Assembly: GCA_007116995.1 (NCBI GenBank) | Contig: SKHL01000030.1 | Span: 11,525 to 75,524, forward strand | Direction of reading: 5' to 3' | DNA length: 64,000 bases | Source: Limnochordia bacterium | Lineage (GTDB): Bacteria; Bacillota; Limnochordia; Darwinibacteriales; DTU012 | Shown here: positions 1 to 64,000 of the stretch, piece by piece | How positions within the stretch are numbered: the first letter of the stretch is position 1 | Layout of the letters: each line of letters begins with the position of its first letter | The notes under the pieces: model-generated | Seen by the model: the letters and a program-made list of their open reading frames with translations, nothing else | Databases searched by the model: none | Told to the model about the DNA's origin: nothing | Position numbers and translations under genes: made by a program

Positions 1-1766
1 ATTAATGAAAATAATTCCACTCTAAACGGTTCATAATCATAAATTTCTAATCTATCCTCATACATGATCTCAATTAAATCCGTATACGCCTTATCATTTC
101 TATCTACAGACGCATACACCGCATTATATCCCATCTCTGTTAAAATCTGTCTCGAATCCTCTGAACTAAAAATATCATACGATATTTTCGCTATCGGAAG
201 TCCCATCGTCCGATTCAAAAAAATAACAAAATCTCTAATCTTATAAATCGCTATCCTCTTTGGTGGCTTTGGTGGTAGAATCCGTAATACAAAGTCCAAA
301 GCAATAATCGGCTTTGTTACATCATCCTCCACCAACATTTCCTTTATATATCCACACGCAATCCCTGTACTGTCACTTGTTATCGACTGATCGATATGAA
401 TAAATCTCTTCTTACTAGGGTCCTTGAACTTGTACCCCGGATATAAGAAGTCATGTAACCGAACTGAGTCTCCTGTAGATATAACAACAGCCTCCTGTAT
501 AAACGGGTGAGACAAGTAAGGCTTACAAACTCTCTTGTACACATCTTTAGAACTAAACAATCTCCCCATAGGCGCAACCGACACACCACCAATATCCTGC
601 AACGACCGAATAATGTTCGTATCAAAACCCTTTTTCAAGTCTACCGGAACATCCAAAAACAAGTCCCTATGATGATCCGGTAAATTATCAATCGCCTCTC
701 TAATTACCTCTGTCTCGTCAGAATCCCCATCTGACTCTACCTGACTAACCTCATCCTTTTTCGTGTACCGAGAAAGACCCTCAGACAATCGAAATCTATT
801 TACATCCTCTACAGACTCAATAATAAACGGGTCTAACGAACTATTACCCTGAAACACATAAAACTTCTTCTTCGAATACGCCCCCGGCTTTACTTCCCAC
901 AACTTAGGCGTCCGAATCAGTGTATGTGGATCCTTCATCCCCGCCCGTATCCTCTGTTCTGTAAATGAACTTTCATGAGTAGACGAAGATACCAAGATAC
1001 TCAACGAACTATCGTACCCATCCGAACTCACGAAACGAGACTTACTACGATTCACGATACTTGAGTACAAGTCAGAAATACGAGACGCCGAAGAAGAAAC
1101 AACCTGAGACCCACTCGACTCTCCCCTAAAGAAGTTCGCCTCATCCAAGATAGAACCCAACACGTTCATACCAATCGAGTGTTGAGTACCAGAACCGTAC
1201 GTCATCATAATATTCTCCGGAAATACAATCACAGAGTCTAACTTCTCTTTCCTAGGGAAGTGATCTTTGAAGTACGGTATTGAATCAATCATAGACCTCA
1301 TATCCCCAAAACCCGTAATCTCCGCCTGATTTTTATTCACACTAAAGTAAATGAACACAATCGTAGACGTAGGCATAAGATTAAGAAGTACCGGAATATT
1401 TTCGTAACACGATAACTCATAGAATTTCCGTAACATTATAATAATGGACGTGGTACTCTTACCCGTACCTATCGATCCTCCTAAAACTACCTCCGTTATC
1501 CTATCTGTTCTATCCGAACGAAAAATATCCCGTATTGTATCTTTCCAGTAGTCATACAAGTATACAAAGTTCGGTCCCAGAAAGTACTCCGACTCCAACC
1601 AACTCTCAACCGGCTCAATCTCTCGTATCTGTCTTGAAGTAGAGATCTTCTCCCGTCTGTATATTTCCTCTAAGAGTGCTCTCTTCAAGATAAGTTTTTC
1701 ATCCTTTGTCATGTTAACAAACGAACTGTCATCCCCCAAAGAATAAATCAAGTTATTACTATCCAT
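1..1766 (-). CDS. terL: Terminase large subunit (TerL), partial; the C-terminus runs off the left edge of the window
   Basis: Manual translation of the minus strand from ATG at 1766 (RBS GGGTGGGG upstream). Walker A VLGGSIGTGKST, Walker B ILDEANFF, and an RNaseH-like nuclease region (HIDQSITSDSTGIACGY). No stop before position 1; the ORF track omits it because it is truncated. Confidence 0.85.
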   Translation of the reverse strand, partial: MDSNNLIYSLGDDSSFVNMTKDEKLILKRALLEEIYRREKISTSRQIREIEPVESWLESEYFLGPNFVYLYDYWKDTIRDIFRSDRTDRITEVVLGGSIGTGKSTTSIIIMLRKFYELSCYENIPVLLNLMPTSTIVFIYFSVNKNQAEITGFGDMRSMIDSIPYFKDHFPRKEKLDSVIVFPENIMMTYGSGTQHSIGMNVLGSILDEANFFRGESSGSQVVSSSASRISDLYSSIVNRSKSRFVSSDGYDSSLSILVSSSTHESSFTEQRIRAGMKDPHTLIRTPKLWEVKPGAYSKKKFYVFQGNSSLDPFIIESVEDVNRFRLSEGLSRYTKKDEVSQVESDGDSDETEVIREAIDNLPDHHRDLFLDVPVDLKKGFDTNIIRSLQDIGGVSVAPMGRLFSSKDVYKRVCKPYLSHPFIQEAVVISTGDSVRLHDFLYPGYKFKDPSKKRFIHIDQSITSDSTGIACGYIKEMLVEDDVTKPIIALDFVLRILPPKPPKRIAIYKIRDFVIFLNRTMGLPIAKISYDIFSSEDSRQILTEMGYNAVYASVDRNDKAYTDLIEIMYEDRLEIYDYEPFRVELFSL

Positions 1767-1784
1767 ATCTTAGACCCCACCCTA

Positions 1785-2489
1785 CTACTTCAAAACTCGA
1801 ATTAAATCAACCAGTTTCTCTGAAGGCAAAGAACTCAACAACATTTTTAGTTTATCTACCTCTTCATCCCGCTTGTCCTTCTTCAAACTGTGTAACAGTT
1901 TCCGAGTCAGTTCCATCATGTTATCAAACGACTTAGACGCAGCCGTATGACGTTCTTTCAAATCGTCTACTTCCATACCTAGAATATCGTTAGGGTCAAA
2001 CAACGCCTTCTCCGATTCTGAGATAAAATCCAACAAATTAGAAGCTCTCCTAGACATAGCCATTAGTATGTTAAAGTCTATACTTCGTTCCAACTTGACC
2101 TCAGAATTAGCTGTAAACGAACTTAGGGGATCTGACGGAATTTTATCTCTGTTTTGTAACCAACCAATTAGATCTTCAATAACATCCCCCGACCCCATAT
2201 TCCCTTCTCCACCAAACAAGTCACTGTTACGAATCGCATCTCTCAGTACCTTGATCTTCTCAGATGAATCTTCTCTCCCTACACCTACACCCACCTTAGA
2301 AGAAGTACTATCTGTTTTTTCTACTTCCTTCTCTTCCTTATCCTCATTACCATCATTATTTAAGTCTACTTCCACATCATCTAAAATATCTAGTACATCA
2401 AAGTCACCTGATTTACTCGTGTCAACTTCCCGCTCTTTCTCTTCACCTTCATTATGAAGAATCTCATCTAAATCCTTCTCGTTATCCAC
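1785..2489 (-). CDS. Hypothetical acidic protein immediately upstream of terL (possible small terminase or scaffold; unproven)
   Basis: 234-aa ORF, very D/E-rich N-terminal half, collinear with and adjacent to terL. No diagnostic motif. Confidence 0.5.
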   Translation of the reverse strand: MDNEKDLDEILHNEGEEKEREVDTSKSGDFDVLDILDDVEVDLNNDGNEDKEEKEVEKTDSTSSKVGVGVGREDSSEKIKVLRDAIRNSDLFGGEGNMGSGDVIEDLIGWLQNRDKIPSDPLSSFTANSEVKLERSIDFNILMAMSRRASNLLDFISESEKALFDPNDILGMEVDDLKERHTAASKSFDNMMELTRKLLHSLKKDKRDEEVDKLKMLLSSLPSEKLVDLIRVLK

Positions 2490-2510
2490 TAGTACCGACC
2501 CTCTCTGTGT

Positions 2511-2897
2511 TTAATCTTCAAAGTCTTCGTCCGTAAAAAATTCTTCGTCCCCTCTACCCTCTAAAATCTTACTTACCCGCTTAACCGAACTCCGTATAAA
2601 ATACATCTTCTTACCAAAAATCTTAGACGCGCACATCATCGACTCTTCCGTAAAACCGTGTTTCTCTACGTATAAGTAAATCTTAATACTCTCAATATCC
2701 CGAAACAATGCTTTCCTACTAGGAATCTTGACCGTTGACCCAGCAAGTAAATCCAAAAACTTGATATAATCTTCTCCTATAAGATACTTTACAAAATCAT
2801 AGATAGGAGACTTACTAGAAAGTCTAAGATACTCTAAATATGTCTCAGACTCCTTCTCGCTCAAGTTAATCAGCGATAGAATTCCATGCTTTTCCAT
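2511..2897 (-). CDS. Hypothetical protein
   Basis: 128-aa minus-strand ORF in operon context; no recognisable domain. Confidence 0.5.
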   Translation of the reverse strand: MEKHGILSLINLSEKESETYLEYLRLSSKSPIYDFVKYLIGEDYIKFLDLLAGSTVKIPSRKALFRDIESIKIYLYVEKHGFTEESMMCASKIFGKKMYFIRSSVKRVSKILEGRGDEEFFTDEDFED

Positions 2898-3436
2898 ATA
2901 ACCGCCCCACTTAGTCTACGTATTAAGTCCCGGTAAAAATCCTTACCAAACCCACCTCGTAAATTACACTCACTATCTTCTCCCCCCTTCTCATTTATCG
3001 AGACCTTGAACCCGCTCTTTCTTAAGTCCTTCTCCACAAATAAACTCACATCACCATACGTACGAAACTCCCGACACACTGACTCAATGATACACTTAGG
3101 GATACTGATAAAGTCCATCTCAAAGTATGAATCTTCCACACTTTCATTATGAAAGTCCTCGTAACAAATCTCCCTCTTATTCTTATTACGGTAAAGATAG
3201 TTATGCATCTCATTTCTCATTCCCGAATATAAGAAGTTAAGAAGAGACCCCTTAGACTTGTCCCAATGACCGGCGGCTAAAAGCTCATACGCTTTTAGCA
3301 CACCAGTAGAAAGTAAATCTTCTTTCTCAGACGAATTCGCATAATAGTGACGTGTGTACACAATACTAGCCAAATCCTGTAACTTCTCCGGCAATTCTTC
3401 CGAATCCAAATCACACTCATACAATCTAAACGCCAA
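2870..3436 (-). CDS. Hypothetical 188-aa protein next to the clamp loader (possible clamp-loader small subunit or sigma-like factor)
   Basis: Size and position match a gp62-like small clamp-loader subunit downstream of a gp44-like ATPase. The segment DLLSTGVLKAYELLAAG...LLNFLYSGMRNEMHNYLYR loosely resembles sigma region 2. No decisive motif. Confidence 0.45.
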   Translation of the reverse strand: MAFRLYECDLDSEELPEKLQDLASIVYTRHYYANSSEKEDLLSTGVLKAYELLAAGHWDKSKGSLLNFLYSGMRNEMHNYLYRNKNKREICYEDFHNESVEDSYFEMDFISIPKCIIESVCREFRTYGDVSLFVEKDLRKSGFKVSINEKGGEDSECNLRGGFGKDFYRDLIRRLSGAVIWKSMEFYR

Positions 3437-3461
3437 CGAAAACCACCTCCCACGTAAACCT

Positions 3462-4517
3462 CTACCGTTTCATAGCCCGCTCTTTAAGAGATTTTCCCCC
3501 AGAAGTCTGTGTACTCTGCGCTGTTTTAGCATCGGCTGAAAGTAAATGGTAGTAAAGTAACATACCTGATTGAAAATCTTCCTCAGACCTAAAGATATTC
3601 TCCGACCAATCACTGTAATAATTCTTTACTATCTTTAATACGTTATTTCCGTAACCCGCCACAAGTTTCTTAATCAAACTATCCTTTGTACCCACCCCCG
3701 AAAATTCTTTCATGATCTCAAAGATAAAGTCCGAAAAATCCTTCTGTAAATACATAATAGGAATCGTCTTTAACTCCTTTAGATACGTTAAAACCCCATC
3801 CTCACGATTCTCTAAGATAGACTGAAATAAGTTACTATACAAGTCTAATCCTGATCGAACTGACTCCCGAAATACTTCGTCTCCTACCAACATGTACTTG
3901 TTTAACAACATATGAGCATTTCTCATATGTCCCATACTCCGAGTCGCAATCAATCTTTTCACATCGTCCGACACAGATATACCCAACCTATCTTCTATCC
4001 CCGTTAAATGTTCCACAATATCATCCCTAGGAACAAGTCCAAAAATCAACTCCAACGACCGAGATCTGATAGTAGGTATCACCTTATCAATATGCGTCGT
4101 ACACAGTAGAAAAAAGGTTTTACCCTCAACCTCCTCCAACACCTTCAATAAAGCAGTCTGAGCCTGACTACTCGCCGCATGAACCTCATCCAATACAATC
4201 ACTTTCCAGAACTCTTTTGACCCCGAACTAAATACATCCCGTAACTCCCGAACCCTCTCCACGTTACCAATAATCGTCGCATCATACTCAAAGTAAAACG
4301 GCGATAACGTCAGGTCATAGTTAGGGTCTTTGATCCCATTCAACTCTCTCGCCAAAATCCTCGCACTCGTAGTCTTACCTGATCCAAAAACACCACTTAA
4401 GATAATAGACCTCGGTGAATCCTCTGGATTTCTCACCACATACTGTAAAATTTTCTTGTTCAATTCCTGACCAGCCATACTACCCCAAGAACCCGGTCTT
4501 AACTCATTAGTCAACAT
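3462..4517 (-). CDS. Clamp-loader AAA+ ATPase (DnaX / T4 gp44 / RFC-like)
   Basis: Walker A LSGVFGSGKTTSARILA, Walker B VIVLDEVH, sensor region LLCTTHIDKVIPTIRSRS (SRC-like). The N-terminal R-P-x-x-W...GQE is typical of clamp-loader subunits. Confidence 0.8.
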   Translation of the reverse strand: MLTNELRPGSWGSMAGQELNKKILQYVVRNPEDSPRSIILSGVFGSGKTTSARILARELNGIKDPNYDLTLSPFYFEYDATIIGNVERVRELRDVFSSGSKEFWKVIVLDEVHAASSQAQTALLKVLEEVEGKTFFLLCTTHIDKVIPTIRSRSLELIFGLVPRDDIVEHLTGIEDRLGISVSDDVKRLIATRSMGHMRNAHMLLNKYMLVGDEVFRESVRSGLDLYSNLFQSILENREDGVLTYLKELKTIPIMYLQKDFSDFIFEIMKEFSGVGTKDSLIKKLVAGYGNNVLKIVKNYYSDWSENIFRSEEDFQSGMLLYYHLLSADAKTAQSTQTSGGKSLKERAMKR

Positions 4518-4609
4518 ATCAAAAATCCCCCTTCTAATTTTTTACCCCACTATAATAAATACGGAGAAATGCCCTCAATACTAAGTATTAGGGCACCTCT
4601 TTGTTACTA

Positions 4610-5818
4610 TTAAACCTGATACAGACTCTTAGCTAATTCAATACATTCCTTTAACTCTTCGACCTTTGTATCTTTCAAAACCGTCTTACCGAGATAATGA
4701 CCTTTCTTCAAGTCATACATTAACCGTACGTCATATCTCTTTCCTATATCGTATAAAACAGACTGTTCCACGTCCCGTCTAAATGTAAAGAATACATGAT
4801 ACGCGTTCTCCCTAGGCTTGTAGTCATAGTCTAAGTGAACAATCCAATCTTCAATCCCCTCATGCTTGTGAATCACATGATTGTACACCATATCATCCAT
4901 ATAATCAGCCGCTAGTGTAGACTCTGTGATATCTTCCATAGTAGTCCACCCATACTGTTCATCTAACTTATGTTTCGAGACCATCTTCTTAATTACATCT
5001 TTATCCCGAAGGTCTATTTTAACATACGGCTGACTCAACGCATCCGTACCCGACTTTAATACAGTGTATTTTCTTGTGTTAATAGTAGCCTTAATCAAGT
5101 CTCCCCACTCTTTATCTGTAATACTTTTATCCCCGATATAGTTAATAAACAACTCAATCGAGTAAATCTCATTACTACCATTTAAGATAAGAACCGGATC
5201 CACATGAGCATCTTTCAGACTTTTTTTAAACAAGTCCTCGTATAAAAAGTCACCCAACTCCCGATACAGCCGAGCCTTTTCCCGCTTGTTTTTCGTCTTG
5301 ATTACAGTAGCTTTACTCATAGAAATTTTCTCACCCTCTTCCTCTTTCTTCCCTGTAGTCTGAGTCTTCTTAACAAGTTCCGTATCATCTTTTTTATTAG
5401 TAGCCTTCTTACTTACAGAAACTTGTTGAACCGGACTCTTACTCTGTGTTTTAGTAATAGTTACACCAGAAAAACCCGTAACCTTAGGAGTCCAAGTAGT
5501 ACCGTCTTTATCCGGAATTAAGTTACCAAGAATCTTATTATCCTGGAACTCAGCGTCCACGTCAATGAAAAATCTATTATGTGGTATATTTTTATATTTA
5601 AGTACCCAGTCCTCAAACTTCAGTACCCCCGGAGAAACAATCGAATAATGAGGATACACCAAGTTCGCCTTCATTTTATACTCTTTTTCCATCATTAACT
5701 CAATGTTACCACCGTACTTCTGTGCCTTCTTCTCCATTGTCTTCCAATCAACTTTAACAAGAGTCCACTTCTCGTTAATCTCCTCATGTTCTTCCCTCTT
5801 CTTAATCACAAACTCCAC
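4610..5818 (-). CDS. Hypothetical 402-aa protein with a Lys-rich low-complexity linker (replication accessory or clamp candidate; unassigned)
   Basis: GTG start with RBS GGTGGTGA. Central K/T/E-rich segment. Position upstream of the clamp loader is where gp45-like clamps sit in T4-like phages, but no motif supports that. Confidence 0.5.
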   Translation of the reverse strand: MEFVIKKREEHEEINEKWTLVKVDWKTMEKKAQKYGGNIELMMEKEYKMKANLVYPHYSIVSPGVLKFEDWVLKYKNIPHNRFFIDVDAEFQDNKILGNLIPDKDGTTWTPKVTGFSGVTITKTQSKSPVQQVSVSKKATNKKDDTELVKKTQTTGKKEEEGEKISMSKATVIKTKNKREKARLYRELGDFLYEDLFKKSLKDAHVDPVLILNGSNEIYSIELFINYIGDKSITDKEWGDLIKATINTRKYTVLKSGTDALSQPYVKIDLRDKDVIKKMVSKHKLDEQYGWTTMEDITESTLAADYMDDMVYNHVIHKHEGIEDWIVHLDYDYKPRENAYHVFFTFRRDVEQSVLYDIGKRYDVRLMYDLKKGHYLGKTVLKDTKVEELKECIELAKSLYQV

Positions 5819-5837
5819 AAAATCACCACCAGTTAGA

Positions 5838-6326
5838 TTATGTTAAAACAGACTCTACCTCATCCTTGAATTCTTCAATCAACGTAATAATTTGTTCTTT
5901 GTTTAACCCATCTATCTCATACGACTCCAACGTTCCAGATAAGAACAGACCCAAAAGAGACCTAACAATCGTTCCACGATCTTCATTAACCGCACTCATC
6001 TTCAACATATCAACAAAAAAGTCATCCGATTCATTTATCTGAATCTTCTTCTTGACTCCCTTGTTCTTTATTGACTGTACTTCTTTCTCCTTATCCCTAC
6101 GAGCCTTTTCCCGATCTCGCATAGAATCAGCCGCTCCCCGAGAAAACATTTTTGTATCTGACCGAGAAGCTACCATTGACACATCAGTTACTTCATCTTG
6201 ACGTTCTTCCTCACGATCTACTCCCTCAGAAACATCCATGTTAGGGTTATTCTCTTTTTTCTTCTGTAACTGTTCAAAGATTGACCGACTTGTTTTTTTA
6301 TCCGCTGTTCTCATACTATCTCCCAC
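5838..6326 (-). CDS. Hypothetical protein
   Basis: 162-aa ORF, charged; no domain recognised. Confidence 0.5.
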   Translation of the reverse strand: MGDSMRTADKKTSRSIFEQLQKKKENNPNMDVSEGVDREEERQDEVTDVSMVASRSDTKMFSRGAADSMRDREKARRDKEKEVQSIKNKGVKKKIQINESDDFFVDMLKMSAVNEDRGTIVRSLLGLFLSGTLESYEIDGLNKEQIITLIEEFKDEVESVLT

Positions 6327-6334
6327 CCCGTAAG

Positions 6335-6832
6335 TTATTTAGTTCTTCCAATATCCTCACCCATGACCCGACCTTTTTTTCGACCCTTCCAAGACGGGTA
6401 TGTCAAAACAGACGTAGGCAACTTCTTTCCAGCAAGAGCCCCAGCAAACACAATATCCGCATCCTTCGTCTTACCCTTCCAACGTCTCCGACCCAAGTAA
6501 TCCAAGTCCACCATAACCGGAAGACCCTCCATACCATACTCAACCGCTAAATTCCGTATTGTACGTTCTGAAGTAACTCCCTTATGAGACACAACCAACT
6601 CCGTCAATTTACCCAAAATTTCCTGTTCATCAAAGTACCCATACGCACTTTTCTGTTTACCAGGTATAGAGAAAAGAAAAGCATCTACTTCCGGGTCATA
6701 CATAAGATAGATCTCGACCTCCCGAAGAATTTCTCTCTCTTCCATCTCCTCATTCACATCTCTCTTCTGTAGATCCTCCACGATACTACCCATAACATCT
6801 GAATATCTTGACTTATTTTTATCCACTATCAC
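6335..6832 (-). CDS. Hypothetical protein
   Basis: 165-aa ORF; no domain recognised. Confidence 0.5.
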   Translation of the reverse strand: MIVDKNKSRYSDVMGSIVEDLQKRDVNEEMEEREILREVEIYLMYDPEVDAFLFSIPGKQKSAYGYFDEQEILGKLTELVVSHKGVTSERTIRNLAVEYGMEGLPVMVDLDYLGRRRWKGKTKDADIVFAGALAGKKLPTSVLTYPSWKGRKKGRVMGEDIGRTK

Positions 6833-6881
6833 TGTCTAGTCCCCCTCTACGAAAATATGACCGTAATCTTTCAACACACCA

Positions 6882-7610
6882 CTAGTAATCTCCTAGTGAT
6901 ACCATAGTAAGAGAAATCCTCACTTTATCCGCTATATTCATGATACTGTTAGAGTACTTACTGATAACCATACCACTCTTCCTTACATTTCCGATCCCCC
7001 AAAAATACGCTGTAAAAGCTGTGTGATCCGAAGAAAAGATATCCCGTAACCATGCAAAATAAGCGAATCCTAAATGTAAGTTCTTGATAGGGTCTGTAAG
7101 TGTCTTCTCTCCATACCACTCAATACCCATCCACTTATTAACCTCTCGACCAGTAGGAATCAATATCTGAGTAAGACCATAAGCCCCTTTCGAACTAACC
7201 ACCCGTATTCTCCATGTAGATTCTTGTTTAACCCAAGAGTACATAACCACAGGATCATATCCGTAATAATCCGTCAAATAGAAAAAAACCTCCACAATCT
7301 CCTCAACCAACTCACTACAAATTCTACTATTATTTCTATAGAGATCCGTACGAATCCGATCCATGAGTAATAGTTCTATATTTTTTTCTGTTACAGACTC
7401 TACAACCCTCAGATCAGACTCACTCTCCCTACTTATATATAAAGTACCAGAAGAAATAGAATCACTATCACTATCTTTTTGACTACCCACATCACCCGCC
7501 ACCAAAACACGTTCATCAACTGTATTATAAGTTCTGTACGATCCAAACACAACAAAACCAAACAAAGTAAGCGAAGTAACTAGTATAATCAAAATATTTT
7601 TCCTACTCAT
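6882..7610 (-). CDS. Membrane-anchored lytic transglycosylase (SLT domain)
   Basis: N-terminal TM helix ILIILVTSLTLFGFVVF. SLT catalytic signature ...WVKQESTWRIRVVSSKGAYGLTQIL... (E-S...S-x-x-G-A-x-G-L-x-Q). TAG stop verified at 6882-6884. Confidence 0.75.
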   Translation of the reverse strand: MSRKNILIILVTSLTLFGFVVFGSYRTYNTVDERVLVAGDVGSQKDSDSDSISSGTLYISRESESDLRVVESVTEKNIELLLMDRIRTDLYRNNSRICSELVEEIVEVFFYLTDYYGYDPVVMYSWVKQESTWRIRVVSSKGAYGLTQILIPTGREVNKWMGIEWYGEKTLTDPIKNLHLGFAYFAWLRDIFSSDHTAFTAYFWGIGNVRKSGMVISKYSNSIMNIADKVRISLTMVSLGDY

Positions 7611-7630
7611 GACAACACCCCCTCCTACTA

Positions 7631-7650
7631 TATATACGGTGAAAAGTAAG
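7631..7650 (-). promoter_or_regulatory. CCGTATATA-class motif (candidate phage middle/late promoter) upstream of the lytic transglycosylase gene
   Basis: Coding strand CTTTTCACCGTATATATAG about 25 nt before ATG 7610; directly after hairpin GCGGAG-GAAA-CTCCGC plus T-run. Confidence 0.5.
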
Positions 7651-7654
7651 AAAA

Positions 7655-7670
7655 GCGGAGTTTCCTCCGC
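7655..7670 (-). terminator. Rho-independent terminator after gene 7677-8645
   Basis: GCGGAG-GAAA-CTCCGC followed on the coding strand by TTTTCTTACTTTTC. Confidence 0.6.
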
Positions 7671-7676
7671 CTCCCA

Positions 7677-8645
7677 CTACAACACCACACCATTTTTTAT
7701 CCTGTAGAGACCCCAAACGACCGAACTCATATGATCGTTGATTTGTTTCCGATACTTACTAATTAAATTCTCAGGCTCCGTATCCAACAATTTTAAGTCC
7801 TCACTGTAAACCCGTACCTTTCTCTCTTCAACCAATTTCTTAAAAGCCGGAATGAACTCATCGTCAGCCTTATTATACAGTTCCAATAGGGGAGGATTTG
7901 ACTTAACTTTTGTCTCATAGTAATCCTTCTGAACCTCTAACTTTACTGACCGTACCTGTTGATCTGACAACACCGTATTTTTTGATATACTCCAGAGATA
8001 CTGAATATATCTCCTGTCAGGATACTTGTCACTCAACAACTCCAGATACTCCATAACCTTCTTGTACTCATCCTTAGATAGACTAGATACCGTACTATGA
8101 CCACTATGTCCACTCAAAGTCACCGTACCCGCAGTATCCAAATCCAGATTTCTGAGATATTCTGTATCTTCGTCTGTTAAATCCACCCTCTCCGCCTCAA
8201 CCCAGAAAGGCTCAAAATCACGAAAACCTCTCTTCTTCAACTCCACAACCTTTTCCCAAACATCCGGATTATCCAATCTCCACTTTAAAGACTTATGATA
8301 ATCCTTGATTGTCCGTTCAATCTTGTTGAAATCTTTGATTTCATCCTTTGACAGATCTAACATCGCCCAAACACAAGTACTACCCGCAATCAGCATCTCC
8401 TCAGTCTCAACGTTCCTCAGTATATACTCATACCGAATCCGTTTTCCACAACCCTCAACTTGACACTTATCCGAGATTGACTTAGAAGGCGTCCACGCAT
8501 TGTCAACCACGTCCGTCAAACGAAGATTCCCCTTCTGATAAGACCGAAGTTTATTCAACGCATCAATGTACTTCATATGTTTTTTCTTCAAAAACCGAGT
8601 CCGACCGTTTCTTCGAAGAATTGATAAGATACTCTCTCTAGCCAT
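7677..8645 (-). CDS. Hypothetical early protein (322 aa) driven by a sigma70-type promoter
   Basis: ORF preceded by RBS AGAGAGGGG and the conserved early promoter at 8704-8733; followed by hairpin terminator 7655-7670. Confidence 0.6.
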   Translation of the reverse strand: MARESILSILRRNGRTRFLKKKHMKYIDALNKLRSYQKGNLRLTDVVDNAWTPSKSISDKCQVEGCGKRIRYEYILRNVETEEMLIAGSTCVWAMLDLSKDEIKDFNKIERTIKDYHKSLKWRLDNPDVWEKVVELKKRGFRDFEPFWVEAERVDLTDEDTEYLRNLDLDTAGTVTLSGHSGHSTVSSLSKDEYKKVMEYLELLSDKYPDRRYIQYLWSISKNTVLSDQQVRSVKLEVQKDYYETKVKSNPPLLELYNKADDEFIPAFKKLVEERKVRVYSEDLKLLDTEPENLISKYRKQINDHMSSVVWGLYRIKNGVVL

Positions 8646-8703
8646 GTAAATGACCCCTCTCTAATTTATCTGTCTATCATTACTATCTCCCAACTCCACT
8701 TTA

Positions 8704-8733
8704 AGTATACCATACAAATATATACAAGTCAAT
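8704..8733 (-). promoter_or_regulatory. Sigma70/sigmaA-consensus early promoter, copy 1 of a conserved 45-bp element
   Basis: Coding strand reads TTGACT-17nt-TGgTATACT (-35 at 8727-8732, -10 at 8704-8709). Embedded in the block gtattgacttgtatatatttgtatggtatacttaaagtgg, repeated almost identically at six sites. Confidence 0.7.
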
Positions 8734-8791
8734 ACGAAAATGAAAAAAATGAGACCAGAGATCCCATTTTTCCTATAGTATTTTTTCCAAA

Positions 8792-9355
8792 TCACAGATC
8801 GTACTTTCTCCTAATCAGTAGAAATGTAGCTAAACCATGTAGAAGATTTTTGTAAGACCCTAAATCAAACGGATTACTCGTACTCTCCCACTTAGCCCTC
8901 TTCCTCTTCGAGTAATTATACATCAAAAACCCCGCCTTATTCGTGTTAAAATTAACAGAAACAAAAGGGATAAAATTATTTATATCATCAGTATACCTCT
9001 CTACGTCTTTTACGAATGTATCCACGTTAAAAAATACACCCATCCTATTCTTACTATCCAAGTACGAATCAATAAATTTTTGATCAACTTCTTCGTCCTG
9101 AATATAAGGGTCGAGGTAAATATAGCTTTTTCCCATACCCACTCTCATTCCGATAACATACACACCGTCTTTTAACTTTTTGACCTCGACCGCTGAAACA
9201 TCTATATTTAGACTAACGTTATTTTTCGCTGAAAACCTTCTACCCAAAGTGTTCAGTACTAGTACCGAATTTAGAAACTTCTTTTTCTGTAAGATATTTT
9301 TAACGAACCTAAGTATCAAATTCATGAACTTTTTATGTTCCTGTTCAACCACCAA
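8792..9355 (-). CDS. Paralog family member 1 (unknown function)
   Basis: N-terminal NLILRFVKNILQKKKFLNSVLVLNTLG aligns with the N-termini of the next three ORFs. Confidence 0.55.
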   Translation of the reverse strand: MVVEQEHKKFMNLILRFVKNILQKKKFLNSVLVLNTLGRRFSAKNNVSLNIDVSAVEVKKLKDGVYVIGMRVGMGKSYIYLDPYIQDEEVDQKFIDSYLDSKNRMGVFFNVDTFVKDVERYTDDINNFIPFVSVNFNTNKAGFLMYNYSKRKRAKWESTSNPFDLGSYKNLLHGLATFLLIRRKYDL

Positions 9356-9364
9356 CCCAACCCC

Positions 9365-9988
9365 CTAAACCTTCAATTCCATAGGTAAGAAAAATAGTTC
9401 CGGTCTATCCTTCGGATTTTTAGTCCCATAATTAGATGAAAAATATTTAGGTAGTATGAGTGGGTCTGTGAATATCCGATCCTCTAAACCATGTCTTTCC
9501 ACGTAAACAGTGTACGATCTCATACCATATGTCCCCACAACACCCGCAACCGTAGACCCATCCTCTCTCAAACAAAATAACGGCAAAACGCTCTTCCTAC
9601 CACTAAAGAATGAATCAAATTCCTTGTTAACACTATTCGCTACAGATTTAGGGTCTGGTTTGTACACCTTAACAGCCTGAATTATCTTATCTTTAGTATC
9701 CTCATCATCTATTTTATTGTTGAGAGTAAAACTGAAATCACAATCTTCATGTTTAAAGTCAAATGAAGAACTAGATACGTCCATGTAAATAAAACTAAAC
9801 TTTTTCCCCATATAAAACTTCACTGAGTTATGTCCTGGAACAAATTTAATAGGCATCGTAAGGGTTCCTTCCGGACTCGTACCTACCTTAACCTTCACCC
9901 TCCACACCGTCCACTTTCCTGTTGAAGGCTTATTAAAAAATGTATTCAAAGTCTTAGTGAACATAGACAATGTTTTCTTGTTAATCAC
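9365..9988 (-). CDS. Paralog family member 2 (unknown function)
   Basis: MINKKTLSMFTKTLNTFFNK... N-terminus and the F-I/S-Y-I/M-D-L/V-S/T-G-S segment are shared with neighbours. Confidence 0.6.
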   Translation of the reverse strand: MINKKTLSMFTKTLNTFFNKPSTGKWTVWRVKVKVGTSPEGTLTMPIKFVPGHNSVKFYMGKKFSFIYMDVSSSSFDFKHEDCDFSFTLNNKIDDEDTKDKIIQAVKVYKPDPKSVANSVNKEFDSFFSGRKSVLPLFCLREDGSTVAGVVGTYGMRSYTVYVERHGLEDRIFTDPLILPKYFSSNYGTKNPKDRPELFFLPMELKV

Positions 9989-10007
9989 TTAAAAGTCACC
10001 ACCTAGT

Positions 10008-10550
10008 TTATTTTGTAAAATACTGTAGATAATTTAACGGGATAATTGAGAAAGACATATATCCTGTTAACGCATCTCTAACGTATGATTTCATATCTAA
10101 AGGGTTTATTCCCTGTCCCAATAGTTTCAAACTCATCTTACGTAATTCCCAAGGAGAAGAATCACCCGGCAAAGTATAACTCGTACTAGACCCATCGTTA
10201 TTAAGAAATACTACCGGAAGTATATTCAACTTAGTATCTAGACTCTTAAACTCCCTCGGAAATACATGCCTAATCTCTCTTCGTTGTACCGTCTGACTTA
10301 TTACCTTCTCCTCTAAATCACGACAGAATGTATCATCAATTAAGTCATCTAACTCACCCTTAAACTTAAATCTACTTCTAATGACCCCACTAGGTGTGAT
10401 ATTAACTCTAAACGAACCCCCAGACAGATCAATATAGATAACACTATAATTCTTTCCATAAATATACTGATGCTTATACTCTCTCAGATTAACCCAACAC
10501 ATAAAAGATATATGACCAAACTCCACATACCCTGTTACCAAGATTTGCAT
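10008..10550 (-). pseudogene. Paralog family member 3, with an in-frame TAG replacing a conserved Trp; N-terminally truncated or disrupted copy
   Basis: Upstream of ATG 10550 the same frame encodes (V)INEKTLSMICKVLNKKLINSHP-TAG-GEMQILVTG. This aligns to MVSNKILSLMCKVLDRRLQKGTPWQYMYVLISG of the next paralog, with TAG opposite W. TAG is a genuine stop elsewhere (verified at 3462 and 6882). A GTG with RBS GAGGTGAG lies at about 10615. Confidence 0.5.
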
Positions 10551-10652
10551 TTCACCCTAAGGATGAGAATTAATCAACTTTTTATTTAGTACCTTACATA
10601 TCATAGATAGAGTTTTCTCATTAATCACTGTCTCACCTCACTAACTGACTTA

Positions 10653-11351
10653 CTACTTCCATCCCAACCTCTTCTTCGCCTCTTTAAAATCAAGTATGTA
10701 TTCGTGATCATAATCTAAAAAAGCCATAGGTATGACAGCAAAAGATTCTGAATTGAACTCTCTAACCGCTCTGAATGAACTCATATCCAAGTAATTGTAC
10801 TTTTGTTTACTACTGTGAAACACCGGTGTACCTAATGTAAGTTTATCTAAACTCCCCACCGAAACGTCTCCCTTACCCGTTACATTTATCTGAGTCGCGT
10901 CATTCTTCAAAAACGCTACAGGAAGTAATTTCCTGTTATCTTCATAACTACTAAACTCAACAGGGAAAGGATTCCGAAATCCCCTCCGAACAACGTCCTG
11001 TCCTCCGATAAGTTTATTAACATTCGTACATAACTCATCATCTACCAACAGATCGAAGTCCAAACTATTAATCAGATAAGATCGTGTCATAGCATTACTC
11101 GGTTTAAGAGACGTTTTATACCTACTTCCTGTTAAATCCAGATAAATCATACTAAACTTATCACCTAACTGAAATAAGTGTTTTCTAGTCCGTAACTCTA
11201 CAGAACAGTTAATTGTTAGAGTCCCTAACTCAACCGGACTAGACCCATCCCTACCTGATATCAGTACATACATATACTGCCACGGTGTACCCTTCTGTAA
11301 CCTTCTATCCAATACCTTACACATCAATGATAAAATCTTATTGCTAACCAA
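10653..11351 (-). CDS. Paralog family member 4 (unknown function)
   Basis: 232-aa ORF sharing N-terminal and central blocks (SMIYLDLTGSRYK vs SVIYIDLSGGSFR vs SFIYMDVSSSSFD) with the three ORFs downstream. Confidence 0.6.
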   Translation of the reverse strand: MVSNKILSLMCKVLDRRLQKGTPWQYMYVLISGRDGSSPVELGTLTINCSVELRTRKHLFQLGDKFSMIYLDLTGSRYKTSLKPSNAMTRSYLINSLDFDLLVDDELCTNVNKLIGGQDVVRRGFRNPFPVEFSSYEDNRKLLPVAFLKNDATQINVTGKGDVSVGSLDKLTLGTPVFHSSKQKYNYLDMSSFRAVREFNSESFAVIPMAFLDYDHEYILDFKEAKKRLGWK

Positions 11352-11363
11352 ACCTCCACCACC

Positions 11364-11894
11364 CTATAAAACCAATTCAAAACAATTAAGGATAATATCT
11401 GACCTCCCCAGATACGAACCCTTCTGAGAAATCCAATCCTTATCCCTACCTAAAGTCTCTTTTATATACCGACCCTCAGAGTTATCTACCCCACTGAAAT
11501 ATGTGTAACAACTGTCTTTTTCTACATCTACGAAGAATAACACCAAACTATCCTTGTTACATAACCCAGCCACAGAACAAGAGGAGGCTATGACAGGCTT
11601 TTTAAACTTAACCCGTAGTAACCCTCCACTCAACAACTCTTCAATTTTATCTCTATCATAACTCCCCTTTATCGACTCGATAGACTCTACTTTAATTTTA
11701 ATACCACCAGAGATACACTGAATCACAAAATAGTTCCCCTCAAAGTGAAACCTCAAAGAATCCCGAAAATCCATTTTTATATTGACCTCAATAACAGAAG
11801 ACTTATACGCAATAGATTTCCGGAAGACACGAGACCGAATCTCCTCAATAAAAGAGTCTACAAAAGATACTCCCATACTAGATAAATATAACAT
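11364..11894 (-). CDS. Hypothetical protein
   Basis: 176-aa ORF; no domain recognised. Confidence 0.5.
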   Translation of the reverse strand: MLYLSSMGVSFVDSFIEEIRSRVFRKSIAYKSSVIEVNIKMDFRDSLRFHFEGNYFVIQCISGGIKIKVESIESIKGSYDRDKIEELLSGGLLRVKFKKPVIASSCSVAGLCNKDSLVLFFVDVEKDSCYTYFSGVDNSEGRYIKETLGRDKDWISQKGSYLGRSDIILNCFELVL

Positions 11895-11935
11895 ACCTAA
11901 ATTCCTCCACCTAGTCCTAAATTAACCTATCTATT

Positions 11936-12922
11936 CTATATATAGAATTCCGACCTAGCTATAGACGAAATTACTCCGTAGTAATTTTTCATAGTGAAAG
12001 GAAACCCAGCCGCATACGGATGACCCCCACCACCAAACTGACCGGCAACCTTACTTAAGTCAACACTATCTTCCAATTTATGAAACCCATTCCTCCGAAG
12101 AGAAACCGACAACCTATTCATGTTAATGATGAAAATAAACAAGAGTTCCTTATCCCTAGAGAACACATACTCCGCAGTCTCAGACGGATACTTCTCTGAA
12201 AACGCTAATCCATAGTATACCGGAACTTCATTCTCCCTTTTAAACTGAAACCGATATACCCTTACACCCTTCGTATGTTTATCTCGTATCTTCGTTAACG
12301 TACGAATAACCGCCTCTTCCACATCAGAAAACTCCACTACCGGATTCATAATAAACCGAGCACGAAAATCACATAAACCCAAATCCTTCAGAAGACAGTT
12401 TAATTTATCAATCTTCTCCTGAGAATCCAAATATTGTTGACTCGTTCTTCCCTTAGAATCCCATAAGTCCGTTAAATATACTAACTCATGATACCGTAAT
12501 AAATTTATCTTTAATCCCTCTAACTCTTCATTATTCTCACACTTACCTATAACCCAATTATACACCAATAACGACGCACTATCTCCCTCTCGTACACACA
12601 TCCAATCAAAGTCCAAATTTTTTCCATCAGAGCTTAAATTTTCCAACGCTGACTGATGATGATCTAATAACACCTTAGAATTAGGGACGGAATCCAGTCT
12701 CTCCGCTACTCTCCGACTCACACTAATATCACAAATAAAAATTGTAGTTTCTACATCATACCGATATGAATCTAAATACTCTTCAACCTTCTCATCTATA
12801 TCATGATACCCACAACTCTGAGAAGTGATTGTATACCCTAACCCATGATAATACTTATACGCTACCGTGTTTGAAACAATCCCGTCCAAATCAGTATGAT
12901 GAAAAATGATAACCTTAGACAA
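11936..12922 (-). CDS. DHH-DHHA1 phosphoesterase (NrnA / RecJ-core-like nanoRNase or exonuclease)
   Basis: DHH motif I HHTDLDGIVS, motif III LLDHHQS, and DHHA1 GGGGHPYAAGF near the C-terminus. Size (328 aa) is typical of NrnA-type bifunctional oligoribonuclease/pAp phosphatase. Confidence 0.8.
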   Translation of the reverse strand: MSKVIIFHHTDLDGIVSNTVAYKYYHGLGYTITSQSCGYHDIDEKVEEYLDSYRYDVETTIFICDISVSRRVAERLDSVPNSKVLLDHHQSALENLSSDGKNLDFDWMCVREGDSASLLVYNWVIGKCENNEELEGLKINLLRYHELVYLTDLWDSKGRTSQQYLDSQEKIDKLNCLLKDLGLCDFRARFIMNPVVEFSDVEEAVIRTLTKIRDKHTKGVRVYRFQFKRENEVPVYYGLAFSEKYPSETAEYVFSRDKELLFIFIINMNRLSVSLRRNGFHKLEDSVDLSKVAGQFGGGGHPYAAGFPFTMKNYYGVISSIARSEFYI

Positions 12923-12942
12923 TTAAAACCCTCCCTAGACTA

Positions 12943-13404
12943 TTATACGTTTAAACCTACTGTTTTATTCTTAATCACTTCTCTAGCATGAAAATGAGCT
13001 AGATCATGATATATATTTCCAGACTTAGACCTAACAAACCTAAACATGACATTTTTCTTACTCTTTATCTTAATAATTTGTCTCCACAAATCAGCATCCT
13101 TATACTCCGACGCAACACGCATACAATTACTCATACTGATTGTTCGTACAAAACTCAATGAATCTGTGTAAACCGTAGTAGGGTAATCTCCCACAGAAGT
13201 CAAAGCCCGGTAAATCGCAAATAACTCTACTCTGTGACTGTTTGTCAAAAACATCCTACCCCGACACACCCCTGAAAGTATCGTATCAATTTTTCCGTCT
13301 AATATTACAACAGCAGACCAGCCAGAACCTTGACCACCGTCTAACCGGCACCCATCAGTATAGATCTCCTGTCTGTCCACCCAAACCCCATCTAACACCG
13401 ACAC
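12943..13404 (-). CDS. rnh: Ribonuclease H (RNase HI fold)
   Basis: IYTDGCRLDGGQGSGWSAVV (D10 region), TNSHRVELFAIYRAL (E48), TDSLSFV (D70), and C-terminal HDLAHFHAREV (H124/D134 region). Confidence 0.8.
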   Translation of the reverse strand: MSVLDGVWVDRQEIYTDGCRLDGGQGSGWSAVVILDGKIDTILSGVCRGRMFLTNSHRVELFAIYRALTSVGDYPTTVYTDSLSFVRTISMSNCMRVASEYKDADLWRQIIKIKSKKNVMFRFVRSKSGNIYHDLAHFHAREVIKNKTVGLNV

Positions 13405-13409
13405 ACCTC

Positions 13410-13847
13410 CTACAACAACGATAATTCTGAGAAAAATAAGAATCTACAAGACACTACATGAGACTCCAACTGATTTATCTGTTCTTCAACCAGATTAATA
13501 AACACAGACTCCCCCGTATGTCTAAAAAACTCTACCTCCTCTTCTCCCGCATTTTCCTCCATTAAAATGTAGCACGCTTCGTCAACAGCCGCAAACATAA
13601 TCTCAAACCCACTAACACTCCCTGTCACATTACACACAATACTCCGAAACAAATCACCAATCTGAAACATGACCTCAACAGTATGCCTACTCTTAGTTAC
13701 CCTCTGAAGATTATATACCTCTGTAGTATAATACGGTAAAACCCACCCAGTCTCGAAACTATCCCCTCCAATATCCCTCATTGACCAACAACTTCTACAA
13801 AATTCAATCTTTTTTTCGCCTGTATCTCCACAACGAACACACGCCAC
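13410..13847 (-). CDS. Hypothetical protein (N-terminal CxxC...CxxC)
   Basis: 145-aa ORF, GTG start with strong RBS AAGGGAGGTAGGGGG; preceded by CCGTAT motif and hairpin 13902-13929. Confidence 0.5.
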   Translation of the reverse strand: MACVRCGDTGEKKIEFCRSCWSMRDIGGDSFETGWVLPYYTTEVYNLQRVTKSRHTVEVMFQIGDLFRSIVCNVTGSVSGFEIMFAAVDEACYILMEENAGEEEVEFFRHTGESVFINLVEEQINQLESHVVSCRFLFFSELSLL

Positions 13848-13901
13848 AAAACCACCCCCTACCTCCCTTTTACCTTTATATATAATAATACGGTATTAAA
13901 A

Positions 13902-13929
13902 GAGAACACTCCTACCCCGAAGTGTTCTC
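13902..13929 (-). terminator. Rho-independent terminator after gene 13953-14456
   Basis: 9-bp stem GAGAACACT/AGTGTTCTC then TTTTAATACCGTATT. Confidence 0.55.
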
Positions 13930-13952
13930 CTAGTAAAAAAGATCTGAAATCT

Positions 13953-14456
13953 TTACTTCTCTACCTTCAACTCAACTACATTGTCTTTCTCTTCTTTAAC
14001 AACTTCATCAACCACTTCATCAACCACTTCATCTACGACTTTCTTAAACTCTTCCTCTTTTTCTTTCTGTTCCATAGAAACCTTCTCAGAATCTTCCTTC
14101 GCCTTCTTAACCGCCTCAGCATAAATTCTTTGAGTCTCTTTATCAATATCATCCTTAGAAATAACGTCCTGAGAATCCAATAAATTCATAATAGCAGTCA
14201 ACTTCAAACTACTAGGGTATGTGAACCGTTGAAACAACTGATTCATGTCCTCACTAATGTAGTTCGTGATTTCTTTGATATTCGAAGAAACCTGTTCCAA
14301 CACCGAAATGAATTCCCCACGAGTAACCGGAGTGTTCAACTCCTCCTCACTCATATTCAACATATCAGGACTAACCCCAAGACTAACTTCCTTTTCCTTG
14401 TTTCCCTTTTTACCCTTGTTAATATCCGTTACCTTACCTTTACCGTTTTTTGTCAA
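13953..14456 (-). CDS. Hypothetical acidic protein with VVDEVV x3 repeat
   Basis: 167 aa. DNA 14000-14045 carries three tandem 12-nt units encoding VVDE. Lys-rich N-terminus. Confidence 0.5.
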   Translation of the reverse strand: MTKNGKGKVTDINKGKKGNKEKEVSLGVSPDMLNMSEEELNTPVTRGEFISVLEQVSSNIKEITNYISEDMNQLFQRFTYPSSLKLTAIMNLLDSQDVISKDDIDKETQRIYAEAVKKAKEDSEKVSMEQKEKEEEFKKVVDEVVDEVVDEVVKEEKDNVVELKVEK

Positions 14457-14483
14457 AGTAAAAACCCCTTTTCTAATCGTATT

Positions 14484-14681
14484 CTACAGACATGTCTCGT
14501 GACCACAACTCGTACACTTAATATGTATAAATTGAGTAGAACTTCCCACATGAAACGAACTACTACCACAAACACATACCAATGACCTAAGAACCTGTAT
14601 ATGTTTATTCTTAAACAACGTATGATTCTTAACCGATCTTAAATGAGAATCCAGTTCTAACATCTCCATCGTCTGACCCAA
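14484..14681 (-). CDS. Small Cys-rich (zinc-ribbon-like) protein
   Basis: 65 aa with CVCG...CTSCGHETC. Confidence 0.4.
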   Translation of the reverse strand: MGQTMEMLELDSHLRSVKNHTLFKNKHIQVLRSLVCVCGSSSFHVGSSTQFIHIKCTSCGHETCL

Positions 14682-14700
14682 ACTATAACCCCCTCACCTT

Positions 14701-15048
14701 CTACCCAAAGACTCTCTTCTTCTCGATTTCTTCATACTTGTCCAATATAAACCCGTAAACTTTACCCCACTCTTCTCCATGTCCGTCCCCACCAACAACA
14801 CCTACCACCAAATGAGCTAATTCGTGAGTAATGATATCCAACATGTCTAAATATGATAAATTGATATCCACAAAAATAACAGTAGTACTCCCATCATCCG
14901 GAAAAATAGTAACCCCATACCCGCCCCCTTCTATTTGTGGTACAAACTCAAATAGACAGTCTTTATCCGGGTATAACTCCTCAAACGCCTGAAAAACACT
15001 ACCCATGGGACTATTCAAAAACGTAATTCCCATGCCTACACCCCTCAC
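14701..15048 (-). CDS. Putative Zn-metallopeptidase (HExxH)
   Basis: ITHELAHLVVGVVGGDGHGEEW matches HExxH plus a downstream GHG..W third ligand, as in SprT/ImmA-like minimal metallopeptidases. True start probably the internal Met at about 15033. Confidence 0.5.
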   Translation of the reverse strand: MRGVGMGITFLNSPMGSVFQAFEELYPDKDCLFEFVPQIEGGGYGVTIFPDDGSTTVIFVDINLSYLDMLDIITHELAHLVVGVVGGDGHGEEWGKVYGFILDKYEEIEKKRVFG

Positions 15049-15053
15049 GAGTT

Positions 15054-15353
15054 TTATTTAAAAATAGTTGGAATATTTGTCTTCCACTCACTAAAGTCTG
15101 AGTCCGGATTCACCATAGTATACGTGATAGTTACTGTATACAAGATACTCCTATCAATTATAATATGAGAAAGTGATAAGTCAATCAAACTTACCACATA
15201 CGCATCTACCCTCTGCTGTAAAAAGTCATTCACTTTCTCTATTAATCCATCTAAATTAGACTCAGAATTACCATCCAAAGGCTGACTTTCCTGTATAATC
15301 TCAACTAGAACCCCTGTCACCCGACACACCCCCCGCACTCCAGCACATACCAC
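15054..15353 (-). CDS. Hypothetical protein
   Basis: 99-aa ORF; no domain. Confidence 0.4.
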   Translation of the reverse strand: MVCAGVRGVCRVTGVLVEIIQESQPLDGNSESNLDGLIEKVNDFLQQRVDAYVVSLIDLSLSHIIIDRSILYTVTITYTMVNPDSDFSEWKTNIPTIFK

Positions 15354-15694
15354 TCCGAAAAACTTAAAACATCACAGTCAATTAAATCTTCAGTATCTCC
15401 ACATAAGAAACCTAGTAAATACTTCCGATACAAATTATACGAATCAGCTAGTTCCACTAAAAAATCACCATGACACGCACTAGGGCTACACCAGCATCCC
15501 AACACCTTACCCTCTAACTCCTGTATAGAATCCATTAACTCATCCTGACCAAGTACCCAAACTTTATACTTTTCAATGACCTGATCCCGAGTACCATGAA
15601 CACCAATCGAAAACGGATTACCCCACTTAGACGGTCTCCCTATATACACATCATACTTCGACTTTTTAAAATGAACGACTCTATCCATACACAA
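15317..15694 (-). CDS. DUF4326-like small protein
   Basis: YDVYIGRPSKWGNPF...KVLGCWCSPSACHGDFL matches, from memory, the conserved blocks of the DUF4326 family found in phages and bacteria (G-R-P-x-x-W-G-N-P-F and G-C-W-C-x-P-x-x-C-H-G-D). Confidence 0.5.
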   Translation of the reverse strand: MCMDRVVHFKKSKYDVYIGRPSKWGNPFSIGVHGTRDQVIEKYKVWVLGQDELMDSIQELEGKVLGCWCSPSACHGDFLVELADSYNLYRKYLLGFLCGDTEDLIDCDVLSFSEWYVLECGGCVG

Positions 15695-15741
15695 CCACCT
15701 TCTGTATGTTACGAATTCTCTCCCTGTCTAGTACGTACACC

Positions 15742-15758
15742 CTTATATACGGAAAAAA
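15742..15758 (-). promoter_or_regulatory. CCGTATATA-class motif upstream of the DUF4326-like gene
   Basis: TTTTTTCCGTATATAAGGG following hairpin AAGTGGTT-GATTTT-AACCACTT. Confidence 0.5.
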
Positions 15759-15778
15759 GTGGTTAAAATCAACCACTT
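15757..15778 (-). terminator. Rho-independent terminator after the DEDDh exonuclease gene
   Basis: 8-bp stem AAGTGGTT/AACCACTT then TTTTTT. Confidence 0.6.
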
Positions 15779-16602
<824 letters not shown>

Positions 16603-16615
16603 ACGTACATACCCC

Positions 16616-17362
16616 CTATATATTTGTGATAGACTCCAACCGATACACGAAATAAAACCGAAGACCTTCCGTTAACTCCCCATTCTCATGAAGTTCTTCT
16701 ACAAACTCCACAAGATCAGAAAACTCTTCAACATCCCGTAACACCAACAACCGATCTACTACTTTAGAAATACCGTCTTTTGGATTACTCTCTACAGGAA
16801 ACTTCGTTCTAGGCTGAGGATTCACAGACACCTCCGCCCACTCCTCTTCTCTCCTCACTGTCTCCAGAATATTTTTATCTACTTCAAAATACGGATCAAT
16901 CCCCAACTCCGTCGCCTCAGAAATGTAGTCCACCAAAGGCTTACCAAACGTCGCCTCCAACCCACCCCGTAATGCCTCGATAAATCTCGGACCAGACCCG
17001 TAATTCTCCTTACAATGAAGATTCATTGACCTATGATGAATTACTAGTGTATTGTTTTCGTTCAATATAAACGGATAAATCATACAGATAATCGGCTTAT
17101 CCTCCATTGAAAACAGACAACCCTTTTCCATATCCAAGAAGTCACACATCCCGTTCTTACCAGCACGAGGCGGATAATACGACTGACTATGACAACACTT
17201 ACCACCACAAATCGTCTTAATCCCCTCTAGTGTACAGTTAAAACACCGATTCACCCACTTACTACTAACCTTCCATAACGTTACATCCCGATCCAGACCC
17301 ATATTTAATACCTCATTAATAAGATAGATAATTTCCTTCCGAAAAGACGTTTCTACATTCAA
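16616..17362 (-). CDS. YkgJ-family putative Zn/Fe-chelating (CxxCxxCC) protein
   Basis: CFNCTLEGIKTICGGKCCH ... CDFL...GC...KPIICMIYPF matches the YkgJ/FliB family (PF03692-like) Cys pattern. Confidence 0.5.
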   Translation of the reverse strand: MNVETSFRKEIIYLINEVLNMGLDRDVTLWKVSSKWVNRCFNCTLEGIKTICGGKCCHSQSYYPPRAGKNGMCDFLDMEKGCLFSMEDKPIICMIYPFILNENNTLVIHHRSMNLHCKENYGSGPRFIEALRGGLEATFGKPLVDYISEATELGIDPYFEVDKNILETVRREEEWAEVSVNPQPRTKFPVESNPKDGISKVVDRLLVLRDVEEFSDLVEFVEELHENGELTEGLRFYFVYRLESITNI

Positions 17363-17373
17363 ATATACCCCTC

Positions 17374-18162
17374 CTAGTTTTTTACGACCAGACTAGATAA
17401 ATGAGTCCGATAAAATGTTTCCCTATCCAGTCTCCCATCCCCATCAATCTCTCTAAAGAATACCTTATCCTCTAACTCTCCAATATCCTTATCCCCACTA
17501 TATATCGGCAATACTTCTACCACACAGTCTTTATTTACTCTCTTTAATCGTTTCTCCGACACCTCAAGTCCCCTAGCCCCAGCACTATCATTATCAAAAC
17601 AGAGTATAAAATGATCTGTCAATGTCTTTAAAACCTCACCCATCATAACACTAACTGAACTAGTCATAATCGCTAAGGTATTAGGGTAAAGACTTCTAAG
17701 TACATCAGCATCATAAATACCCTCTGAAATAACCAAAGTATCCCCATACGTAAATGACTCCTCGAATAAGTCTAACCCATACGGACAAGGAAATAGAGAA
17801 AGATCAATGAAATCTTTCCCCACCAACGACCGAAACACACAAGATATCGGCTTATCTGATAGTGTATTAAAGACAACCAAAAACACCCCATTATCATTCA
17901 CGAAGTCCCGTAAGTACTTCGACACAGACGCAAAAACCTCTAGACGATAAAAATCAGCTACCGTACCAATCCGATAGTTACGATATCCCCTCTTAACCGC
18001 CAAGTCACAATATTTATTTGACATTACCCCAATATCTAACTTTGAATCGTCAAACTCCTGAACAAGAGACAAGTTCCTATAAAGTAAATCCATAACCTGT
18101 CTCCGAGAAAGAAGTTCTCTATCTTTCTTCCTGTTCACATACTTCATAGGATCTATCTTCAT
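17374..18162 (-). CDS. Toprim-domain protein (primase-like catalytic core lacking a recognisable zinc finger)
   Basis: Toprim motifs ISEGIYDADVL (E-x-G) and ILCFDNDSAGARG (D-x-D-x-x-G). The true start may be an internal Met (about 18093, RBS GGAGACAGG), which would remove overlap with the small ORF 18119-18316. Confidence 0.6.
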   Translation of the reverse strand: MKIDPMKYVNRKKDRELLSRRQVMDLLYRNLSLVQEFDDSKLDIGVMSNKYCDLAVKRGYRNYRIGTVADFYRLEVFASVSKYLRDFVNDNGVFLVVFNTLSDKPISCVFRSLVGKDFIDLSLFPCPYGLDLFEESFTYGDTLVISEGIYDADVLRSLYPNTLAIMTSSVSVMMGEVLKTLTDHFILCFDNDSAGARGLEVSEKRLKRVNKDCVVEVLPIYSGDKDIGELEDKVFFREIDGDGRLDRETFYRTHLSSLVVKN

Positions 18163-18316
18163 AAGAATACCTCTCCTGTCTTAATCTACTCCGAGCCCTT
18201 TTATGTACCTGAGTTTTAGACCGACCCTTTTTTCGTTTCGTCAAAGGAGTACAACAAAGACACCTATACCCACCAACACCAATATCCTTAACCTGAGCTT
18301 TCTGGAAGTAATCCAA
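18119..18316 (-). CDS. Small basic Cys-containing protein (TTG start); tentative
   Basis: 65 aa, TTG start with RBS AGGAGGG 7 nt upstream, located between ssb and the Toprim gene. Confidence 0.3.
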   Translation of the reverse strand: MDYFQKAQVKDIGVGGYRCLCCTPLTKRKKGRSKTQVHKRARSRLRQERYSYEDRSYEVCEQEER

Positions 18317-18327
18317 CTGAATCCCTC

Positions 18328-18798
18328 CTAGAAAATTTCCTCCCCGTAGATATCATCCAATGTTTCCGTATCCTCAGTCTTTTTGTCTGACTCCTCATAC
18401 GCCTGAATAGCGGCACGAACATCACTCGAAGATTCTTGATTATATTCCACCGGATCAGACTCCACTTCCGGTTCTCTATCAATACCCTCCACAAAATCCA
18501 AAAACCGAACAGAATTCGCCACAACCTCAAAACTATTAGGGATAGACCTTCCATTCTTCACCCTAGCTCGTAATCGACCATCAACGAGTATGTGTCTACC
18601 CTTCTTTCCGTACTTCAACATATAATCCGCTATACCCTTAAACAGTATAACATCTATAAACTCATACCTATCATCACATAGTTCTTTGAAGTCTTTTTTG
18701 ACTGATACCCTCATCTTAGCCATACTAGAACCCGACTTCGTTTCAATCAGAGAAGGCTCATACAGAATCAAACCCTCCAAGATAATCTTATTGATCAT
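18328..18798 (-). CDS. ssb: Single-stranded DNA-binding protein (OB fold with acidic C-terminal tip)
   Basis: MINKIILEGLILYEPSLIETKSGSSMAKMRV... resembles the bacterial SSB N-terminal OB fold. The C-terminus is acidic, ending DDIYGEEIF (SSB-Ct DDIPF-like). Confidence 0.8.
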   Translation of the reverse strand: MINKIILEGLILYEPSLIETKSGSSMAKMRVSVKKDFKELCDDRYEFIDVILFKGIADYMLKYGKKGRHILVDGRLRARVKNGRSIPNSFEVVANSVRFLDFVEGIDREPEVESDPVEYNQESSSDVRAAIQAYEESDKKTEDTETLDDIYGEEIF

Positions 18799-18810
18799 TT
18801 TTACACCACC

Positions 18811-19125
18811 CTAAAAAAGACTCATGTCGGGTAGGAGAATCTTGTCTCCTACCCGTACCACAGAAGTATCTCTCATACCATTAACCACTCGTATCGCATG
18901 AACAACCTCTCTTGAGTCATGACCAGAATAATGTTGTCTCGCAATACTCCACAAAGATCCCCCATCACCAACATACATAAATCCAACCACATGACTATCC
19001 GTTAGAAGTATATTGAAAGATCTATTCACACGTTCCTCCAACACACAGAACAGAAAATGACCAATACTCACGATAAAAGCTGCAAACACCAAAACCAAAA
19101 ATAGTACCACTAACCCCCTAAACAT
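18811..19125 (-). CDS. Membrane-anchored LysM-domain protein
   Basis: N-terminal TM (LVVLFLVLVFAAFIVSIG), then LysM-like VVGFMYVGDGGSLWSIARQHY...VNGMRDTSVVRVGDKILLP. Confidence 0.6.
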   Translation of the reverse strand: MFRGLVVLFLVLVFAAFIVSIGHFLFCVLEERVNRSFNILLTDSHVVGFMYVGDGGSLWSIARQHYSGHDSREVVHAIRVVNGMRDTSVVRVGDKILLPDMSLF

Positions 19126-19156
19126 TTTAAAATCCCCTCTCTAATTTATGTATTTG

Positions 19157-19507
19157 TTAGATAGATAACCTAATAGACACATTAACCTTACTATCATCGT
19201 CTCGACTATCTAAAAACCCGATCAGCCCTAAAATCTCTTCAGACAAGTTTTTAGCAGTATATTCTCCACTAAGAGTAATATTCAGACCCCTAGCCAACCC
19301 TCCCGTTTCAGTATCCACCGTTAGAACAGTCCTATTTTCATCTGTATCTACTACACCTCTTTTTTCTTTATCTCTGTCTTTTTTTCTTTGTTGCCAATCA
19401 TTCTTCATATAATTTACACCCCGGTCAAGACCCAAAACAACTTCACCGTTCAATTTTTTAGGTATATCAATAGGACGTTTCTTTGCTACCACAGTTCTCG
19501 ACCCCAT
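19157..19507 (-). CDS. Hypothetical protein
   Basis: 116-aa ORF; no domain. Confidence 0.45.
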   Translation of the reverse strand: MGSRTVVAKKRPIDIPKKLNGEVVLGLDRGVNYMKNDWQQRKKDRDKEKRGVVDTDENRTVLTVDTETGGLARGLNITLSGEYTAKNLSEEILGLIGFLDSRDDDSKVNVSIRLSI

Positions 19508-19601
19508 TTCTAAACCTACCCTACTACTCCCCTAATCCTTTATACGGAATTCCCACCAAAAAAAGAAGTGAATTAACCACTTTAGAAAAAAATTTCATCT
19601 A

Positions 19602-20090
19602 TTACCTTTTAATACCTATATCATTTTCCCAAATAAGTTCTATAGAATCCGGTCTCACGTACCACATCCTCATACACAAGTCACCCGCAATCAGTTGAAA
19701 ATGACCATTCCCACCAAACTCTTTTTGATCCCATCGACACCAACCATACCCACCATACTCCAGGTGTCCATTCAAATCCCAGTCACTAGGAAGTGGTTTT
19801 TTCTGTCCCGGATGAGTATGCCACGGTCCCACATATACAAAACCTTTATCACATAATCTCTTAGTCCATCTATCCCAGAAATCTTCATCTACATATGTAG
19901 TATTTAATTCATGAGTAGAATTTTTTCCCGGAGGTACACACAGACAAACACTAACCTCATCCACATACTCACTTCGATACAACGCCCCCATAGTTTCCAA
20001 AGGATATACTTTATTTGAACACCTCTGTATAGTTCTTACTACCCGATCACTAACAACCAGATTCCAAGGCGGACTAACCAACTTCCTCAC
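19602..20090 (-). CDS. Standalone JAB/MPN (JAMM) metalloprotease-like protein
   Basis: JAMM signature H-x-H-x7-S-x2-D present as YVGPWHTHPGQKKPLPSDWDL, with a Glu candidate upstream (YPLETMGALY); 162 aa. Confidence 0.7.
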   Translation of the reverse strand: MRKLVSPPWNLVVSDRVVRTIQRCSNKVYPLETMGALYRSEYVDEVSVCLCVPPGKNSTHELNTTYVDEDFWDRWTKRLCDKGFVYVGPWHTHPGQKKPLPSDWDLNGHLEYGGYGWCRWDQKEFGGNGHFQLIAGDLCMRMWYVRPDSIELIWENDIGIKR

Positions 20091-20124
20091 CCTAAAACCC
20101 CCCCCCTCTAAAAAAGAATCCCCG

Positions 20125-20514
20125 CTAACTTAGCGAGGACTTATCTGAAAAAAACTGTTTGTGAAATAGATTTTCCTTGTAGAAACTAGTACCCAGTCTC
20201 TTCATGAAAACCACCGTATCCAATAAGTACTCCAAATTGGCTTGAATTTCATTCCCACGATCTGAAAAGACAATTTTTACAACCCCAGAATCTCCTACTC
20301 TCTCCAGATACCCATACCGTCTAGTATGCACAAGCTCCATAGTAAAGTACACTCTACACTGACTAAACACCAAATAGGGTATCTGATTGAGTGTTTTAAT
20401 AATTTTATCGTCTCTGTCGTACGTACTAGAAAGAAACCCACCAGATAAGAGTACCCCTAAAAGCACCACCACCACAAAAGCTAAAAACAAGATAGAAAGT
20501 AAGTATCCTACCAT
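20125..20514 (-). CDS. Membrane protein (N-terminal TM), unknown function
   Basis: MVGYLLSILFLAFVVVVLLGVLLSGGF hydrophobic N-terminus. Confidence 0.5.
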   Translation of the reverse strand: MVGYLLSILFLAFVVVVLLGVLLSGGFLSSTYDRDDKIIKTLNQIPYLVFSQCRVYFTMELVHTRRYGYLERVGDSGVVKIVFSDRGNEIQANLEYLLDTVVFMKRLGTSFYKENLFHKQFFSDKSSLS

Positions 20515-20554
20515 ATCAAAACTAACCCCTCTCTAATATTATCTACTCTTCCTA

Positions 20555-21556
20555 CTACAGCTTAATTCCTAAAACATTCATATAGATAGACGGATCAGAA
20601 CCCTCTACTTCCACATCATAGAAAGTATAGTCTCCTGAAGCCCTTTCTACATTATCTATACGGATATAAGCATGAGTAGAGTCCTTAAACCAACACCCCG
20701 ATAAATCTTTAGAGATTCTATCGTACTCTTTCCTACCCACCGTAATCGCATAATAATTGAATTCCCCATCCTTACTATGACAAAGATAGATGTTAGAAAA
20801 ACAATTCAATTTCATCAAAAGTCTCTGTACACACAAGAACAATTCTAGAGACCCTGACGGCTTAAAGAATAGACCCTTGTTAATCGTAGAAGTCTTGAAG
20901 AAAATATCCACGAACGAAAGTAACCCCTCCCGATTCAACGAACTCATGAACTCTTCCGGAATCACCTTATCCTTACTCCTACACCCAAAGATAAGACACT
21001 TATCTAAAATAGACCCATCATTCACAGATAAGAATGTCTCTCCAGAGTACGTATACTTATCCATCTTAAGTCCATACGAACTAAACAACGAATCTCGGAT
21101 ATCTTTTTCTAATACTTCAATCCCATCTAAATGGATAACTACCTTATTCTTTGATTTATCTATGAATCCCCTAAAAACGAAGTAAGATAAGAACTTAATC
21201 AAATTAATATCCATCTCACTAGGGTTATTGGCGAAAACACCCACCGGATACACTCCCATAGTCCGAGAAGAGATATCCCGTATCTGAGTCCAAGAGAAGT
21301 TTTCCGGACTTCTCCCCGCATCCCTACCAAATCGATTTAACACCAGAGAAGAAGAACTTCCAAGAACAGGAGTAGCGAAAAAATTCCCATTCATAAAAAC
21401 ATTAAAGACCGGCTCACTCACTTCTACCTTCTCTACTCTACTAACAGTAGAGAACTGACCTTTCACCGTATAAACCTTATCTCCCCTAAGTAAATCCTTT
21501 ACATCCTTGTATCCACCATACGTTATAACCTTACTCTCTCCTACAATAGTCTTCAT
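20555..21556 (-). CDS. Free-standing Hint-like / degenerate LAGLIDADG-like protein (possible domesticated homing endonuclease)
   Basis: The N-terminus KVITYGGYKDVKDLLRGDKVYTVKG resembles Hint block A. LIKFLSYFVFRGFIDKSKNK and EGLLSFVDIFFKTS resemble two LAGLIDADG helices. The C-terminus FYDVEVEGSDPSIYMNVLGI resembles Hint block G but lacks the terminal HN. It has its own RBS and is not embedded in a host protein. Confidence 0.35.
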   Translation of the reverse strand: MKTIVGESKVITYGGYKDVKDLLRGDKVYTVKGQFSTVSRVEKVEVSEPVFNVFMNGNFFATPVLGSSSSLVLNRFGRDAGRSPENFSWTQIRDISSRTMGVYPVGVFANNPSEMDINLIKFLSYFVFRGFIDKSKNKVVIHLDGIEVLEKDIRDSLFSSYGLKMDKYTYSGETFLSVNDGSILDKCLIFGCRSKDKVIPEEFMSSLNREGLLSFVDIFFKTSTINKGLFFKPSGSLELFLCVQRLLMKLNCFSNIYLCHSKDGEFNYYAITVGRKEYDRISKDLSGCWFKDSTHAYIRIDNVERASGDYTFYDVEVEGSDPSIYMNVLGIKL

Positions 21557-21609
21557 AACCCATCCCCCCAGAAACTTACTAGATTACCTTGTCCTAATCC
21601 CCGCACCGA

Positions 21610-22290
21610 TTAGTTACTACCTGTATTACCCCACGTACTTGTCCCACAAACCGACACAGGTAAATCGTCAACCTCTCTAACCGGAAAATCCATTGTCGGT
21701 AAAATAAGAGCTTGAACGATAGGGTTACTCTTCTTTATTGTATGAAACAAAGGTTGAGACTCTTCCCTAGAATACGTACTACTACAGCACCTATCCAATA
21801 TCTCCAACAACGATACCCTATCATGAATACTGTCATAATCCAAAATCTCCTTACCTTTTGTCAACCTACCATGTAACTCATCAATAACCCGATCCCGAAC
21901 CTCCAATACAGGCAAGTCCGTAATAATAATCGGAACACTAGATACATTATGTATGTTCACAAACACTTCCCCACGATACCCACTACTAATAATATGAGCC
22001 CCATACATTAAACCACGAGACCCCACACTACCACGATTCGACACAACAAACCCATAACCTGCAGGAAAAGCAGTAGCAAACCCCGTACCATAGATACGTC
22101 TTTCACCCGGATAAATACAATCATAATCTTCCGGCATAATTACTGTAATATCGTACCCACTATCTTCCCCCCTCTTAGACGGTAAGATAGCTCTCTTATC
22201 TAACTTTCTCACTAACAGTTCATTCATTCTAGTAACCACCCCTGTCTTAATCCCTATTAATAAACCTCTTAGTTCGTTTTCTATGACCAT
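21610..22290 (-). CDS. dut: dUTPase (trimeric type) with an unusually long segment between motifs IV and V
   Basis: Motif I EDSGYDITV, motif III NRGSVGSRGL, motif IV HIISSGYRGEVFV, and C-terminal motif-V-like VCGTSTWGNTGSN; 226 aa. Confidence 0.7.
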   Translation of the reverse strand: MVIENELRGLLIGIKTGVVTRMNELLVRKLDKRAILPSKRGEDSGYDITVIMPEDYDCIYPGERRIYGTGFATAFPAGYGFVVSNRGSVGSRGLMYGAHIISSGYRGEVFVNIHNVSSVPIIITDLPVLEVRDRVIDELHGRLTKGKEILDYDSIHDRVSLLEILDRCCSSTYSREESQPLFHTIKKSNPIVQALILPTMDFPVREVDDLPVSVCGTSTWGNTGSN

Positions 22291-22349
22291 ATTTCTAAAG
22301 TTCCTAACAGTATATATAAAAGACTGTTAAAATAAGTACCTAATCTTTT

Positions 22350-23498
22350 CTAAACAGCTATAATCAACCGATTCTCCGCCCGAGTTATCCCCGTATATAA
22401 CCATCTCTTCTCATTATCCCGGCAGAATCTCTTCTCATCATACAGTAATACGTTACGAAATCCTGACCCCTGGCTCTTATGACACGTTAGGGCATACCCG
22501 AAATCGAACCAACATATGTTCCTGTTATCATTTAAATTCTTTTCATCCTCCAAACCCAGAAAGTCATGAGCGTCTACAATTAACCGATTGAAGTACATAC
22601 CTTCTTCCATAAAGTCCGGTCTAAAATCTAACTCCATCAGTCTCTTATCATGATTAATACCGTGAATCTTCGTGACATACCCCATCAACCCGTTAATCAT
22701 GGGATACCCTTCTAGAGTCAGATCCCATATATTTTTACCAGAAATAATCTTATCGTTAACTAACGGATACTCAGAATCAAACCCAAGTAATTCCCTAACC
22801 TGATTATTCAACTTTCTACGAGTTCTATGAGTACCACAGATAACCTGAGACGCCCCCAACAACATCTTATCTGTAACATCCTTTTTCCGAATCACCACTA
22901 CGTCATCACCATAACTACCTACCTGTAACTTCTTCCCCTGTCTCACCAACATAGATACTCGAATAATACTACTACACTCCGCCTGTCTATGAACCGTATC
23001 TAAAAACACGTCCGGATCATCCAGATACGTGTTATTCTTATGTTTAACCGGAGGCAACTGACCCGGATCCCCTATCGCAATCACCGGAAGACCAAACGAA
23101 AGAAGATCTTTCATCATTTTCTCCGGTACCATACTAATCTCGTCCACCACCACTAACTGAATACCATGTTCAAGAGTATCCTTTAGACGAAATTTCATAT
23201 CTTTTAGTCTCCGATTACCTTCCACCCTAACCCCAGAAGACTCAAAATCGTACATCAGTCTATGAATCGTAGTAGCAGGACAACCTCTCTGATTTAATAC
23301 CAAAGAGGCTTTTCCTGTGTACGCACAAAAATGTACCCCCGTAATCCCAATACTTTCTACCATCTGTTTTACAATCTCTGTTTTACCCGTGCCGGCATAC
23401 CCGGCTATCGTAAATACCTGTCTATTACCCAACTTATACCATTCTGTAGCTTTCGCAATCGCCCGTTTCTGATCCCCTGTTAAAATTACTTCAGCCAT
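22350..23498 (-). CDS. SF1 DNA helicase, Dda/RecD-like
   Basis: Walker A IAGYAGTGKTEIV, motif Ia AYTGKASLVL, Walker B LVVVDEISMV, motif III GDPGQLPPV, motif V/VI GYALTCHKSQGSGF, and ...LYTGITRAENRL. Confidence 0.85.
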   Translation of the reverse strand: MAEVILTGDQKRAIAKATEWYKLGNRQVFTIAGYAGTGKTEIVKQMVESIGITGVHFCAYTGKASLVLNQRGCPATTIHRLMYDFESSGVRVEGNRRLKDMKFRLKDTLEHGIQLVVVDEISMVPEKMMKDLLSFGLPVIAIGDPGQLPPVKHKNNTYLDDPDVFLDTVHRQAECSSIIRVSMLVRQGKKLQVGSYGDDVVVIRKKDVTDKMLLGASQVICGTHRTRRKLNNQVRELLGFDSEYPLVNDKIISGKNIWDLTLEGYPMINGLMGYVTKIHGINHDKRLMELDFRPDFMEEGMYFNRLIVDAHDFLGLEDEKNLNDNRNICWFDFGYALTCHKSQGSGFRNVLLYDEKRFCRDNEKRWLYTGITRAENRLIIAV

Positions 23499-23531
23499 AA
23501 TACAAAACTCCTCTCTAATTTATTAATACGG

Positions 23532-24056
23532 CTAATTTTTCCCTTTGTACCCTATCAGTTCTTCTATCTGTTTTCGAGTCTTCTCATGTAAGACCATTTT
23601 ATTCTTATTTACCTCATACCACTCCAACGTATTCGGAGTCCCCTGAGCCTTCCCCGCACCTCTCCAGTCCGCAACCATTTCCAAAACATACTTTCGAGGC
23701 ATCTCCACCGCCACCAGTTCTTTTTCCGTTATGTTACCAGAACTATCTACCTTAACGTCCGGCACAATCCAGTACTGCCAATGATGTTTATTTCTCGACT
23801 GATGAAAAAACCATGCCCGATCAAAGTCTTTATTACCCGTATCCGTCGCTTTGTAATACCCCGTCTTATCTCTAATAATTCTCTTACTACCGTCCTTATT
23901 ATTAAAGAAATGAGCATAGGGTACTAGTTCAGAAGGTAGTAATTTACTCCAGTCATGAATCAATCCCCTAAACGGAATACCTAATCTACAACACTCAACA
24001 AATACATACCACTTATGAATCAACACATAGTACAGATATCCTATATACCTTCTCAA
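23532..24056 (-). CDS. Conserved phage protein with H-D-W-S-K and HH-W-Q-Y-W motifs (possible metal-dependent hydrolase)
   Basis: 174 aa with LIHDWSKLLP and FFHQSRNKHHWQYW. The pattern is reminiscent of a phage DUF family, but I cannot name it securely. Confidence 0.4.
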   Translation of the reverse strand: MRRYIGYLYYVLIHKWYVFVECCRLGIPFRGLIHDWSKLLPSELVPYAHFFNNKDGSKRIIRDKTGYYKATDTGNKDFDRAWFFHQSRNKHHWQYWIVPDVKVDSSGNITEKELVAVEMPRKYVLEMVADWRGAGKAQGTPNTLEWYEVNKNKMVLHEKTRKQIEELIGYKGKN

Positions 24057-24071
24057 CTAACAATCCCCTCC

Positions 24072-24359
24072 CTATAATGAATCCAACCTCTCTTCCAACT
24101 TCTTGAATTCACAATCCCTACAGACAAACTCCAACTTTGAAGTCCACATAGTATTACCTGACCCACAACCACCTTCCCTACAGTAAACCTTACGGAAAAT
24201 ATACCTATCCCCTCTTATCCCACAATCAAGACACTTATACTGTATAACTTCCTCCCTAGTTCCTCCGAAGTAATCACTATCATAAACTATCTCTACTCCA
24301 TCAGATACTACATTCCTACTCTCACACTCCCCACAAACCATTGCCGGCTTTCTAACCAC
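24072..24359 (-). CDS. Zinc-ribbon protein
   Basis: CGEC...CLDCG...CREGGCGSG...CRDC: four CxxC pairs in 95 aa. Confidence 0.5.
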   Translation of the reverse strand: MVRKPAMVCGECESRNVVSDGVEIVYDSDYFGGTREEVIQYKCLDCGIRGDRYIFRKVYCREGGCGSGNTMWTSKLEFVCRDCEFKKLEERLDSL

Positions 24360-24371
24360 ACCAGTCCCTCC

Positions 24372-25598
24372 CTAGAAATTCTTACTCACGTACTTCCCAT
24401 TACTCAACGGAACCCGTCTCATATTCACGTTCGTATCCGCACTAATCTTACTAATGTTCTTATAGTCCACGTACGGTATACCCTCTTCCTTCAACACATT
24501 TTCATGTTTGAAGTACCATATCGGCTCATAATTTCCTAAGCTCTTAGACGTATCCTTTCGTTTACCATCCTTACCGGCACCCGGCATTACCCGAAACAAC
24601 ATAAGATCCTCATGATATAATCGAAACCCTCTCTCACCCGCAATAAACGCAATTATCTTCTTAATATTGGGGATCTTCTCGAAGATATTAATCGAAAATA
24701 CCCCATCCTCCTTCAACGCATCAATCGTATTATAAATCGTAGGTCGTAAAAACCCCTTTACCCATAAATCATATGTACTAAACATATTACAACTCTGAGT
24801 CTCTTCATCACTATACACTTCCGTATTGAAATAAGGAGGACTCGTAAACGCAATATCAAAGTAGTCCTGATACTGAGGATAGTTTTCTTTTGTAAATGTC
24901 TCACTCCCGATACATAATACCTCAGCCTTTTCTATGTTCTTAAAGTTCGTATCCAAGTACTTGATTAAATTACCAGCATTTTTCGCTGTCTCCGTATTCG
25001 GATCCATCCCAATATACTCAGACACATTACTAGCCGCCCAAGCCCCCAAAAGTCTCCCACCATAACCCGCACTCGTATCCAAAACCTTAGAATTCGAAGA
25101 TCGAGGAGAATACAACTCGTACAGCACTTTCGCCACAGCCGGTCGAAAATTAACCACATACCCTACCCTAGCAACCATTCTTCCCCACCGAATTAAGTCC
25201 ATAATACTTGACCCATATGACAACGACTTCTGAATAAACTTTTTCAAGTAATCATCGTCATAAAACGCAGACCGAATCGTATGATCACAGTTCTGTTTTT
25301 GTACATCATAAATATTAGGGAAGAACTTGTAAAGAAATCCCGTCCCCGCAGTATGAAACCCATAGTGACTCTTTTCAAAATCATAGATATCTCCCGACCC
25401 CACGTCAATGAGATTTCTAAGACTTTTCATATCATCCTCTATGTCACTGATATAATCCGGAAATGTATTCACACTCCGAATTATCCGAAACGCCTCTTCC
25501 TCCATCTCCAACTTCTTCTCGTCACTTGATACCTTGTACTCATTGTAAAATGATTCCGGAATTAAATCTGAGTACTGATTACGAATTGTCATAAACAA
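24372..25598 (-). CDS. DNA methyltransferase (amino-MTase; N4-C or N6-A, SPPY motif)
   Basis: Motif I VLDTSAGYGGRLLGA (FxGxG-type SAM loop), then motif IV FDIAFTSPPYF. The I-to-IV order indicates a gamma/beta-class amino-MTase. Confidence 0.8.
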   Translation of the reverse strand: MFMTIRNQYSDLIPESFYNEYKVSSDEKKLEMEEEAFRIIRSVNTFPDYISDIEDDMKSLRNLIDVGSGDIYDFEKSHYGFHTAGTGFLYKFFPNIYDVQKQNCDHTIRSAFYDDDYLKKFIQKSLSYGSSIMDLIRWGRMVARVGYVVNFRPAVAKVLYELYSPRSSNSKVLDTSAGYGGRLLGAWAASNVSEYIGMDPNTETAKNAGNLIKYLDTNFKNIEKAEVLCIGSETFTKENYPQYQDYFDIAFTSPPYFNTEVYSDEETQSCNMFSTYDLWVKGFLRPTIYNTIDALKEDGVFSINIFEKIPNIKKIIAFIAGERGFRLYHEDLMLFRVMPGAGKDGKRKDTSKSLGNYEPIWYFKHENVLKEEGIPYVDYKNISKISADTNVNMRRVPLSNGKYVSKNF

Positions 25599-25626
25599 CC
25601 ACTCCCTAGTATGAAATTCTACTCTT

Positions 25627-25643
25627 ATCTATACGGAAAAAAG
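25627..25643 (-). promoter_or_regulatory. CCGTATA-class motif upstream of the DNA methyltransferase gene
   Basis: TTTTTTCCGTATAGATAAG 27 nt before ATG 25598; hairpin 25641-25665. Confidence 0.5.
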
Positions 25644-25679
25644 AGGAGCTATCTCAGCCCCTCTTCTGTCTTTCTCAGT

Positions 25680-26081
25680 TTAACAATCAAATCCACAGTG
25701 TTCACATCTCATCCGAGTAACTTCCTCAGATGCCGGAGACCCCCAACACTCTCCACGATATTCCCTTTCATTCCAGACAGCCAATCCACCAGTCCCACAC
25801 TCAGGACAAAAATCATCTTTTATTAGATTACTTTCTACTTTACCTATCTCATATGTGATTTCCTTCAGTCTGTCACTGTCTGTTCCAATATTCCGTAGAT
25901 ACATTGAAACAACCCTCAGACTCTCCAGATACCCGAACTCATCATGTACATCCTCACTAAAACCTGACTCGATAACCTCTTTTAAACTGTTGATTAACTT
26001 CTTTTCCTCAGTTACTTTCCGTACCAATGTATTTGTCATGTCTGTAAGACCCCTTTCTAAGTTATGATATTTCTTCCTCAC
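25680..26081 (-). CDS. Hypothetical protein with C-terminal zinc ribbon
   Basis: CPECG...CEHCGFDC at the C-terminus; 133 aa. Confidence 0.45.
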   Translation of the reverse strand: MRKKYHNLERGLTDMTNTLVRKVTEEKKLINSLKEVIESGFSEDVHDEFGYLESLRVVSMYLRNIGTDSDRLKEITYEIGKVESNLIKDDFCPECGTGGLAVWNEREYRGECWGSPASEEVTRMRCEHCGFDC

Positions 26082-26196
26082 TACTATCTTATCCCGACCA
26101 CAGCTTAATTATACCATAGATCGTCTATTTTTTCAAGAGAAAATAAAAAAATAAGGATACTAAGATAGCACCCTTATTTTTTATCTGTGTTTTTCC

Positions 26197-27441
26197 TTAC
26201 TCAGAATCAACGTATAGAACTGACTTAAACGAATCCGATACCACTCCGATACCGTCTTTATTTAAGATCAATCCAACCATCGAATCCTGAGAAAATACCT
26301 TCAGTAACGAACGAAGTAAGTTCGACTGAATAGATACGTCACCATTCAACACTTTCGGAGAATCGTTAGGCGCACCCATAAGTACCATGTTAATATCTTT
26401 TCTCTTATCCTTCTTCTTAATCGACGCAGAAATAAATCCATCCTCTGTATAATTAAAGAAGATCCGAGAAATACTTCCATTCACCGTGTTTGACGCATGA
26501 TCTGCAGCCTTCGCTAACTGTGCGTAGTTCACATATACCGGAGAATTCGATTTAATAAGAGTATCTACTGAGTCCAACATAGTCTTCGGAGGAGCATAAT
26601 CCGCAACACCCACACTGTACACAAAATCTTTCGTAGATAAGAAGATTCGATTCTCCTGTCTGTGTACGTCAATCTCTTTCGACTCACTACCACTCGTTAA
26701 AACATAGAGAATCTGAACATCTTTAATACTCAGATCCATCTTAGGGAACTTCTCCCCATCAAACATCGCCACACTAATCAAATAAATCGACATAGCACCC
26801 TTATCAGAAAAGAAAATTCTCCTCTGAGACGGTGTGACACCCGAGTTAGCTAACGGATACAGGTTTTTTAGAACCTGAAAGAATGTATTTGAAGTTAGAC
26901 TACCCAGAGACTCCTTTTCCCCATCTACACTAAACTCTAACTGATCCTCCTGTACGTCAACAATATCAACCTCCGCATCTCCACCCATAACCTTTAAGAA
27001 ATACGAACCATCTTTCTTATACAGTGTAAATGAAGATCCACATAATTTTACCAGCTCACTAATGACCGGCAAACTAATAGGGATAAAGTCCTCTAGTACA
27101 TTACTAGAATTAAGTAGTGTAATCGCCTTCTCAACATAGATATCCACGTCCGTAATCGTAACCCATAACTGATTCCCTTTCACCTTTAGACCAATAGTCC
27201 TCGCAACAACATCACGACCCGAACCCTTAGACACCACATTCGCGACCTTTAAAATATCCGATATTTTCTTCGTAGGAACACGAATATGTTCCTCATCAAT
27301 CACAACCTCTTCTTTACCAGAAAAAGAAATATCATCTTCTTCCGTATCTTCGTCTGAATCTGTTAGACCTAAAAGATCGTCTAATGTTGTGTCCTGATCC
27401 AGATCTTCCCTCTCAAAATCTTTTTCGTTGACTTCTGACAT
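26197..27441 (-). CDS. Hypothetical 414-aa protein with acidic N-terminal tail (sliding-clamp-like candidate; weak)
   Basis: N-terminal 45 aa are D/E-rich. The remaining roughly 370 aa have an alternating beta-strand-like pattern and a length compatible with a DnaN-type clamp, but no diagnostic motif. Preceded by a CCGTATA motif at 27482-27497. Confidence 0.45.
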   Translation of the reverse strand: MSEVNEKDFEREDLDQDTTLDDLLGLTDSDEDTEEDDISFSGKEEVVIDEEHIRVPTKKISDILKVANVVSKGSGRDVVARTIGLKVKGNQLWVTITDVDIYVEKAITLLNSSNVLEDFIPISLPVISELVKLCGSSFTLYKKDGSYFLKVMGGDAEVDIVDVQEDQLEFSVDGEKESLGSLTSNTFFQVLKNLYPLANSGVTPSQRRIFFSDKGAMSIYLISVAMFDGEKFPKMDLSIKDVQILYVLTSGSESKEIDVHRQENRIFLSTKDFVYSVGVADYAPPKTMLDSVDTLIKSNSPVYVNYAQLAKAADHASNTVNGSISRIFFNYTEDGFISASIKKKDKRKDINMVLMGAPNDSPKVLNGDVSIQSNLLRSLLKVFSQDSMVGLILNKDGIGVVSDSFKSVLYVDSE

Positions 27442-27561
27442 ATAATTACCCTCTCTCCTCTTAAATTACACTCTTCCTATCTCTATACGGAAAAACTACC
27501 AGTAAATGAACTATTTTCCATATAACCTAATAGTCATTATATCAGTAGCTCTTTCCACACT

Positions 27562-27701
27562 CTACACAATAATATACTCTTTTTCACAGCAAGGGCTAAC
27601 ATAGAAAAAAGAATCACCAAATAAAACTGATTGAGACTTGTAGAATGTTTTACCACACCCACAACACTGCTTTCTTTTGTAACTGAAGTAATACTTCAGC
27701 C
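27562..27701 (-). CDS. Small Cys-rich ORF (46 aa) not in the ORF track; tentative
   Basis: ATG at 27701 with RBS GGGAGGGGGATAGGAA. Encodes MLRWLKYYFSYKRKQCCGCGKTFYKSQS...CCEKEYIIV in an otherwise ORF-free 300-bp gap. Confidence 0.3.
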
Positions 27702-27739
27702 ATCTCAGCATTTCCTATCCCCTCCCTATCTCTAGAAAA

Positions 27740-28114
27740 TTAAGACTTATTACTACACTCAGTTACAAGATACACCGTATAATCTCCCATACTAGACCCA
27801 AGTACTTTCTCTATCGCTTTATCCCAAACCTTCTGACCCTCACGAACCCATCCACACTCAATAGGATTACACTTCTTACATCTCCAACAAATACTACTAA
27901 TGTTTGAAAAAGAGTCTCCACTAGCTACCCTATCCCGATCCTCTAACCCCAACTCACGTCTCTTTCGATAAATAGCTGTATCCGAACACTCCATAATACT
28001 AGCAATATCCTTAACACTAAGATCCGTATTTCCCCATAAACTCCGTAACTCATCACACAATTCCTTATTCCAAGTTTTCGGTCTCCCCAACGTTTTCAAA
28101 GCTATCACCCCCAC
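27740..28114 (-). CDS. HTH DNA-binding protein with C-terminal Cys cluster
   Basis: LSVKDIASIMECSDTAIYRKRRELGL is a classic helix-turn-helix (sigma region 4 / terminase-small-like), followed by CWRCKKCNPIEC. Confidence 0.5.
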   Translation of the reverse strand: MGVIALKTLGRPKTWNKELCDELRSLWGNTDLSVKDIASIMECSDTAIYRKRRELGLEDRDRVASGDSFSNISSICWRCKKCNPIECGWVREGQKVWDKAIEKVLGSSMGDYTVYLVTECSNKS

Positions 28115-28388
28115 CCAAAGAGATTAGATGTTACCCAGTAAAAGTAAGGTAGAAAGGGTATTCCCCAAACCCCTTCTACCACGTTACCCACAAAATCCCA
28201 GTTGTATATCTCTAAACTCCTACATACCAAAGATACAGCAAACCACAACTCTAGGGCTCATTATAACTTTTCACCAGATAACGAGAATACCCACTACGAG
28301 AACCGTGCAAACCACCAGAACCCATGAAAGATATCCGTTCAAAACCTATACACCCCACCCCCTATAATCTCTTCTCCTCTATATATAA

Positions 28389-28838
28389 CTAGCCCACCCT
28401 GTCCAAAATCAGTCTACCATTCAAGTGATCCAATTCATGTTGAAATACACACGACCGTAGATCCACAAACCGCCCCTTCTTAAACTTACCCTCTTCATTG
28501 TAGTACTCCACATCTATCTTACGAGGACGAGTAATCCCAAGTTCCTTCCCCGGAACACTCAGACACCCCTCTTTATGTACAGCCAAAACCTTACCCTTCT
28601 TAACAATTTTAGGGTTAATTACCGTCTCTATTTTAGACCCTTTTCTCATAATAAAACACCGATACAATAAACCCACCTGAGGCATAGCCAACCCAAGACC
28701 TTCTACCTCCAGTAATAAGTCCTTCATCTTATCTATTTCCGGACGTAATGAATCCAAAGTCTCTAAATTAACGTCCTCAGATACTTGTCCCAAAACAGAC
28801 CGTCGCTCTTCATTTTTTAACGTGATGATCTCCATATC
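28389..28838 (-). CDS. def: Peptide deformylase
   Basis: All three PDF motifs: GLGLAMPQVG (motif 1), EGCLSVPG (motif 2), QHELDHLNG (motif 3). True start is MEIITLKNEER (ATG about 28838). The upstream part of the tracked ORF contains the CCGTATATATAGG promoter motif and terminator hairpin. Confidence 0.85.
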   Translation of the reverse strand, partial: DMEIITLKNEERRSVLGQVSEDVNLETLDSLRPEIDKMKDLLLEVEGLGLAMPQVGLLYRCFIMRKGSKIETVINPKIVKKGKVLAVHKEGCLSVPGKELGITRPRKIDVEYYNEEGKFKKGRFVDLRSCVFQHELDHLNGRLILDRVG

Positions 28839-28848
28839 TCCACCCCCA

Positions 28849-28872
28849 CCTATATATACGGGAAATATATAC
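28849..28872 (-). promoter_or_regulatory. CCGTATATATAGG motif upstream of def
   Basis: GTATATATTTCCCGTATATATAGG 13 nt before ATG of def; preceded by hairpin 28879-28903 plus T7. Confidence 0.5.
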
Positions 28873-28878
28873 AAAAAA

Positions 28879-28903
28879 AGAGACATTTCAAAAAGAAATG
28901 TCT
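28879..28903 (-). terminator. Rho-independent terminator closing the ORF-less unit upstream of def
   Basis: 9-bp stem GAGACATTT/AAATGTCTC, loop CTTTTTG, then TTTTTTT. Confidence 0.6.
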
Positions 28904-29244
28904 CCCTTATAAAGTGTATAGGTAGAACCATTACTTATAAAGCACGTTCACTTATTGTCTACTTGGCTACTTCATCTATACTCCCGGCTGTTCATGTATT
29001 GTTGTCCGGCTGATCATTTCCACCCGAAGTATCTGGCTGACTTCGATCATTCTATTTTGTTACCAGACTTATCAGCTAAGTACCTTTTCCTAAGATAGGT
29101 ACAACACCCCAGTACCCTTCGTGACTTTTCACCTACCATAAACTTTCAGACACCTATACGAAAAAACCTATTCGGTAGTCTTTAACTACCCGAGAACATT
29201 GTTCTCACTCCTTTAATATGATTTTATTGTCAAACTAATTAGTA

Positions 29245-29589
29245 CTATACCTCATCCCTATACCCAACCAACTCTGTTACAGGAACTTTCTTTGTTTTCG
29301 TATACCCACGACCCTCACACAAGTCACAGTCAACCCACTTCGTCCTCATATCCCTAACCCAATTACTATCAGGAAATCCTTTAGGATACGCATTATATGT
29401 AATCTTTAACTTTCCCTCCGACTTACACTTAGGGCACTTATGTATATACCCATGTCTTTTTTGTACACACAACGAGTGTAAAAGCTCAAATTTATCTCTT
29501 TCCCCTCTTTTTGAACAGTAAACTACATACTCCCCATCTCTAAACGGATGACCACATTCCCCACACATCATATTTTTTATCCCCTTCAA
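29245..29589 (-). CDS. Zinc-finger protein
   Basis: CGECGH...CPKCK...CDLCEGRG: Cys pairs in 114 aa. Confidence 0.5.
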   Translation of the reverse strand: MKGIKNMMCGECGHPFRDGEYVVYCSKRGERDKFELLHSLCVQKRHGYIHKCPKCKSEGKLKITYNAYPKGFPDSNWVRDMRTKWVDCDLCEGRGYTKTKKVPVTELVGYRDEV

Positions 29590-29606
29590 TGTTAAGTTAG
29601 TGTGTC

Positions 29607-29647
29607 ACTTGAGTCGCACGCTACGTACGGCTCAAGTGTGAAGTTTA
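29607..29647. other. Long near-perfect hairpin (11-bp stem) immediately downstream of the tRNA pair
   Basis: CACTTGAGtCG-cacgctacgta-CGGCTCAAGTG with one mismatch; no adjacent U-run. Confidence 0.5.
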
Positions 29648-29699
29648 GAGTATACGTTACGTACACCCACCACCCCTGATATACACACTAAAATTTATA

Positions 29700-29788
29700 T
29701 GGCAGAAAGGGTGTGATTCGAACCCACGGAGGCTACTAACCCCAACGATTTTCAAGACCGTCCCAATCGTCCACTCTGGCACCTTTCT
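29700..29788 (-). tRNA. tRNA-Ser (anticodon UGA), type II with long variable arm
   Basis: Manual fold of the minus strand: acceptor AGAAAGG/CCTTTCT, 3-bp D stem, anticodon stem ACGGT/ATCGT with loop CTTGAAA (U33, anticodon TGA, A37), long variable arm GGGG...CCTC, T arm GTGGG-TTCGAAT-CACAC, discriminator G, encoded CCA. Confidence 0.7.
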
Positions 29789-29800
29789 GTGAATACGAAA

Positions 29801-29878
29801 TGGCGTGCCTGGTAGGACTCGAACCTACGACACCGAGCTTAGAAGGCTCGTGCTACTATCCAACTGAGCTACAGGCAC
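29801..29878 (-). tRNA. tRNA-Arg (anticodon UCU)
   Basis: Minus strand GTGCCTG TA GCTC...anticodon stem CGAGC/GCTCG loop CTTCTAA (anticodon TCT)...T arm GTAGG-TTCGAGT-CCTAC, acceptor CAGGCAC, G, CCA. 78 nt. Confidence 0.8.
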
Positions 29879-29884
29879 ATAAAA

Positions 29885-30106
29885 CTACCAAAACAAATGA
29901 CCCAACAATAGACCCCAGATAAACCCATACAATCCAATAGCTAAACTGAGTGGTAACGGATATGTCTGTACATAGTATCTCATAACATCCGTTAGTAACG
30001 GTTTTTTCTTCTTCAAAACATACAACTCATACCCACCCAACGCTACTACCGGAATAACAAATAAAAACACCACCCACATCCACAACCCAGTAACCATATA
30101 ATCCAC
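29885..30106 (-). CDS. Small two-TM membrane protein (holin-like candidate)
   Basis: 73 aa with two hydrophobic helices and a KKKK loop; ends GHLFW. Confidence 0.45.
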   Translation of the reverse strand: MDYMVTGLWMWVVFLFVIPVVALGGYELYVLKKKKPLLTDVMRYYVQTYPLPLSLAIGLYGFIWGLLLGHLFW

Positions 30107-30137
30107 TACCTATCACCACCCTGTTTAGAGTATGAAT

Positions 30138-30881
30138 CTATATCACAACCAACCCAGTACCACACTCAGCACAAAACTTATTTATCCCTGAGTTAGACGT
30201 ACCACACGTCTGACACTCTAACTTAGCCTTAACCGTTAACGGCTTAGTAACTTCCGTCTCCGTATTAGGGTCTTTTCCTTTGAGTTGGAGACTCAGAACA
30301 TGAACCGTAGACTCTAGTGTACCAATATGACCCTCTACGAATTTCTGATCACTAACAGACCCTCCAACCGTAATTCCATCATCAAACGAGTCCATCTGAA
30401 CATCAGACGATACCGGAATACCTCTCGTCATAGTATCGTTACTAAACGAAGTACTCTGGCTCGTAAATGTACCTGTCCCCGAAGACCGATACAATGTGTT
30501 AATAAATGGAGGTCGAACTTGAACCTCTTCCTCAAACCGATATGATACTCGAACTATCCCATCGTCAACCCTATCCCCACGAAACTCACTAATCTTATCT
30601 GTCTTCTCAATGAACTTGAACCGATTCCCAGAATCCAAAGAACCTTTGATAAACCGTTCAACCTCAGAAGAAGAATTCCCTCCTACGATAAGACTGTGAC
30701 CATTCAACACATCTTCCCCATCAATACTAATCGAAACACTCGCCTTCACGTTACGCAAGTTCTTAACCAACAAAGAGTACTCTGACCCGAAAGGTAGATA
30801 CACAATGTTATCTCTCTCCCGTAACACCTTACCATTACACTTCACAACAACAACCAAATCATTCTTAAATACCATAGACAC
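30138..30881 (-). CDS. Hypothetical protein with C-terminal zinc ribbon
   Basis: The C-terminal CQTCGTSNSGINKFCAECG is a double CxxC ribbon. N-terminal beta-rich domain unassigned. Confidence 0.5.
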   Translation of the reverse strand: MSMVFKNDLVVVVKCNGKVLRERDNIVYLPFGSEYSLLVKNLRNVKASVSISIDGEDVLNGHSLIVGGNSSSEVERFIKGSLDSGNRFKFIEKTDKISEFRGDRVDDGIVRVSYRFEEEVQVRPPFINTLYRSSGTGTFTSQSTSFSNDTMTRGIPVSSDVQMDSFDDGITVGGSVSDQKFVEGHIGTLESTVHVLSLQLKGKDPNTETEVTKPLTVKAKLECQTCGTSNSGINKFCAECGTGLVVI

Positions 30882-30987
30882 ATTTCCCCATTACGGTAGA
30901 CGGACTAACTACCTGATTTTTTGTTTAAAGTCCATACCCTTATGTATAAAATGATTGTACGAAAACAACCACTTTATTCACATACAT

Positions 30988-31007
30988 CTATATACGGAAA
31001 AAATACC
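30988..31007 (-). promoter_or_regulatory. CCGTATATAG motif upstream of gene 30138-30881
   Basis: GGTATTTTTTCCGTATATAGATG. Confidence 0.45.
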
Positions 31008-31008
31008 A

Positions 31009-31617
31009 CTAAAACCCATACCCGACTTCCCCCACCAAAAAATTAAATCTACCGATAAAATTACTTCTAATATCCTCTGTCTCCAAGTCCTTCACCGAGT
31101 TAATTGTCTCTATGATCTTCTGATTGAAATCACTAGGGTTGTAGTCATTCCATATCGTTCCACTACTTTTCATAAAAAGTCTCGCCTCATTCTTTAGAAC
31201 TCGATAATCAATGTCCTTCGCAATCCCCAACTCTTCCTCCGTGTAATCACCTATATACTTCCGAAGAATCATACCCATCAACTTCTTCTCGTACAACACA
31301 TAATCAGCGAAAAATTCTTTAATCGGTTTCGCTACGTCTGCTAAGTATGCCTCAGATGCATCGTGTAGCAAACAAAGCATCTGAATTCGAGAATTATATC
31401 CCTCATTATGAGCAACTAATTCACAGATATACGAATGAGCACCCACTGAGTAAAATATGTCCGTATGACCTGTAAACCGACATATATGAGATAAAGCATG
31501 TGCTATATCCACTATATCAATCTCATCTTCTCTCGGATCCAAAGGATAAATAATCTTCCCTGTATACGTCTCTACCCAACCACCAAATCTAGATTCCGTC
31601 TTCATCCCACTACACAC
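31009..31617 (-). CDS. HD-domain phosphohydrolase (YfbR-like 5'-deoxynucleotidase family)
   Basis: DIAHALSHICRFTGHT (H...HD region: IVDIAHALS / CLLHDASEAYLADVAKP) matches HD metal-binding motifs. 202 aa, like YfbR. Confidence 0.7.
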   Translation of the reverse strand: MCSGMKTESRFGGWVETYTGKIIYPLDPREDEIDIVDIAHALSHICRFTGHTDIFYSVGAHSYICELVAHNEGYNSRIQMLCLLHDASEAYLADVAKPIKEFFADYVLYEKKLMGMILRKYIGDYTEEELGIAKDIDYRVLKNEARLFMKSSGTIWNDYNPSDFNQKIIETINSVKDLETEDIRSNFIGRFNFLVGEVGYGF

Positions 31618-31945
31618 CTCTGTAGTACTTAAACAGACGTATCAAGTACCGAATCTGTTTTATACAGAAATCTATAAATACACTAGCCAGAAAAATAGAG
31701 ATAAAACCGATAAGAAGAGCCCCAACAATCTCATCTATTTCCAAGCTCAGATCAAAGAAACTTGATAGAATAAAAGAAGCCATCTGCACAACTACGTACA
31801 TTAACATGATCATAATCCCAATTACAAGAGAAACCGCAAAAAAACAAAGAAGATTAGACAGTATATTTCCCCCCACATCCTTCATAACACACTTCCAAAC
31901 TGATAATGTCCTTAAATTTATATCCTCCCCCTTATATTTAACCAC
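31610..31945 (-). CDS. Membrane protein, unknown function
   Basis: 111 aa, three hydrophobic stretches. Confidence 0.45.
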   Translation of the reverse strand: MVKYKGEDINLRTLSVWKCVMKDVGGNILSNLLCFFAVSLVIGIMIMLMYVVVQMASFILSSFFDLSLEIDEIVGALLIGFISIFLASVFIDFCIKQIRYLIRLFKYYRGV

Positions 31946-32325
31946 TCCGCTACACCCTCCAAAGTATAAAAAATTGTACCTCCGTTATTTCTAACCATAT
32001 CCATAACCGCGTCCAATGACTTTATCTGACCCTCAGTAAACCCACCTAGAAGAACACAGAGTAACGTCTTTTCCGGACGTTTATTACTATCATCCACAAC
32101 TTCCGCAATACTGTAGACCCCAGCCATCTCTGAAGTGATGACATATAATAGATAATCACATTCCTGTCTCTGAAGAATCTCCTCTACCCGAGCACTCTCA
32201 TTCCAATCCTCCACGACCGGATTAAAGTACCCAATCTCTAACATAGGGATTAATTCCTCTCTCCACGTAGAGCTATTACATGTCCCACCCAAAAACACTC
32301 TCGGTTTATCTATTCGATACCCCAT
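31918..32325 (-). CDS. Nucleoside 2-deoxyribosyltransferase-like (NDT/Rcl-fold) protein
   Basis: PRVFLGGTCNSSTWREELIPMLEIGYFNPVV...CDYLLYVITSEMAGVYSIAEVV fits the flavodoxin-like NDT/DNPH1 family pattern (Y/F-L-A/G-G...W...D....+....S.G...E.G). Confidence 0.5.
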   Translation of the reverse strand: MGYRIDKPRVFLGGTCNSSTWREELIPMLEIGYFNPVVEDWNESARVEEILQRQECDYLLYVITSEMAGVYSIAEVVDDSNKRPEKTLLCVLLGGFTEGQIKSLDAVMDMVRNNGGTIFYTLEGVAEWLNIRGRI

Positions 32326-32358
32326 AAACTACCCCACCCACTTTCTCTAATCTATAAT

Positions 32359-32375
32359 CCTATATACGGAAAAAC
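32359..32375 (-). promoter_or_regulatory. CCGTATATAGG motif upstream of the NDT-like gene
   Basis: GTTTTTCCGTATATAGGATTATAG; small hairpin ACGGATC/GATCCGT just upstream. Confidence 0.45.
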
Positions 32376-32415
32376 GGACCATATATGATCCGTTCCCAGT
32401 AACTATCGTATAGTA

Positions 32416-32811
32416 CTATTTTTCTTCTACGTACTTCTGAAACTCCTTCAACTCTTCTCCCACAACCCAGTCCTCTACAGACCCGATCCAATCACCGATT
32501 TCTTCCATCTTTAAATCCCGAACAGAAACCATGTTTACCAGATTCCAGAACGACTCATTCTCAAAGTTATTTTTTACACACCAAGCCATGAAATGTTTAA
32601 ACTCCTGGCCTAACTCTCCTCCCCACTTAGATCCAGTAGTAAAATACATCCTAAGAGCGTCATACATCTTATATTCTTCCTTACTAGAAAGATAGTCTGT
32701 AATCCACTCCCGTACCAACGCACTCTGATTATGACTCTTCTCTTTTGTCACTACACGAAATCTGTCTATAACCGCATTAGGGACTCTCACAATCAATTTT
32801 TTATCATCCAT
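32416..32811 (-). CDS. Ribbon-helix-helix (CopG/Arc-like) DNA-binding protein
   Basis: The N-terminus KKLIVRVPNAVIDRFRVVTKEKSHNQSALVREWITDYL has a beta-strand plus two helices pattern typical of RHH repressors. Confidence 0.5.
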   Translation of the reverse strand: MDDKKLIVRVPNAVIDRFRVVTKEKSHNQSALVREWITDYLSSKEEYKMYDALRMYFTTGSKWGGELGQEFKHFMAWCVKNNFENESFWNLVNMVSVRDLKMEEIGDWIGSVEDWVVGEELKEFQKYVEEK

Positions 32812-32828
32812 AGTTTATTACCTCTCTC

Positions 32829-33071
32829 TTAGTAAAATTTATATCCTTTTTTATTCGTATCTTCACCAGATACCCACCCACCAGCTAAATTACTTCTTTC
32901 ATCTAGGGTTAACTTTCGATCCAGAACCACCTCACAGATCTTAAAGAACTCATCAAAACTATACGCCTGAGTAGATGCTATATGAAGGGCAAGAAACTGA
33001 GTTAAGTTAGTAGGTCTCAACATAGTAAGATCGTCTAACTTTTTAAGACTCGTTGTAGATCTCCTCACCAC
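32829..33071 (-). CDS. Hypothetical protein
   Basis: 80 aa, GTG start after RBS AGAAAGGGGA. Confidence 0.4.
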   Translation of the reverse strand: MVRRSTTSLKKLDDLTMLRPTNLTQFLALHIASTQAYSFDEFFKICEVVLDRKLTLDERSNLAGGWVSGEDTNKKGYKFY

Positions 33072-33083
33072 ACCATCCCCTTT

Positions 33084-33227
33084 CTAAACTACCTTAGTAC
33101 GTTGACACCCACATTTTGAGCATTTATACGAATGTAACTTCCTAGAACCACACTCAACAAGACACGAAAACCGTAACTCATAGTCATGCCTGCAAAATAA
33201 CCACCGAATCCATCTCTTCAACCCCAT
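33084..33227 (-). CDS. Small zinc-ribbon ORF (47 aa) absent from the ORF track
   Basis: ATG 33227 preceded by consensus RBS TAGAGAGGGGTT. Encodes MGLKRWIRWLFCRHDYELRFSCLVECGSRKLHSYKCSKCGCQRTKVV (CxxC...CxxC). Stop TAG at 33084. A CCGTATATA motif lies just upstream. Confidence 0.4.
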   Translation of the reverse strand: MGLKRWIRWLFCRHDYELRFSCLVECGSRKLHSYKCSKCGCQRTKVV

Positions 33228-33446
33228 AACCCCTCTCTATGTTATATACGGACACTAATCCAATAGTTTTAAATTAGGTTCAAACTCTACTATATACGTC
33301 TTACCACACTCACGACAATGTAAAAACAAAATGAATGTGTTATCATCTACTTTCTGCGTCTCTCCCGCACAATCTAAATTCGTATCACAAGAACAGAACA
33401 TTGACGTTTCATACACCACCCCTATATCTCCCCTCACATTTAACGA

Positions 33447-33656
33447 TTATGCTAAAACCGCCTCAAACTCTTCAATCCACTGAGTATCTATCGTATGTCC
33501 AGTACCTTCAACATCACTCTCTAGGGCTACACGGTCTTTCATTGGAGGATACCTATAGTGAATCTCTGTTACATTCTTATACGTCTGTTCCAAAATACCG
33601 TTCTTAAAATACGGACTATCCTTCGTAAATGTAACCTTGACGTTAAACATATCCAT
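33447..33656 (-). CDS. Small early protein
   Basis: 69-aa ORF directly downstream of sigma70-like promoter copy 2 (33730-33759). Confidence 0.45.
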   Translation of the reverse strand: MDMFNVKVTFTKDSPYFKNGILEQTYKNVTEIHYRYPPMKDRVALESDVEGTGHTIDTQWIEEFEAVLA

Positions 33657-33729
33657 CTCCCCCTTCTAATTTTAAAACAGTCTTTTCTTCGTCACCCCTC
33701 AATCTGTACTATTTCCTAGTTCCACTTTA

Positions 33730-33759
33730 AGTATACCATACAAATATATACAAGTCAAT
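33730..33759 (-). promoter_or_regulatory. Sigma70-like early promoter, copy 2
   Basis: Same 45-bp element: -35 TTGACT, 17-nt spacer, TGgTATACT; downstream of hairpin 33774-33791. Confidence 0.7.
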
Positions 33760-33798
33760 ACTGTTAGAAAAAAGAGTCTCACCTGAGACTCCATAACA

Positions 33799-34005
33799 TT
33801 ACTGTTTTTCCTCATACGTAGTACAAGTCTGAGCCTGAAAAGGAAACCCCTTATATCTACCACTCTTTTCCCTATACAGAGAACACCTTCCCGGCTTTCC
33901 ATAGAATTTAATACATTTAAGGCAACTTTTCCTCATAGTCTCCAACTCTGACTTCAACCGTTCATTGTCTTTTAGTAAGTTATAGTAATCCTCATAGATA
34001 TTCAC
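33799..34005 (-). CDS. Small Cys-containing protein
   Basis: 68 aa; followed by hairpin terminator 33774-33791. Confidence 0.45.
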   Translation of the reverse strand: MNIYEDYYNLLKDNERLKSELETMRKSCLKCIKFYGKPGRCSLYREKSGRYKGFPFQAQTCTTYEEKQ

Positions 34006-34121
34006 AGTAAACTCCCACCCCTATCTACCTCAGAGAAATGAAAACCATCAGAACTGAAAAGAGTCCCACCAAAGAAGAAATAATAATTAACATATCCGCC
34101 ACACTCCATCCCCCCCCCTGT

Positions 34122-35192
34122 CTACCTTATATACTGTTCTCGTACCATCTTCAAATACTCCACACCGTCATAGAAGTCATCAAACGCAACTACCCTCTTA
34201 CTATCAGGATATAAGACCGTAATAGGGATACCCCATTCCCCTTCGTACCCACCAATCTTCTGACCAAAATCATCTACAATCTTATGCGTCCCACTCCGTA
34301 ACCATGTAGTCTTCCGACCCATATGAATCTTTTTCTGCATATCCACATAATGTTTATCCCCAACAGCAACAACATCACAACCCGCTAATTGTTCATTCAT
34401 TCTTCTCTGACTGTTCGTTGTATTCAGTCCAGATTCGTACTTAAACTTATGTCTTACACCGATCTTGTACGTACAGTCTCCCACAGTTATATAGACAATC
34501 CCACCATGCCAAAGATTAACTGCCTCCGCCTCTAAACAAACTTCCTGCATAAAATCTTTCCCATCCGTAGACGTAGACCAGTCATCATGATTCCCTCGTA
34601 CAAACGCAAGAGCCTTTGACTTCAGAAATCTAGCAGTGTCAATCACTAACATATCCTGAGCCCCAGGCGGAACTACCTGTTGATAAACCGCTCCTTTGTG
34701 ACCAGTCTGAAGATTATTATCCTTGTAGTCACCCATACCGATAAGATACAACCCGTCCGTTTCTATAATCCTGTTCCGATCTTCTAGAAACTTCTCATGA
34801 TCCGTACCAATACCACCTAAATGCCAATCCCCAGAGTAAGCAATTCCTATCGGTCTTGAATCCTCCACCGTTAAACTGACTTTAGTCTGTCGTGTATGTA
34901 ACTTACTGTCCGCCCTCTGTAACCCAATAATAGCAGACCAATACTCCTCTACTTCCTCAATAGAAGGTTCGTCTCTTTTATTGTCATACACAACATTATT
35001 CTTTCTAAACGAATTTTTAGTAAACTTTCCAATTAACTTCCTAAAATTCTCCGAATCTAAGTCCAGCTTGAACTCCTTCCCAACAATATCTGAAACCTCT
35101 TTCCAAGACTTTCCCTCAGACCTCAACTCCAACGCCCTTAATTTCGTATTTTCACTGTACTTCGTACCCAACAAAACATCTCCCGGACCCAT
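34122..35192 (-). CDS. Calcineurin-like metallophosphoesterase
   Basis: Motifs GDWHLG (GDxH), IGMGDYKDNN (GDxxD..N), RGNHDDW (GNHD/E), VGDKHY (GH-like); 356 aa. Confidence 0.7.
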   Translation of the reverse strand: MGPGDVLLGTKYSENTKLRALELRSEGKSWKEVSDIVGKEFKLDLDSENFRKLIGKFTKNSFRKNNVVYDNKRDEPSIEEVEEYWSAIIGLQRADSKLHTRQTKVSLTVEDSRPIGIAYSGDWHLGGIGTDHEKFLEDRNRIIETDGLYLIGMGDYKDNNLQTGHKGAVYQQVVPPGAQDMLVIDTARFLKSKALAFVRGNHDDWSTSTDGKDFMQEVCLEAEAVNLWHGGIVYITVGDCTYKIGVRHKFKYESGLNTTNSQRRMNEQLAGCDVVAVGDKHYVDMQKKIHMGRKTTWLRSGTHKIVDDFGQKIGGYEGEWGIPITVLYPDSKRVVAFDDFYDGVEYLKMVREQYIR

Positions 35193-35296
35193 TAAAGGGT
35201 AGTCATGTTCTAACCTATCCTGTATAGTTTTATATATAAAAAGCCCTAGATAATTAGGGCTTTCTAAATAGTCTATACTTTACCATGACTACCGTT

Positions 35297-35635
35297 CTAT
35301 TCTATATTGTACACAACCACCCTAATCCTACCAACCGCATGTTCCTCTTTTAACGTAAAAGACACAGTATAGAATTGTCCTTCTTCAAATTCCTGATCAA
35401 CCTCAAATGTGTAGAAATACCCATTATCCTTACTCGAAACCACAAATGTAATCGACTCTACAAACCTATTCTCCAAGAAGAACCCCGAGACTTCTAGTTC
35501 TCCCCCACGAAAGTAATGACTCACAACAGTAAACCCACTCGGCTCAATATACACAGGAATTTCTACAGGAACCTCCACAATAACCTCAACAGGAACATCC
35601 ACATAAATTACTTCCTTATCAACACTACCCCCCAC
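35297..35635 (-). CDS. Paralog of lipoprotein 35724-36080 (unknown function)
   Basis: VESITFVVSSKDNGYFYTFEVD aligns with VDTLTFIVDSRSSREVYTFKIE of the neighbour. Confidence 0.5.
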   Translation of the reverse strand: MGGSVDKEVIYVDVPVEVIVEVPVEIPVYIEPSGFTVVSHYFRGGELEVSGFFLENRFVESITFVVSSKDNGYFYTFEVDQEFEEGQFYTVSFTLKEEHAVGRIRVVVYNIE

Positions 35636-35723
35636 ACCCAGCCACCAACAAAGCTAAAATAAGTACTACAATCCACTTTTTCAATAAAAACACATCCCCC
35701 TATCTCTTTATTTAGTATACTAT

Positions 35724-36080
35724 TTAATATACGGACAATCTAACCGTTCCTGAAGTATAACTTCCGAGTCTGATTATAAAACTACGTGATTGATTTCTAC
35801 GAGTATACGTCTCAATCTTAAACGTATAGACCTCTCTAGAACTTCTCGAATCAACAATAAATGTCAGTGTATCCACCCAGCCACCATGAACAAAGTACCC
35901 ATCAATCACCAGTTCATTATGTCTGTTCACATAGTAGTCTGTTACCCGATACACCGAATTACTAGGGTATTCATACTCTACGTCAATATAGACCGTAGTT
36001 ATATGATTCATATTACAACCTGTCAACGTGATCATCAACATAAGAATTAAAATAGAAATACAAAATCTGCTCATACCCAT
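35724..36080 (-). CDS. Predicted lipoprotein (signal peptide plus lipobox LTGC)
   Basis: MSRFCISILILMLMITLTGC: hydrophobic signal with lipobox L-T-G-C. Confidence 0.55.
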   Translation of the reverse strand: MGMSRFCISILILMLMITLTGCNMNHITTVYIDVEYEYPSNSVYRVTDYYVNRHNELVIDGYFVHGGWVDTLTFIVDSRSSREVYTFKIETYTRRNQSRSFIIRLGSYTSGTVRLSVY

Positions 36081-36150
36081 ACCTCCCTGTCTTACGTTTA
36101 CGTACCTACTCTTTTACCCTTTACCGTCTTACCGTACTATAATTCTGTAA

Positions 36151-36780
36151 TCACCGGCTCAGGAAATGAGTAAATAAAGCAGACTTTCCAGTCTTCTTAT
36201 CCACAACCTTGAAATGTCTCTTTACTACATGTTTCTGTACCTCTTCCGTCGGAAACGTCCACGGAACCACTACCTCTTTAATCTCTTTACCAAAAACACC
36301 CGCCAAAACTTCCAGTTCCTCAGAAGAAACTTGAACCAAATCCGTACCTTCCCAGTTCTTCATTCGTAACATACCACCTTTCTCAGGCACATCCCACGGT
36401 ACCGACTGTACCGGCTGTTTCCAGTAGTCATTACTTTGATAAATATTACCAAGCAATCTCATCCGATACCCGGCAGAAAATAACTCGTGTAACCCAACAA
36501 ACCGCCCGTCCTTCTCCGCAATTCCAAACATATAATTCTTGTAGAATATTCTCCCCCTCACAACCAACTCATTTAGAGTGAGTTCAACGTAGTCACCCTC
36601 CCAAAAACGAGTTTTAGTATCAATATCAAAATGTACCAGTTCTCCAACTGTAGAAGGATCTACTTTTACTCTCTGTTTTTTATAGAGAATATACCTCACG
36701 TTATTCATTTTACAAATTAAACTTCCACAAACCCAAGACTTATACCCTAGAGAATACCCTCTGAAAACGCGCTTTTTCAT
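36151..36780 (-). CDS. Hypothetical protein, possibly YopX-like
   Basis: N-terminal RVFRGY..., VKVDPSTVGELVHFDIDTKTRFWEGDYVEL is loosely YopX-like. Weak. Confidence 0.3.
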   Translation of the reverse strand: MKKRVFRGYSLGYKSWVCGSLICKMNNVRYILYKKQRVKVDPSTVGELVHFDIDTKTRFWEGDYVELTLNELVVRGRIFYKNYMFGIAEKDGRFVGLHELFSAGYRMRLLGNIYQSNDYWKQPVQSVPWDVPEKGGMLRMKNWEGTDLVQVSSEELEVLAGVFGKEIKEVVVPWTFPTEEVQKHVVKRHFKVVDKKTGKSALFTHFLSR

Positions 36781-36781
36781 T

Positions 36782-37063
36782 CTAGTTTCTCCTTTCCATT
36801 ACCTTACCAATCTCTTCATAAATATCCTTAAAACTAGCTCCGTTCTTCATGAGAAATACAATATATTTCCCACAACTTTCAATCTGACAATCCTGCAACT
36901 GTATATTCATCTCCCCTAACCTCAGATCCATTCGGATCATTAACCGTAAAAGAAACCAGGCAGACCTACATCTAGTAAACTGATCTTCCGTCTGATCTTC
37001 GAAAATACGAAAATTCGTATCAAACTCCACTATACTTTCCGTTATATCTCTTAAGTCATCCAC
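36782..37063 (-). CDS. Hypothetical protein
   Basis: 93-aa ORF. Confidence 0.4.
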   Translation of the reverse strand: MDDLRDITESIVEFDTNFRIFEDQTEDQFTRCRSAWFLLRLMIRMDLRLGEMNIQLQDCQIESCGKYIVFLMKNGASFKDIYEEIGKVMERRN

Positions 37064-37692
37064 CCACCCAACACCCCTATTCCAAATCTATCTTCCCGAG
37101 ACTTCTCCTTATCCCGTAAACGTCTTAGTTTCTTCACGACCCAAGAACTTACCCAGGAATCGGAATCCCGTTTCCACCGACCCGCCTTCCTATGTAAACT
37201 ATTAATCTCCTTCAAATTATCTACACAGATACTATCCCAGATATCGAAGTAAATCGTATCATACTTCATTTCCGGTTTCCATGTGAATATATCGTCACAG
37301 ACAACCATCAACTTAGGGTGTCTATAGTAAGGTTCGACCAAGTTAATTACGTCCTGACTCTTCTCGATAATCGTTACACTTGTAACATCTTCCTTATCTA
37401 GAATAGGCGGTACAATAAGACCAATCCCCAAACCCGCAATTAAAACATCTCCAAAAGAATTCTCAACCACATCCATGTTCGTCGCTCTCTCCATATCCGT
37501 ATCACTCATCATCAAAATGTTATTGATAAATAGACGAGTATATGTACCCGGAGAAACATACTCCCTCCGAATAACAGAGAACCGAGACTGATCCTCTGTT
37601 ACTTCAAAATGTTCGATACGAACATTACCAGACGAACCCTCAGGAACAATCTCTGACACCTTTCGATACATAACCCAACACTCCCTCTCCAA
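37051..37692 (-). CDS. Spermidine-synthase-like / class-I SAM-dependent transferase fold protein
   Basis: LFINNILMMSDTDMERATNMDVVENSFGDVLIAGLGIGLIVPP...VTIIEKSQDVINLVEPYY...KLMVVCDDIFTWKPEMKYDTIYFDIWD parallels SpeE blocks (L.LDG..Q..E.DE..YHE...H...VLIIGGGDG...V..VEID..V......Y...P.......DG......YDVII.D..DP). The GGGDG loop is degenerate (GLGIG). Confidence 0.45.
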   Translation of the reverse strand: MERECWVMYRKVSEIVPEGSSGNVRIEHFEVTEDQSRFSVIRREYVSPGTYTRLFINNILMMSDTDMERATNMDVVENSFGDVLIAGLGIGLIVPPILDKEDVTSVTIIEKSQDVINLVEPYYRHPKLMVVCDDIFTWKPEMKYDTIYFDIWDSICVDNLKEINSLHRKAGRWKRDSDSWVSSWVVKKLRRLRDKEKSREDRFGIGVLGGWMT

Positions 37693-37880
37693 TTTATTCG
37701 TGAAACAATCTCACCAGAATTTATCTCTCAGATCATATACTACATCAACCAGTATACGAGCAAACCAGAAAATGACCCTAACCACAAAGAAAGGCACAAT
37801 CAGTATCACGTATAGAAGTATCCGTAAAACAGTCTCCAAAACCTCTACCACCCGTCCCACCCCAAAACATCCTCTCTAAA

Positions 37881-38111
37881 CTATTTATCATCATACTTAT
37901 TGACTAACTCCACTAAAGAATCATACCCCTCAAACGGCTCCTCCTCCGTCCAAACATCAACATTAGACAACGCCAACTTCAGACCTTCCAACAACTCTTT
38001 CTTTTCCTCTTTTAGTCTACCATTTTCACACTCTAACCGACCAACATGACTAATCAAATTCGTTTTACCTTCCACTATACACGACCCCTTTCTAATCTCC
38101 ACTCTTCCCAC
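37881..38111 (-). CDS. Small hypothetical protein
   Basis: 76-aa ORF. Confidence 0.35.
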   Translation of the reverse strand: MGRVEIRKGSCIVEGKTNLISHVGRLECENGRLKEEKKELLEGLKLALSNVDVWTEEEPFEGYDSLVELVNKYDDK

Positions 38112-38536
38112 TTTTTAATATGTTCGACCTGTTCCTCAGTAAACCCAAGTTCCCGTACCACACGAACCGCCCACCCATTTGCACGTCTTTCCTTAGCGTG
38201 AGGAATCTCATAACCTTTCCGTCTATACTCCATATTATCCTTATGATGTGATAGTTCATGAGCAATTAGGGCGTATACCTCCGGACTATCCTTAGTCAAT
38301 TTCTCACCGAACCGAAGAAAGATTCTACCCTTACACGTTTCCCACTTTGAACCCCTACCCAACCGAGTCCGATCAGAATTCCAGCATCGACCCGAACAGT
38401 CATTACCATAAACCTTCGAGTTACCCGCCATAACCACAAGACCTCTTACTGTAACCTCCATAACCTTAGAGACCTTATTAAAAATGTCCTTCAGTTCCTC
38501 ATTCGAAATCTTACTCGTATTCTTCAAAATTCTCAA
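38075..38536 (-). CDS. Putative Zn-metallopeptidase (HExxH), second copy of this motif class
   Basis: EVYALIAHELSHHKDN (HELSH). Preceded by CCGTATAGATTAGAGAGGAGAG promoter/RBS block. Confidence 0.45.
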   Translation of the reverse strand: MRILKNTSKISNEELKDIFNKVSKVMEVTVRGLVVMAGNSKVYGNDCSGRCWNSDRTRLGRGSKWETCKGRIFLRFGEKLTKDSPEVYALIAHELSHHKDNMEYRRKGYEIPHAKERRANGWAVRVVRELGFTEEQVEHIKKWEEWRLERGRV

Positions 38537-38576
38537 CCGAATCTCTCCTCTCTAATCTATACGGAGAAACAATAAC

Positions 38577-39011
38577 TTAATCCTCCAGCTTTTTAGATAA
38601 AACCGTAAATCCCCCATACCCTGATAATTCTTTAACCAACCGCTCTATCTCGGCTATTCTTTCTTCTTCCGTCAAAGACTCCGATCTTTTTTTCTCCTCT
38701 TCATTAATTCTCTTCTTTTCCAAAATCCACTCTCGAACCTCTACCGGAGACTCACTCATACCCCTAAATTTTCTATTTGAAGATCCTTTCCATCTACCAA
38801 TACTCGCCACAAAATAACCCACTACATCAGTATCTTCAACCGGAGTATCCACAGCGAAATTATACATTATAGAAAAATCAATGTAGTACTTTAACTCTGA
38901 AGGATCAGCATTTCTATTCTTACTAGTACCTTTCCGAAGTTTCTCTACTAACTCATCAACATACTCCGGATACTTCTTTACCATCTCACTATAATCAACC
39001 CTGATCCTCAT
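38577..39011 (-). CDS. Hypothetical protein
   Basis: 144-aa ORF. Confidence 0.45.
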   Translation of the reverse strand: MRIRVDYSEMVKKYPEYVDELVEKLRKGTSKNRNADPSELKYYIDFSIMYNFAVDTPVEDTDVVGYFVASIGRWKGSSNRKFRGMSESPVEVREWILEKKRINEEEKKRSESLTEEERIAEIERLVKELSGYGGFTVLSKKLED

Positions 39012-39026
39012 AAACTAACCCTCCCT

Positions 39027-39311
39027 CTAATCTCTAAAAAGTTCCTTTAACCCTTTCAGATTCTCAGCTAACTTCTCTGACAAAAACTCACTTTCAGCCT
39101 TCTCCCGAACCTGTTCAATCACATTAAGTTCTCTCTTCTCCCTAGGAGTCTTCCAGATCTTAAGAATTTTCGCCTCCGAATACGACTCCAACTCCTTCCG
39201 ATCAAAACCCTCTTCAACCAGAACCTTAATCCTCTGTTCTTTTAACCAACCTCTCTCACCGCACACTCTAGGGCGTTTAGTCATCTGACTTCCTCCTCCG
39301 AATCTCCCCAT
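39027..39311 (-). CDS. Hypothetical early protein
   Basis: 94-aa ORF (likely start MTKRPRV after RBS GGAGGAGGAAG), downstream of sigma70-like promoter copy 3. Confidence 0.45.
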   Translation of the reverse strand: MGRFGGGSQMTKRPRVCGERGWLKEQRIKVLVEEGFDRKELESYSEAKILKIWKTPREKRELNVIEQVREKAESEFLSEKLAENLKGLKELFRD

Positions 39312-39497
39312 CTACCTCATCCATAGACTTTTTCAAGTTTTTATATACCCCATCTTCCTTCGGCATAAAACCATAACTGTAACCGAACATTAGTTTTTTA
39401 ACTTTTCCCGAGTACTCAACAATACCTCATCCGTCATCTCTTTAACGTCCACTCTCAAAACCCCTTTCTAATCTTAGTGTTACCTAACCCCACTACT

Positions 39498-39527
39498 ATT
39501 ATACCATACAAAACTATACAAGTCAAT
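39498..39527 (-). promoter_or_regulatory. Sigma70-like early promoter, copy 3 (-10 is a perfect TATAAT)
   Basis: TTGACTtgtatagttttgtatggTATAATagtagtgg on the coding strand. Confidence 0.7.
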
Positions 39528-39560
39528 ACGTACAGAAAAAAGAGTGGCTTTCACCACCCC

Positions 39561-39869
39561 TTAAAACTCTTCTTTTTTATACCATTCGTAATCCCGAGAA
39601 ACGAAAACATGTTTTGAATCTCCGATTGTACCGACATACTCCACATTATCCGGAACTTCCCGCTCCTCATGTGTACCTACAATGTAGAATGTACACTCTA
39701 CAATGTCATTATCAAAAGTAGCAACTTCTTCCGTGTCCGTAGTCCAGACTGAGATTACCACATCTTCCCCATTTTCGTCCAAGAAAGTTCCGAGAATCTT
39801 AGAACCCGTACTCATCTTAAACTTCACGTTATCACCAACCACTGTATTCCACACCACTATGTTTTTCAT
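39561..39869 (-). CDS. Hypothetical protein
   Basis: 102 aa; 4-nt overlap with the upstream ORF. Confidence 0.45.
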   Translation of the reverse strand: MKNIVVWNTVVGDNVKFKMSTGSKILGTFLDENGEDVVISVWTTDTEEVATFDNDIVECTFYIVGTHEEREVPDNVEYVGTIGDSKHVFVSRDYEWYKKEEF

Positions 39870-40135
39870 TTACCTCTCTCCTTCCAGACTTTCTTGTACT
39901 CAGACACCAGTTCCTTTGGTATTACTTTTTTCCAACACTCATTTCCAATAGGGTAACACCCCATATCGTCAATTTCAGGGATTTCCGCATAAGGACTAAT
40001 AATCTCATTATCACAGTTCATACGAACCCACTTTGCTCTACGCGGGTGTTTTATTTCTTTCTCGCAAACTATACAGGGTTCCGGATACACTGTAACTTCC
40101 GACCCATTCACAATAATCTTATCGTATTCCTCCAA
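39866..40135 (-). CDS. Hypothetical Cys-containing protein
   Basis: 89 aa; CIVCEK...C...C. Confidence 0.45.
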   Translation of the reverse strand: MEEYDKIIVNGSEVTVYPEPCIVCEKEIKHPRRAKWVRMNCDNEIISPYAEIPEIDDMGCYPIGNECWKKVIPKELVSEYKKVWKERGK

Positions 40136-40141
40136 TATACC

Positions 40142-40546
40142 CTACCCCTCTCCCAGTACACTTAATATCTCTTCACGAGTCCAACCAACCCAATCCATCG
40201 GAATCATACCACCCACAGCGATATCTTTTTCGTCAAATCTAACTAAAATTCGTGTTACACCTATATTCAAGATACTCCACTCCACTCCCACATGTCTATT
40301 GTCATACAAAACACGCAAAACATCTATAGTAGTCATAGTGTTATCGAGTCTATCCGTCTTGTCAATCTCATCCAGCAGATACTCAACCTCTTTTTCATTC
40401 AAAACATCAACGACTCGATACCCATTCTCACGAAGAACCTCAGTCAACTCTTTCTTCGTACCCACGTCCTCAGTAACCATCAGACGTAGATCCCCTTTAC
40501 GTAAGTACCGATAGAACCCATACAATCTCTTACCCATCAACTCCAA
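40142..40546 (-). CDS. Hypothetical early protein
   Basis: 134 aa, directly downstream of sigma70-like promoter copy 4 (40584-40612). Confidence 0.5.
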   Translation of the reverse strand: MELMGKRLYGFYRYLRKGDLRLMVTEDVGTKKELTEVLRENGYRVVDVLNEKEVEYLLDEIDKTDRLDNTMTTIDVLRVLYDNRHVGVEWSILNIGVTRILVRFDEKDIAVGGMIPMDWVGWTREEILSVLGEG

Positions 40547-40583
40547 CCCCTTTCTAATCTTAGTTTATCCACTACCCACTTAA

Positions 40584-40612
40584 AGTATACCATACAAAAC
40601 TATACAAGTCAA
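40584..40612 (-). promoter_or_regulatory. Sigma70-like early promoter, copy 4
   Basis: TTGACT-17-TGgTATACT; hairpin 40629-40644 immediately upstream. Confidence 0.7.
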
Positions 40613-40657
40613 TACCGTAATGAAAAAAGAGTACCGAAGTACTCCTCTTCTCAACGC

Positions 40658-40888
40658 CTACCACCCACCAGTAAGCGAATATTCAATCTTATGTAGATTC
40701 GATTTCTTGTTTAACTTGACCATAAACTTGTCCAAGTCTTTCTCTGTAGAGAAATCCCTCTCAAAGTACTCAATCCTACCAGTATATCCGACCTCACTCC
40801 ACCGAACCATAAATTTATTCGCTTTTTTTCGTGTTATTGATAGTTCATCAATTATACCACTCCGTCTAGTCATAGTACTAACCTCCAA
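40658..40888 (-). CDS. Small hypothetical protein
   Basis: 76 aa; start-stop coupled to 40889-41644; followed by hairpin 40629-40644. Confidence 0.4.
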   Translation of the reverse strand: MEVSTMTRRSGIIDELSITRKKANKFMVRWSEVGYTGRIEYFERDFSTEKDLDKFMVKLNKKSNLHKIEYSLTGGW

Positions 40889-41644
40889 CTACAAATTCCT
40901 TTTGAGATTTTCATTACTACGTGAAACCACTAATTTCTTTGAATCTCGAAAACCGCGAAACTCATCCGGAGAAATATCAATAACAGTTCTCGGAGAAAAC
41001 CATCCCCGTCCGTCATCATTCATTTTTACGAACATAGAATCTTCCCCTTCTACCAAACTCGCAGTACTCTGCCAAACCGACCCAACCTCAAGAGTCTGAC
41101 CACCTACTCTAATTTCCCGCAAGACAACAAACCGATCATTCACATCCAGACCCAAATTCCTACGTTTTTCTTCCTCTTTCCGGTCTCTCTCTTCTCTTTG
41201 AACCTCCGGATCCTGTGACGTATCCGAATTCCCAAACGTAGTATAATCAATCCTACACGAAATTCCCTTACTCTTTACCACACTACGAAGTTTTTCTACC
41301 CAGTTCGTTACTTTCTTAAATGTCATATCCTTACTCACAGACTCCACCAATAACCATGTATTGACTTCTCCGCCCCCAGCAAAAATACTCTTGTTAAAAG
41401 TCTCCCTAGCCATATAATTGCTATCCCCTACCTGCTCATCGACTACTCTCCACTTCTTACCTAAAACCTTCTTCACAAACTCATCAATAATTTTATCTCG
41501 ATTATCCGACACATTAGTTTTAATCACAAGAGTAGCAAAACCCCAACCAACCGAAGTTTTCCGTCTCCCCTCACTTACAGACTGTAACTTACTCACCCTT
41601 AAACCTTCAAGTATCTTACCATGATTTTTCATAACTCCACCCAC
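40889..41644 (-). CDS. Hypothetical two-domain protein
   Basis: 251-aa ORF (likely start MKNHGK). A charged linker PEVQREERDRKEEEKRR separates the N and C domains. Confidence 0.5.
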   Translation of the reverse strand: MGGVMKNHGKILEGLRVSKLQSVSEGRRKTSVGWGFATLVIKTNVSDNRDKIIDEFVKKVLGKKWRVVDEQVGDSNYMARETFNKSIFAGGGEVNTWLLVESVSKDMTFKKVTNWVEKLRSVVKSKGISCRIDYTTFGNSDTSQDPEVQREERDRKEEEKRRNLGLDVNDRFVVLREIRVGGQTLEVGSVWQSTASLVEGEDSMFVKMNDDGRGWFSPRTVIDISPDEFRGFRDSKKLVVSRSNENLKRNL

Positions 41645-41823
41645 CTCAAAAGTAAATTCAGTAACATATATAATCTATACGAAAAAAGAGAGAACCAAGT
41701 ACGTCCTCCCTCCATCTGAAGCGATCCGGTTCCACTTCACAGACCACCCCAGGAACATTCCACCTCAGACTCACTTTTGAGTCTTTTGAAACTAACACCT
41801 GATCGTCCAAAACACCAACCCCT

Positions 41824-42267
41824 CTAGTTTATCAAAGTCCGATAATGAGCTCTTTGTATGTTATACCCACCAGCGACTATCGTAGTGACTGAAACACTCT
41901 TAACATCACCAGTTACCCGACCATCCAACCCACCATTGTCATTACGATAAACATCAAATTCCAAAATGTTGCCAGCTTTTTTCTCCAACCTCCGAAGAAG
42001 ATTCGTCTTTCTGTCCTCCGCATCCCTCCGAAACATTTTCTCCATATCCTCATCTGTCGCCCCAAACCGAATGTCCCGAGCAATATATTTAGGGCAGTTA
42101 TTTCGGAGAAAATTGTCGGCTTTCTCATGAGCCTCACGATACCCCTCTGACAGTAAACCACCATGATCATTACGAATCCGAGTATATTCACTTTTAATGT
42201 TCCGAAACCACTCGAGATCCCGAATAACAGTCTCCTCAATCCACTCATCAAGATTCGTATATTTCAT
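41824..42267 (-). CDS. Hypothetical early protein
   Basis: 147 aa directly downstream of sigma70-like promoter copy 5. Confidence 0.5.
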   Translation of the reverse strand: MKYTNLDEWIEETVIRDLEWFRNIKSEYTRIRNDHGGLLSEGYREAHEKADNFLRNNCPKYIARDIRFGATDEDMEKMFRRDAEDRKTNLLRRLEKKAGNILEFDVYRNDNGGLDGRVTGDVKSVSVTTIVAGGYNIQRAHYRTLIN

Positions 42268-42312
42268 ATCTAAACCCCCTTCCTAACACTAGTATCTCTC
42301 AACCACACTCTA

Positions 42313-42341
42313 AGTATACCATACAAAACTATACAAGTCAA
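42313..42341 (-). promoter_or_regulatory. Sigma70-like early promoter, copy 5
   Basis: TTGACT-17-TGgTATACT; hairpin ATAACCCT-GATT-AGGGTTAT at 42356-42375 upstream. Confidence 0.7.
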
Positions 42342-42393
42342 TACGTACAGAAAAAATAACCCTGATTAGGGTTATTTATATGAGTCTCAATCA

Positions 42394-42684
42394 TCATGAA
42401 TTCTTAGAGTTATCCACAGTACCCCCAGAGTTATCCACAGAAGACTTCCTCTTTAAATGACTCCCAATATCTTCCCCACAGAACGGGCAGAAATTAAACA
42501 TAAGACCCTTCTTATGTTCTCCCGACTTCGTACCAAACCCATGAGTATACTGTTCCCCCGTATCTAGATTCGTTACCACCAAATCAAAGATACCCTTCCT
42601 TATACGAGTATACAAGTCATCGACAGTCTGATCCAACAACTCACACGGAATAACCTTCTTACCCTCTACTCTACACTTACTCAC
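42394..42684 (-). CDS. Small Cys-containing protein
   Basis: 96 aa; CPFCGEDIGSH. Confidence 0.4.
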   Translation of the reverse strand: MSKCRVEGKKVIPCELLDQTVDDLYTRIRKGIFDLVVTNLDTGEQYTHGFGTKSGEHKKGLMFNFCPFCGEDIGSHLKRKSSVDNSGGTVDNSKNS

Positions 42685-42696
42685 ACAAACCCCTCC

Positions 42697-42936
42697 CTAC
42701 TGTATTAAATCCTCTTCTTCAAAGTAACTTATGTCTCCCAATTTCTCACAAAAAACCTCTATCTCTAGTACATCACTATCTTTTCTATAATCATAATTGT
42801 AATAGACCCGATCTATCTCATACATAACTCCACTAACAGTCAAAATCTCCCCCACCAAAGGAGACGAATTAACCGAATCCCACTCGACTGTACTCAACTC
42901 CACATCACCACAAATAAAGAATAATCTAGTTCTCAT
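42697..42936 (-). CDS. Small hypothetical protein
   Basis: 79 aa; ATGA overlap with tdk. Confidence 0.4.
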   Translation of the reverse strand: MRTRLFFICGDVELSTVEWDSVNSSPLVGEILTVSGVMYEIDRVYYNYDYRKDSDVLEIEVFCEKLGDISYFEEEDLIQ

Positions 42937-43541
42937 ATACTCTCCCTCCCCGACCTCTCCCTACTAAAAAATCGAGAAAGAAAATCCTTTCTACAAACCG
43001 GAACATACTTATCATTTCCACCAATCTCAATCTGATCCCCGTCTACCACGATCTCACCATTTTCGTCCGTTCTCATATTAAAAATCGCCTTCCTATCACA
43101 GAACCAACAAATAGTCTTCACTTCCTCAATCGAATCAGCATATACTAATAGATGATAGCTACCCTCAAATAAGTTCCCCTGAAAATCAGACTTCAGACCA
43201 TAGCAAATGACCGGGACATTATGTGTATCCACAATCATAACCAACTGCATAATATGTTCATATGTAAGAAACTGAGACTCATCTACCAGTATACAGTCAA
43301 TCGCCCTCGACTCTAGTCCTAATTTCAAAATGTCCTCAATATCATCATTCTTACTAATAACAACCGCACTACGACTCATCCCCATACGAGACGTTACCTT
43401 ACCAATACCATACCGATCATCAATACTAGGGGCAAGTACCACTACGAACTTCCCCCTCTCTTCATAATTATGAGCGATTTTTAAAATCTCAACCGACTTA
43501 CCCGCGTTCATAGTAGAGTACCGAAAGTATAGTTTCGCCAA
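42933..43541 (-). CDS. tdk: Thymidine kinase
   Basis: P-loop YSTMNAGKSVEIL, Walker B ILVDESQFL, and the Zn-binding lasso CWFCDRKA...CRKD; 202 aa. Confidence 0.85.
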   Translation of the reverse strand: MAKLYFRYSTMNAGKSVEILKIAHNYEERGKFVVVLAPSIDDRYGIGKVTSRMGMSRSAVVISKNDDIEDILKLGLESRAIDCILVDESQFLTYEHIMQLVMIVDTHNVPVICYGLKSDFQGNLFEGSYHLLVYADSIEEVKTICWFCDRKAIFNMRTDENGEIVVDGDQIEIGGNDKYVPVCRKDFLSRFFSRERSGRESI

Positions 43542-43714
43542 AGAAAGACCTCCCCAAGTTATTTATCCTCCCTGAATGTCCCTCCCAATATAGTGTATAT
43601 GTCCCTCACCAAAGACTCAAACACCTCGTCATACTCATTATACGAGTACTGTTCTCGTACAATCTTTCTCGCCCTAGTCCACAGTTTTTTATCTACCTTC
43701 ATATATAAACTCCC

Positions 43715-44044
43715 CTATCTAGAATAGAAACTGTTCGTAACCGCAATCTCCGTATGATTCCCCATCCGACCCTCTTCGTTAATACAGTCCACAATACCCG
43801 GATCCCGAGCTAAAACAGAAAAAACGAACTTGTCCAAGTTTTGACAACAGTAATCCTTGTACCCTACCCAGATCTGAGTCCCCCGAATGTTCATGTCATC
43901 CAAAATCTCTAAGAATACCCCTATCCCCATCTGATACTTTGCAAAAATACTTGTCAACACAGACCCGGCACCCGGATTCCCCTCAGACATAATAGCCATA
44001 GCCTCACCCAAACCCACAGTCTGAAAATCAATCTTCTCTCTCAT
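43715..44044 (-). CDS. Hypothetical protein
   Basis: 109-aa ORF. Confidence 0.45.
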   Translation of the reverse strand: MREKIDFQTVGLGEAMAIMSEGNPGAGSVLTSIFAKYQMGIGVFLEILDDMNIRGTQIWVGYKDYCCQNLDKFVFSVLARDPGIVDCINEEGRMGNHTEIAVTNSFYSR

Positions 44045-44987
44045 CTACCTATCTCCTTTCTATACTATCTCAAATGTAGTTCCCTCATAAATAGGGTTTA
44101 ATTGTACTATACCAAACTTCTTCCCCTTCTGAGTCCGAAACACCAACCATCCATCTTCCCTTTTTTCAACCTCAACAATCGTCCCCTCTCTAGCCCACAT
44201 ACTATCCAGAAGTCTGACCTTCATTTCTCCTACACTCCTCACATCGTACTATTTCCGGATGATATACAACTAAGTGATATACTCTAACCCCATACTTCTC
44301 ACATAGGTGAATTTCTTTCCGGCTTGTCTGATCTTTTTCATTAGGAGATAAATACCCACACTGACCACAAAACCTTGACCTATCTACAAGCATCATCTTC
44401 CCCCTTACCCCAAGACTCCTTCCCTGTCAGTAAGAGTCCCCTAGCAAAATACGCCATCTGTAACATACCTTCGTCCATCTCATCCCGTTTCTCGATCTTC
44501 TCAAACCCATCTATTTGTTTATTTAGACACTCAAGATCAATTTCCACCGTACCCCTAGCTCTACACACCTTCCCCATTCTACTCCCACCTTTCCCCATTC
44601 CACCGTGTTAGATTTATCTTCCGTTTCTTACCCGTATCAAATGTCTCTAACATCCCATGACCTATACGGTACGACCACGCCTCACAATGATAGAAAAACT
44701 CACTTAGAGATAGTAGTACGTTTCCCCAGAAGTATCTCGGCATATAACAGATTACCATCAATATCCTCCTACTTTTACGAAAAAGTACACTACTCACTCT
44801 GTTCACCATCCAACATACAGTCAATAAACTCCTTACATTCCCTCAGTGACCCTTTAGGGTACACTTTCTCCACCCGAACCATATCTAGTGTATAGATAAA
44901 CCATCTCGGCTCACTTTTATACGGATGATTCTCAATCTTGAACCCTCTGTACTCATGAATCTTTCTACTTTTTTCTGAACTCATACT

Positions 44988-45299
44988 CTAACCATCCTCT
45001 ACCACGTTATCACATATCTCAATATCGTCCGACTCACACTCCGGACACCACACGTCTACTTCATTAAAATAACTCGTATAACTACCAAGAGACGAACTAC
45101 AACCCTTCCACCCACACTCCTTACATTCAGCGGGATAAAACCCTCTCTTCAACTCTTCCTCCGTACATAACGTCCTCACCTTAACCCTCAACTCCCTCAT
45201 ACGTCTTTCCGAGAACATTACCGCCCTCAAGTCACGATACTTCTTCCGATTGTTCTGACCCTTCTTCCCGAAGATCTTTCTCCATCTCTTATACTCCAC
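44988..45299 (-). CDS. Basic protein with C-terminal zinc ribbon
   Basis: CKECGWKGC...CPECESD. Confidence 0.45.
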   Translation of the reverse strand: MEYKRWRKIFGKKGQNNRKKYRDLRAVMFSERRMRELRVKVRTLCTEEELKRGFYPAECKECGWKGCSSSLGSYTSYFNEVDVWCPECESDDIEICDNVVEDG

Positions 45300-45630
45300 T
45301 GTTACACTCCTTAGTTTCCAATAAACTCCTCACTTCCAACTCCCTAGACATATTACTCCGTAACCAGTTTTCCATAAACCGAACCGCCCGATCAGTCTTT
45401 TTCTCGTATGTAATACCAAACAATCTCTCTAAAAAGTTAGGGTTTCTGACGATCCTGTGATAGTTAATCGTATGAGCAATATTGATATTGTCCCACTCAT
45501 GCACACCCGAAAGAACCCTATATTCACAAGTGACTACAACATAATCTCCCCAAACACCACCACAACCTAAGATAGTACACTCCACGTTCCCAACAGTAAA
45601 TCTACTCAGATTCCTCTTCTCGAATTCCAT
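45289..45630 (-). CDS. Hypothetical protein
   Basis: 113-aa ORF. Confidence 0.45.
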   Translation of the reverse strand: MEFEKRNLSRFTVGNVECTILGCGGVWGDYVVVTCEYRVLSGVHEWDNINIAHTINYHRIVRNPNFLERLFGITYEKKTDRAVRFMENWLRSNMSRELEVRSLLETKECNSGV

Positions 45631-45872
45631 TATTTTTCTCCTTTACTTCTTCATAGTAATCCAACGCACGCAAAGCCCCTCCCCCATACCCTAATCGGCT
45701 AAGAGCGTGAGACACATCATACCCTTTACCTTCATCGACTTTACCGTCTAACCAATGAAATCTAAATGTCTTCACTGTAATCCGCCTTTCTAAGTTTAAC
45801 TCTTTGAACTTAAATCTTCATATTTAACTCCTACACATCAAAACAACCCCTCTCTAAATTTAACTCTCTATA

Positions 45873-45893
45873 CCACTATATACGGAAAAAGAG
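45873..45893 (-). promoter_or_regulatory. CCGTATATAG motif after the terminator of gene 45913-46158
   Basis: CTCTTTTTCCGTATATAGTGG after hairpin 45890-45912. Confidence 0.45.
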
Positions 45894-45912
45894 TCCCAAA
45901 AAACACGAGACT

Positions 45913-46158
45913 CTAGAAATAAAGTGGTTTATTCATCACTAATTCATACCTACCAGATTTAAGTAAAATCTTAGCTCGTTTCCTCTCTCTGTGAACTTCT
46001 CTCAAGTCCGGTCTACATCCTATGTTACCGTTTCTCCTACGATAGTTACGAGTACATCCACAAATACAACGATCCTGTCTTCTCTTGACCCGAGTACCGA
46101 CTAACTTCCCTCCACGTAAAATAGCTTTACCTAATTTTGTTGGTTCTTTTTCAGTCAA
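45913..46158 (-). CDS. Small highly basic Cys-containing protein (nucleic-acid-binding candidate)
   Basis: 81 aa, rich in R/K with CICGC...C; followed by hairpin 45890-45912. Confidence 0.45.
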   Translation of the reverse strand: MTEKEPTKLGKAILRGGKLVGTRVKRRQDRCICGCTRNYRRRNGNIGCRPDLREVHRERKRAKILLKSGRYELVMNKPLYF

Positions 46159-46741
46159 GACTATCTCACCTTCCCCAATTAGTCTAGTAGTACAGAACCC
46201 ACCACCGTTTCAACTCACACCCAAACACAAACATCTTCATACTAATAACTACCGAATACACAACAAAGATTTGTGATAACATATATACTACCTTCAACCA
46301 GAACGGATCTAAACTACCCGAGAATAAAAAAGTCCAAATGTCATAAAGCATAAATACAAGTATAATCATCAGTATAGAAAACAAGAAAAACTTCTTCATT
46401 TCTCTAACTCACCCTACCTCACTCTGAAAGCTAAGTTCATAGAAACTACATCCCCCAGTCTACTCTTCATAATCATCACCAGGATCATAGGAAATCGTCA
46501 TAGTAACAGTCTCCACCTCAGAATCTCGTTTCCGATCCTGATTCACAGTATCAAACATCCATTGATCTAACATATAATATACCGAATTTTCATCGTCCTC
46601 TATAGACTCAATCTCACGAACACCAAAAAACCCTAATCTATACAACTTACCCGGTTTTGAATGTGTCTTCGCATTAGATATGTCCACTTCAGGGAACTTA
46701 ATTACCTTATTCATACCTACCCTCCTATGATATTTAATACC

Positions 46742-47602
46742 CTACCTCACAAACATACTATTCCCCACAATCCAGAATAACGTCTTGTTATTCTCCGTGT
46801 CTAAATTCTTCATCATGTAGTTATACGCCTTACTTTCATAAATCGGATCAAGATACTCCTTATCACTAAACATGACCTTCAACATTCTCGAATACGGATA
46901 TGTCTTATCCTGAATATATTCGTAGTCACAATAGTAGTCACCAGCAATCTGATTGATCGTATTCCGTCTGTCATACCCCGCAATCTGAATACCAATGACC
47001 TTTTTAGGGTGTTTATTGTACTTAGTCAGACCTCTTAAAATTCCTCCAAATGTAATACCACTACCAATATTAACGACCAATAAGTCTAAATCATCCGGTA
47101 TATTCTGTACCTGATTCGAGATAGAGTCCACAATCGCTCGCGTATTATTGTAGAGATTAATCCCAAACTTAATAACGAAGTAGTTATGATACTTACATAT
47201 AGAATCAATCCGACTCATTAAAACGTTCTCATACCCCATCTTCGCCTCCGAATCAATTTCACACCCAAACGATAACGCACGATTCATCATCACATTCTGA
47301 GATAGTGTTTTCTCCTTAGTCGCACCCACAACCAAAATCGAACGAAACCCGAACTCCTTTGCCGCTCTCGACACGATAATCCCCTGAGGAGACTTCACAG
47401 AAGTCGCAGTAATCACAGTCCCCTCACACTCATCCCGAATATACTCATAGTTATCTCGTAGTAAGCAAAGAGATTGTCTCACCTTACCACCAGAAAGAGG
47501 AACATCATGAAAAGGGACGTATAAATCGTCCCTTTTATATAAAATACCTCTATGTTCCTCTACCGGAGTCAACTCATCTATCCCATACCCATCAAAATCC
47601 AC
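46742..47602 (-). CDS. PLP-dependent enzyme of the ACC-deaminase / D-cysteine-desulfhydrase family (tryptophan-synthase-beta fold)
   Basis: LYKRDDLYVPFHDVPLSGGKVRQSLCLL...GTVITATSVKSPQGIIVSRAAKEFGF parallels DcyD [22 protein letters not shown]...[25 protein letters not shown], including the PLP-binding Lys in GGK. The Gly-rich loop VVNIGSGITFGGILRGL matches VVASGSAGTHAGLAVGL. Confidence 0.7.
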   Translation of the reverse strand: MDFDGYGIDELTPVEEHRGILYKRDDLYVPFHDVPLSGGKVRQSLCLLRDNYEYIRDECEGTVITATSVKSPQGIIVSRAAKEFGFRSILVVGATKEKTLSQNVMMNRALSFGCEIDSEAKMGYENVLMSRIDSICKYHNYFVIKFGINLYNNTRAIVDSISNQVQNIPDDLDLLVVNIGSGITFGGILRGLTKYNKHPKKVIGIQIAGYDRRNTINQIAGDYYCDYEYIQDKTYPYSRMLKVMFSDKEYLDPIYESKAYNYMMKNLDTENNKTLFWIVGNSMFVR

Positions 47603-47620
47603 GTAACCACCCCTACTACC

Positions 47621-47980
47621 CTAGTAATTCCTTCTGATACTAATAGAATCAACAGACTCAATAATCTCATTGACCTTATTACTTATCGAAGTAGCCGAAT
47701 ACATTATCTCAGAGAACTTCTCCTTAATTATTTCCTTCGCTCTCTCCTCAATGTACTCCGATAAATCTTTCCCCAAACCCTCAAAAAACTCTACAGGATC
47801 TACTTCGTTCCCCGCTATTGTAAGAGATATAGGAACTTCCTTTCCACCACTATCATGAATCATCTTAAAATAATCACTAAAAATATCCTCCCGAGAATCT
47901 AAAAAATGACCCACTATCATTCGAACCCAGTCACTTCTCATATAAGACTCATACGATACTGTATCTTTACTATCTCCCAT
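47621..47980 (-). CDS. Hypothetical protein
   Basis: 119-aa ORF preceded by the CCGTATGTAACAG motif. Confidence 0.45.
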   Translation of the reverse strand: MGDSKDTVSYESYMRSDWVRMIVGHFLDSREDIFSDYFKMIHDSGGKEVPISLTIAGNEVDPVEFFEGLGKDLSEYIEERAKEIIKEKFSEIMYSATSISNKVNEIIESVDSISIRRNY

Positions 47981-48003
47981 AATGAACCATACCCCTCTCT
48001 ATA

Positions 48004-48615
48004 TTATCTCACTGTTACATACGGAGAAATTCTGTCTTTCAGAGATTGATCAATTTCACCTAAATCAATAATCACCTTATACGATTCATCCTCTTGAAGT
48101 TCTTTGACCTTTACCATCCCTAACTCACTTAATATAGTCCTAAATACGTCATCCCACTTCCAAACACCAGAATTCGAACCTATCAAGTTTCTCAGAATTC
48201 GATACCCGTCTAACCCTACTTCCTCACACGTACTACAAAGGGCTGAGAATATATCCTCCTCTAGAATACTATCAATATTTTCTAACCCAAAAACCTTACC
48301 CATAATTTTCTTCAGACACTTCTCTAACTGCCAATCCTCAGATCGACTATAATGTCCGTATCTACCCTTCGCAAATAAAATAAAATGTCTTATTTCATCC
48401 ATCAACCAATTCTCCTCTCTAATAACCCTAACACCATTTTCTATACTTAGTTTATAATAAGAACCCCTCTGAATAATTAACCCATTCTCCCTCAAACGAG
48501 CTAAGCCCCTCCGAACTTCTTTTAAAGTCCAACCCGTATCCTCTAGTACATCCTCTTCCGTAAACCACCCAGTCCTAGAAAAAATAGACTGAAACAGTCT
48601 TTGATTTTTTCTCAA
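48004..48615 (-). CDS. Winged-helix DNA-binding protein
   Basis: The N-terminus GWTLKEVRRGLARLRENGLIIQRGSYYKL is a typical wHTH (MarR/DprA-C-like). Confidence 0.45.
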   Translation of the reverse strand: MRKNQRLFQSIFSRTGWFTEEDVLEDTGWTLKEVRRGLARLRENGLIIQRGSYYKLSIENGVRVIREENWLMDEIRHFILFAKGRYGHYSRSEDWQLEKCLKKIMGKVFGLENIDSILEEDIFSALCSTCEEVGLDGYRILRNLIGSNSGVWKWDDVFRTILSELGMVKVKELQEDESYKVIIDLGEIDQSLKDRISPYVTVR

Positions 48616-48629
48616 AGTAATACCACATC

Positions 48630-49031
48630 CTATAACAACTTCAGATCTCCCGTTATCTTATCAATCTTCGAACTCAAATGAGGTCCAACCGCAACCGCAG
48701 TATATGTAGGCTCCTTAAACTCCGTCAAACCCATATCTTGAACTATAGAACACGGTAGGGCGTTGTTACACGCTCTACGATAAACAATGAACAATTCCTC
48801 TTCACTGTCTACACTCACAACTACCTTCTTACATAACCCCTGAATCCACTCCATCATATAGGGTAGACTTTCGGTTGATATCATACCGACCTCAGACCCT
48901 AACCAGTCCCCAACACCTACTCTATCTGTTAAAACCATCAAAGAAGCATGTGCCCCCTGAGCAATCATCTTACCCTTCCTCATATTTAAGTCCTTACGAA
49001 CTACGATTACTTGTTTGATATCATCCATCAC
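48630..49031 (-). CDS. Peptidyl-tRNA hydrolase, PTH2 type
   Basis: KQVIVVRKDLNMRKGKMIAQGAHASL closely parallels the PTH2 signature [25 protein letters not shown], with a C-terminal TAVAVGP block. Confidence 0.8.
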   Translation of the reverse strand: MMDDIKQVIVVRKDLNMRKGKMIAQGAHASLMVLTDRVGVGDWLGSEVGMISTESLPYMMEWIQGLCKKVVVSVDSEEELFIVYRRACNNALPCSIVQDMGLTEFKEPTYTAVAVGPHLSSKIDKITGDLKLL

Positions 49032-49600
49032 CCTACCTCCCGTTCTTCCTCCTCTTCTTCACCACTACACATCACATGAAAAGGAGCCTTTACATAGGGT
49101 GTAAGATATTCCGCCGCCTCTAACGCAAGAATAATTCTCTCCCGAGGACTTCTCCCCTCTCCATCAGAACTATAAAGTGAACCAAGAGCAACCTCATCAC
49201 CCGATCCAACCGCCGAATATCCACAATCCGGTATACCCACTTGATAATCACTGTCTACTTCATAAAGATTCCCCCGATACCCTACTAAGAACTTACCACC
49301 AGACTCTTCACTGTTATTGACCCTCATATACCCACCAGCTTTAAAACAGTCTCTTACACTATCAATGAATCGAGTAGTCATATACTGATAGTCCGACTCC
49401 TCTAATCTCTGTTTAGGAACATGGAATGAATACTGTAATAACTGACCCATACGATATGAACTAGTATATCCTATAATAAATTCCCCAGTTTCAAACACTT
49501 TCCCATCTCTTCTGATCGTATTAAGTCTAGTATTAGACCCACAACTATCTCCACCGATCCAAACAACTCCATCTTTGACAATACCCGCAATACATGTCAA
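49028..49600 (-). CDS. Ntn-hydrolase peptidase, HslV / proteasome-beta-like
   Basis: N-terminal nucleophile immediately after Met (MTCIAGIVKDGVVWIGGDSCGS vs HslV [21 protein letters not shown]) and a later SAVGSGDEVALGSL block (HslV IAIGSGGPYAQAAA). Acidic EEEEEERE tail. Confidence 0.6.
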   Translation of the reverse strand: MTCIAGIVKDGVVWIGGDSCGSNTRLNTIRRDGKVFETGEFIIGYTSSYRMGQLLQYSFHVPKQRLEESDYQYMTTRFIDSVRDCFKAGGYMRVNNSEESGGKFLVGYRGNLYEVDSDYQVGIPDCGYSAVGSGDEVALGSLYSSDGEGRSPRERIILALEAAEYLTPYVKAPFHVMCSGEEEEEEREVG

Positions 49601-49624
49601 ATAACTGTACCCCCTATTATGATA

Positions 49625-49834
49625 TTAACCCTCTATAAATTCCTGCAACACCGATAAAATACCCTCTATGTCAACTACCTTCGAACAACACCCATAATCT
49701 CCATTACATCCCTTTGTAGCTAAAACTCCATTACTGTACAAAAGTATATCCCCATCTTCTACCTGATCAGAGAAGAATTCAATCAATGTTTTTATGTCTC
49801 TTTCTACTGTACCCACCCTAACCCTCTTCTCCAA
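49625..49834 (-). CDS. Small hypothetical protein
   Basis: 69 aa. Confidence 0.35.
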   Translation of the reverse strand: MEKRVRVGTVERDIKTLIEFFSDQVEDGDILLYSNGVLATKGCNGDYGCCSKVVDIEGILSVLQEFIEG

Positions 49835-50025
49835 AATCGACTAATTCTTCTACAATACAAATTACCTTTCTATCAATCCCCCTACTCACTAACCAATCAA
49901 CCTCATCAATACACTCTCTTAGGGTGTTTCTCCGTATAATTATATCCGAAGAATCCATATCCCCTCTCGCCCAAACAATGTACTTACCATCCATATGCTC
50001 AGTACCCTCCCAACCAAATTCTAGT

Positions 50026-50253
50026 TCAATCCTTCTTACGTGTAGAGTCTAAATATTCTTTCGGAACCCCTAGACCAATCGAGCATCTCTCTTTGAAGTA
50101 GTCCAGAGTCCCCTCAACAATCTCTTTATCAACACAATCAGAAATTTCCTTGACCATTTTATCCAACAGACAGTCACAAACCGGAAAATACGTCCCGTTA
50201 TCCTTCATAACCTTTCCACATTCAACACAGAGAAGATCAAGCTTTTCTTTCAT
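50026..50253 (-). CDS. Small zinc-ribbon protein
   Basis: CVECG...CDC...C. Confidence 0.4.
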   Translation of the reverse strand: MKEKLDLLCVECGKVMKDNGTYFPVCDCLLDKMVKEISDCVDKEIVEGTLDYFKERCSIGLGVPKEYLDSTRKKD

Positions 50254-50443
50254 GTTCTCTCCCCTTCAAATACCACATACGAGAAATACCACCAAGCACC
50301 CCACCACAACGAGAGCAACGATATTTCTTATCTATTACCTTATCCGGATTCAAATCAATCGAAAAATCATGATCAGAACACGACTCCAATATCTTCTGAT
50401 TCTCTCTAACCTCTTCAAACACACGATCAATATTCGGTTTCAT
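50237..50443 (-). CDS. Small zinc-ribbon protein
   Basis: CSDH...CSRCGG. Confidence 0.4.
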   Translation of the reverse strand: MKPNIDRVFEEVRENQKILESCSDHDFSIDLNPDKVIDKKYRCSRCGGVLGGISRMWYLKGREHERKA

Positions 50444-50660
50444 AAACTCTCAACCTACCCTCTTCTAATTTTATCTATATTATAGAAAACAGAATTATCC
50501 CCATAATCCAACCCACAAACCCTCCAACTAGAACCCCAAGTATAAGAGGAGACCACCTACCCGCAAAATCCAATAGACCATCCCAGAGTTTCAATAAAAG
50601 ACCTCTAATATTCATACGGAACCCTCCTAACTTACCTAAATAGACCATTAAATGTATACT

Positions 50661-51260
50661 CTATCCTAGTACCGTAGTATAATCAAAGTCCTCTTGTCTA
50701 AAGAACCCGACCAGACCCTTCTCCTCTAATAACTCTTCCTTATGATCGTCCTCTAAACGAATCATCCAATCAAACGCAAACTTCTTCGCATCTTCAATAC
50801 ACGTAAATTTATCTCTGAGTTTTACTCCACCCTCAATATCAGTCCACTGATACTCACCCTTACTATTCTCTTCCCATTTACGATACTTCCGACTACCGTA
50901 CTCATAGTCTATATATCCACGATTGAGTCTACCATCGAAAGTAAACTTACGAGCGAATACTTTCACTTCCCACTTCCACCTCTTCAGATCTGTTCTCTCA
51001 GAGATCAAAACAGAAAAGTCATACTCAACCGCTTTATACAAGTAATACACTGACCCACCGTACCGAACTTCTCTACTCCACTGATAAAACGAGTCTATAT
51101 TCTTTGATACTTCCATCACTCTTTTAAGATAACTACGTTCCTTAACACTATCTTCTAAATCCTCTAAGACACGTTTCTTTTTATCTTCAAGACCTCTCAA
51201 CGTAGACTCTAGATTCCCAATCCGTAACCCTACATCACAAATATATTCATTATAGTCCAT
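50661..51260 (-). CDS. Hypothetical protein
   Basis: 199 aa. Confidence 0.45.
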   Translation of the reverse strand: MDYNEYICDVGLRIGNLESTLRGLEDKKKRVLEDLEDSVKERSYLKRVMEVSKNIDSFYQWSREVRYGGSVYYLYKAVEYDFSVLISERTDLKRWKWEVKVFARKFTFDGRLNRGYIDYEYGSRKYRKWEENSKGEYQWTDIEGGVKLRDKFTCIEDAKKFAFDWMIRLEDDHKEELLEEKGLVGFFRQEDFDYTTVLG

Positions 51261-51293
51261 ACCCGAAAACCCCTTCCTAATTTATGTTCTCAT

Positions 51294-51686
51294 TTACCAC
51301 TCATAATTACGAATTTGTACGGGACCATCTTTAGTTTCCTCTTTCCATCTCTCTTTAAGAAACCTCTCTACTCTCAAGTAATCAAAAAACCCAAAAGTCA
51401 TACCGACCCCATCAAACATAAAAATCGAAGCGTGAACCTGTGATAGCGGATAATCCTCCCCAAAAAAAGAATTGGAGTATCTGTTTTTGACTTTCCATTC
51501 TCTACTCTCAAACTCCCTTATAAATATCTCAAACGTACCCCGACCAGACTTCTCCGAGTTGTTATTCACCGCCTCAAAGTGAAATCTCCAACTCCCCACT
51601 ACTAAAAAAACTTGTATCACTACTAGTAAGAGTACTATACACAAAACCAGAAATGCACCGTACAATACCGGACCCCAATCTAACAC
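51294..51686 (-). CDS. Membrane-anchored hypothetical protein
   Basis: N-terminal TM YGAFLVLCIVLLLVVIQVFLVV. Confidence 0.45.
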   Translation of the reverse strand: MLDWGPVLYGAFLVLCIVLLLVVIQVFLVVGSWRFHFEAVNNNSEKSGRGTFEIFIREFESREWKVKNRYSNSFFGEDYPLSQVHASIFMFDGVGMTFGFFDYLRVERFLKERWKEETKDGPVQIRNYEW

Positions 51687-51707
51687 CTCAACACCTCAAC
51701 ACCTCCC

Positions 51708-51725
51708 ACCTCTATATACGGAGAA
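51708..51725 (-). promoter_or_regulatory. CCGTATATAGAGG motif upstream of gene 51294-51686
   Basis: CTTTTCTCCGTATATAGAGG after hairpin 51732-51755. Confidence 0.45.
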
Positions 51726-51753
51726 AAGAAAAGACACTCCAAGCTAAGAGTGT

Positions 51754-52719
51754 CTACGAGATAAATGATTCTTTGAAGTACCTGAGTAAGAGATTCTTCA
51801 CTTTAGGGTCTAACCCTTCATCATTCTTCACACTGTCATAGATAGAATCCGACTTTTTACCAGACTCCATAGATATCCGACTCACCAAGTCCGACATAAT
51901 ACTCGATAAGTCTTTTTTAACCTTTTTCTGGTTCTTCGCATGACTACTCATAATCTTATCCGCATCCATACACGGAATATCATACGTCTCCCAGTTATCC
52001 CTGTGATAGTAATTCACGTTAAATAAAGCATAAAATCGAGGAGTCTGAAAGAAGTTATAGTCATGAGACGTACCCCGAGTCAACGAACCCGGTCTCACAA
52101 TATCCGTACGACCCTCTCTTACAATAGGGTATTGTACATGATCGTGACCTAGTACAATCGAGTCATAACCCAAATCCGATACATCCTCAAAACTAATATT
52201 CGCCTCATCATGATCGTTCTGATAAAACCTATGAGCACAAAGAATGTTCACAGACGCCTTACTATTTCCCCTCACTAATTCATCTGTATAATCCAGACCC
52301 GTAATCAATGTCTTTTTGTTAATCACAATCCGTCTACCCACATGAATATGTTTAATCACACCAAAATTAAAGAGAATAGATAACGGAGACTTCTCAAGAG
52401 TATCAATCGTATTCCGAGACAAGTCATGATTCCCTACGATAGAATAGACCTCAATACCCTTCTCCTTAAACGACTGAAACGTCTTACCTACCTTATTGAT
52501 TAACTCATTCGGCATCGCGATTTTATTAAATACATCACCCAATAACATCAAATGAGTTACGTTATTCTCAACACAGATATCCCGAACACTCACTAACTTC
52601 TTTAAGACCGTAGACGAGTAATCATCAATCCGACTCGTTGGCTGAGCAGAATCCGCATGTATATCTCCAAGAAATCCAAAACCCTCCGTCTCTTTCATCT
52701 CAATCTGAATGACTTCCAA
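51754..52719 (-). CDS. Mre11/SbcD-family recombination nuclease (T4 gp47-like)
   Basis: Phosphoesterase motifs I GDIHAD, II LLGDVFN, III VGNHD, IV LCAHRF, V LGHDH. ATG with RBS after the CCGTATATAAATTAGAGAGGGG block. Confidence 0.8.
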   Translation of the reverse strand: MEVIQIEMKETEGFGFLGDIHADSAQPTSRIDDYSSTVLKKLVSVRDICVENNVTHLMLLGDVFNKIAMPNELINKVGKTFQSFKEKGIEVYSIVGNHDLSRNTIDTLEKSPLSILFNFGVIKHIHVGRRIVINKKTLITGLDYTDELVRGNSKASVNILCAHRFYQNDHDEANISFEDVSDLGYDSIVLGHDHVQYPIVREGRTDIVRPGSLTRGTSHDYNFFQTPRFYALFNVNYYHRDNWETYDIPCMDADKIMSSHAKNQKKVKKDLSSIMSDLVSRISMESGKKSDSIYDSVKNDEGLDPKVKNLLLRYFKESFIS

Positions 52720-52734
52720 AGTCTCAACCCCTCT

Positions 52735-53034
52735 CTAATTTATATACGGAGAAACTTCCCACGAAATACGAGACGCCCATTTAATCGCATCTTTTTTGTG
52801 TTTCAATATAATCAAGACAGAATCCCCAGAAAGAATACCTACTTTTTCCAATCTATCCATATCCTCATTTAACTGGAACGCCTCTTTATTATACTGATCT
52901 TTTTTCCATGTATCCTCAAGATAGTCCCGAACCATAACAAGACTACTCAACCACGCCCTAGCGGCTACCTTTTCAAACTTATACTTCTTTCCCTTCTCAA
53001 ACTGAGTACTTTCCGAAATCTTTTCTCTATCCAC
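52735..53034 (-). CDS. Hypothetical protein
   Basis: 99 aa. Confidence 0.4.
   Translation of the reverse strand: MDREKISESTQFEKGKKYKFEKVAARAWLSSLVMVRDYLEDTWKKDQYNKEAFQLNEDMDRLEKVGILSGDSVLIILKHKKDAIKWASRISWEVSPYIN
52741..52760 (-). promoter_or_regulatory. CCGTATATAAATTAGAGAGGGG promoter plus RBS block upstream of the Mre11-like gene
   Basis: GTTTCTCCGTATATAAATTAGAGAGGGG, then ATG 52719. Confidence 0.5.
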
Positions 53035-53050
53035 TTCTCTTTCTCCCCTC

Positions 53051-53305
53051 TCAGTTTAAGTCTGTATCACTCGTGTCCCTATCTAAATCTAAATATGCCC
53101 GAGCCTGAGCAAATATAACCGCATCCTTCTCCTCCCAAAACACACCTAACAGAGTCGCCTCATGACCTTTCTCTTTCCGCATTACAATCCAAGTCCTCTC
53201 TCCCAACCTTTCATAGGGATCAAGACAAGTGAAGATATTCCCTACCTCCGGATAATCCTGCTCTTCAATCTGACCCCACATACGATAATAAATTAATGTT
53301 CTCAT
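53051..53305 (-). CDS. Hypothetical protein
   Basis: 84 aa. Confidence 0.4.
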   Translation of the reverse strand: MRTLIYYRMWGQIEEQDYPEVGNIFTCLDPYERLGERTWIVMRKEKGHEATLLGVFWEEKDAVIFAQARAYLDLDRDTSDTDLN

Positions 53306-53310
53306 ACCTA

Positions 53311-53538
53311 TTACCTCCCTCTCAATTTCCTACCTAGTAACGTAAAACCCACCCAAATCATGAATCCAGTAGCCGAGTAAATCACCATACATATAACCAC
53401 CAGTAAAGTGATATTAAAACACTGTTCCGCAGTCAGATAGTCACGATAAAGTAAGTAAACCGTGATAGTAGTCAACACCTGTAAAATAACAAGACCAAAA
53501 ATCTCCTTACTCCAGATACTCCTTAGATATTCCCTCAC
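53311..53538 (-). CDS. Small membrane protein
   Basis: 75 aa, two hydrophobic helices. Confidence 0.4.
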   Translation of the reverse strand: MREYLRSIWSKEIFGLVILQVLTTITVYLLYRDYLTAEQCFNITLLVVICMVIYSATGFMIWVGFTLLGRKLRGR

Positions 53539-53939
53539 CGTAACTCCTTCCTAACTCTCATTAACAACTTACCCAGTCTATTCTCCCCTACCCCATTACA
53601 CTGACCCCAGTATGTATCTCCCCAATAATTATCTTCAACAATTTCTATGTCTCCTGTTTTAAGTAATAGATCCCTTAATTTTTCATTACCAAATTTCTGT
53701 TTCAAAAGAAGATACATAATGTCCTCTTTTACTTCTTCCCAATCTTCCCTTAAAACCAACTTACGACCCAATCTCTTACAGTGACCCGGAGTAGAACTCC
53801 GAAACTGATACCATAAAGACTTATCTTTTGTCTTTGAACACTGATACGCATTTTCTACTGTAGGAAATACGTACCCACAAATACATACCTCACTAGGGTA
53901 GAAGTTGGATAGAAAATTATACTCGTCTCTGAAATACAT
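53535..53939 (-). CDS. NADAR-domain protein (YbiA/DUF1768-like N-glycosidase / ADP-ribose-processing fold)
   Basis: FYPSEVCICGYVFPTVENAYQCSKT...PGHCKRLGRKLVLREDWEEVKEDIMYLLLKQKFGNEKLRDLLLKTGDIEIVEDNYWGDTYWGQCNGVGENRLGKLLMRVR follows the NADAR block order (FSNF.P, E+.+Q.K, P...K.LGR, R.DW...K...M......KF, L..TG...LVE, WG.G..G.G.N.LG..LM..R). Confidence 0.7.
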   Translation of the reverse strand: MYFRDEYNFLSNFYPSEVCICGYVFPTVENAYQCSKTKDKSLWYQFRSSTPGHCKRLGRKLVLREDWEEVKEDIMYLLLKQKFGNEKLRDLLLKTGDIEIVEDNYWGDTYWGQCNGVGENRLGKLLMRVRKELR

Positions 53940-53970
53940 ATCGTCCCCCCCCCTAACATATCTCCTACAC

Positions 53971-53990
53971 CTACCTATACGGAAAAAAGA
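53971..53990 (-). promoter_or_regulatory. CCGTATAGG motif upstream of the NADAR gene
   Basis: CTTTTTTCCGTATAGGTAGG about 30 nt before ATG 53939; after hairpin 53989-54012. Confidence 0.45.
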
Positions 53991-54012
53991 GACCGACCAT
54001 CAGACCGGTCTC
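53989..54012 (-). terminator. Hairpin terminator after gene 54000-54326
   Basis: GAGACCGGTC-TGATGGT-CGGTCTC then TTTTTT. Confidence 0.5.
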
Positions 54013-54326
54013 CAAATATCTGACCAATGTTCCCCTGTCTCCTCACCCCACTGACTTCTAGGGGCAAGTTCCTGACCCGAGAAATTGAAATCCAGACCAC
54101 ATTCACATGTATTCGTGAAGTTACGACATTCGACCTCTTCACCACAATCACATGTAACAACCACAATCACCTTACTGTGAGTAACTGTCATACCCTCCGG
54201 AACACTGTCCTCATAGTTCTCCTGAAACGAATGGGCTTTTTCCAAGTCACTACACTTCACACTATACTCCCTAAACTCATCAAAACTAGAATCCGCCGCA
54301 AAAACCTCAACAAGATACTTCTTCAT
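54000..54326 (-). CDS. Cys-rich hypothetical protein
   Basis: 108 aa with CDCGEEVEC...CEC. Confidence 0.4.
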   Translation of the reverse strand: MKKYLVEVFAADSSFDEFREYSVKCSDLEKAHSFQENYEDSVPEGMTVTHSKVIVVVTCDCGEEVECRNFTNTCECGLDFNFSGQELAPRSQWGEETGEHWSDIWRPV

Positions 54327-54393
54327 TGAAAATCCCCCTCCGATTTTTCCATCTTCAATTTAGAAACGTCTCAACCCATCCAAAACCTCTCCC

Positions 54394-54858
54394 CTACTCT
54401 AACGCGTAATTGGTATCAGACGGAAATACCTCAACATACGCAGAACCAACACCAGCTAATCCCTTCCCACTCCCAGTAATGTATGCCCAAGCAGGCTTTT
54501 CAACGTACCCAAGTCTGTACCCTTTCTTCTCCAAAGTCTTTTCTTTAACACCAGGATTTACCCACTTAACCTCTCCAAATCTATCTACCACCCGATACGC
54601 ATACCCAAACCGAGTCTTACACAAGTTATCAGAAGCAATCGTCCCATCAAGATTCAGTAACACCTCAAACTCAGACAACCCACCATTCTCCAAGATTTCA
54701 ATCTTCGTCCGTAGTAACTCTATACTCAAAGTCGCACAATGAGCAGATACGAAACAACCACTCAGTTCCAGATCCCCTCCAACAACCTTCTCATGACGAT
54801 CATCCGCTCTTTTAACAGCACCTTCCAATTCAACCCGTAAACTCTCTATACGTGTCAT
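54394..54858 (-). CDS. Hypothetical early protein
   Basis: Start re-assigned to MTRIESLRVEL (ATG about 54858) after RBS AGAGAGGGG. The longer tracked ORF overlaps promoter copy 6 (54903-54931). Confidence 0.5.
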   Translation of the reverse strand: MTRIESLRVELEGAVKRADDRHEKVVGGDLELSGCFVSAHCATLSIELLRTKIEILENGGLSEFEVLLNLDGTIASDNLCKTRFGYAYRVVDRFGEVKWVNPGVKEKTLEKKGYRLGYVEKPAWAYITGSGKGLAGVGSAYVEVFPSDTNYALE

Positions 54859-54902
54859 TTTAAGTCCCCTCTCTAACGTTAGTATCACCTGACCACAGTT
54901 TA

Positions 54903-54931
54903 AGTATACCATACAAAACTATACAAGTCAA
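54903..54931 (-). promoter_or_regulatory. Sigma70-like early promoter, copy 6
   Basis: TTGACT-17-TGgTATACT; hairpin AGACCTTCA-AAT-TGAAGGTCT at 54948-54967 upstream. Confidence 0.7.
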
Positions 54932-54966
54932 TACCGTAATGAAAAAAAGACCTTCAAATGAAGGTC

Positions 54967-55245
54967 TTACTTTGTTTCGAAGTGTTTTTTTAGTTCTTTC
55001 TCACATCCCTTACACAGAAAAGTATCCTCAAACCCAATCTCCACTCTCTCCAATTTATCTAATTCATCTCCCTGTAACCCGCAAACAGCACAGCTTGTAC
55101 CCTCTTTTCTCAAAATAATAGAATCCTCATTAACATGAATAGAAATCGCATCTCCCTCCCGAATCTTGAACACTTTTCGTATCTCTTTAGGGATAACAAT
55201 TCTACCTAAATCATCAATCCGTCTTACAATTCCTGTCGATCTCAT
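54967..55245 (-). CDS. AbrB/SpoVT/MazE-family swapped-hairpin DNA-binding protein with C-terminal Cys pairs
   Basis: The N-terminus TGIVRRIDDLGRIVIPKEIRKVFKIREGDAISIHVNEDSIILRK is the AbrB-N signature, followed by CAVCG...CKGCE. Confidence 0.6.
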   Translation of the reverse strand: MRSTGIVRRIDDLGRIVIPKEIRKVFKIREGDAISIHVNEDSIILRKEGTSCAVCGLQGDELDKLERVEIGFEDTFLCKGCEKELKKHFETK

Positions 55246-55258
55246 ACCTCTACCCCCT

Positions 55259-55513
55259 CTATTTATACTCTACTACAACCGGAGAATTCTCAATTCGAAC
55301 CATCAACTCATCGTACACTGTATCCGAGTCCAAGTCCCGAGCTACCTGATACACCTCATAAATCGAGTAAATAGCATCTTCAAACTCTACAGATAAATCT
55401 TTAATAGAAGAAACCCCATTCTCACCTACCACATACTTAATGTTCTCCGTATTTGTTACAATCACAATCCCTCTAATTTCACTCATTTTCCATATTCCCC
55501 TCCCTAAACGCAT
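55259..55513 (-). CDS. Small hypothetical protein
   Basis: 84 aa. Confidence 0.4.
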   Translation of the reverse strand: MRLGRGIWKMSEIRGIVIVTNTENIKYVVGENGVSSIKDLSVEFEDAIYSIYEVYQVARDLDSDTVYDELMVRIENSPVVVEYK

Positions 55514-55694
55514 TTCTTACTTTTCGAACCACTGTAATACTCCCAAACCGAATCACCATAGTATCCTTCAAATGTGTCAACGCCTGATTAACCGCGTCTT
55601 CTTCATCAACACAACTCCCTATGAAAACCTGATACATTGTACCATTAACATCGACCTCTACAACCCTAGAAGAATCCAACTGTTCCTTATTCAT
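55479..55694 (-). CDS. Small hypothetical protein
   Basis: 71 aa. Confidence 0.35.
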   Translation of the reverse strand: MNKEQLDSSRVVEVDVNGTMYQVFIGSCVDEEDAVNQALTHLKDTMVIRFGSITVVRKVRNAFREGNMENE

Positions 55695-55890
55695 TTTTTA
55701 TCATCCCTTCCCATATGTCCGAAGACATACCGATAATCAAGATAACCCCACAAACAAAAGAAGACAACAGAAAAGCCGATACCCCCAGAGAAATTTCCGA
55801 CCCAAGTCCCCTAGTAAGTAGTAAACCTCCTAAGACCCCCGTAGCCACAGCAGTCCAAAATAACGTAAGTACCTGTCTCCAATTAATCAT
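55687..55890 (-). CDS. Small two-TM membrane protein
   Basis: 67 aa, hydrophobic. Confidence 0.4.
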   Translation of the reverse strand: MINWRQVLTLFWTAVATGVLGGLLLTRGLGSEISLGVSAFLLSSFVCGVILIIGMSSDIWEGMIKNE

Positions 55891-55964
55891 GAATACCCCT
55901 CCCTATTTTACTGTCTTATTTCCTTTTAATGTATGAATGTGAAATAACACCCACTCACACGTCT

Positions 55965-56942
55965 CTATACCATCCTATCTATCCTATCTATTCCACCTTC
56001 ACTAAACCTCTTCGGATACTCGACTAACTTACTCAACAACCCATCATGTAAAAACATTAAATCTTCTTCCCGAACCCCCTCTCCGTACCAATACCTCAGT
56101 AATATCGGCATGAATAGTGAATTAACACACTTAAACTCTCTTCTATGAGGAGTACCCGGAAATATCTTCAGATACCCATCCACATCCGGCAAATACCCCA
56201 CAATAAATCGTTCCACACGTACGTCAAACCCATGTTCCTGTTTCATTTTTGATACAATTTTTGAGATAACAGTATCCTCTAACTTATTATACGTAATAAC
56301 TTCATCACACGTAAAAATCCGAATGTCTTCCAGCCGAAGAACCTTTAATACCTCTTCCAATACAAAACTCATCATATGTTTTTCAATCGTAGTCTGCCTT
56401 CTCGGATTACAGTTACCAAAAATAACCTGTCTAATATACTTCGACTCAATAAAATGTTGAACATCTGTATACCGACTGATAAACTCTTCATATGTCTCTG
56501 AGTTACCCACAATACTAGAGTCAAAGTACTTCAAAGCGGTATAACAACCCTTTACCAGATCAAAACTAATGAACCCCGAATTGATATTACTATGATTGAA
56601 TAGTGACCCCGAACTGATATTACACTTCTTTACCGGAAACCAATTCATATCACACTCATTGAATTCCCGATACCCCTCTGTACCCTTAATATCTGAGATA
56701 ACCCGTTCCTTCAAATCCCCATACGCATCCATATAACTCTTTTCAGAACCAAACTTCGAGACCTCTGAGACAAACTGATCCCACTTCTCTAACGTCCCAA
56801 AATGACTGTCGTATAACTTCAGACGTGAAGTAAAAATCGGCTCCCGAAATATTTTAATCGGAAACCCGTAATTCTTACAAAACCTCTCTTTAATCTTTTC
56901 CGTCATTTCCATATGTACGACCCTCCCTAAATTAGTTACCAC
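55965..56942 (-). CDS. Hypothetical protein (325 aa)
   Basis: Long ORF, no motif recognised. Confidence 0.5.
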   Translation of the reverse strand: MVTNLGRVVHMEMTEKIKERFCKNYGFPIKIFREPIFTSRLKLYDSHFGTLEKWDQFVSEVSKFGSEKSYMDAYGDLKERVISDIKGTEGYREFNECDMNWFPVKKCNISSGSLFNHSNINSGFISFDLVKGCYTALKYFDSSIVGNSETYEEFISRYTDVQHFIESKYIRQVIFGNCNPRRQTTIEKHMMSFVLEEVLKVLRLEDIRIFTCDEVITYNKLEDTVISKIVSKMKQEHGFDVRVERFIVGYLPDVDGYLKIFPGTPHRREFKCVNSLFMPILLRYWYGEGVREEDLMFLHDGLLSKLVEYPKRFSEGGIDRIDRMV

Positions 56943-57136
56943 TCTTCGTCAAGAGAACCCCTCTCCTCTTCTGTCCTTATCTGACCTCCATGTAAAGAAT
57001 TAAGAATAAGAGTTAAATTCACCTGTTGTATCTCAGAGTCACTGTCAGTTTCCTCTGTGTCTATAGTCAAGTCATAATCACCGTACGACTTAATCTTTGT
57101 CAGTCTATTCCAATCCCGATCCTCTCCCATTACCAC
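56936..57136 (-). CDS. Small acidic protein ending ...GSLDEEW (W-tail family)
   Basis: 66 aa (likely ATG at 57130); C-terminal tail shared with the three ORFs upstream. Confidence 0.5.
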   Translation of the reverse strand: MVMGEDRDWNRLTKIKSYGDYDLTIDTEETDSDSEIQQVNLTLILNSLHGGQIRTEEERGSLDEEW

Positions 57137-57330
57137 ACCTCTTCCATAGTCCCACTATCTCTATCCCGAATCTCTTCTTCTTCTCCTGAAATAATAAGAT
57201 ACTGAAACTCACCGTCAAAACACGTTCTGAAACAATCCTTCAAACTAACGTATCCATCTATATACTGATCAAATACAGTAATCTCATCGTCTTCTTCCAC
57301 AAAGAAAACCCTTTCTATGTTATCCATCAT
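57130..57330 (-). CDS. Small acidic protein ending ...SGTMEEVW (W-tail family)
   Basis: 66 aa. Confidence 0.5.
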   Translation of the reverse strand: MMDNIERVFFVEEDDEITVFDQYIDGYVSLKDCFRTCFDGEFQYLIISGEEEEIRDRDSGTMEEVW

Positions 57331-57348
57331 GACTACCTCATTTCTAAC

Positions 57349-57633
57349 CTACCAAACTTCTCTTAATGACCCCAAGTCTTGATTGATTTCTTCTTCCGAC
57401 TTCTCTACTGAAAAAACCACTTCCCACTCTTTCACAACCTCTTTCACGAAAACATCATTTTCGTCATAACCTGATATTTCCACCGTAGTACCCGGCATTC
57501 TCTTTATAGACCCATACCCAGAAGATTCCCAACTATTGTCAGTAAAAGTACACTCAGAAACCAGAATCCTTTTTCCCCGTAATTCCGCAAAGACTCTCTT
57601 TCCTGACATAAAAGAACTATTCCAATCCCTCAT
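57349..57633 (-). CDS. Small protein ending ...GSLREVW (W-tail family)
   Basis: 94 aa; N-terminal MRDWN similar to the EDRDWN of 56936-57136. Confidence 0.5.
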   Translation of the reverse strand: MRDWNSSFMSGKRVFAELRGKRILVSECTFTDNSWESSGYGSIKRMPGTTVEISGYDENDVFVKEVVKEWEVVFSVEKSEEEINQDLGSLREVW

Positions 57634-57636
57634 ATG

Positions 57637-58113
57637 TCACCAATCCTCCATAAGAACACTACCTTCCATATTCTTCTCCATAATTAAATTCTCATAGTCT
57701 ATCACCCACTCTAGGGTGTATACCGTAATACCCAGTAATTTATCCAATCCTTCTATCTTATGATACGACCTAAAATAGTTCTTAACCCAATCCAAGTTCT
57801 CCTGTAGATCCTGTCTGTTACCAATATAATGAGAATTTACAGGAACCGTCTTCATACTCTCATAGTCACAAAACGCATCAATAATCGGAACATATTTAAC
57901 ATAGTGTAACACTCCAGAATAACCTTTTAAATTTACGTCCTCTAGAACCGTATCGTCTTGAGTATTACCCCATAACCGATTCTGATATTTCAACGCCTTT
58001 TTAAGCGAATAAACAGCTACCTGTACCAATTCCTTTATATCCGGTCTCTTCTTACCCAACTCCATGAAATCTGAATTAACGACCCAAGCTAGATCATTTT
58101 CAAAATCCCTCAT
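57637..58113 (-). CDS. Protein ending ...GSVLMEDW (W-tail family)
   Basis: 158 aa; begins MRDFEND; preceded by the CCCGTATATAGG motif at 58140-58158. Confidence 0.5.
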   Translation of the reverse strand: MRDFENDLAWVVNSDFMELGKKRPDIKELVQVAVYSLKKALKYQNRLWGNTQDDTVLEDVNLKGYSGVLHYVKYVPIIDAFCDYESMKTVPVNSHYIGNRQDLQENLDWVKNYFRSYHKIEGLDKLLGITVYTLEWVIDYENLIMEKNMEGSVLMEDW

Positions 58114-58139
58114 AGTATCTCTCTCCTAAACTATAATCC

Positions 58140-58158
58140 ATAGTCCTATATACGGGAA
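58140..58158 (-). promoter_or_regulatory. CCCGTATATAGG motif upstream of the W-tail gene run
   Basis: CTTTTCCCGTATATAGGACTATGG about 30 nt before ATG 58113. Confidence 0.45.
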
Positions 58159-58213
58159 AAGTAACCTAAAGAGAAGGCTACTTTAAATCTTTATACTATG
58201 TTACTATTTTCTA

Positions 58214-58861
58214 CTATCTCCGAAACCCACCCGAACAATATAACGTCTTATATGAATCAGCCTCACGAAACATTTCCCCAAGATTCTCCCGGACAAAATC
58301 TGGGTACATATTCGTGATCTGATATTCTTCACAACCACACTTCTCCGCAATCTCTTTTAATGTACCGACTCTCTTCTGATTAAGATATACATTCCGACCC
58401 ATAACGACCAACTCATTATACTCATACGGAAATACATAACTCTTCACCATATCCACTTTAATCGACCAGTCTTCGTTATAATCATCATAGTAATCCCCAT
58501 CAATCGACTCTCCACACAGACACTTCTGATCGTCACACCAATACTCAAACTTAAACATTCGACCCTCATGTTCGAACATACAATGTTTCTCCGTATCCGG
58601 AAACGAGTGATACAACTCCTGTAGTCTCGTTAGGGTGATAACCATCTGATGAGCACCATAACTAAACTCACCCATATGTTCTGAGTACTCCTCTTTCCAG
58701 TCACTATCCACTGACTCCTTCGAGTAGTACACTATCATAGCAGTCTTTCGTATATCATTTTCCGGATCACTATACGACATCCCCGAGTCCCTACCGTACA
58801 CACTTTCTCTCATCTCCACTTTCCATAAAGGAAAGTGAGTGTTCGCAACTTCCCTATTCAT
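58214..58861 (-). CDS. Cys/His-rich hypothetical protein
   Basis: 215 aa. Confidence 0.45.
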   Translation of the reverse strand: MNREVANTHFPLWKVEMRESVYGRDSGMSYSDPENDIRKTAMIVYYSKESVDSDWKEEYSEHMGEFSYGAHQMVITLTRLQELYHSFPDTEKHCMFEHEGRMFKFEYWCDDQKCLCGESIDGDYYDDYNEDWSIKVDMVKSYVFPYEYNELVVMGRNVYLNQKRVGTLKEIAEKCGCEEYQITNMYPDFVRENLGEMFREADSYKTLYCSGGFRR

Positions 58862-59206
58862 CTGATACCCTCCCTATATCTATCCTATATTTCTTAATCA
58901 TATCCATAGTATCCAGTAACCTACCATGTTCCGGCTCCTTCTTATCGAATAGAGAAACTGTAATTTCCTTATCCTCACTCAATACCTCAGACACCAGAAC
59001 CTCTTTAGTCTATGTACTCGAACGACTCTTTTTATTTATGATCCTTAGAATATACTAACTTTTCTTCTACAACATCCCAGACTTCTCTGTAATCAGTTAT
59101 TTGAGAATCAGTACAAGCAATCGCTTCTTCTAATGTCTCAAACCTCCCGCAACAATCAGTCATTCCTCCGAGAGGGTAATAGTGTTCATAAGAAAAAACA
59201 TAGTAT

Positions 59207-59650
59207 CTATTCATAATTAGAATCCTCCTCAAGTGAATCTATCCTCTTGACAATACCTATCTCTACATGTCTGATCGTCCTATTCTTTAAACCCTGTAAC
59301 TCTTTAATTACTGTATCTACACCATATTCAAACTCTGATAACTCCTTACCACTTATAATACTGTCATTTTGTACAGTATGACCAAAACTATCAACGATAC
59401 CTGATAACCGTCTCCACTGATCAAATAAAACCCTATCTCCCCTAACCTTATACTCAACGTCTTCCATTAACTTCAACATACCATGTAACCAAGCACACGC
59501 CCACGAACCTTTTTTACCATCAATGTTAAGTTTATACGAAACCCCATGAAACGACTGGTTACTCACACCCCCAACAATCCCAATCTTATTTTTAAAACTA
59601 GGGTCAAAAGTTTTCACTATCTTGACCTTACTACCCACCCGATACGACAT
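59207..59650 (-). CDS. Hypothetical protein
   Basis: 147 aa. Confidence 0.4.
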   Translation of the reverse strand: MSYRVGSKVKIVKTFDPSFKNKIGIVGGVSNQSFHGVSYKLNIDGKKGSWACAWLHGMLKLMEDVEYKVRGDRVLFDQWRRLSGIVDSFGHTVQNDSIISGKELSEFEYGVDTVIKELQGLKNRTIRHVEIGIVKRIDSLEEDSNYE

Positions 59651-59665
59651 TATACCGACTCCTCC

Positions 59666-60055
59666 CTAGTCTATATACTTAATAGCGTCCGTTTTTCGAA
59701 ATATCCCAAACCCCCCAATTTCTATCTCATCAAACACAATAACCTCAGAGTCTTCTCTTAACGGTGGTTTAGCGAGAAACGAAGCCCCTATAACATACCC
59801 TTTTAAGTCACCAAGATCCTGAAGTTTTGACTCATTAATGTCTACTACCACTTCTCCTTTCTCTAAATCATACTCCTCTACAATACCAACAGGTTCCATA
59901 ATCCTATCAGGGTCATAACTATACCCTAAATATACGGACTTCCTAGTAGACTCATCCATATTTGAGATAGACTCTCTAAGTGCTTTTTCCGTAATCATGT
60001 ACCCATTCGAGTTTACCCTGTCCGGTTTCGTCACTGTTTTCAGTATAACCCTCAC
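59666..60055 (-). CDS. Hypothetical protein
   Basis: 129 aa. Confidence 0.4.
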   Translation of the reverse strand: MRVILKTVTKPDRVNSNGYMITEKALRESISNMDESTRKSVYLGYSYDPDRIMEPVGIVEEYDLEKGEVVVDINESKLQDLGDLKGYVIGASFLAKPPLREDSEVIVFDEIEIGGFGIFRKTDAIKYID

Positions 60056-60372
60056 TATACCGACCCCCTCAAAATAACTCTAATACTTTCAGCCCCGATA
60101 TGTACAGTATCCCCACAAACAATGTTAACGGGCTTATCAAACTCATACATCGGACTCACTGGACAATCTCCAAACTCCCCAGCAAAAATCTTAAAATAAT
60201 GTATCGAACGTTTCTCCCCATTATACGAAAACCTCATATCATTTACATTCTCAAGTACACCTATACCGTTTTCATCCACAGCAGTCCCAATATACATTAT
60301 CTGTCTTCTATAATTCCCCAACAGTAATTCCTGACCGTCCTCATCAAATAAACCTAGCCAACACCCCTCCAT
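60055..60372 (-). CDS. Hypothetical protein
   Basis: 105 aa. Confidence 0.4.
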   Translation of the reverse strand: MEGCWLGLFDEDGQELLLGNYRRQIMYIGTAVDENGIGVLENVNDMRFSYNGEKRSIHYFKIFAGEFGDCPVSPMYEFDKPVNIVCGDTVHIGAESIRVILRGSV

Positions 60373-60635
60373 TACCTTAAAACCCCCCCCCTTAGTTTAT
60401 GTATCCTTAGACACTTCGTTCTTCTTATCCTTATGATCCCGCAACTGAGACTCAATAGAATCAAGTCTCTTCCACAATATATTCCTTTTAGCCTCAAACT
60501 CAGAAATCCGTATTCGATTCTGAACTTCTAACTCCCGTAACTCTAACCTATCAGACTCCAACTGTCTCTTTAGAAATTCCTCATGACTAATTATCATAGT
60601 ATCTACTCCTTCCTTTCTCTATCATGATCTACTTC

Positions 60636-60908
60636 TTATATCTGAGGATGTGTATCCGTCTCCATAACACGTAAAGTCGCTCTTCTAATCAATTCTTCCA
60701 CATCATATCCCATTTCCGCCAACACAGCTTTCTTACAATACATCATACCTACACCAGATCTTCTCCGTACCTCTCTTACAATATCTTTAAAAATATCATC
60801 TGACACATTCCCATGAATCATAAACAGAAACCTCCCATCTGTACTACTCCTTCCCCTCATATAAAGGATGTAATGGATGTTGAATCGCTCTAGGGTGTGT
60901 GATCTCAT
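60636..60908 (-). CDS. Hypothetical protein
   Basis: 90 aa. Confidence 0.4.
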   Translation of the reverse strand: MRSHTLERFNIHYILYMRGRSSTDGRFLFMIHGNVSDDIFKDIVREVRRRSGVGMMYCKKAVLAEMGYDVEELIRRATLRVMETDTHPQI

Positions 60909-61080
60909 TCCCCTCTATATCCAACCGTTTCCCATCACGGTCAAACCAACCTTCACCACACCCCTCACAAATTGTAAAAAACATATGACCGACCGTACAA
61001 TTCTCGTGATCCTTTAAGTCATTCTCTTCATTCTTACAGCCCCAAACCTCAACCGCACAATCCCAGCAAAAATCAGCCAC
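60844..61080 (-). CDS. Cys-rich small protein
   Basis: CWDC...C...CEGCGEGW. Confidence 0.4.
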   Translation of the reverse strand: MADFCWDCAVEVWGCKNEENDLKDHENCTVGHMFFTICEGCGEGWFDRDGKRLDIEGNEITHPRAIQHPLHPLYEGKE

Positions 61081-61099
61081 GTATCATCACCCTATCCAT

Positions 61100-61192
61100 C
61101 TGATAACTTAGTAGAATGAGAAAGTACAAACTGATAACTTAGTAGAATGAGAAAGTACAAACTGATAACTTAGTAGAATGAGAAAGTACAAA
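61100..61192. repeat. Perfect 31-bp direct repeat x3 (ctgataacttagtagaatgagaaagtacaaa) in a 290-bp intergenic gap
   Basis: Three identical head-to-tail copies at 61100-61130, 61131-61161 and 61162-61192, followed by the partial copy ataact. Confidence 0.85.
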
Positions 61193-61367
61193 ATAACTCC
61201 CTCAGCCGAACTAACACCACTACTACTGATAATCGTAAGAGCTGTAATAAGTACCAACCAAGTCCCAATCACCTTCCACAACATAAATACCCCCCCCTAA
61301 TTTACCATCAGCGTACGTCCTACACCCTGAAACAAAAGAAGGTATACAATCATATACCTTCACAATA

Positions 61368-62021
61368 TTAACCACCTATAGAGACCGTACTTACGTCCAG
61401 TAACGTAGTCTTATGATCCTTCACCTCATACACCTGAGTCGCATACTCCACAATTCTCGGATCATGAGTTACCAATAAAACCTTCAGACCATTCGTCTTA
61501 CAGAACTCCAATAAGAACGACATAAAATAGGGCATCCGATTATTCGAGATAGCAGAAAACCCTTCATCTACAAACAGAACAGGATACGCCTCATAATGAA
61601 GAATAAAGAAAAATTGAAGAATACATCCCACGACCGTACGAATACCCATCCCATTTTTCTTAATATCCGACTTGATCGTGACAATCTGACCGTTCTCTTC
61701 TCTCTTTTCGATAATCCATATAACCGCCTGATTATTCTCCAGAGAAATCTCACACGAGTAATCTTTATCATAAAAAATCGTAGAGATACCATAACTAATT
61801 AAATCCTGAATCTTACTGATAAACTTCGTAGACTCTTCATTAATTAACGTCTCTAAGTACGAATAACCAGCCTGAGTATTCACAATCAATTCATTTAACG
61901 TCTCTAAGTCCTTCGTTTTATCCTCAATATCCTTTTTATTCTTCAAGTAATCCCGTTTCACTGACTCAATCACCGATTGAAACGAGATTACCCGATCCAA
62001 CGCACTTCGAAACTCAATCAT
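61368..62021 (-). CDS. ABC/SMC-type ATPase C-terminal-half-like protein (Walker B, D-loop, H-loop) without a Walker A N-domain
   Basis: PVLFVDEGFSAISNNRM (Walker B hhhhDE) and LKVLLVTHDPRIVEYA (H-loop), as in the C-terminal halves of SbcC/Rad50/RecF/RecN. Only 217 aa. Confidence 0.5.
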   Translation of the reverse strand: MIEFRSALDRVISFQSVIESVKRDYLKNKKDIEDKTKDLETLNELIVNTQAGYSYLETLINEESTKFISKIQDLISYGISTIFYDKDYSCEISLENNQAVIWIIEKREENGQIVTIKSDIKKNGMGIRTVVGCILQFFFILHYEAYPVLFVDEGFSAISNNRMPYFMSFLLEFCKTNGLKVLLVTHDPRIVEYATQVYEVKDHKTTLLDVSTVSIGG

Positions 62022-62041
62022 AATAGATTCCCCTTTCTCAC

Positions 62042-62374
62042 TTACTTAAAGAATACATCGTCCTTTTCTACGTCCTCCCCCTCATTTACCTCACTTGAAT
62101 GTAAGAACATATCAATCTCTTTCTCAATATCCGAAACCGACTCAACCAACTCGTCTCTCAGTCCATGAAAGTACTGTACCGACTCTTCGAAGTTCTCTTT
62201 CCCAGTCAGCTTAAATAACTCCGCTAACTGTTCGTCAATATCCGTATTCACCGTCTTGACTTCTGACTCCAAAGATATTTTCTGGTTATTCAGATCTGTA
62301 ACCATCTTCTGTAGATCGTTAAACTTCTTCTTCACTGACTCCATCTTTTCTAATACGTTAATATTCTCACTCAT
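62042..62374 (-). CDS. Coiled-coil protein immediately upstream of the ABC-ATPase fragment
   Basis: 110 aa, heptad-rich (LEKMESVKKKFNDLQKMVTDLNNQKISLESEVKTVNTDIDEQLAELFKL). Confidence 0.45.
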   Translation of the reverse strand: MSENINVLEKMESVKKKFNDLQKMVTDLNNQKISLESEVKTVNTDIDEQLAELFKLTGKENFEESVQYFHGLRDELVESVSDIEKEIDMFLHSSEVNEGEDVEKDDVFFK

Positions 62375-62394
62375 TAAATAACACCCCTATCTAA

Positions 62395-62595
62395 TTAGTT
62401 TTCTTCCTGACTAAACAGTAATCTTTTTAAGTGATCAGCCAACATAATATCCTGCACATAACTCCCACAACTATCCGGACGTTTCTTACTACCTAAAACA
62501 CATCCTGTACCCGTGTTATCGTTAGGGTTATTCCTCCATCCACAATTCGAACAGATAGACCAGTCAACTGACCACTCTTCTTTCCTACCAAACAT
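62395..62595 (-). CDS. Small Cys-containing protein
   Basis: 66 aa; CSNCGW...C...C. Confidence 0.4.
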   Translation of the reverse strand: MFGRKEEWSVDWSICSNCGWRNNPNDNTGTGCVLGSKKRPDSCGSYVQDIMLADHLKRLLFSQEEN

Positions 62596-62711
62596 CTACA
62601 TATCCCCTTACCGCTTATTTTTTAATGTCATTAACCCTCCATCCTTAAGAAATTCCCGTAACATCCAAACTTTACCCGTAAATTTGAAGATAATGATATT
62701 CTTTTTTTCAC

Positions 62712-62942
62712 TCATGAAATCAAACTCCGTAATTCTTTCTTCACGAGACCCGACTCCATCACATACTCCGGATACTTCTTTTCCTTACACTTTTGATAAC
62801 AAACCTCAATAGCAGGAATTTTATCCTCCTTCTTAAGATCCTTTATATTACTATACGGACAATTATCCAAACAGCACTCCCCTAAACCTGTTTTAAACAT
62901 AATTCCACACGGTAATTTACTCAAATTAAATCCCCCTCCCAT
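62712..62942 (-). CDS. Small Cys-rich protein
   Basis: 76 aa. Confidence 0.4.
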   Translation of the reverse strand: MGGGFNLSKLPCGIMFKTGLGECCLDNCPYSNIKDLKKEDKIPAIEVCYQKCKEKKYPEYVMESGLVKKELRSLIS

Positions 62943-63130
62943 TCTACTTCAAAATCTTATCCATATAACATTCCGTGATATAGACCTCAACACTAACCTT
63001 CACCTTATCCGGTTTTTTGTACTCCAATAAATATTTGATAAAATTTTCAGCCGACTGATAATACGGGCACTCCTTTGTCATGATACAACTATCACACTGA
63101 TCCATCATATCCACAGAAAGTAACCTCCCC

Positions 63131-63565
63131 CTACACCACCACACTCTTACTCCAAAAACCCGGCAATTTATCGTACTCTTTTATATTCTTATCCATATAC
63201 TTCTGATACCGAATCGTACCATACTTGTCCAATCTCTCTTTCCTATGTTCTACGATATCCTTCATCAAGTCATCCAGATCCGTGATAGGGTAGAAGTCCT
63301 TAACGAACCCTCTCTCCGAAACCTCCCGAGATTTTTCCGTCACACTCGTTAGTAGATTAAACCGATAATCCAGATACGCCTTACCCCTATGATCACTAAT
63401 CCGAATACTGTTCGAGACACCGTAATCCAGTTTCAAATACACACTATTACTCGAATAACTTTCGTACAACTGAACAATGAACCCTTCGTCCTTTAACCGT
63501 TCAATTAACGAAGTACACGCGTTCTTAATCAATGACCTACTCTTTTTCTTCTTAAACCGTACCAC
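63131..63565 (-). CDS. Hypothetical basic protein
   Basis: 144 aa. Confidence 0.45.
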   Translation of the reverse strand: MVRFKKKKSRSLIKNACTSLIERLKDEGFIVQLYESYSSNSVYLKLDYGVSNSIRISDHRGKAYLDYRFNLLTSVTEKSREVSERGFVKDFYPITDLDDLMKDIVEHRKERLDKYGTIRYQKYMDKNIKEYDKLPGFWSKSVVV

Positions 63566-63579
63566 AAATCGACACCCCC

Positions 63580-63846
63580 CTACTCCTCTTTTAAGATAGA
63601 ATTCAACATACTATCAAACACCGAATCACCCGATTCCCCGAACTGTTCCTTAAACTCCCGATACGACTTAAGACACACGACCTTATTACTACTATCTTTT
63701 TCAGACACACCTACAAGACAATCCAAGTTCCCAATAACCAATTCAGTCTGATCACGAGTATCCACTACCCGAACCGTAACACTAGGAGATATCTCCTCCA
63801 AGATAACCCTTCGATACCAAGACCGAATCTTACTCAATATTCTCAT
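63580..63846 (-). CDS. Hypothetical protein
   Basis: 88 aa; ATGA-coupled to the partial upstream ORF. Confidence 0.45.
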   Translation of the reverse strand: MRILSKIRSWYRRVILEEISPSVTVRVVDTRDQTELVIGNLDCLVGVSEKDSSNKVVCLKSYREFKEQFGESGDSVFDSMLNSILKEE

Positions 63847-64000
63847 ACATCTCCCATCCTTATAGGGTATTTATACGGCAAATGAAACTCTTCCCCACAA
63901 GACACACACCGATACTTATGAATAAGCGGACCATAAGTCTCCACTAACTCCAGACACCCGTTACAGTCATTTCCATGTTTCACGTCTAACAGATGATTCC
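63843..64000 (-). CDS. Partial Cys-rich ORF; the N-terminus lies beyond the right edge of the window
   Basis: The minus-strand frame ...KHGNDCNGCLELVETYGPLIHKYRCVSCGEEFHLPYKYPIRMGDV-stop has its TGA overlapping the ATG at 63846. Confidence 0.4.
   Translation of the reverse strand, partial: NHLLDVKHGNDCNGCLELVETYGPLIHKYRCVSCGEEFHLPYKYPIRMGDV

Follow-up and report, generated by a model that had tools for sequence, protein, structure and literature searches.

The 64,000-nucleotide stretch of phage DNA analysed here (the window) encodes a NADAR protein that, judged by its sequence and modelled fold, is very probably a functional, stand-alone N-glycosidase of the short YbiA-like type. On balance we favour the reading that it acts for the phage as an orphan, antitoxin-like DNA ADP-ribosylglycohydrolase directed against DarT1-type host toxins. 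By sequence comparison, its closest experimentally characterized relative is NADAR-Bas32, a validated anti-DarTG1 enzyme. The analysis establishes the gene, the fold of its product, the active-site residues, the selection acting upon it and its homology to known proteins.

Identification and fold of the NADAR protein

The genes and signals discussed below are collected in Table 1. The earlier note had read a 134-aa ORF as carrying the NADAR blocks, and this is borne out by the ORF itself and by its matches to PF08719, PHROG 1017 and YbiA. The Pfam NADAR family PF08719 is matched with E = 5.4e-26 and 92.2 bits (cut-off 35.1). Profile positions 8–163 of 163 are covered, so that the whole domain is present above the gathering threshold. 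The match to PHROG 1017 has E = 7e-41. Two solved structures are matched by sequence, E. coli YbiA (2b3w, E = 1.6e-18) and the NADAR of Phytophthora nicotianae (PnNADAR; 8bau, E = 6e-5). A database protein identical to the window NADAR (P0241) is found on a 122.5-kb NCBI/ENA contig, as is P0121, the identical counterpart of the DUF4326 protein discussed below.

An AlphaFold2 model calculated with a 50-sequence alignment has a mean pLDDT of 94.8 and a pTM of 0.89. In Foldseek comparisons the model superimposes on YbiA 2b3w with TM 0.87, an rmsd of 2.0 Å and 37% identity, and on the complex of PnNADAR with ADP-ribose (8bau) with TM 0.84; the search of the PDB gave no significant match beyond these two. 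The model has the YbiA fold, with an alpha-helical core between two small beta-sheets. Modelling against characterized NADARs had been proposed as a check in the earlier note; it confirms the fold, and the catalytic Glu and Lys and the acidic residue E102 are present by alignment.

Table 1. Positions of the NADAR and DUF4326 genes of the window and of the features associated with them
Feature	Position	Strand	Remarks
NADAR CDS	53535..53939	(-)	134 aa; ATG start; stand-alone, YbiA-type
75-aa ORF	53311..53538	(-)	GTG start; two hydrophobic (putative transmembrane) stretches; from ORF list and sequence
Purine-rich (G-rich) Shine-Dalgarno-like run (AGGGGGGGGG)	53945..53954	(-)	5 nt before NADAR ATG; read from sequence
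CCGTATA motif (CCGTATAGG), candidate promoter element	53974..53982 (7-mer 53976..53982)	(-)	36 nt before NADAR ATG
Terminator-like hairpin with T-run	53988..54013	(-)	11 bp, 6 GC pairs; promoter/terminator scan
DUF4326 CDS	15317..15688	(-)	123 aa; ATG at 15688; alternative TTG at 15694
CCGTATA motif after weak hairpin and T-run	15746..15752	(-)	~58 nt ahead of DUF4326 start

The active site and its subfamily

The residues of PnNADAR that hold the ADP-ribose or catalyse guanine de-ADP-ribosylation are E43, K50, R79, W89, R93, E125, D130 and W133 (Schuller et al., PMC11543638). We mapped these onto the window protein through a HMMER alignment to 8bau (chain numbering offset +2), taking the role of each residue from PMC11543638. 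E43 and K50 correspond to E29 and K36 of the window protein, R79 and W89 to R59 and W67, R93 to K71, E125 to E102, and D130 and W133 to D108 and W111. All eight positions carry the same or an equivalent residue, the single replacement being K71 for R93. Across 50 homologues seven of these positions do not vary, the exception being R59, which the list of conserved columns does not include. In a multiple alignment E29 and K36 also coincide with E36 and K43 of T4 AdfN, and mutation of these AdfN residues abolishes its counter-defence activity (PMC11257639).

The third acidic position differs between subfamilies, being Glu in the YbiA subfamily, Asp in the BC4488/DarT1-linked NADARs and His in the NADARs of T4-like phages (PMC11543638). 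E102 of the window protein is the counterpart, by alignment, of E125 in 8bau and of the Glu in the YbiA sequence LVEHTEND, and is invariant across the clade. The NCBIfam model TIGR02464 (riboflavin intermediates N-glycosidase) is passed, with 84.7 bits against a cut-off of 73.7. There is no match to the AdfN/gp30.3 family PF08010 at E≤0.1; with this, the lack of a significant BLASTP match to AdfN and the retention of the Glu, membership of the AdfN family is ruled out.

The window NADAR starts 8 residues ahead of the FLSNF block and is a minimal NADAR core. Because of this short leader it lacks the basic N-terminal extension of the DarG1-type antitoxins. Nor does it belong with the DarG1 antitoxins in other respects, having neither an adjacent DarT1 gene nor the catalytic Asp. 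Against the NCBIfam model 'NADAR family anti-phage protein' DS32_2 it scores 49 bits, far under the cut-off of 240 bits, and PADLOC returned only a weak match, to the candidate-system model PDC-M42C.

Genomic context and selection

All coding in the window is on the minus strand, with 124 ORFs of at least 60 aa that take up 86% of the sequence. Genes of replication and nucleotide metabolism comprise those for an SSB, a clamp-loader-like AAA protein, a Dda/RecD-like helicase, a Toprim protein, RNase H, a dUTPase, thymidine kinase, a nucleoside deoxyribosyltransferase-like protein and a DHH protein. Others encode a peptide deformylase, PTH2, a Sigma70_r2 protein and an SLT protein, and there are two tRNAs. 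The phage is unusual in its extreme strand asymmetry and its recurrent terminator–CCGTATA units. Megablast of the 51–56 kb region against 50,697 GenBank phage genomes found no match. The Dda-like helicase is 40% identical to that of Bacillus AR9/PBS1 and to helicases of Listeria and Enterococcus phages, a weak hint from sequence that the host may belong to the Bacillota.

The neighbours of the NADAR gene are small ORFs without Pfam family assignment, except for a calcineurin-like metallophosphoesterase and an AbrB/MazE-like protein. The window ORFs that were scanned against Pfam gave no hit below E = 1e-4 to an ART, DarT, Macro, SLOG, Nudix, KptA or RNA ligase domain, and the same scan found no NAD-salvage gene. 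With no ART or DarT domain in the window, the NADAR is an orphan and not one half of a toxin–antitoxin pair; a phage-borne DarT–NADAR pair is ruled out for the ORFs scanned.

An orthologue of the gene is present on an independent 7.9-kb ENA contig (L001), with 89% amino-acid and 82.5% nucleotide identity. The two share the gene order AbrB/MazE-like, NADAR, small ORF, metallophosphatase, methylase-like. By Nei–Gojobori counting the two NADAR genes give dN 0.084 and dS 1.10, a dN/dS of 0.076. This indicates that the gene is under strong purifying selection, and the ratio rules out a pseudogene or decayed copy.

The start of the 75-aa ORF overlaps the NADAR stop by 4 nt and its Shine–Dalgarno sequence sits within the NADAR 3′ end, so the two are probably co-translated. 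The corresponding ORF of L001, of 54 aa, overlaps its NADAR by an identical 4 nt. No Pfam family was found for the 75-aa ORF.

The CCGTATA motif

The window contains 28 copies of the sequence CCGTATA, where 7.1 ± 2.4 are expected from 100 dinucleotide-preserving shuffles; none of the shuffles reached 28. Twenty-two of the copies are on the coding strand. Most copies follow a T-run, often with a hairpin before it, and lie 20–60 nt ahead of a start codon. Extended, the motif reads TTTTT-CCGTATA-(T/G)A. At the NADAR gene the terminator-like hairpin closes the upstream gene, and its T-tail runs directly into CCGTATAGG. The same order of hairpin, T-run, CCGTATA, Shine–Dalgarno sequence and ATG precedes the NADAR gene of L001, despite the saturation of synonymous sites between the two (dS ~1.1). 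CCGTATA is a real, conserved signal at gene starts. A scan for promoters found none of the sigma-70 type on the coding strand upstream of NADAR. It had been proposed earlier that the gene is expressed from its own CCGTATA-motif promoter; the motif is there and is enriched, and it is plausible as a promoter, perhaps one read by the Sigma70_r2 protein that the phage encodes.

Relationship to characterized NADARs and a probable role in counter-defence

NADARs are antitoxins of DarT1 that hydrolyse guanine-ADPr (PMC11543638), and the statement of the earlier note that members of the family reverse guanine ADP-ribosylation by DarT toxins is correct. All four E. coli-associated subtypes, YbiA and T4 gp30.3 included, remove G-ADPr in vitro and do not remove T-ADPr, but only some of the subtypes protect cells from DarT1 (PMC11125620). 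E. coli YbiA is active on G-ADPr in vitro, yet does not rescue DarT1 toxicity in cells (PMC11125620). YbiA-type NADARs also act on cytidine-ADPr, and the ART YarT has a YbiA-like protein as its antitoxin (PMC11125620, PMC12945103). Three phage proteins have been shown to defeat DarTG1 by taking ADP-ribose off guanine in DNA, namely T4 AdfN and the two unrelated phage NADARs NADAR-Bas32 and NADAR-Bas60 (Johannesman et al., PMC11257639). NADAR-Bas32 restores the plaquing of DarTG1-sensitive phages and neutralizes DarT1, the latter also without phage (PMC11257639). The suggestion that a phage NADAR can be an anti-DarT factor therefore holds for these three proteins, and by analogy may extend to the window phage.

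We located NADAR-Bas32 as bas32_0066 (QXV80247.1) of Escherichia phage IrisVonRoten (MZ501075, Markadamsvirinae). The window NADAR is 46.7% identical to it along its full length, over 137 aligned positions (E = 3e-41). Both are short, stand-alone NADARs of large lytic phages (149 aa for NADAR-Bas32 against 134 aa), sharing the E/K/E catalytic set and the WGD..WG and G.N.LG blocks, and neither has an N-terminal extension or an adjacent toxin. They differ in that the phage lineage and host of NADAR-Bas32 are unrelated to the window phage, and in that NADAR-Bas32, with 66 bits, is under the TIGR02464 cut-off that the window protein exceeds with 85 bits.

The other characterized proteins are more distant in one respect or another. 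E. coli YbiA has the same fold, 38.7% identity (BLASTP) and the Glu at the E125-equivalent position, and passes TIGR02464 as the window protein does. On the other hand its gene is chromosomal and in a LexA-controlled operon, the protein is 26 aa longer at the N-terminus and it gives no protection against DarT1 in vivo (PMC11125620). T4 AdfN (gp30.3) shares superfamily and proposed role with the window NADAR, and its essential E36 and K43 are equivalent to E29 and K36. It is, however, only ~23% identical in a multiple alignment and finds no significant BLASTP match in the window protein; AdfN belongs to PF08010, has a His at the third acidic position and acts preferentially on hydroxymethylated T-even DNA. 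DarG1 and the other DarT1-associated NADARs of the BC4488 subfamily share the fold and the guanine de-ADP-ribosylation reaction, an activity that is predicted for the window protein. Unlike the latter, DarG1 is encoded beside DarT1, carries a basic N-terminal extension and, where YbiA-type proteins have Glu, has an Asp (D171 in E. coli C7).

A mechanism can be proposed from these relationships. The NADAR would be made during infection from its own transcription unit. The ADP-ribosyl group would be bound via R59, W67, K71, D108 and W111, and E29, K36 and E102 would serve to hydrolyse the N-glycosidic bond that joins the distal ribose to the nucleobase amine. The target would likely be the N2 of guanine, possibly cytosine too, and the products free ADP-ribose and the restored base. 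As an orphan, antitoxin-like counter-defence, the enzyme would strip from the replicating phage DNA the ADP-ribose placed there by DarT1-type or other guanine-directed host ADP-ribosyltransferases, so that replication could proceed. The in vivo substrate and the defence countered are proposed by analogy with NADAR-Bas32 and AdfN.

We put this no higher than probable on balance because sequence does not reveal specificity in vivo, the failure of YbiA in cells being a case in point, and because soluble ADP-ribose derivatives have been argued to be the substrates of many phage NADARs (PMC9503650). Some properties of the protein also stand against it. The TIGR02464 cut-off is passed, and identity is 39% to YbiA, which fails to rescue cells from DarT1. 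There is no positively charged N-terminal extension, the proposed binder of ssDNA in DarT1-linked NADARs (PMC11543638); this absence is tempered by NADAR-Bas32 and AdfN, which lack it too. Lastly, the neighbours of homologues in other viral contigs are genes of tRNA/RNA repair and NAD salvage, and not defence-related.

NADAR genes in other phages and possible alternative substrates

How general are such proteins in phages? At a query coverage of at least 80%, tblastn finds NADAR homologues in 665 GenBank phage records, including Staphylococcus K-like, Streptomyces, Vibrio, T5-like, PBS1/AR9 and Klebsiella phages, and IMG/VR holds at least 575 further homologues. To look at their neighbourhood we took 80 IMG/VR loci centred on NADAR homologues and scanned one gene on each side, 137 proteins in all, against Pfam. 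The most frequent families were PTH2 and a SLOG family (three of the 137 each) and Thg1, CCA/poly(A) polymerase and NUDIX (two each), with single occurrences of PNKP ligase, NAD synthase and NAPRTase. No family exceeds three among the 137 flanking genes, and a conserved operon partner of NADAR is ruled out.

Some of these neighbours bear on a different substrate. From context-based work it has been proposed that many or most phage NADARs act on soluble ADP-ribose derivatives (Iyer et al. 2022, PMC9503650). The window NADAR would then cleave N-ribosyl bonds in soluble metabolites and not in DNA, the candidates being ADP-ribose-derived immune signals or toxic products (cADPR variants) or, as for YbiA, reactive intermediates of the riboflavin pathway. 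In favour of this reading are the contextual argument of PMC9503650, the sporadic SLOG, NUDIX, NAD synthase and NAPRTase neighbours in other phages, the score above the curated TIGR02464 cut-off and the possession of the YbiA-type Glu (E102) without a DNA-binding extension. Yet NADAR-Bas32, the closest homologue to have been tested, acts on DNA and counters DarTG1 (PMC11257639), the Pfam scan found no SLOG, Macro, Nudix or NAD-salvage gene in the window, and riboflavin damage control would seem to have no obvious value to a lytic phage. We consider a small-molecule substrate unlikely, if not negligibly so.

The PTH2, Thg1, CCA/poly(A) polymerase and PNKP ligase neighbours point instead towards RNA. 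Here the enzyme would remove the ADP-ribose that host toxins (YarT/Tre23-like or pierisin-like ARTs) attach to bases of RNA or tRNA, or it would clear ADP-ribose by-products of tRNA repair. The window itself has two tRNAs, and a PTH2-like ORF (48633–49031), 4.5 kb downstream of the NADAR gene, that is homologous to the PTH2 neighbours; moreover YarT has a YbiA-like antitoxin, and cytidine-ADPr is a substrate of YbiA-type NADARs (PMC11125620, PMC12945103). Nevertheless each neighbour family is found at most three times among the 137 proteins, so that there is no conserved operon, and neither RNA ligase nor KptA was found in the window by the Pfam scan. An RNA-directed role is in our view rather improbable. 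Such scattered links leave some room for the small-molecule and RNA-repair readings but give them no preference over counter-defence, which is experimentally grounded.

The DUF4326 protein and its relation to NADAR

A second small protein, recognized in the earlier note at 15317–15694 as DUF4326-like, is a genuine member of that family (PF14216, E = 1.9e-27, 96.2 bits against a cut-off of 25) and matches PHROG 464. The ATG at 15688 is probably the true start, as judged from P0121, the identical protein in the database, which is 123 aa long. The domain occupies residues 1–83 and is followed by a 40-aa helical tail. The protein conforms to the family motifs GRPxKWGNPF ... GCWCxPxxCHGD; its own motifs GRPSKWGNPF and GCWCSPSACHGD are invariant in 48 homologues, the invariant columns being R18, P19, W22, G23, N24, P25, C65, C67, C72, H73, G74 and D75. 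It therefore resembles the other members of the family (T4-like NrdA.1, PHROG 464) in having the whole domain with all its invariant residues, and differs in the C-terminal tail, which is shared only with its closest relative, P0122. An AlphaFold2 model has a pLDDT of 86.9. Its structural matches in BFVD are all DUF4326 proteins, and neither Foldseek nor profile search found a solved relative. Homologues are present in 1800 of the 50,697 phage records (3.6%), including T4-like, phi92 and Vi01-like phages.

The earlier note had tentatively grouped DUF4326 with domains related to NAD and ADP-ribose, and this is correct: it is found fused to SLOG, Macro, NADAR, replication and restriction–modification components (Iyer, Burroughs, Aravind et al.; PMC7824862, PMC9503650). 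It has been proposed to be a rhodanese-phosphatase-like enzyme acting on ribose-linked phosphates (PMC9503650). The two proteins of the window might thus belong to one pathway in which, for example, NADAR frees ADP-ribose and DUF4326 processes the ribose-linked phosphate. This is made concrete by P0024, a 224-aa DUF4326–NADAR fusion on a 70-kb viral contig, with 58% identity to the window DUF4326 and 55% to the window NADAR, and with a SLOG-like gene two genes downstream. BFVD holds further proteins, of giant viruses and a Vibrio phage, in which DUF4326 is fused to NADAR or SLOG, in keeping with the reported fusions (PMC7824862, PMC9503650), although fusion proteins are rare. The CCGTATA motif also stands before both window genes, but it is common to 22 genes.

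The genomic evidence is against such a module. In the window the two genes are 38 kb apart, and that for DUF4326 lies within the replication module (Toprim, 3′-5′ exonuclease, RNase H). Of 80 viral loci with NADAR, an HMM search found 3 in which DUF4326 is no more than 10 kb away, a proportion about equal to its genome-wide frequency of 3.6% in phages, which rules out a conserved NADAR–DUF4326 neighbourhood. Most NADAR phages are without DUF4326; the most numerous NADAR carriers are Staphylococcus phages (193 records) and Streptomyces phages (125), genera that are absent from the top DUF4326 groups. The Bas32 genome gave no match to DUF4326 in the 50 kb that include its NADAR gene, and NADAR-Bas32 works when expressed alone (PMC11257639). 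The partnership raised in the earlier note thus has a fusion that matches both proteins on its side, and against it the distance of 38 kb, the 3 of 80 loci and the Staphylococcus and Streptomyces NADAR phages that mostly lack DUF4326. It is improbable that NADAR has an obligate partner in the DUF4326 protein, and we give little credence to a two-enzyme module. Equally slight is the chance that the two proteins correspond to a single two-domain enzyme, split here but fused in P0024 and in giant viruses, and that together they reverse or recycle nucleic-acid ADP-ribosylation.

Implications

Read as counter-defence, the window NADAR would be a further example of the known anti-DarTG1 strategy, backed by experiments on a 47%-identical homologue. 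The overall picture is unchanged, both the mechanism and the role in counter-defence having been published in 2023–2024. It adds one more uncultured lineage of large phages, distantly related to the jumbo phages of Bacillota, that carries an orphan NADAR, and its presence here is consistent with phages being under widespread pressure from nucleic-acid ADP-ribosylation.

The wider value may lie with DUF4326, a very common viral domain for which no member has a demonstrated activity. The P0024 fusion, whose halves match both proteins of the window, provides a concrete NADAR/DUF4326 pair. If the split-enzyme reading were true, it would give a first function, in counter-defence or in ADP-ribose processing, to a family that is present in some 1800 phages and includes NrdA.1 of T4.

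Genes flanking NADAR

In the window, a 75-aa ORF opens with a GTG that has a 4-nt overlap with the stop codon of NADAR, and its strong SD (AGGAAGGAG) lies within the 3′ end of the NADAR gene. An identical 4-nt overlap on the NADAR stop is made by a 54-aa ORF in the related contig L001. The 75-aa ORF may be a translationally coupled partner of NADAR. The AbrB/MazE-type gene upstream of NADAR is also conserved in L001; no toxin partner was seen for the window protein. The window PTH2 is homologous (30–41% identity) to direct neighbours of NADAR in three IMG/VR contigs. Other genes adjoin NADAR sporadically in the IMG/VR contigs, namely those for Thg1, CCA-adding enzyme, PNKP ligase, SLOG, NUDIX, NAD synthase and NAPRTase.

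Coordinates of features in the window and in contigs carrying NADAR homologues
Feature	Sequence	Position	Strand
75-aa ORF, two hydrophobic stretches, putative transmembrane	Window	53311-53538	-
AbrB/MazE-type (SpoVT) DNA-binding protein, 92 aa, Cys-rich C-terminal tail	Window	54967-55245	-
PTH2-type peptidyl-tRNA hydrolase	Window	48633-49031	-
PTH2 adjoining NADAR	L018	9840-10220	
PTH2 adjoining NADAR	L034	10590-10997	
PTH2 adjoining NADAR	L075	10461-10847	
Helical C-terminal extension of DUF4326 protein	Window	15317-15440	
DUF4326-NADAR fusion	L002	8001-8675	
Sigma70_r2 protein	Window	within 383-38536	
Nucleoside 2-deoxyribosyltransferase-like protein (PF15891), dUTPase, DHH/DHHA1 phosphoesterase	Window	within 383-38536	
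Thymidine kinase (other half)	Window	within 38580-63846	
tRNA-Ser(TGA) and tRNA-Arg(TCT), adjoining pair	Window	29700-29878	-
CCGTATA sites (n = 22), e.g.	Window	7639, 15752, 25636, 28861, 32369, 45885, 51721, 53982, 58155	-

A repeated upstream unit

A unit comprising a hairpin, a T-run and CCGTATA(T/G)A is repeated through the window, immediately 5′ of genes. CCGTATA occurs 28 times, compared with 7.1 expected from shuffled sequence, and the unit is kept 5′ of three genes in L001 even though synonymous divergence is saturated. It may be a promoter read by the phage's own Sigma70_r2 protein; alternatively, the hairpin, T-run and motif may together be a piece of a composite terminator.

The DUF4326 protein and DNA chemistry

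The window DUF4326 protein ends in a helical extension of 40 aa that is missing from most of about 5,800 homologues (typically 83–95 aa in size); the only other bearer is its closest relative, P0122 (69% identity). In the 70-kb Logan viral contig L002 the DUF4326-NADAR fusion is followed within two genes by that of a SLOG-like protein, beyond which lie a gene for a DNA polymerase of family A and one resembling that of a 5-hmdU DNA kinase (HMUDK_hel). This gene content suggests a phage with hypermodified thymidine.

The window itself is strikingly asymmetric. All of its ORFs (1-64000) are carried by the minus strand, the coding strand is very poor in C (11.2%, against 28.3% G), and the GC skew lies between -0.37 and -0.49 across all 4-kb blocks. 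L001 (1-7888) is similarly C-poor, at 10.9%. The asymmetry of the window far exceeds ordinary skew from replication or transcription, and DNA modification or deamination pressure could be its source. Taken with the nucleotide-metabolism genes, it could reflect a non-canonical DNA chemistry in the window phage.

Follow-up and report, generated by a model that had tools for sequence, protein, structure and literature searches.

A C-terminal tail ending in tryptophan is shared by four adjacent phage genes with dissimilar bodies and may be a docking peptide

Why should four small neighbouring proteins, whose bodies have no recognisable resemblance to one another, end in nearly the same few residues? 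This question is raised by a cassette of four consecutive minus-strand genes, P1 to P4, which lies in a 64,000-nucleotide stretch of DNA (the window) and is part of a novel large phage. The original prediction held that the four genes are translationally coupled and that their products terminate in a common acidic tail with Trp as the last residue. We found all four ORFs, and their endings, as claimed:

57637-58113, minus strand: P1, 158 aa, pI 4.87; N-terminus MRDFEN, C-terminus ...EGSVLMEDW
57349-57633, minus strand: P2, 94 aa, pI 4.66; N-terminus MRDWN, C-terminus ...DLGSLREVW
57130-57330, minus strand: P3, 66 aa, pI 4.05, net charge about -15; C-terminus ...DSGTMEEVW
56936-57130, minus strand: P4, 64 aa, pI 4.12; N-terminus MGEDRDWN, C-terminus ...ERGSLDEEW

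The genes are translationally coupled and co-transcribed, and their products are acidic, with pI values of 4.05-4.87 against a window median of 5.8. P1 has AGGAG 9 nt upstream of its ATG, and the gaps after P1 and P2 measure 3 nt and 18 nt, as stated. Coupling between P3 and P4 also stood, though not as the proposed 7-nt overlap: the ATG at 57130, which has GAGGTG 5 nt upstream, is a likelier start than the GTG at 57136 and gives a 1-nt TAATG stop/start overlap. The public gene call likewise makes P4 a 64-aa protein.

The cassette comes first in an operon whose expression is driven by a promoter motif that recurs in the phage. The operon has the following features:

58145-58155, minus strand: promoter-like motif CCGTATATAGG, with a T-rich stretch before it, 32 nt upstream of the P1 ATG
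55965-56912, minus strand: 315-aa conserved polymerase-palm-like protein, starting 23 nt after the P4 stop, with its own GGGAGGG Shine-Dalgarno
54967-55890, minus strand: rest of the operon, comprising a 67-aa hydrophobic protein (55687-55890), ORFs of 71 and 75 aa, and a 92-aa AbrB/MazE-type protein
54967-55245, minus strand: the 92-aa AbrB/MazE-type DNA-binding protein (PF04014, E = 1.7e-12)
54947-54968, minus strand: intrinsic-terminator-like hairpin and T-run, end of the transcription unit

A promoter motif ahead of the gene set had been predicted, and the copy of CCGTATATAGG found there (58155-58145) belongs to a recurrent family. Allowing at most one mismatch, the window holds seven matches, all on the coding strand, where 0.77 are expected; a relaxed form occurs intergenically about 13 times, again on the coding strand, and motifs of this type are also found in the sibling phage L042. 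Around the cassette lie small ORFs and genes of nucleotide metabolism and replication. The 315-aa protein was modelled with a pLDDT of 92, and the model matches uncharacterised giant-virus proteins (TM 0.85) and, more weakly, DNA polymerases. It has roughly 195 homologues, and the gene that precedes it in relatives encodes an RlaP nucleotidyltransferase rather than small proteins. We considered whether P1-P4 might be remnants of RlaP, and this was ruled out; RlaP itself is absent from the window.

How closely do the four endings agree, and could they agree by chance? All four fit the consensus G-[ST]-(x)-[LM]-x-E-x-W-stop. The tail is thus shared, but its exact register is not: the G-S of P1 (G-S-V-L-M-E-D-W) sits one position deeper. 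What all four strictly have in common is [LM]-x-E-x-W-COOH, with G-[ST] before it. BLASTP aligned the P3 and P2 tails over 20 aa (E = 5e-4), and Smith-Waterman comparison of the tails gave z scores of 6.5 for P2-P3, 2.9 for P2-P4 and 2.2 for P3-P4. As predicted, the tail is exclusive to these genes in the window: of the 215 six-frame ORFs that reach 50 aa or more, 7 have Trp as their last residue, and only these four carry the motif. For the 133 window ORFs, 0.02 endings of the form [LM]xExW are expected by chance, and four are seen. The 110 related loci examined (1.27 Mb) contain 4,671 ORFs, none of which has the tail, and in none of these loci do neighbouring ORFs share a tail of any sequence. 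The shared tail is real and not a product of chance.

We next asked whether the resemblance extends beyond the tail. Once heads and tails had been trimmed, the bodies gave Smith-Waterman z scores of -0.8 to 1.1, and BLASTP matched the tails only. The bodies thus have no detectable similarity, in keeping with the remark that they are not obviously homologous. A likeness between N-termini had been noted for two of the proteins; it proved to be genuine but to involve three, as RD[WF][NE] occurs in P1 (MRDFEN), P2 (MRDWN) and P4 ((MGED)RDWN), with z scores of 3.3 for P2-P4 and 2.4 for P1-P2. P3 lacks the motif, and no window ORF besides P1, P2 and P4 has RD[WF] within its first 12 residues. Part of the likeness is visible in the DNA:

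57107-57118, minus strand: N-terminal R-D-W-N of P4, inside a 13-nt exact DNA repeat, GGGATTGGAATAG, whose other copy lies in the P2 head at 57617-57629

These observations could mean that P1-P4 are diverged tandem paralogues of one small fold, in which the RDW and ExW termini are conserved because they belong to the fold itself or to an interface between subunits, for example as terminal strands or as Trp residues that clasp each other, within a homo- or hetero-oligomer, and call for no external partner. In favour of this, the genes form a same-strand tandem array, three of the four proteins conserve the N-terminal as well as the C-terminal segment, and the heads contain exact DNA repeats of 11-13 nt, suggestive of a shared origin. 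P2, P3 and P4 also have in common small size, acidity and an apparent richness in beta structure (P2 by its model, the others by inspection of their sequences), and structurally important termini in diverged paralogues would predict conserved ends equally well. We nevertheless consider this account fairly unlikely, because body similarity is at z about 0, lengths range 2.5-fold (64 to 158 aa), the N-terminal motif is missing in P3, and an acidic low-complexity linker or helix separates body from tail. A single-sequence AF2 model of P2, which is of modest confidence (overall pLDDT 62) and is the only structural evidence on exposure of the tail, shows a beta-rich body at residues 14-76 and an acidic helix at 80-89, while residues 1-8 and 88-94, which contain both motifs, have pLDDT below 50; that the termini are not packed in this model is weak evidence against a structural role. 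The P2 model gave no fold match. P1 had no Pfam, PHROG or PADLOC match, P2-P4 likewise had none in PADLOC, and no SSB or OB family of Pfam or PHROG was matched by any of the four.

A different kind of explanation places the constraint in the nucleic acid, with the tail as a by-product of gene junctions: an embedded Shine-Dalgarno sequence, translational coupling itself, or a recombination junction that shuffles ORFs. The tail codons are at the following positions:

57640-57663, minus strand: P1 tail, G-S-V-L-M-E-D-W
57352-57372, minus strand: P2 tail, G-S-L-R-E-V-W
57133-57153, minus strand: P3 tail, G-T-M-E-E-V-W, whose internal GAGGTG is also the Shine-Dalgarno of P4
56939-56959, minus strand: P4 tail, G-S-L-D-E-E-W

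Two of the four tails do overlap the Shine-Dalgarno of the next gene (GGAGGA in the P1 tail for P2, GAGGTG in the P3 tail for P4). Other coupled genes of the window have ends rich in E and G, and the P1 tail GAGGATTGG resembles the P2 head AGGGATTGG. P2 and P4, however, keep the tail even though the downstream Shine-Dalgarno sits in the spacer, a purine-rich Shine-Dalgarno leaves the Gly, Ser/Thr, Leu/Met and Trp unexplained, and no other coupled gene in the window has the Trp ending. Codon choice within the tails is also varied (Ser as AGT, TCA and TCT; Leu as CTT and TTA): identical tail residues use the same codon in 5 of 19 pairs, when 7.2 would be expected from codon usage. Synonymous sites in the tails are thus randomised, which indicates that selection acts on the peptide and not on DNA, RNA or a ribosome-binding site. 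A repeat search of the cassette found no DNA repeats at the tails, and the cassette has no Rfam match. In our view the codon analysis has already largely refuted a junction origin, which we hold to be highly improbable.

Are there relatives in which the tail can be followed? P1 recovered only itself as a true match among 5.8e9 proteins and in a full phmmer search of 1.84e9 representatives, and a scan of IMG/VR gave no match; an apparent P1 homologue, P0122 (LRR repeat), was a spurious match. A tblastn search of P2 against 50,697 phage records returned nothing at E up to 10, and P1-P4 are each a singleton cluster at 90% identity. No ORFs with the Trp tail were found in the flanks of homologues of the 315-aa protein (6 + 110 loci), and L154, which is more distantly related, has the flanking genes but no cassette. 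With gaps of 134-226 nt, a degenerate two-tail DNA pattern of about 40 bits had no matches in IMG/VR; in JGI metagenomes it had 32, all of them tandem-repeat artefacts, arising partly because the stop code TRR admits TGG. The two findings that were to count against a docking tail, namely paralogy over the whole length and homologues without the tail, did not emerge: the four are not whole-length paralogues, and tail-less homologues did not appear, since these searches found no homologues. Conservation across divergent relatives would be the strongest criterion for a short linear motif; here, conservation at the protein level holds within the cassette, which is confined so far to a single phage lineage.

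What, then, would preserve such a peptide on such different proteins? Tail similarity on dissimilar bodies, randomised synonymous sites, a terminus modelled with low confidence, and coupling are together what a short linear docking motif should look like. In the most likely explanation, to which we assign a probability of roughly 45%, P1-P4 form a tandem family specific to this lineage, whose members all retain a C-terminal motif of this kind for one common partner. P1-P4 would be made together, by coupled translation, from one phage-specific promoter, and their bodies would either have diverged beyond recognition or never have been related. Each would retain an acidic helix or linker and then the tail, with the G-S serving as a hinge, and three would also keep (M)RD[WF][NE]. 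The terminal Trp with its free carboxylate, the Glu at -2 and the Leu or Met at -4 would insert into one pocket of the partner, so that four different bodies would either be recruited to a single site or vie with one another for it. As for that partner, we would favour a replication or recombination protein that reads the SSB tail (...GEEIF), then the 315-aa protein, then the capsid interior, and last a protease. Other phage proteins of interest as possible partners include a Dda helicase (22350-23498), a DHH/RecJ-like protein (11936-12922), RNase H and a Toprim primase.

The comparison with SSB comes from within the phage:

18331-18357, minus strand: C-terminal tail DDIYGEEIF of the phage SSB (18328-18798), for comparison only; its last eight residues are identical in the sibling phage

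The SSB does end in DDIYGEEIF, as claimed. Its DIYGEEIF is unchanged in the sibling while the whole protein is 83% identical, and a 104-aa protein (18811-19125, ending LPDMSLF) retains LPDM[SR]LF at 48% identity; the lineage therefore preserves C-terminal peptides of docking type while the rest drifts. P1-P4 share with SSB C-termini an acidic stretch and a terminal hydrophobic or aromatic residue at a free C-terminus (E-x-W), but they match neither the consensus D-D-D-[IL]-P-F nor the phage's own D-I-Y-G-E-E-I-F. The Trp tails and the phage SSB tail are alike only in the Glu at -2, in acidity and in the terminal aromatic, which is Trp preceded by a G-[ST]-[LM] element in P1-P4 and Phe in SSB. 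SSB moreover has an OB-fold body that binds ssDNA, for which P1-P4 show no OB or replication-protein match. In phage T7 the tails of gp2.5 and gp4 end in Phe, and tails of this kind, from more than one T7 protein, act on a single partner. The acidic tail of gp2.5 docks to a basic patch on the polymerase (PMC12339929).

Other known systems resemble the cassette in part. Sliding-clamp peptides (QL[SD]LF; the tails of T4 gp43, gp33 and gp55) are, like the Trp tail, short and C-terminal and bring several proteins to one hub, and the phage encodes clamp-loader subunits; clamp motifs, however, are hydrophobic and end in Leu or Phe, whereas the Trp tails are acidic and have no Q-x-x-L-x-F pattern. 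By contrast, the phage's 104-aa protein ends in LPDMSLF. The EEVD tail of Hsp70/Hsp90 is read by a TPR domain; P3 ends in MEEVW, but its last residue is Trp and the other three tails deviate, and the leading Pfam families listed for the window include no TPR family. The docking reading advanced originally thus stands in so far as the tail is a discrete protein-level module on dissimilar bodies, but the SSB-pocket, clamp, encapsulin and EEVD consensus sequences were none of them matched.

Could the tail instead be an address tag that loads P1-P4 into the procapsid for co-injection with the DNA? Its C-terminal position after a flexible linker would suit such a tag. Unrelated proteins that carry one short terminal address peptide are known from T4 internal proteins and from Dot/Icm effectors (C-terminal E-block). 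The T4 capsid-targeting sequence is N-terminal and is cleaved by the prohead protease at L/I-x-E, a site that the [LM]-x-E of the tail formally fits; the Trp tail, in contrast, is C-terminal, and cleavage there would remove two residues only. Effector secretion signals are looser than the Trp tail and come from secretion systems that are not encoded here. McdB is poorly conserved overall, but one Trp among its last four residues is invariant and has been proposed as the element that docks it to a protein shell; its authors note a C-terminal Trp in capsid-assembly proteins (PMC7182216). It is a precedent for the docking reading too. P1-P4 likewise have Trp within the last four residues, but the coiled-coil and Gln-rich regions of McdB were not found in them, and no ParA family, to which its ATPase partner McdA belongs, was among the matches.

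Encapsulin cargo-loading peptides carry a G-S-L core (PMC7925596) and are short, C-terminal and placed after a flexible linker, giving unrelated cargo one destination; the Trp tail is similarly placed, judging from the P2 model. The core is exact in P2 and P4 but becomes G-T-M in P3 and G-S-V-L in P1, and encapsulin peptides end basic and often repeat the motif (GSLGIGSLKG), whereas the Trp tails end in acidic-x-Trp and no shell gene adjoins the cassette. The HK97 fold is common to phage capsids and the shells of encapsulins. The context of the cassette is neither late nor structural. No capsid gene is nearby, and no capsid-like or tail family was among the families listed for the window, which covers 64 kb of the 122.5-kb genome. 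The promoter motif is common to the block that contains SSB; together with the small-ORF, nucleotide-metabolism and replication genes around the cassette, this points to early or middle rather than late expression. Strongly acidic cargo next to packaged DNA would also be electrostatically unfavourable, and we judge loading into the procapsid to be improbable. A broader version, in which the tail, perhaps with the N-terminal RDW, would be a modular address code that delivers unrelated acidic effectors to one site, either an HK97-type capsid for co-injection or a replisome or repair hub where they compete with the SSB tail, seems to us somewhat less improbable, though still quite unlikely.

A protease might also read the tail, as a timed degron or as a handle onto a host AAA+ protease or a peptidase that the phage itself encodes:

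49028-49600: HslV-family peptidase (phrog_1040, E = 1e-23)

No HslU-family match was among the top families listed for the window, and a common tail would give co-ordinated turnover. In HslV and proteasomes the gate is opened by the partner's C-terminal tail, whose carboxylate must be free. Known degrons and gate-opening tails appear, however, unlike L-x-E-x-W: the C-terminal degron ssrA ends in ...LAA, and gate-opening tails include HslU ...DLSRFIL, HbYX and GQYL. The peptidase also lies 7.3 kb from the cassette, with terminator-like sites between, and we think a protease element as improbable as the procapsid tag.

Several other identities for these proteins were considered and rejected. RiPP or quorum-peptide precursors were dismissed on the sequences themselves, which show neither a signal or leader peptide nor an enzyme for modification. 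A terminal Trp is used in the circular bacteriocin AS-48, which joins Met1 to Trp70, but circular bacteriocins are cationic and hydrophobic and P1-P4 acidic. Ubl or JAB substrates were set aside because P1-P4 have no Gly-Gly, and PDZ class III ligands because no PDZ protein was seen.

With the cassette known from a single phage lineage, the reach of these observations is at present limited. A tail that served as a docking or address peptide would mark orphan phage proteins that are otherwise unannotatable as acting on a single target. It would then also provide an experimental handle, as deletion of the Trp would be a clean loss-of-function allele and a peptide pull-down would find the hub. 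Should the tail prove to be an address code, it would be a new transplantable targeting tag, a means of spotting sets of effectors in the genomes of orphan phages and, in the capsid version, a phage counterpart of the encapsulin cargo-loading peptides. A docking or address role would make L-x-E-x-W-COOH a new class among the few C-terminal linear motifs described for prokaryotes and viruses, and would show that effector modules in dark-matter phage genomes can be mined through terminal motifs shared by neighbouring ORFs.

The four consecutive minus-strand genes whose products we call P1 to P4, together the cassette, occupy exactly the ORF positions given in the original prediction, and its description of them was borne out apart from small corrections.

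Genes of the cassette and the C-termini of their products
57637-58113, minus strand: P1, 158 aa, C-terminus ...NMEGSVLMEDW
57349-57633, minus strand: P2, 94 aa, C-terminus ...NQDLGSLREVW
57130-57330, minus strand: P3, 66 aa, C-terminus ...DRDSGTMEEVW
56936-57130, minus strand: P4, 64 aa, C-terminus ...EEERGSLDEEW

A Shine-Dalgarno site precedes each gene, and the spacers of 3 nt and 18 nt are as predicted. The P4 ORF is present, but in place of the upstream GTG proposed for it, its start is most likely an ATG overlapping with the stop codon of P3 (TAATG), as in the public gene call. P1 and P2 share a reading frame, with only UGA-CAU before the P2 AUG (57631-57642, minus strand). Read-through of the UGA would yield a P1-P2 fusion, though a shared frame has a one in three chance of arising and may mean nothing. 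The predicted common tail is found in all four proteins as a strict core, [LM]-x-E-x-W-COOH, with G-[ST] before it, except that in P1 the two elements stand one residue further apart. Because an acidic stretch lies upstream of the core in each protein, the segment that is related spans about 17-20 residues; an alignment of the P2 and P3 ends covers 20 (BLASTP E = 5e-4). All four proteins are acidic (pI 4.87, 4.66, 4.05 and 4.12 for P1 to P4), with net charges of about -15 for P3 and -11 for P4.

Given the amino-acid frequencies of the window, 0.02 ends of the form [LM]xExW would be expected among 133 ORFs, whereas four are observed, all adjacent. Translated in six frames, the window yields 215 ORFs of 50 aa or more; seven of them terminate in W, and the tail motif occurs in P1 to P4 only, in agreement with the claim that no other window protein ends this way. 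A scan for neighbouring small ORFs with any common C-terminal heptapeptide recovered the cassette alone, and none of 4,671 ORFs from related elements (110 loci, 1.27 Mb) carries the tail. No homologue of P1 was found in 5.8e9 proteins or in 1.84e9 representatives (full HMMER read), where the sole extra match was an LRR-repeat artefact; P2 had no match in phage genomes, and each of P1 to P4 is a singleton cluster at 90% identity. A two-tail DNA pattern that had been validated against the window gave 0 matches in IMG/VR at three spacings. The Trp-tail cassette is real and statistically compelling, and it is unique as far as public data show.

Matches to the two-tail pattern in JGI metagenomes were tandem-repeat artefacts only; these arrays (metagenome loci L012, at 9378-9877, L015, L024, L033, L035, L011, L027 and others) consist of unrelated periodic units of 11, 23 and 68 codons, such as WEIDGRLIEDW and GTLVGTLGEHW. 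Within the window, a 130-aa protein (51294-51686, minus strand), the first gene after another promoter-motif copy, ends in ...QIRNYEW, an acidic-Trp end that lacks the tail motif, and has an internal LKERW.

If P1 to P4 were paralogues conserved over their whole sequence, similarity should run through their bodies. It was looked for and is absent: once heads and tails are trimmed, all six pairwise Smith-Waterman scores resemble shuffled controls (z -0.8 to 1.1), which upholds the view that the bodies are not obviously homologous. Pfam, PHROGs and PADLOC gave no match for any of the four. The N-termini had been called similar in two proteins; the similarity is significant (P2-P4 z = 3.3; P1-P2 z = 2.4), but it extends to three, with RD[WF][NE] common to P1 (MRDFEN), P2 (MRDWN) and P4 (MGEDRDWN), and found neither in P3 nor at the N-terminus of any other window ORF. 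These heads also have short exact DNA repeats in common, 11 and 13 nt long. A structure model of P2 alone, from single sequence (pLDDT 62), has a beta-rich body at residues 14-76 and an acidic helix at 80-89, and matched no known fold. Because residues 1-8 and 88-94 fall below pLDDT 50, both conserved motifs of P2 apparently lie on unstructured ends in this low-confidence model.

We next asked whether the tail is conserved as peptide or as nucleic acid. Identical residues with degenerate codons use the same codon in 5 of 19 pairs, where codon usage predicts 7.2. Ser is encoded by AGT, TCA or TCT, Leu by CTT or TTA and Gly by GGT or GGG, and codon identity is 0.29-0.57 at the third position versus 0.64-0.79 at positions 1 and 2. 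A role in translation initiation has some basis, in that the Shine-Dalgarno sites of P2 and P4 lie inside the tails of P1 and P3. However, the P2 and P4 tails are kept although the downstream site sits in the spacer, and a purine-rich Shine-Dalgarno site cannot account for Gly, Ser/Thr, Leu/Met or Trp. Together with the lack of any detectable DNA repeat at the tails or any Rfam match on either strand, these patterns argue that the tail is under purifying selection as a peptide and that its copies are old.

The proposed promoter motif ahead of the gene set, CCGTATATAGG, lies at 58155-58145 (minus strand), 32 nt upstream of P1, and is recurrent. It belongs to an intergenic family of about 13 sites that reads, on the coding strand, as a T-run followed by CCGTATA[TA]A[GA] (7 matches with no more than one mismatch versus 0.77 expected).

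Promoter-like motif in front of gene blocks (first base)
63878, 58155, 52749, 51721, 45885, 33251, 32369, 30997, 28861, 19547, 15752 and 7639, minus strand

At some sites (e.g. 51721, 45885, 32369 and 7639) the motif comes directly after a hairpin and T-run that resemble a terminator, and one such hairpin, at 51755-51732, was also found in a separate terminator scan. The sigma-70 consensus does not fit the motif; the window encodes a sigma-70-like factor (a sigma-70_r2 protein), which might be its reader. The same motif precedes the block containing SSB (the protein that binds single-stranded DNA) and is conserved in a sibling phage, and its presence before both blocks suggests that the cassette belongs to one temporal class with the replication genes. 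Since the next strong same-strand terminator-like site is at 54968-54947, the transcription unit would run from P1-P4 through a 315-aa protein, a 67-aa hydrophobic protein and two small ORFs to a 92-aa AbrB/MazE-type DNA-binding protein.

The source of the window is a novel large phage. The window (39% G+C, nearly all long ORFs on the minus strand) lies in a contig of 122.5 kb found in NCBI, ENA and Logan alike; megablast against 50,697 phage records gave no match, and the Dda/RecD helicase shares just 40% identity with the corresponding helicases of Bacillus phages AR9 and PBS1. Relatives of one conserved window gene in Lachnospiraceae and other Clostridia genomes indicate that the host is probably a gut member of the Bacillota. 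Replication and nucleotide-metabolism genes include SSB, clamp loader, RNase H, thymidine kinase, dUTPase and dNMP phosphatase, and genes of host-manipulation type include peptide deformylase, PTH2, NADAR, Prok-JAB and an HslV-family peptidase. The NADAR domain (ADP-ribose processing), AbrB/MazE-type regulator, deformylase, PTH2, Prok-JAB and DUF4326 genes (minus strand, around 53535-53939, 54967-55245, 28389-28931 and others) are a rich assortment of candidates for host takeover or anti-defence. The peptidase (49028-49600, minus strand; phrog_1040, E = 1e-23) begins MTCIAG, in which Thr may be an N-terminal nucleophile, and its C-terminus is an acidic tail, ...SGEEEEEEREVG; a conserved 133-aa ORF (phrog_1866) overlaps its gene, and the list of top families for the window contained no HslU-family match.

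The sibling phage came from the same sample and sequencing run (L042, ENA ERZ27301260 k141_1083534, 30.4 kb; L043, Logan SRR7083930_656850). Over the sibling DNA compared, which ends before reaching the cassette, core genes are 50-89% identical to those of the window phage, and several small genes are replaced. C-terminal peptides are kept while the rest drifts: SSB is 83% identical with an identical tail, DIYGEEIF, and a 104-aa protein encoded upstream of SSB (18811-19125, minus strand; L042 9621-9977) keeps LPDM[SR]LF at 48% overall identity (...LLPDMSLF versus ...FLPDMRLF), an end that resembles a sliding-clamp-binding peptide. In a more distant relative of 132.9 kb, the ATPase and metallophosphatase genes of the flanks are retained but the cassette is missing.

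The 315-aa protein (55965-56912, minus strand) has about 195 homologues, which are 35-45% identical to it and come from Clostridia genomes or large phage-like contigs. It had no PHROG or PDB sequence match, and in Pfam only a marginal, sub-threshold one (Gag_p24_C, E 0.085). Its AF2 model (45-sequence alignment, pLDDT 92) strongly matches uncharacterised giant-virus proteins (TM up to 0.85, E = 5e-17) from Klosneuvirus, Hyperionvirus, Pandoravirus and Medusavirus, some fused to R3H or DEDDy exonuclease domains, and weakly matches DNA polymerases, reverse transcriptases and a herpes helicase-primase subunit. The acidic residues D118 and D203-E204 are invariant in the family and would be consistent with the active site of a palm. 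Of three relatives inspected gene by gene, two (L004 and L008/L009) have the nucleotidyltransferase RlaP upstream, translationally coupled to the 315-aa homologue, and the third (L006) has small unannotated genes there. RlaP is absent from the window, so the cassette sits where those two relatives have RlaP; P1 to P4 are not RlaP remnants. RNA-ligase and PNK-like genes lie near the 315-aa homologues in the phage relatives inspected. This unannotated family may be a mini-polymerase or RNA-repair module common to Clostridia phages and Nucleocytoviricota.

What could the tail do? A short linear docking motif for one pocket, as originally proposed, remains the best available fit to a discrete peptide on unrelated bodies; its support is indirect, and we put its probability at about 0.45. 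This reading is favoured by a terminal peptide under protein-level selection, acidic bodies unrelated to one another, the coupling of expression, and a terminus that is probably flexible. The tail would give four different proteins access to one pocket. Most simply, the genes would have arisen by tandem duplication and fast divergence of the bodies, an origin compatible with docking.

Partners are candidates only. One is a reader of the phage SSB tail, since a Glu at -2, an acidic character and an aromatic last residue are common to all five tails and the cassette and SSB gene sets are of one promoter class; in T7 gp2.5, an acidic tail with a terminal aromatic residue docks onto the polymerase (PMC12339929). 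The co-translated 315-aa palm-like protein is a natural but unproven candidate. The capsid interior is another, by analogy, because the G-S-L core is reminiscent of the targeting peptides of encapsulins (PMC7925596) and McdB offers a precedent for a C-terminal Trp (PMC7182216). A further candidate is a protease, for example the HslV-family peptidase of the phage. None of DDDIPF, QL[SD]LF, GSLGIGSLKG, EEVD and LAA, the canonical consensus motifs, is matched by the tails, and we therefore place them in no known family; at most, the tail would work like known docking-peptide families.

As an element, the tail belongs to a known class, that of the terminal linear motif or address tag. The Trp-tail cassette is confined to one lineage, with a mechanism that we infer; if the tail were truly a transplantable targeting code, its significance would be considerably greater.
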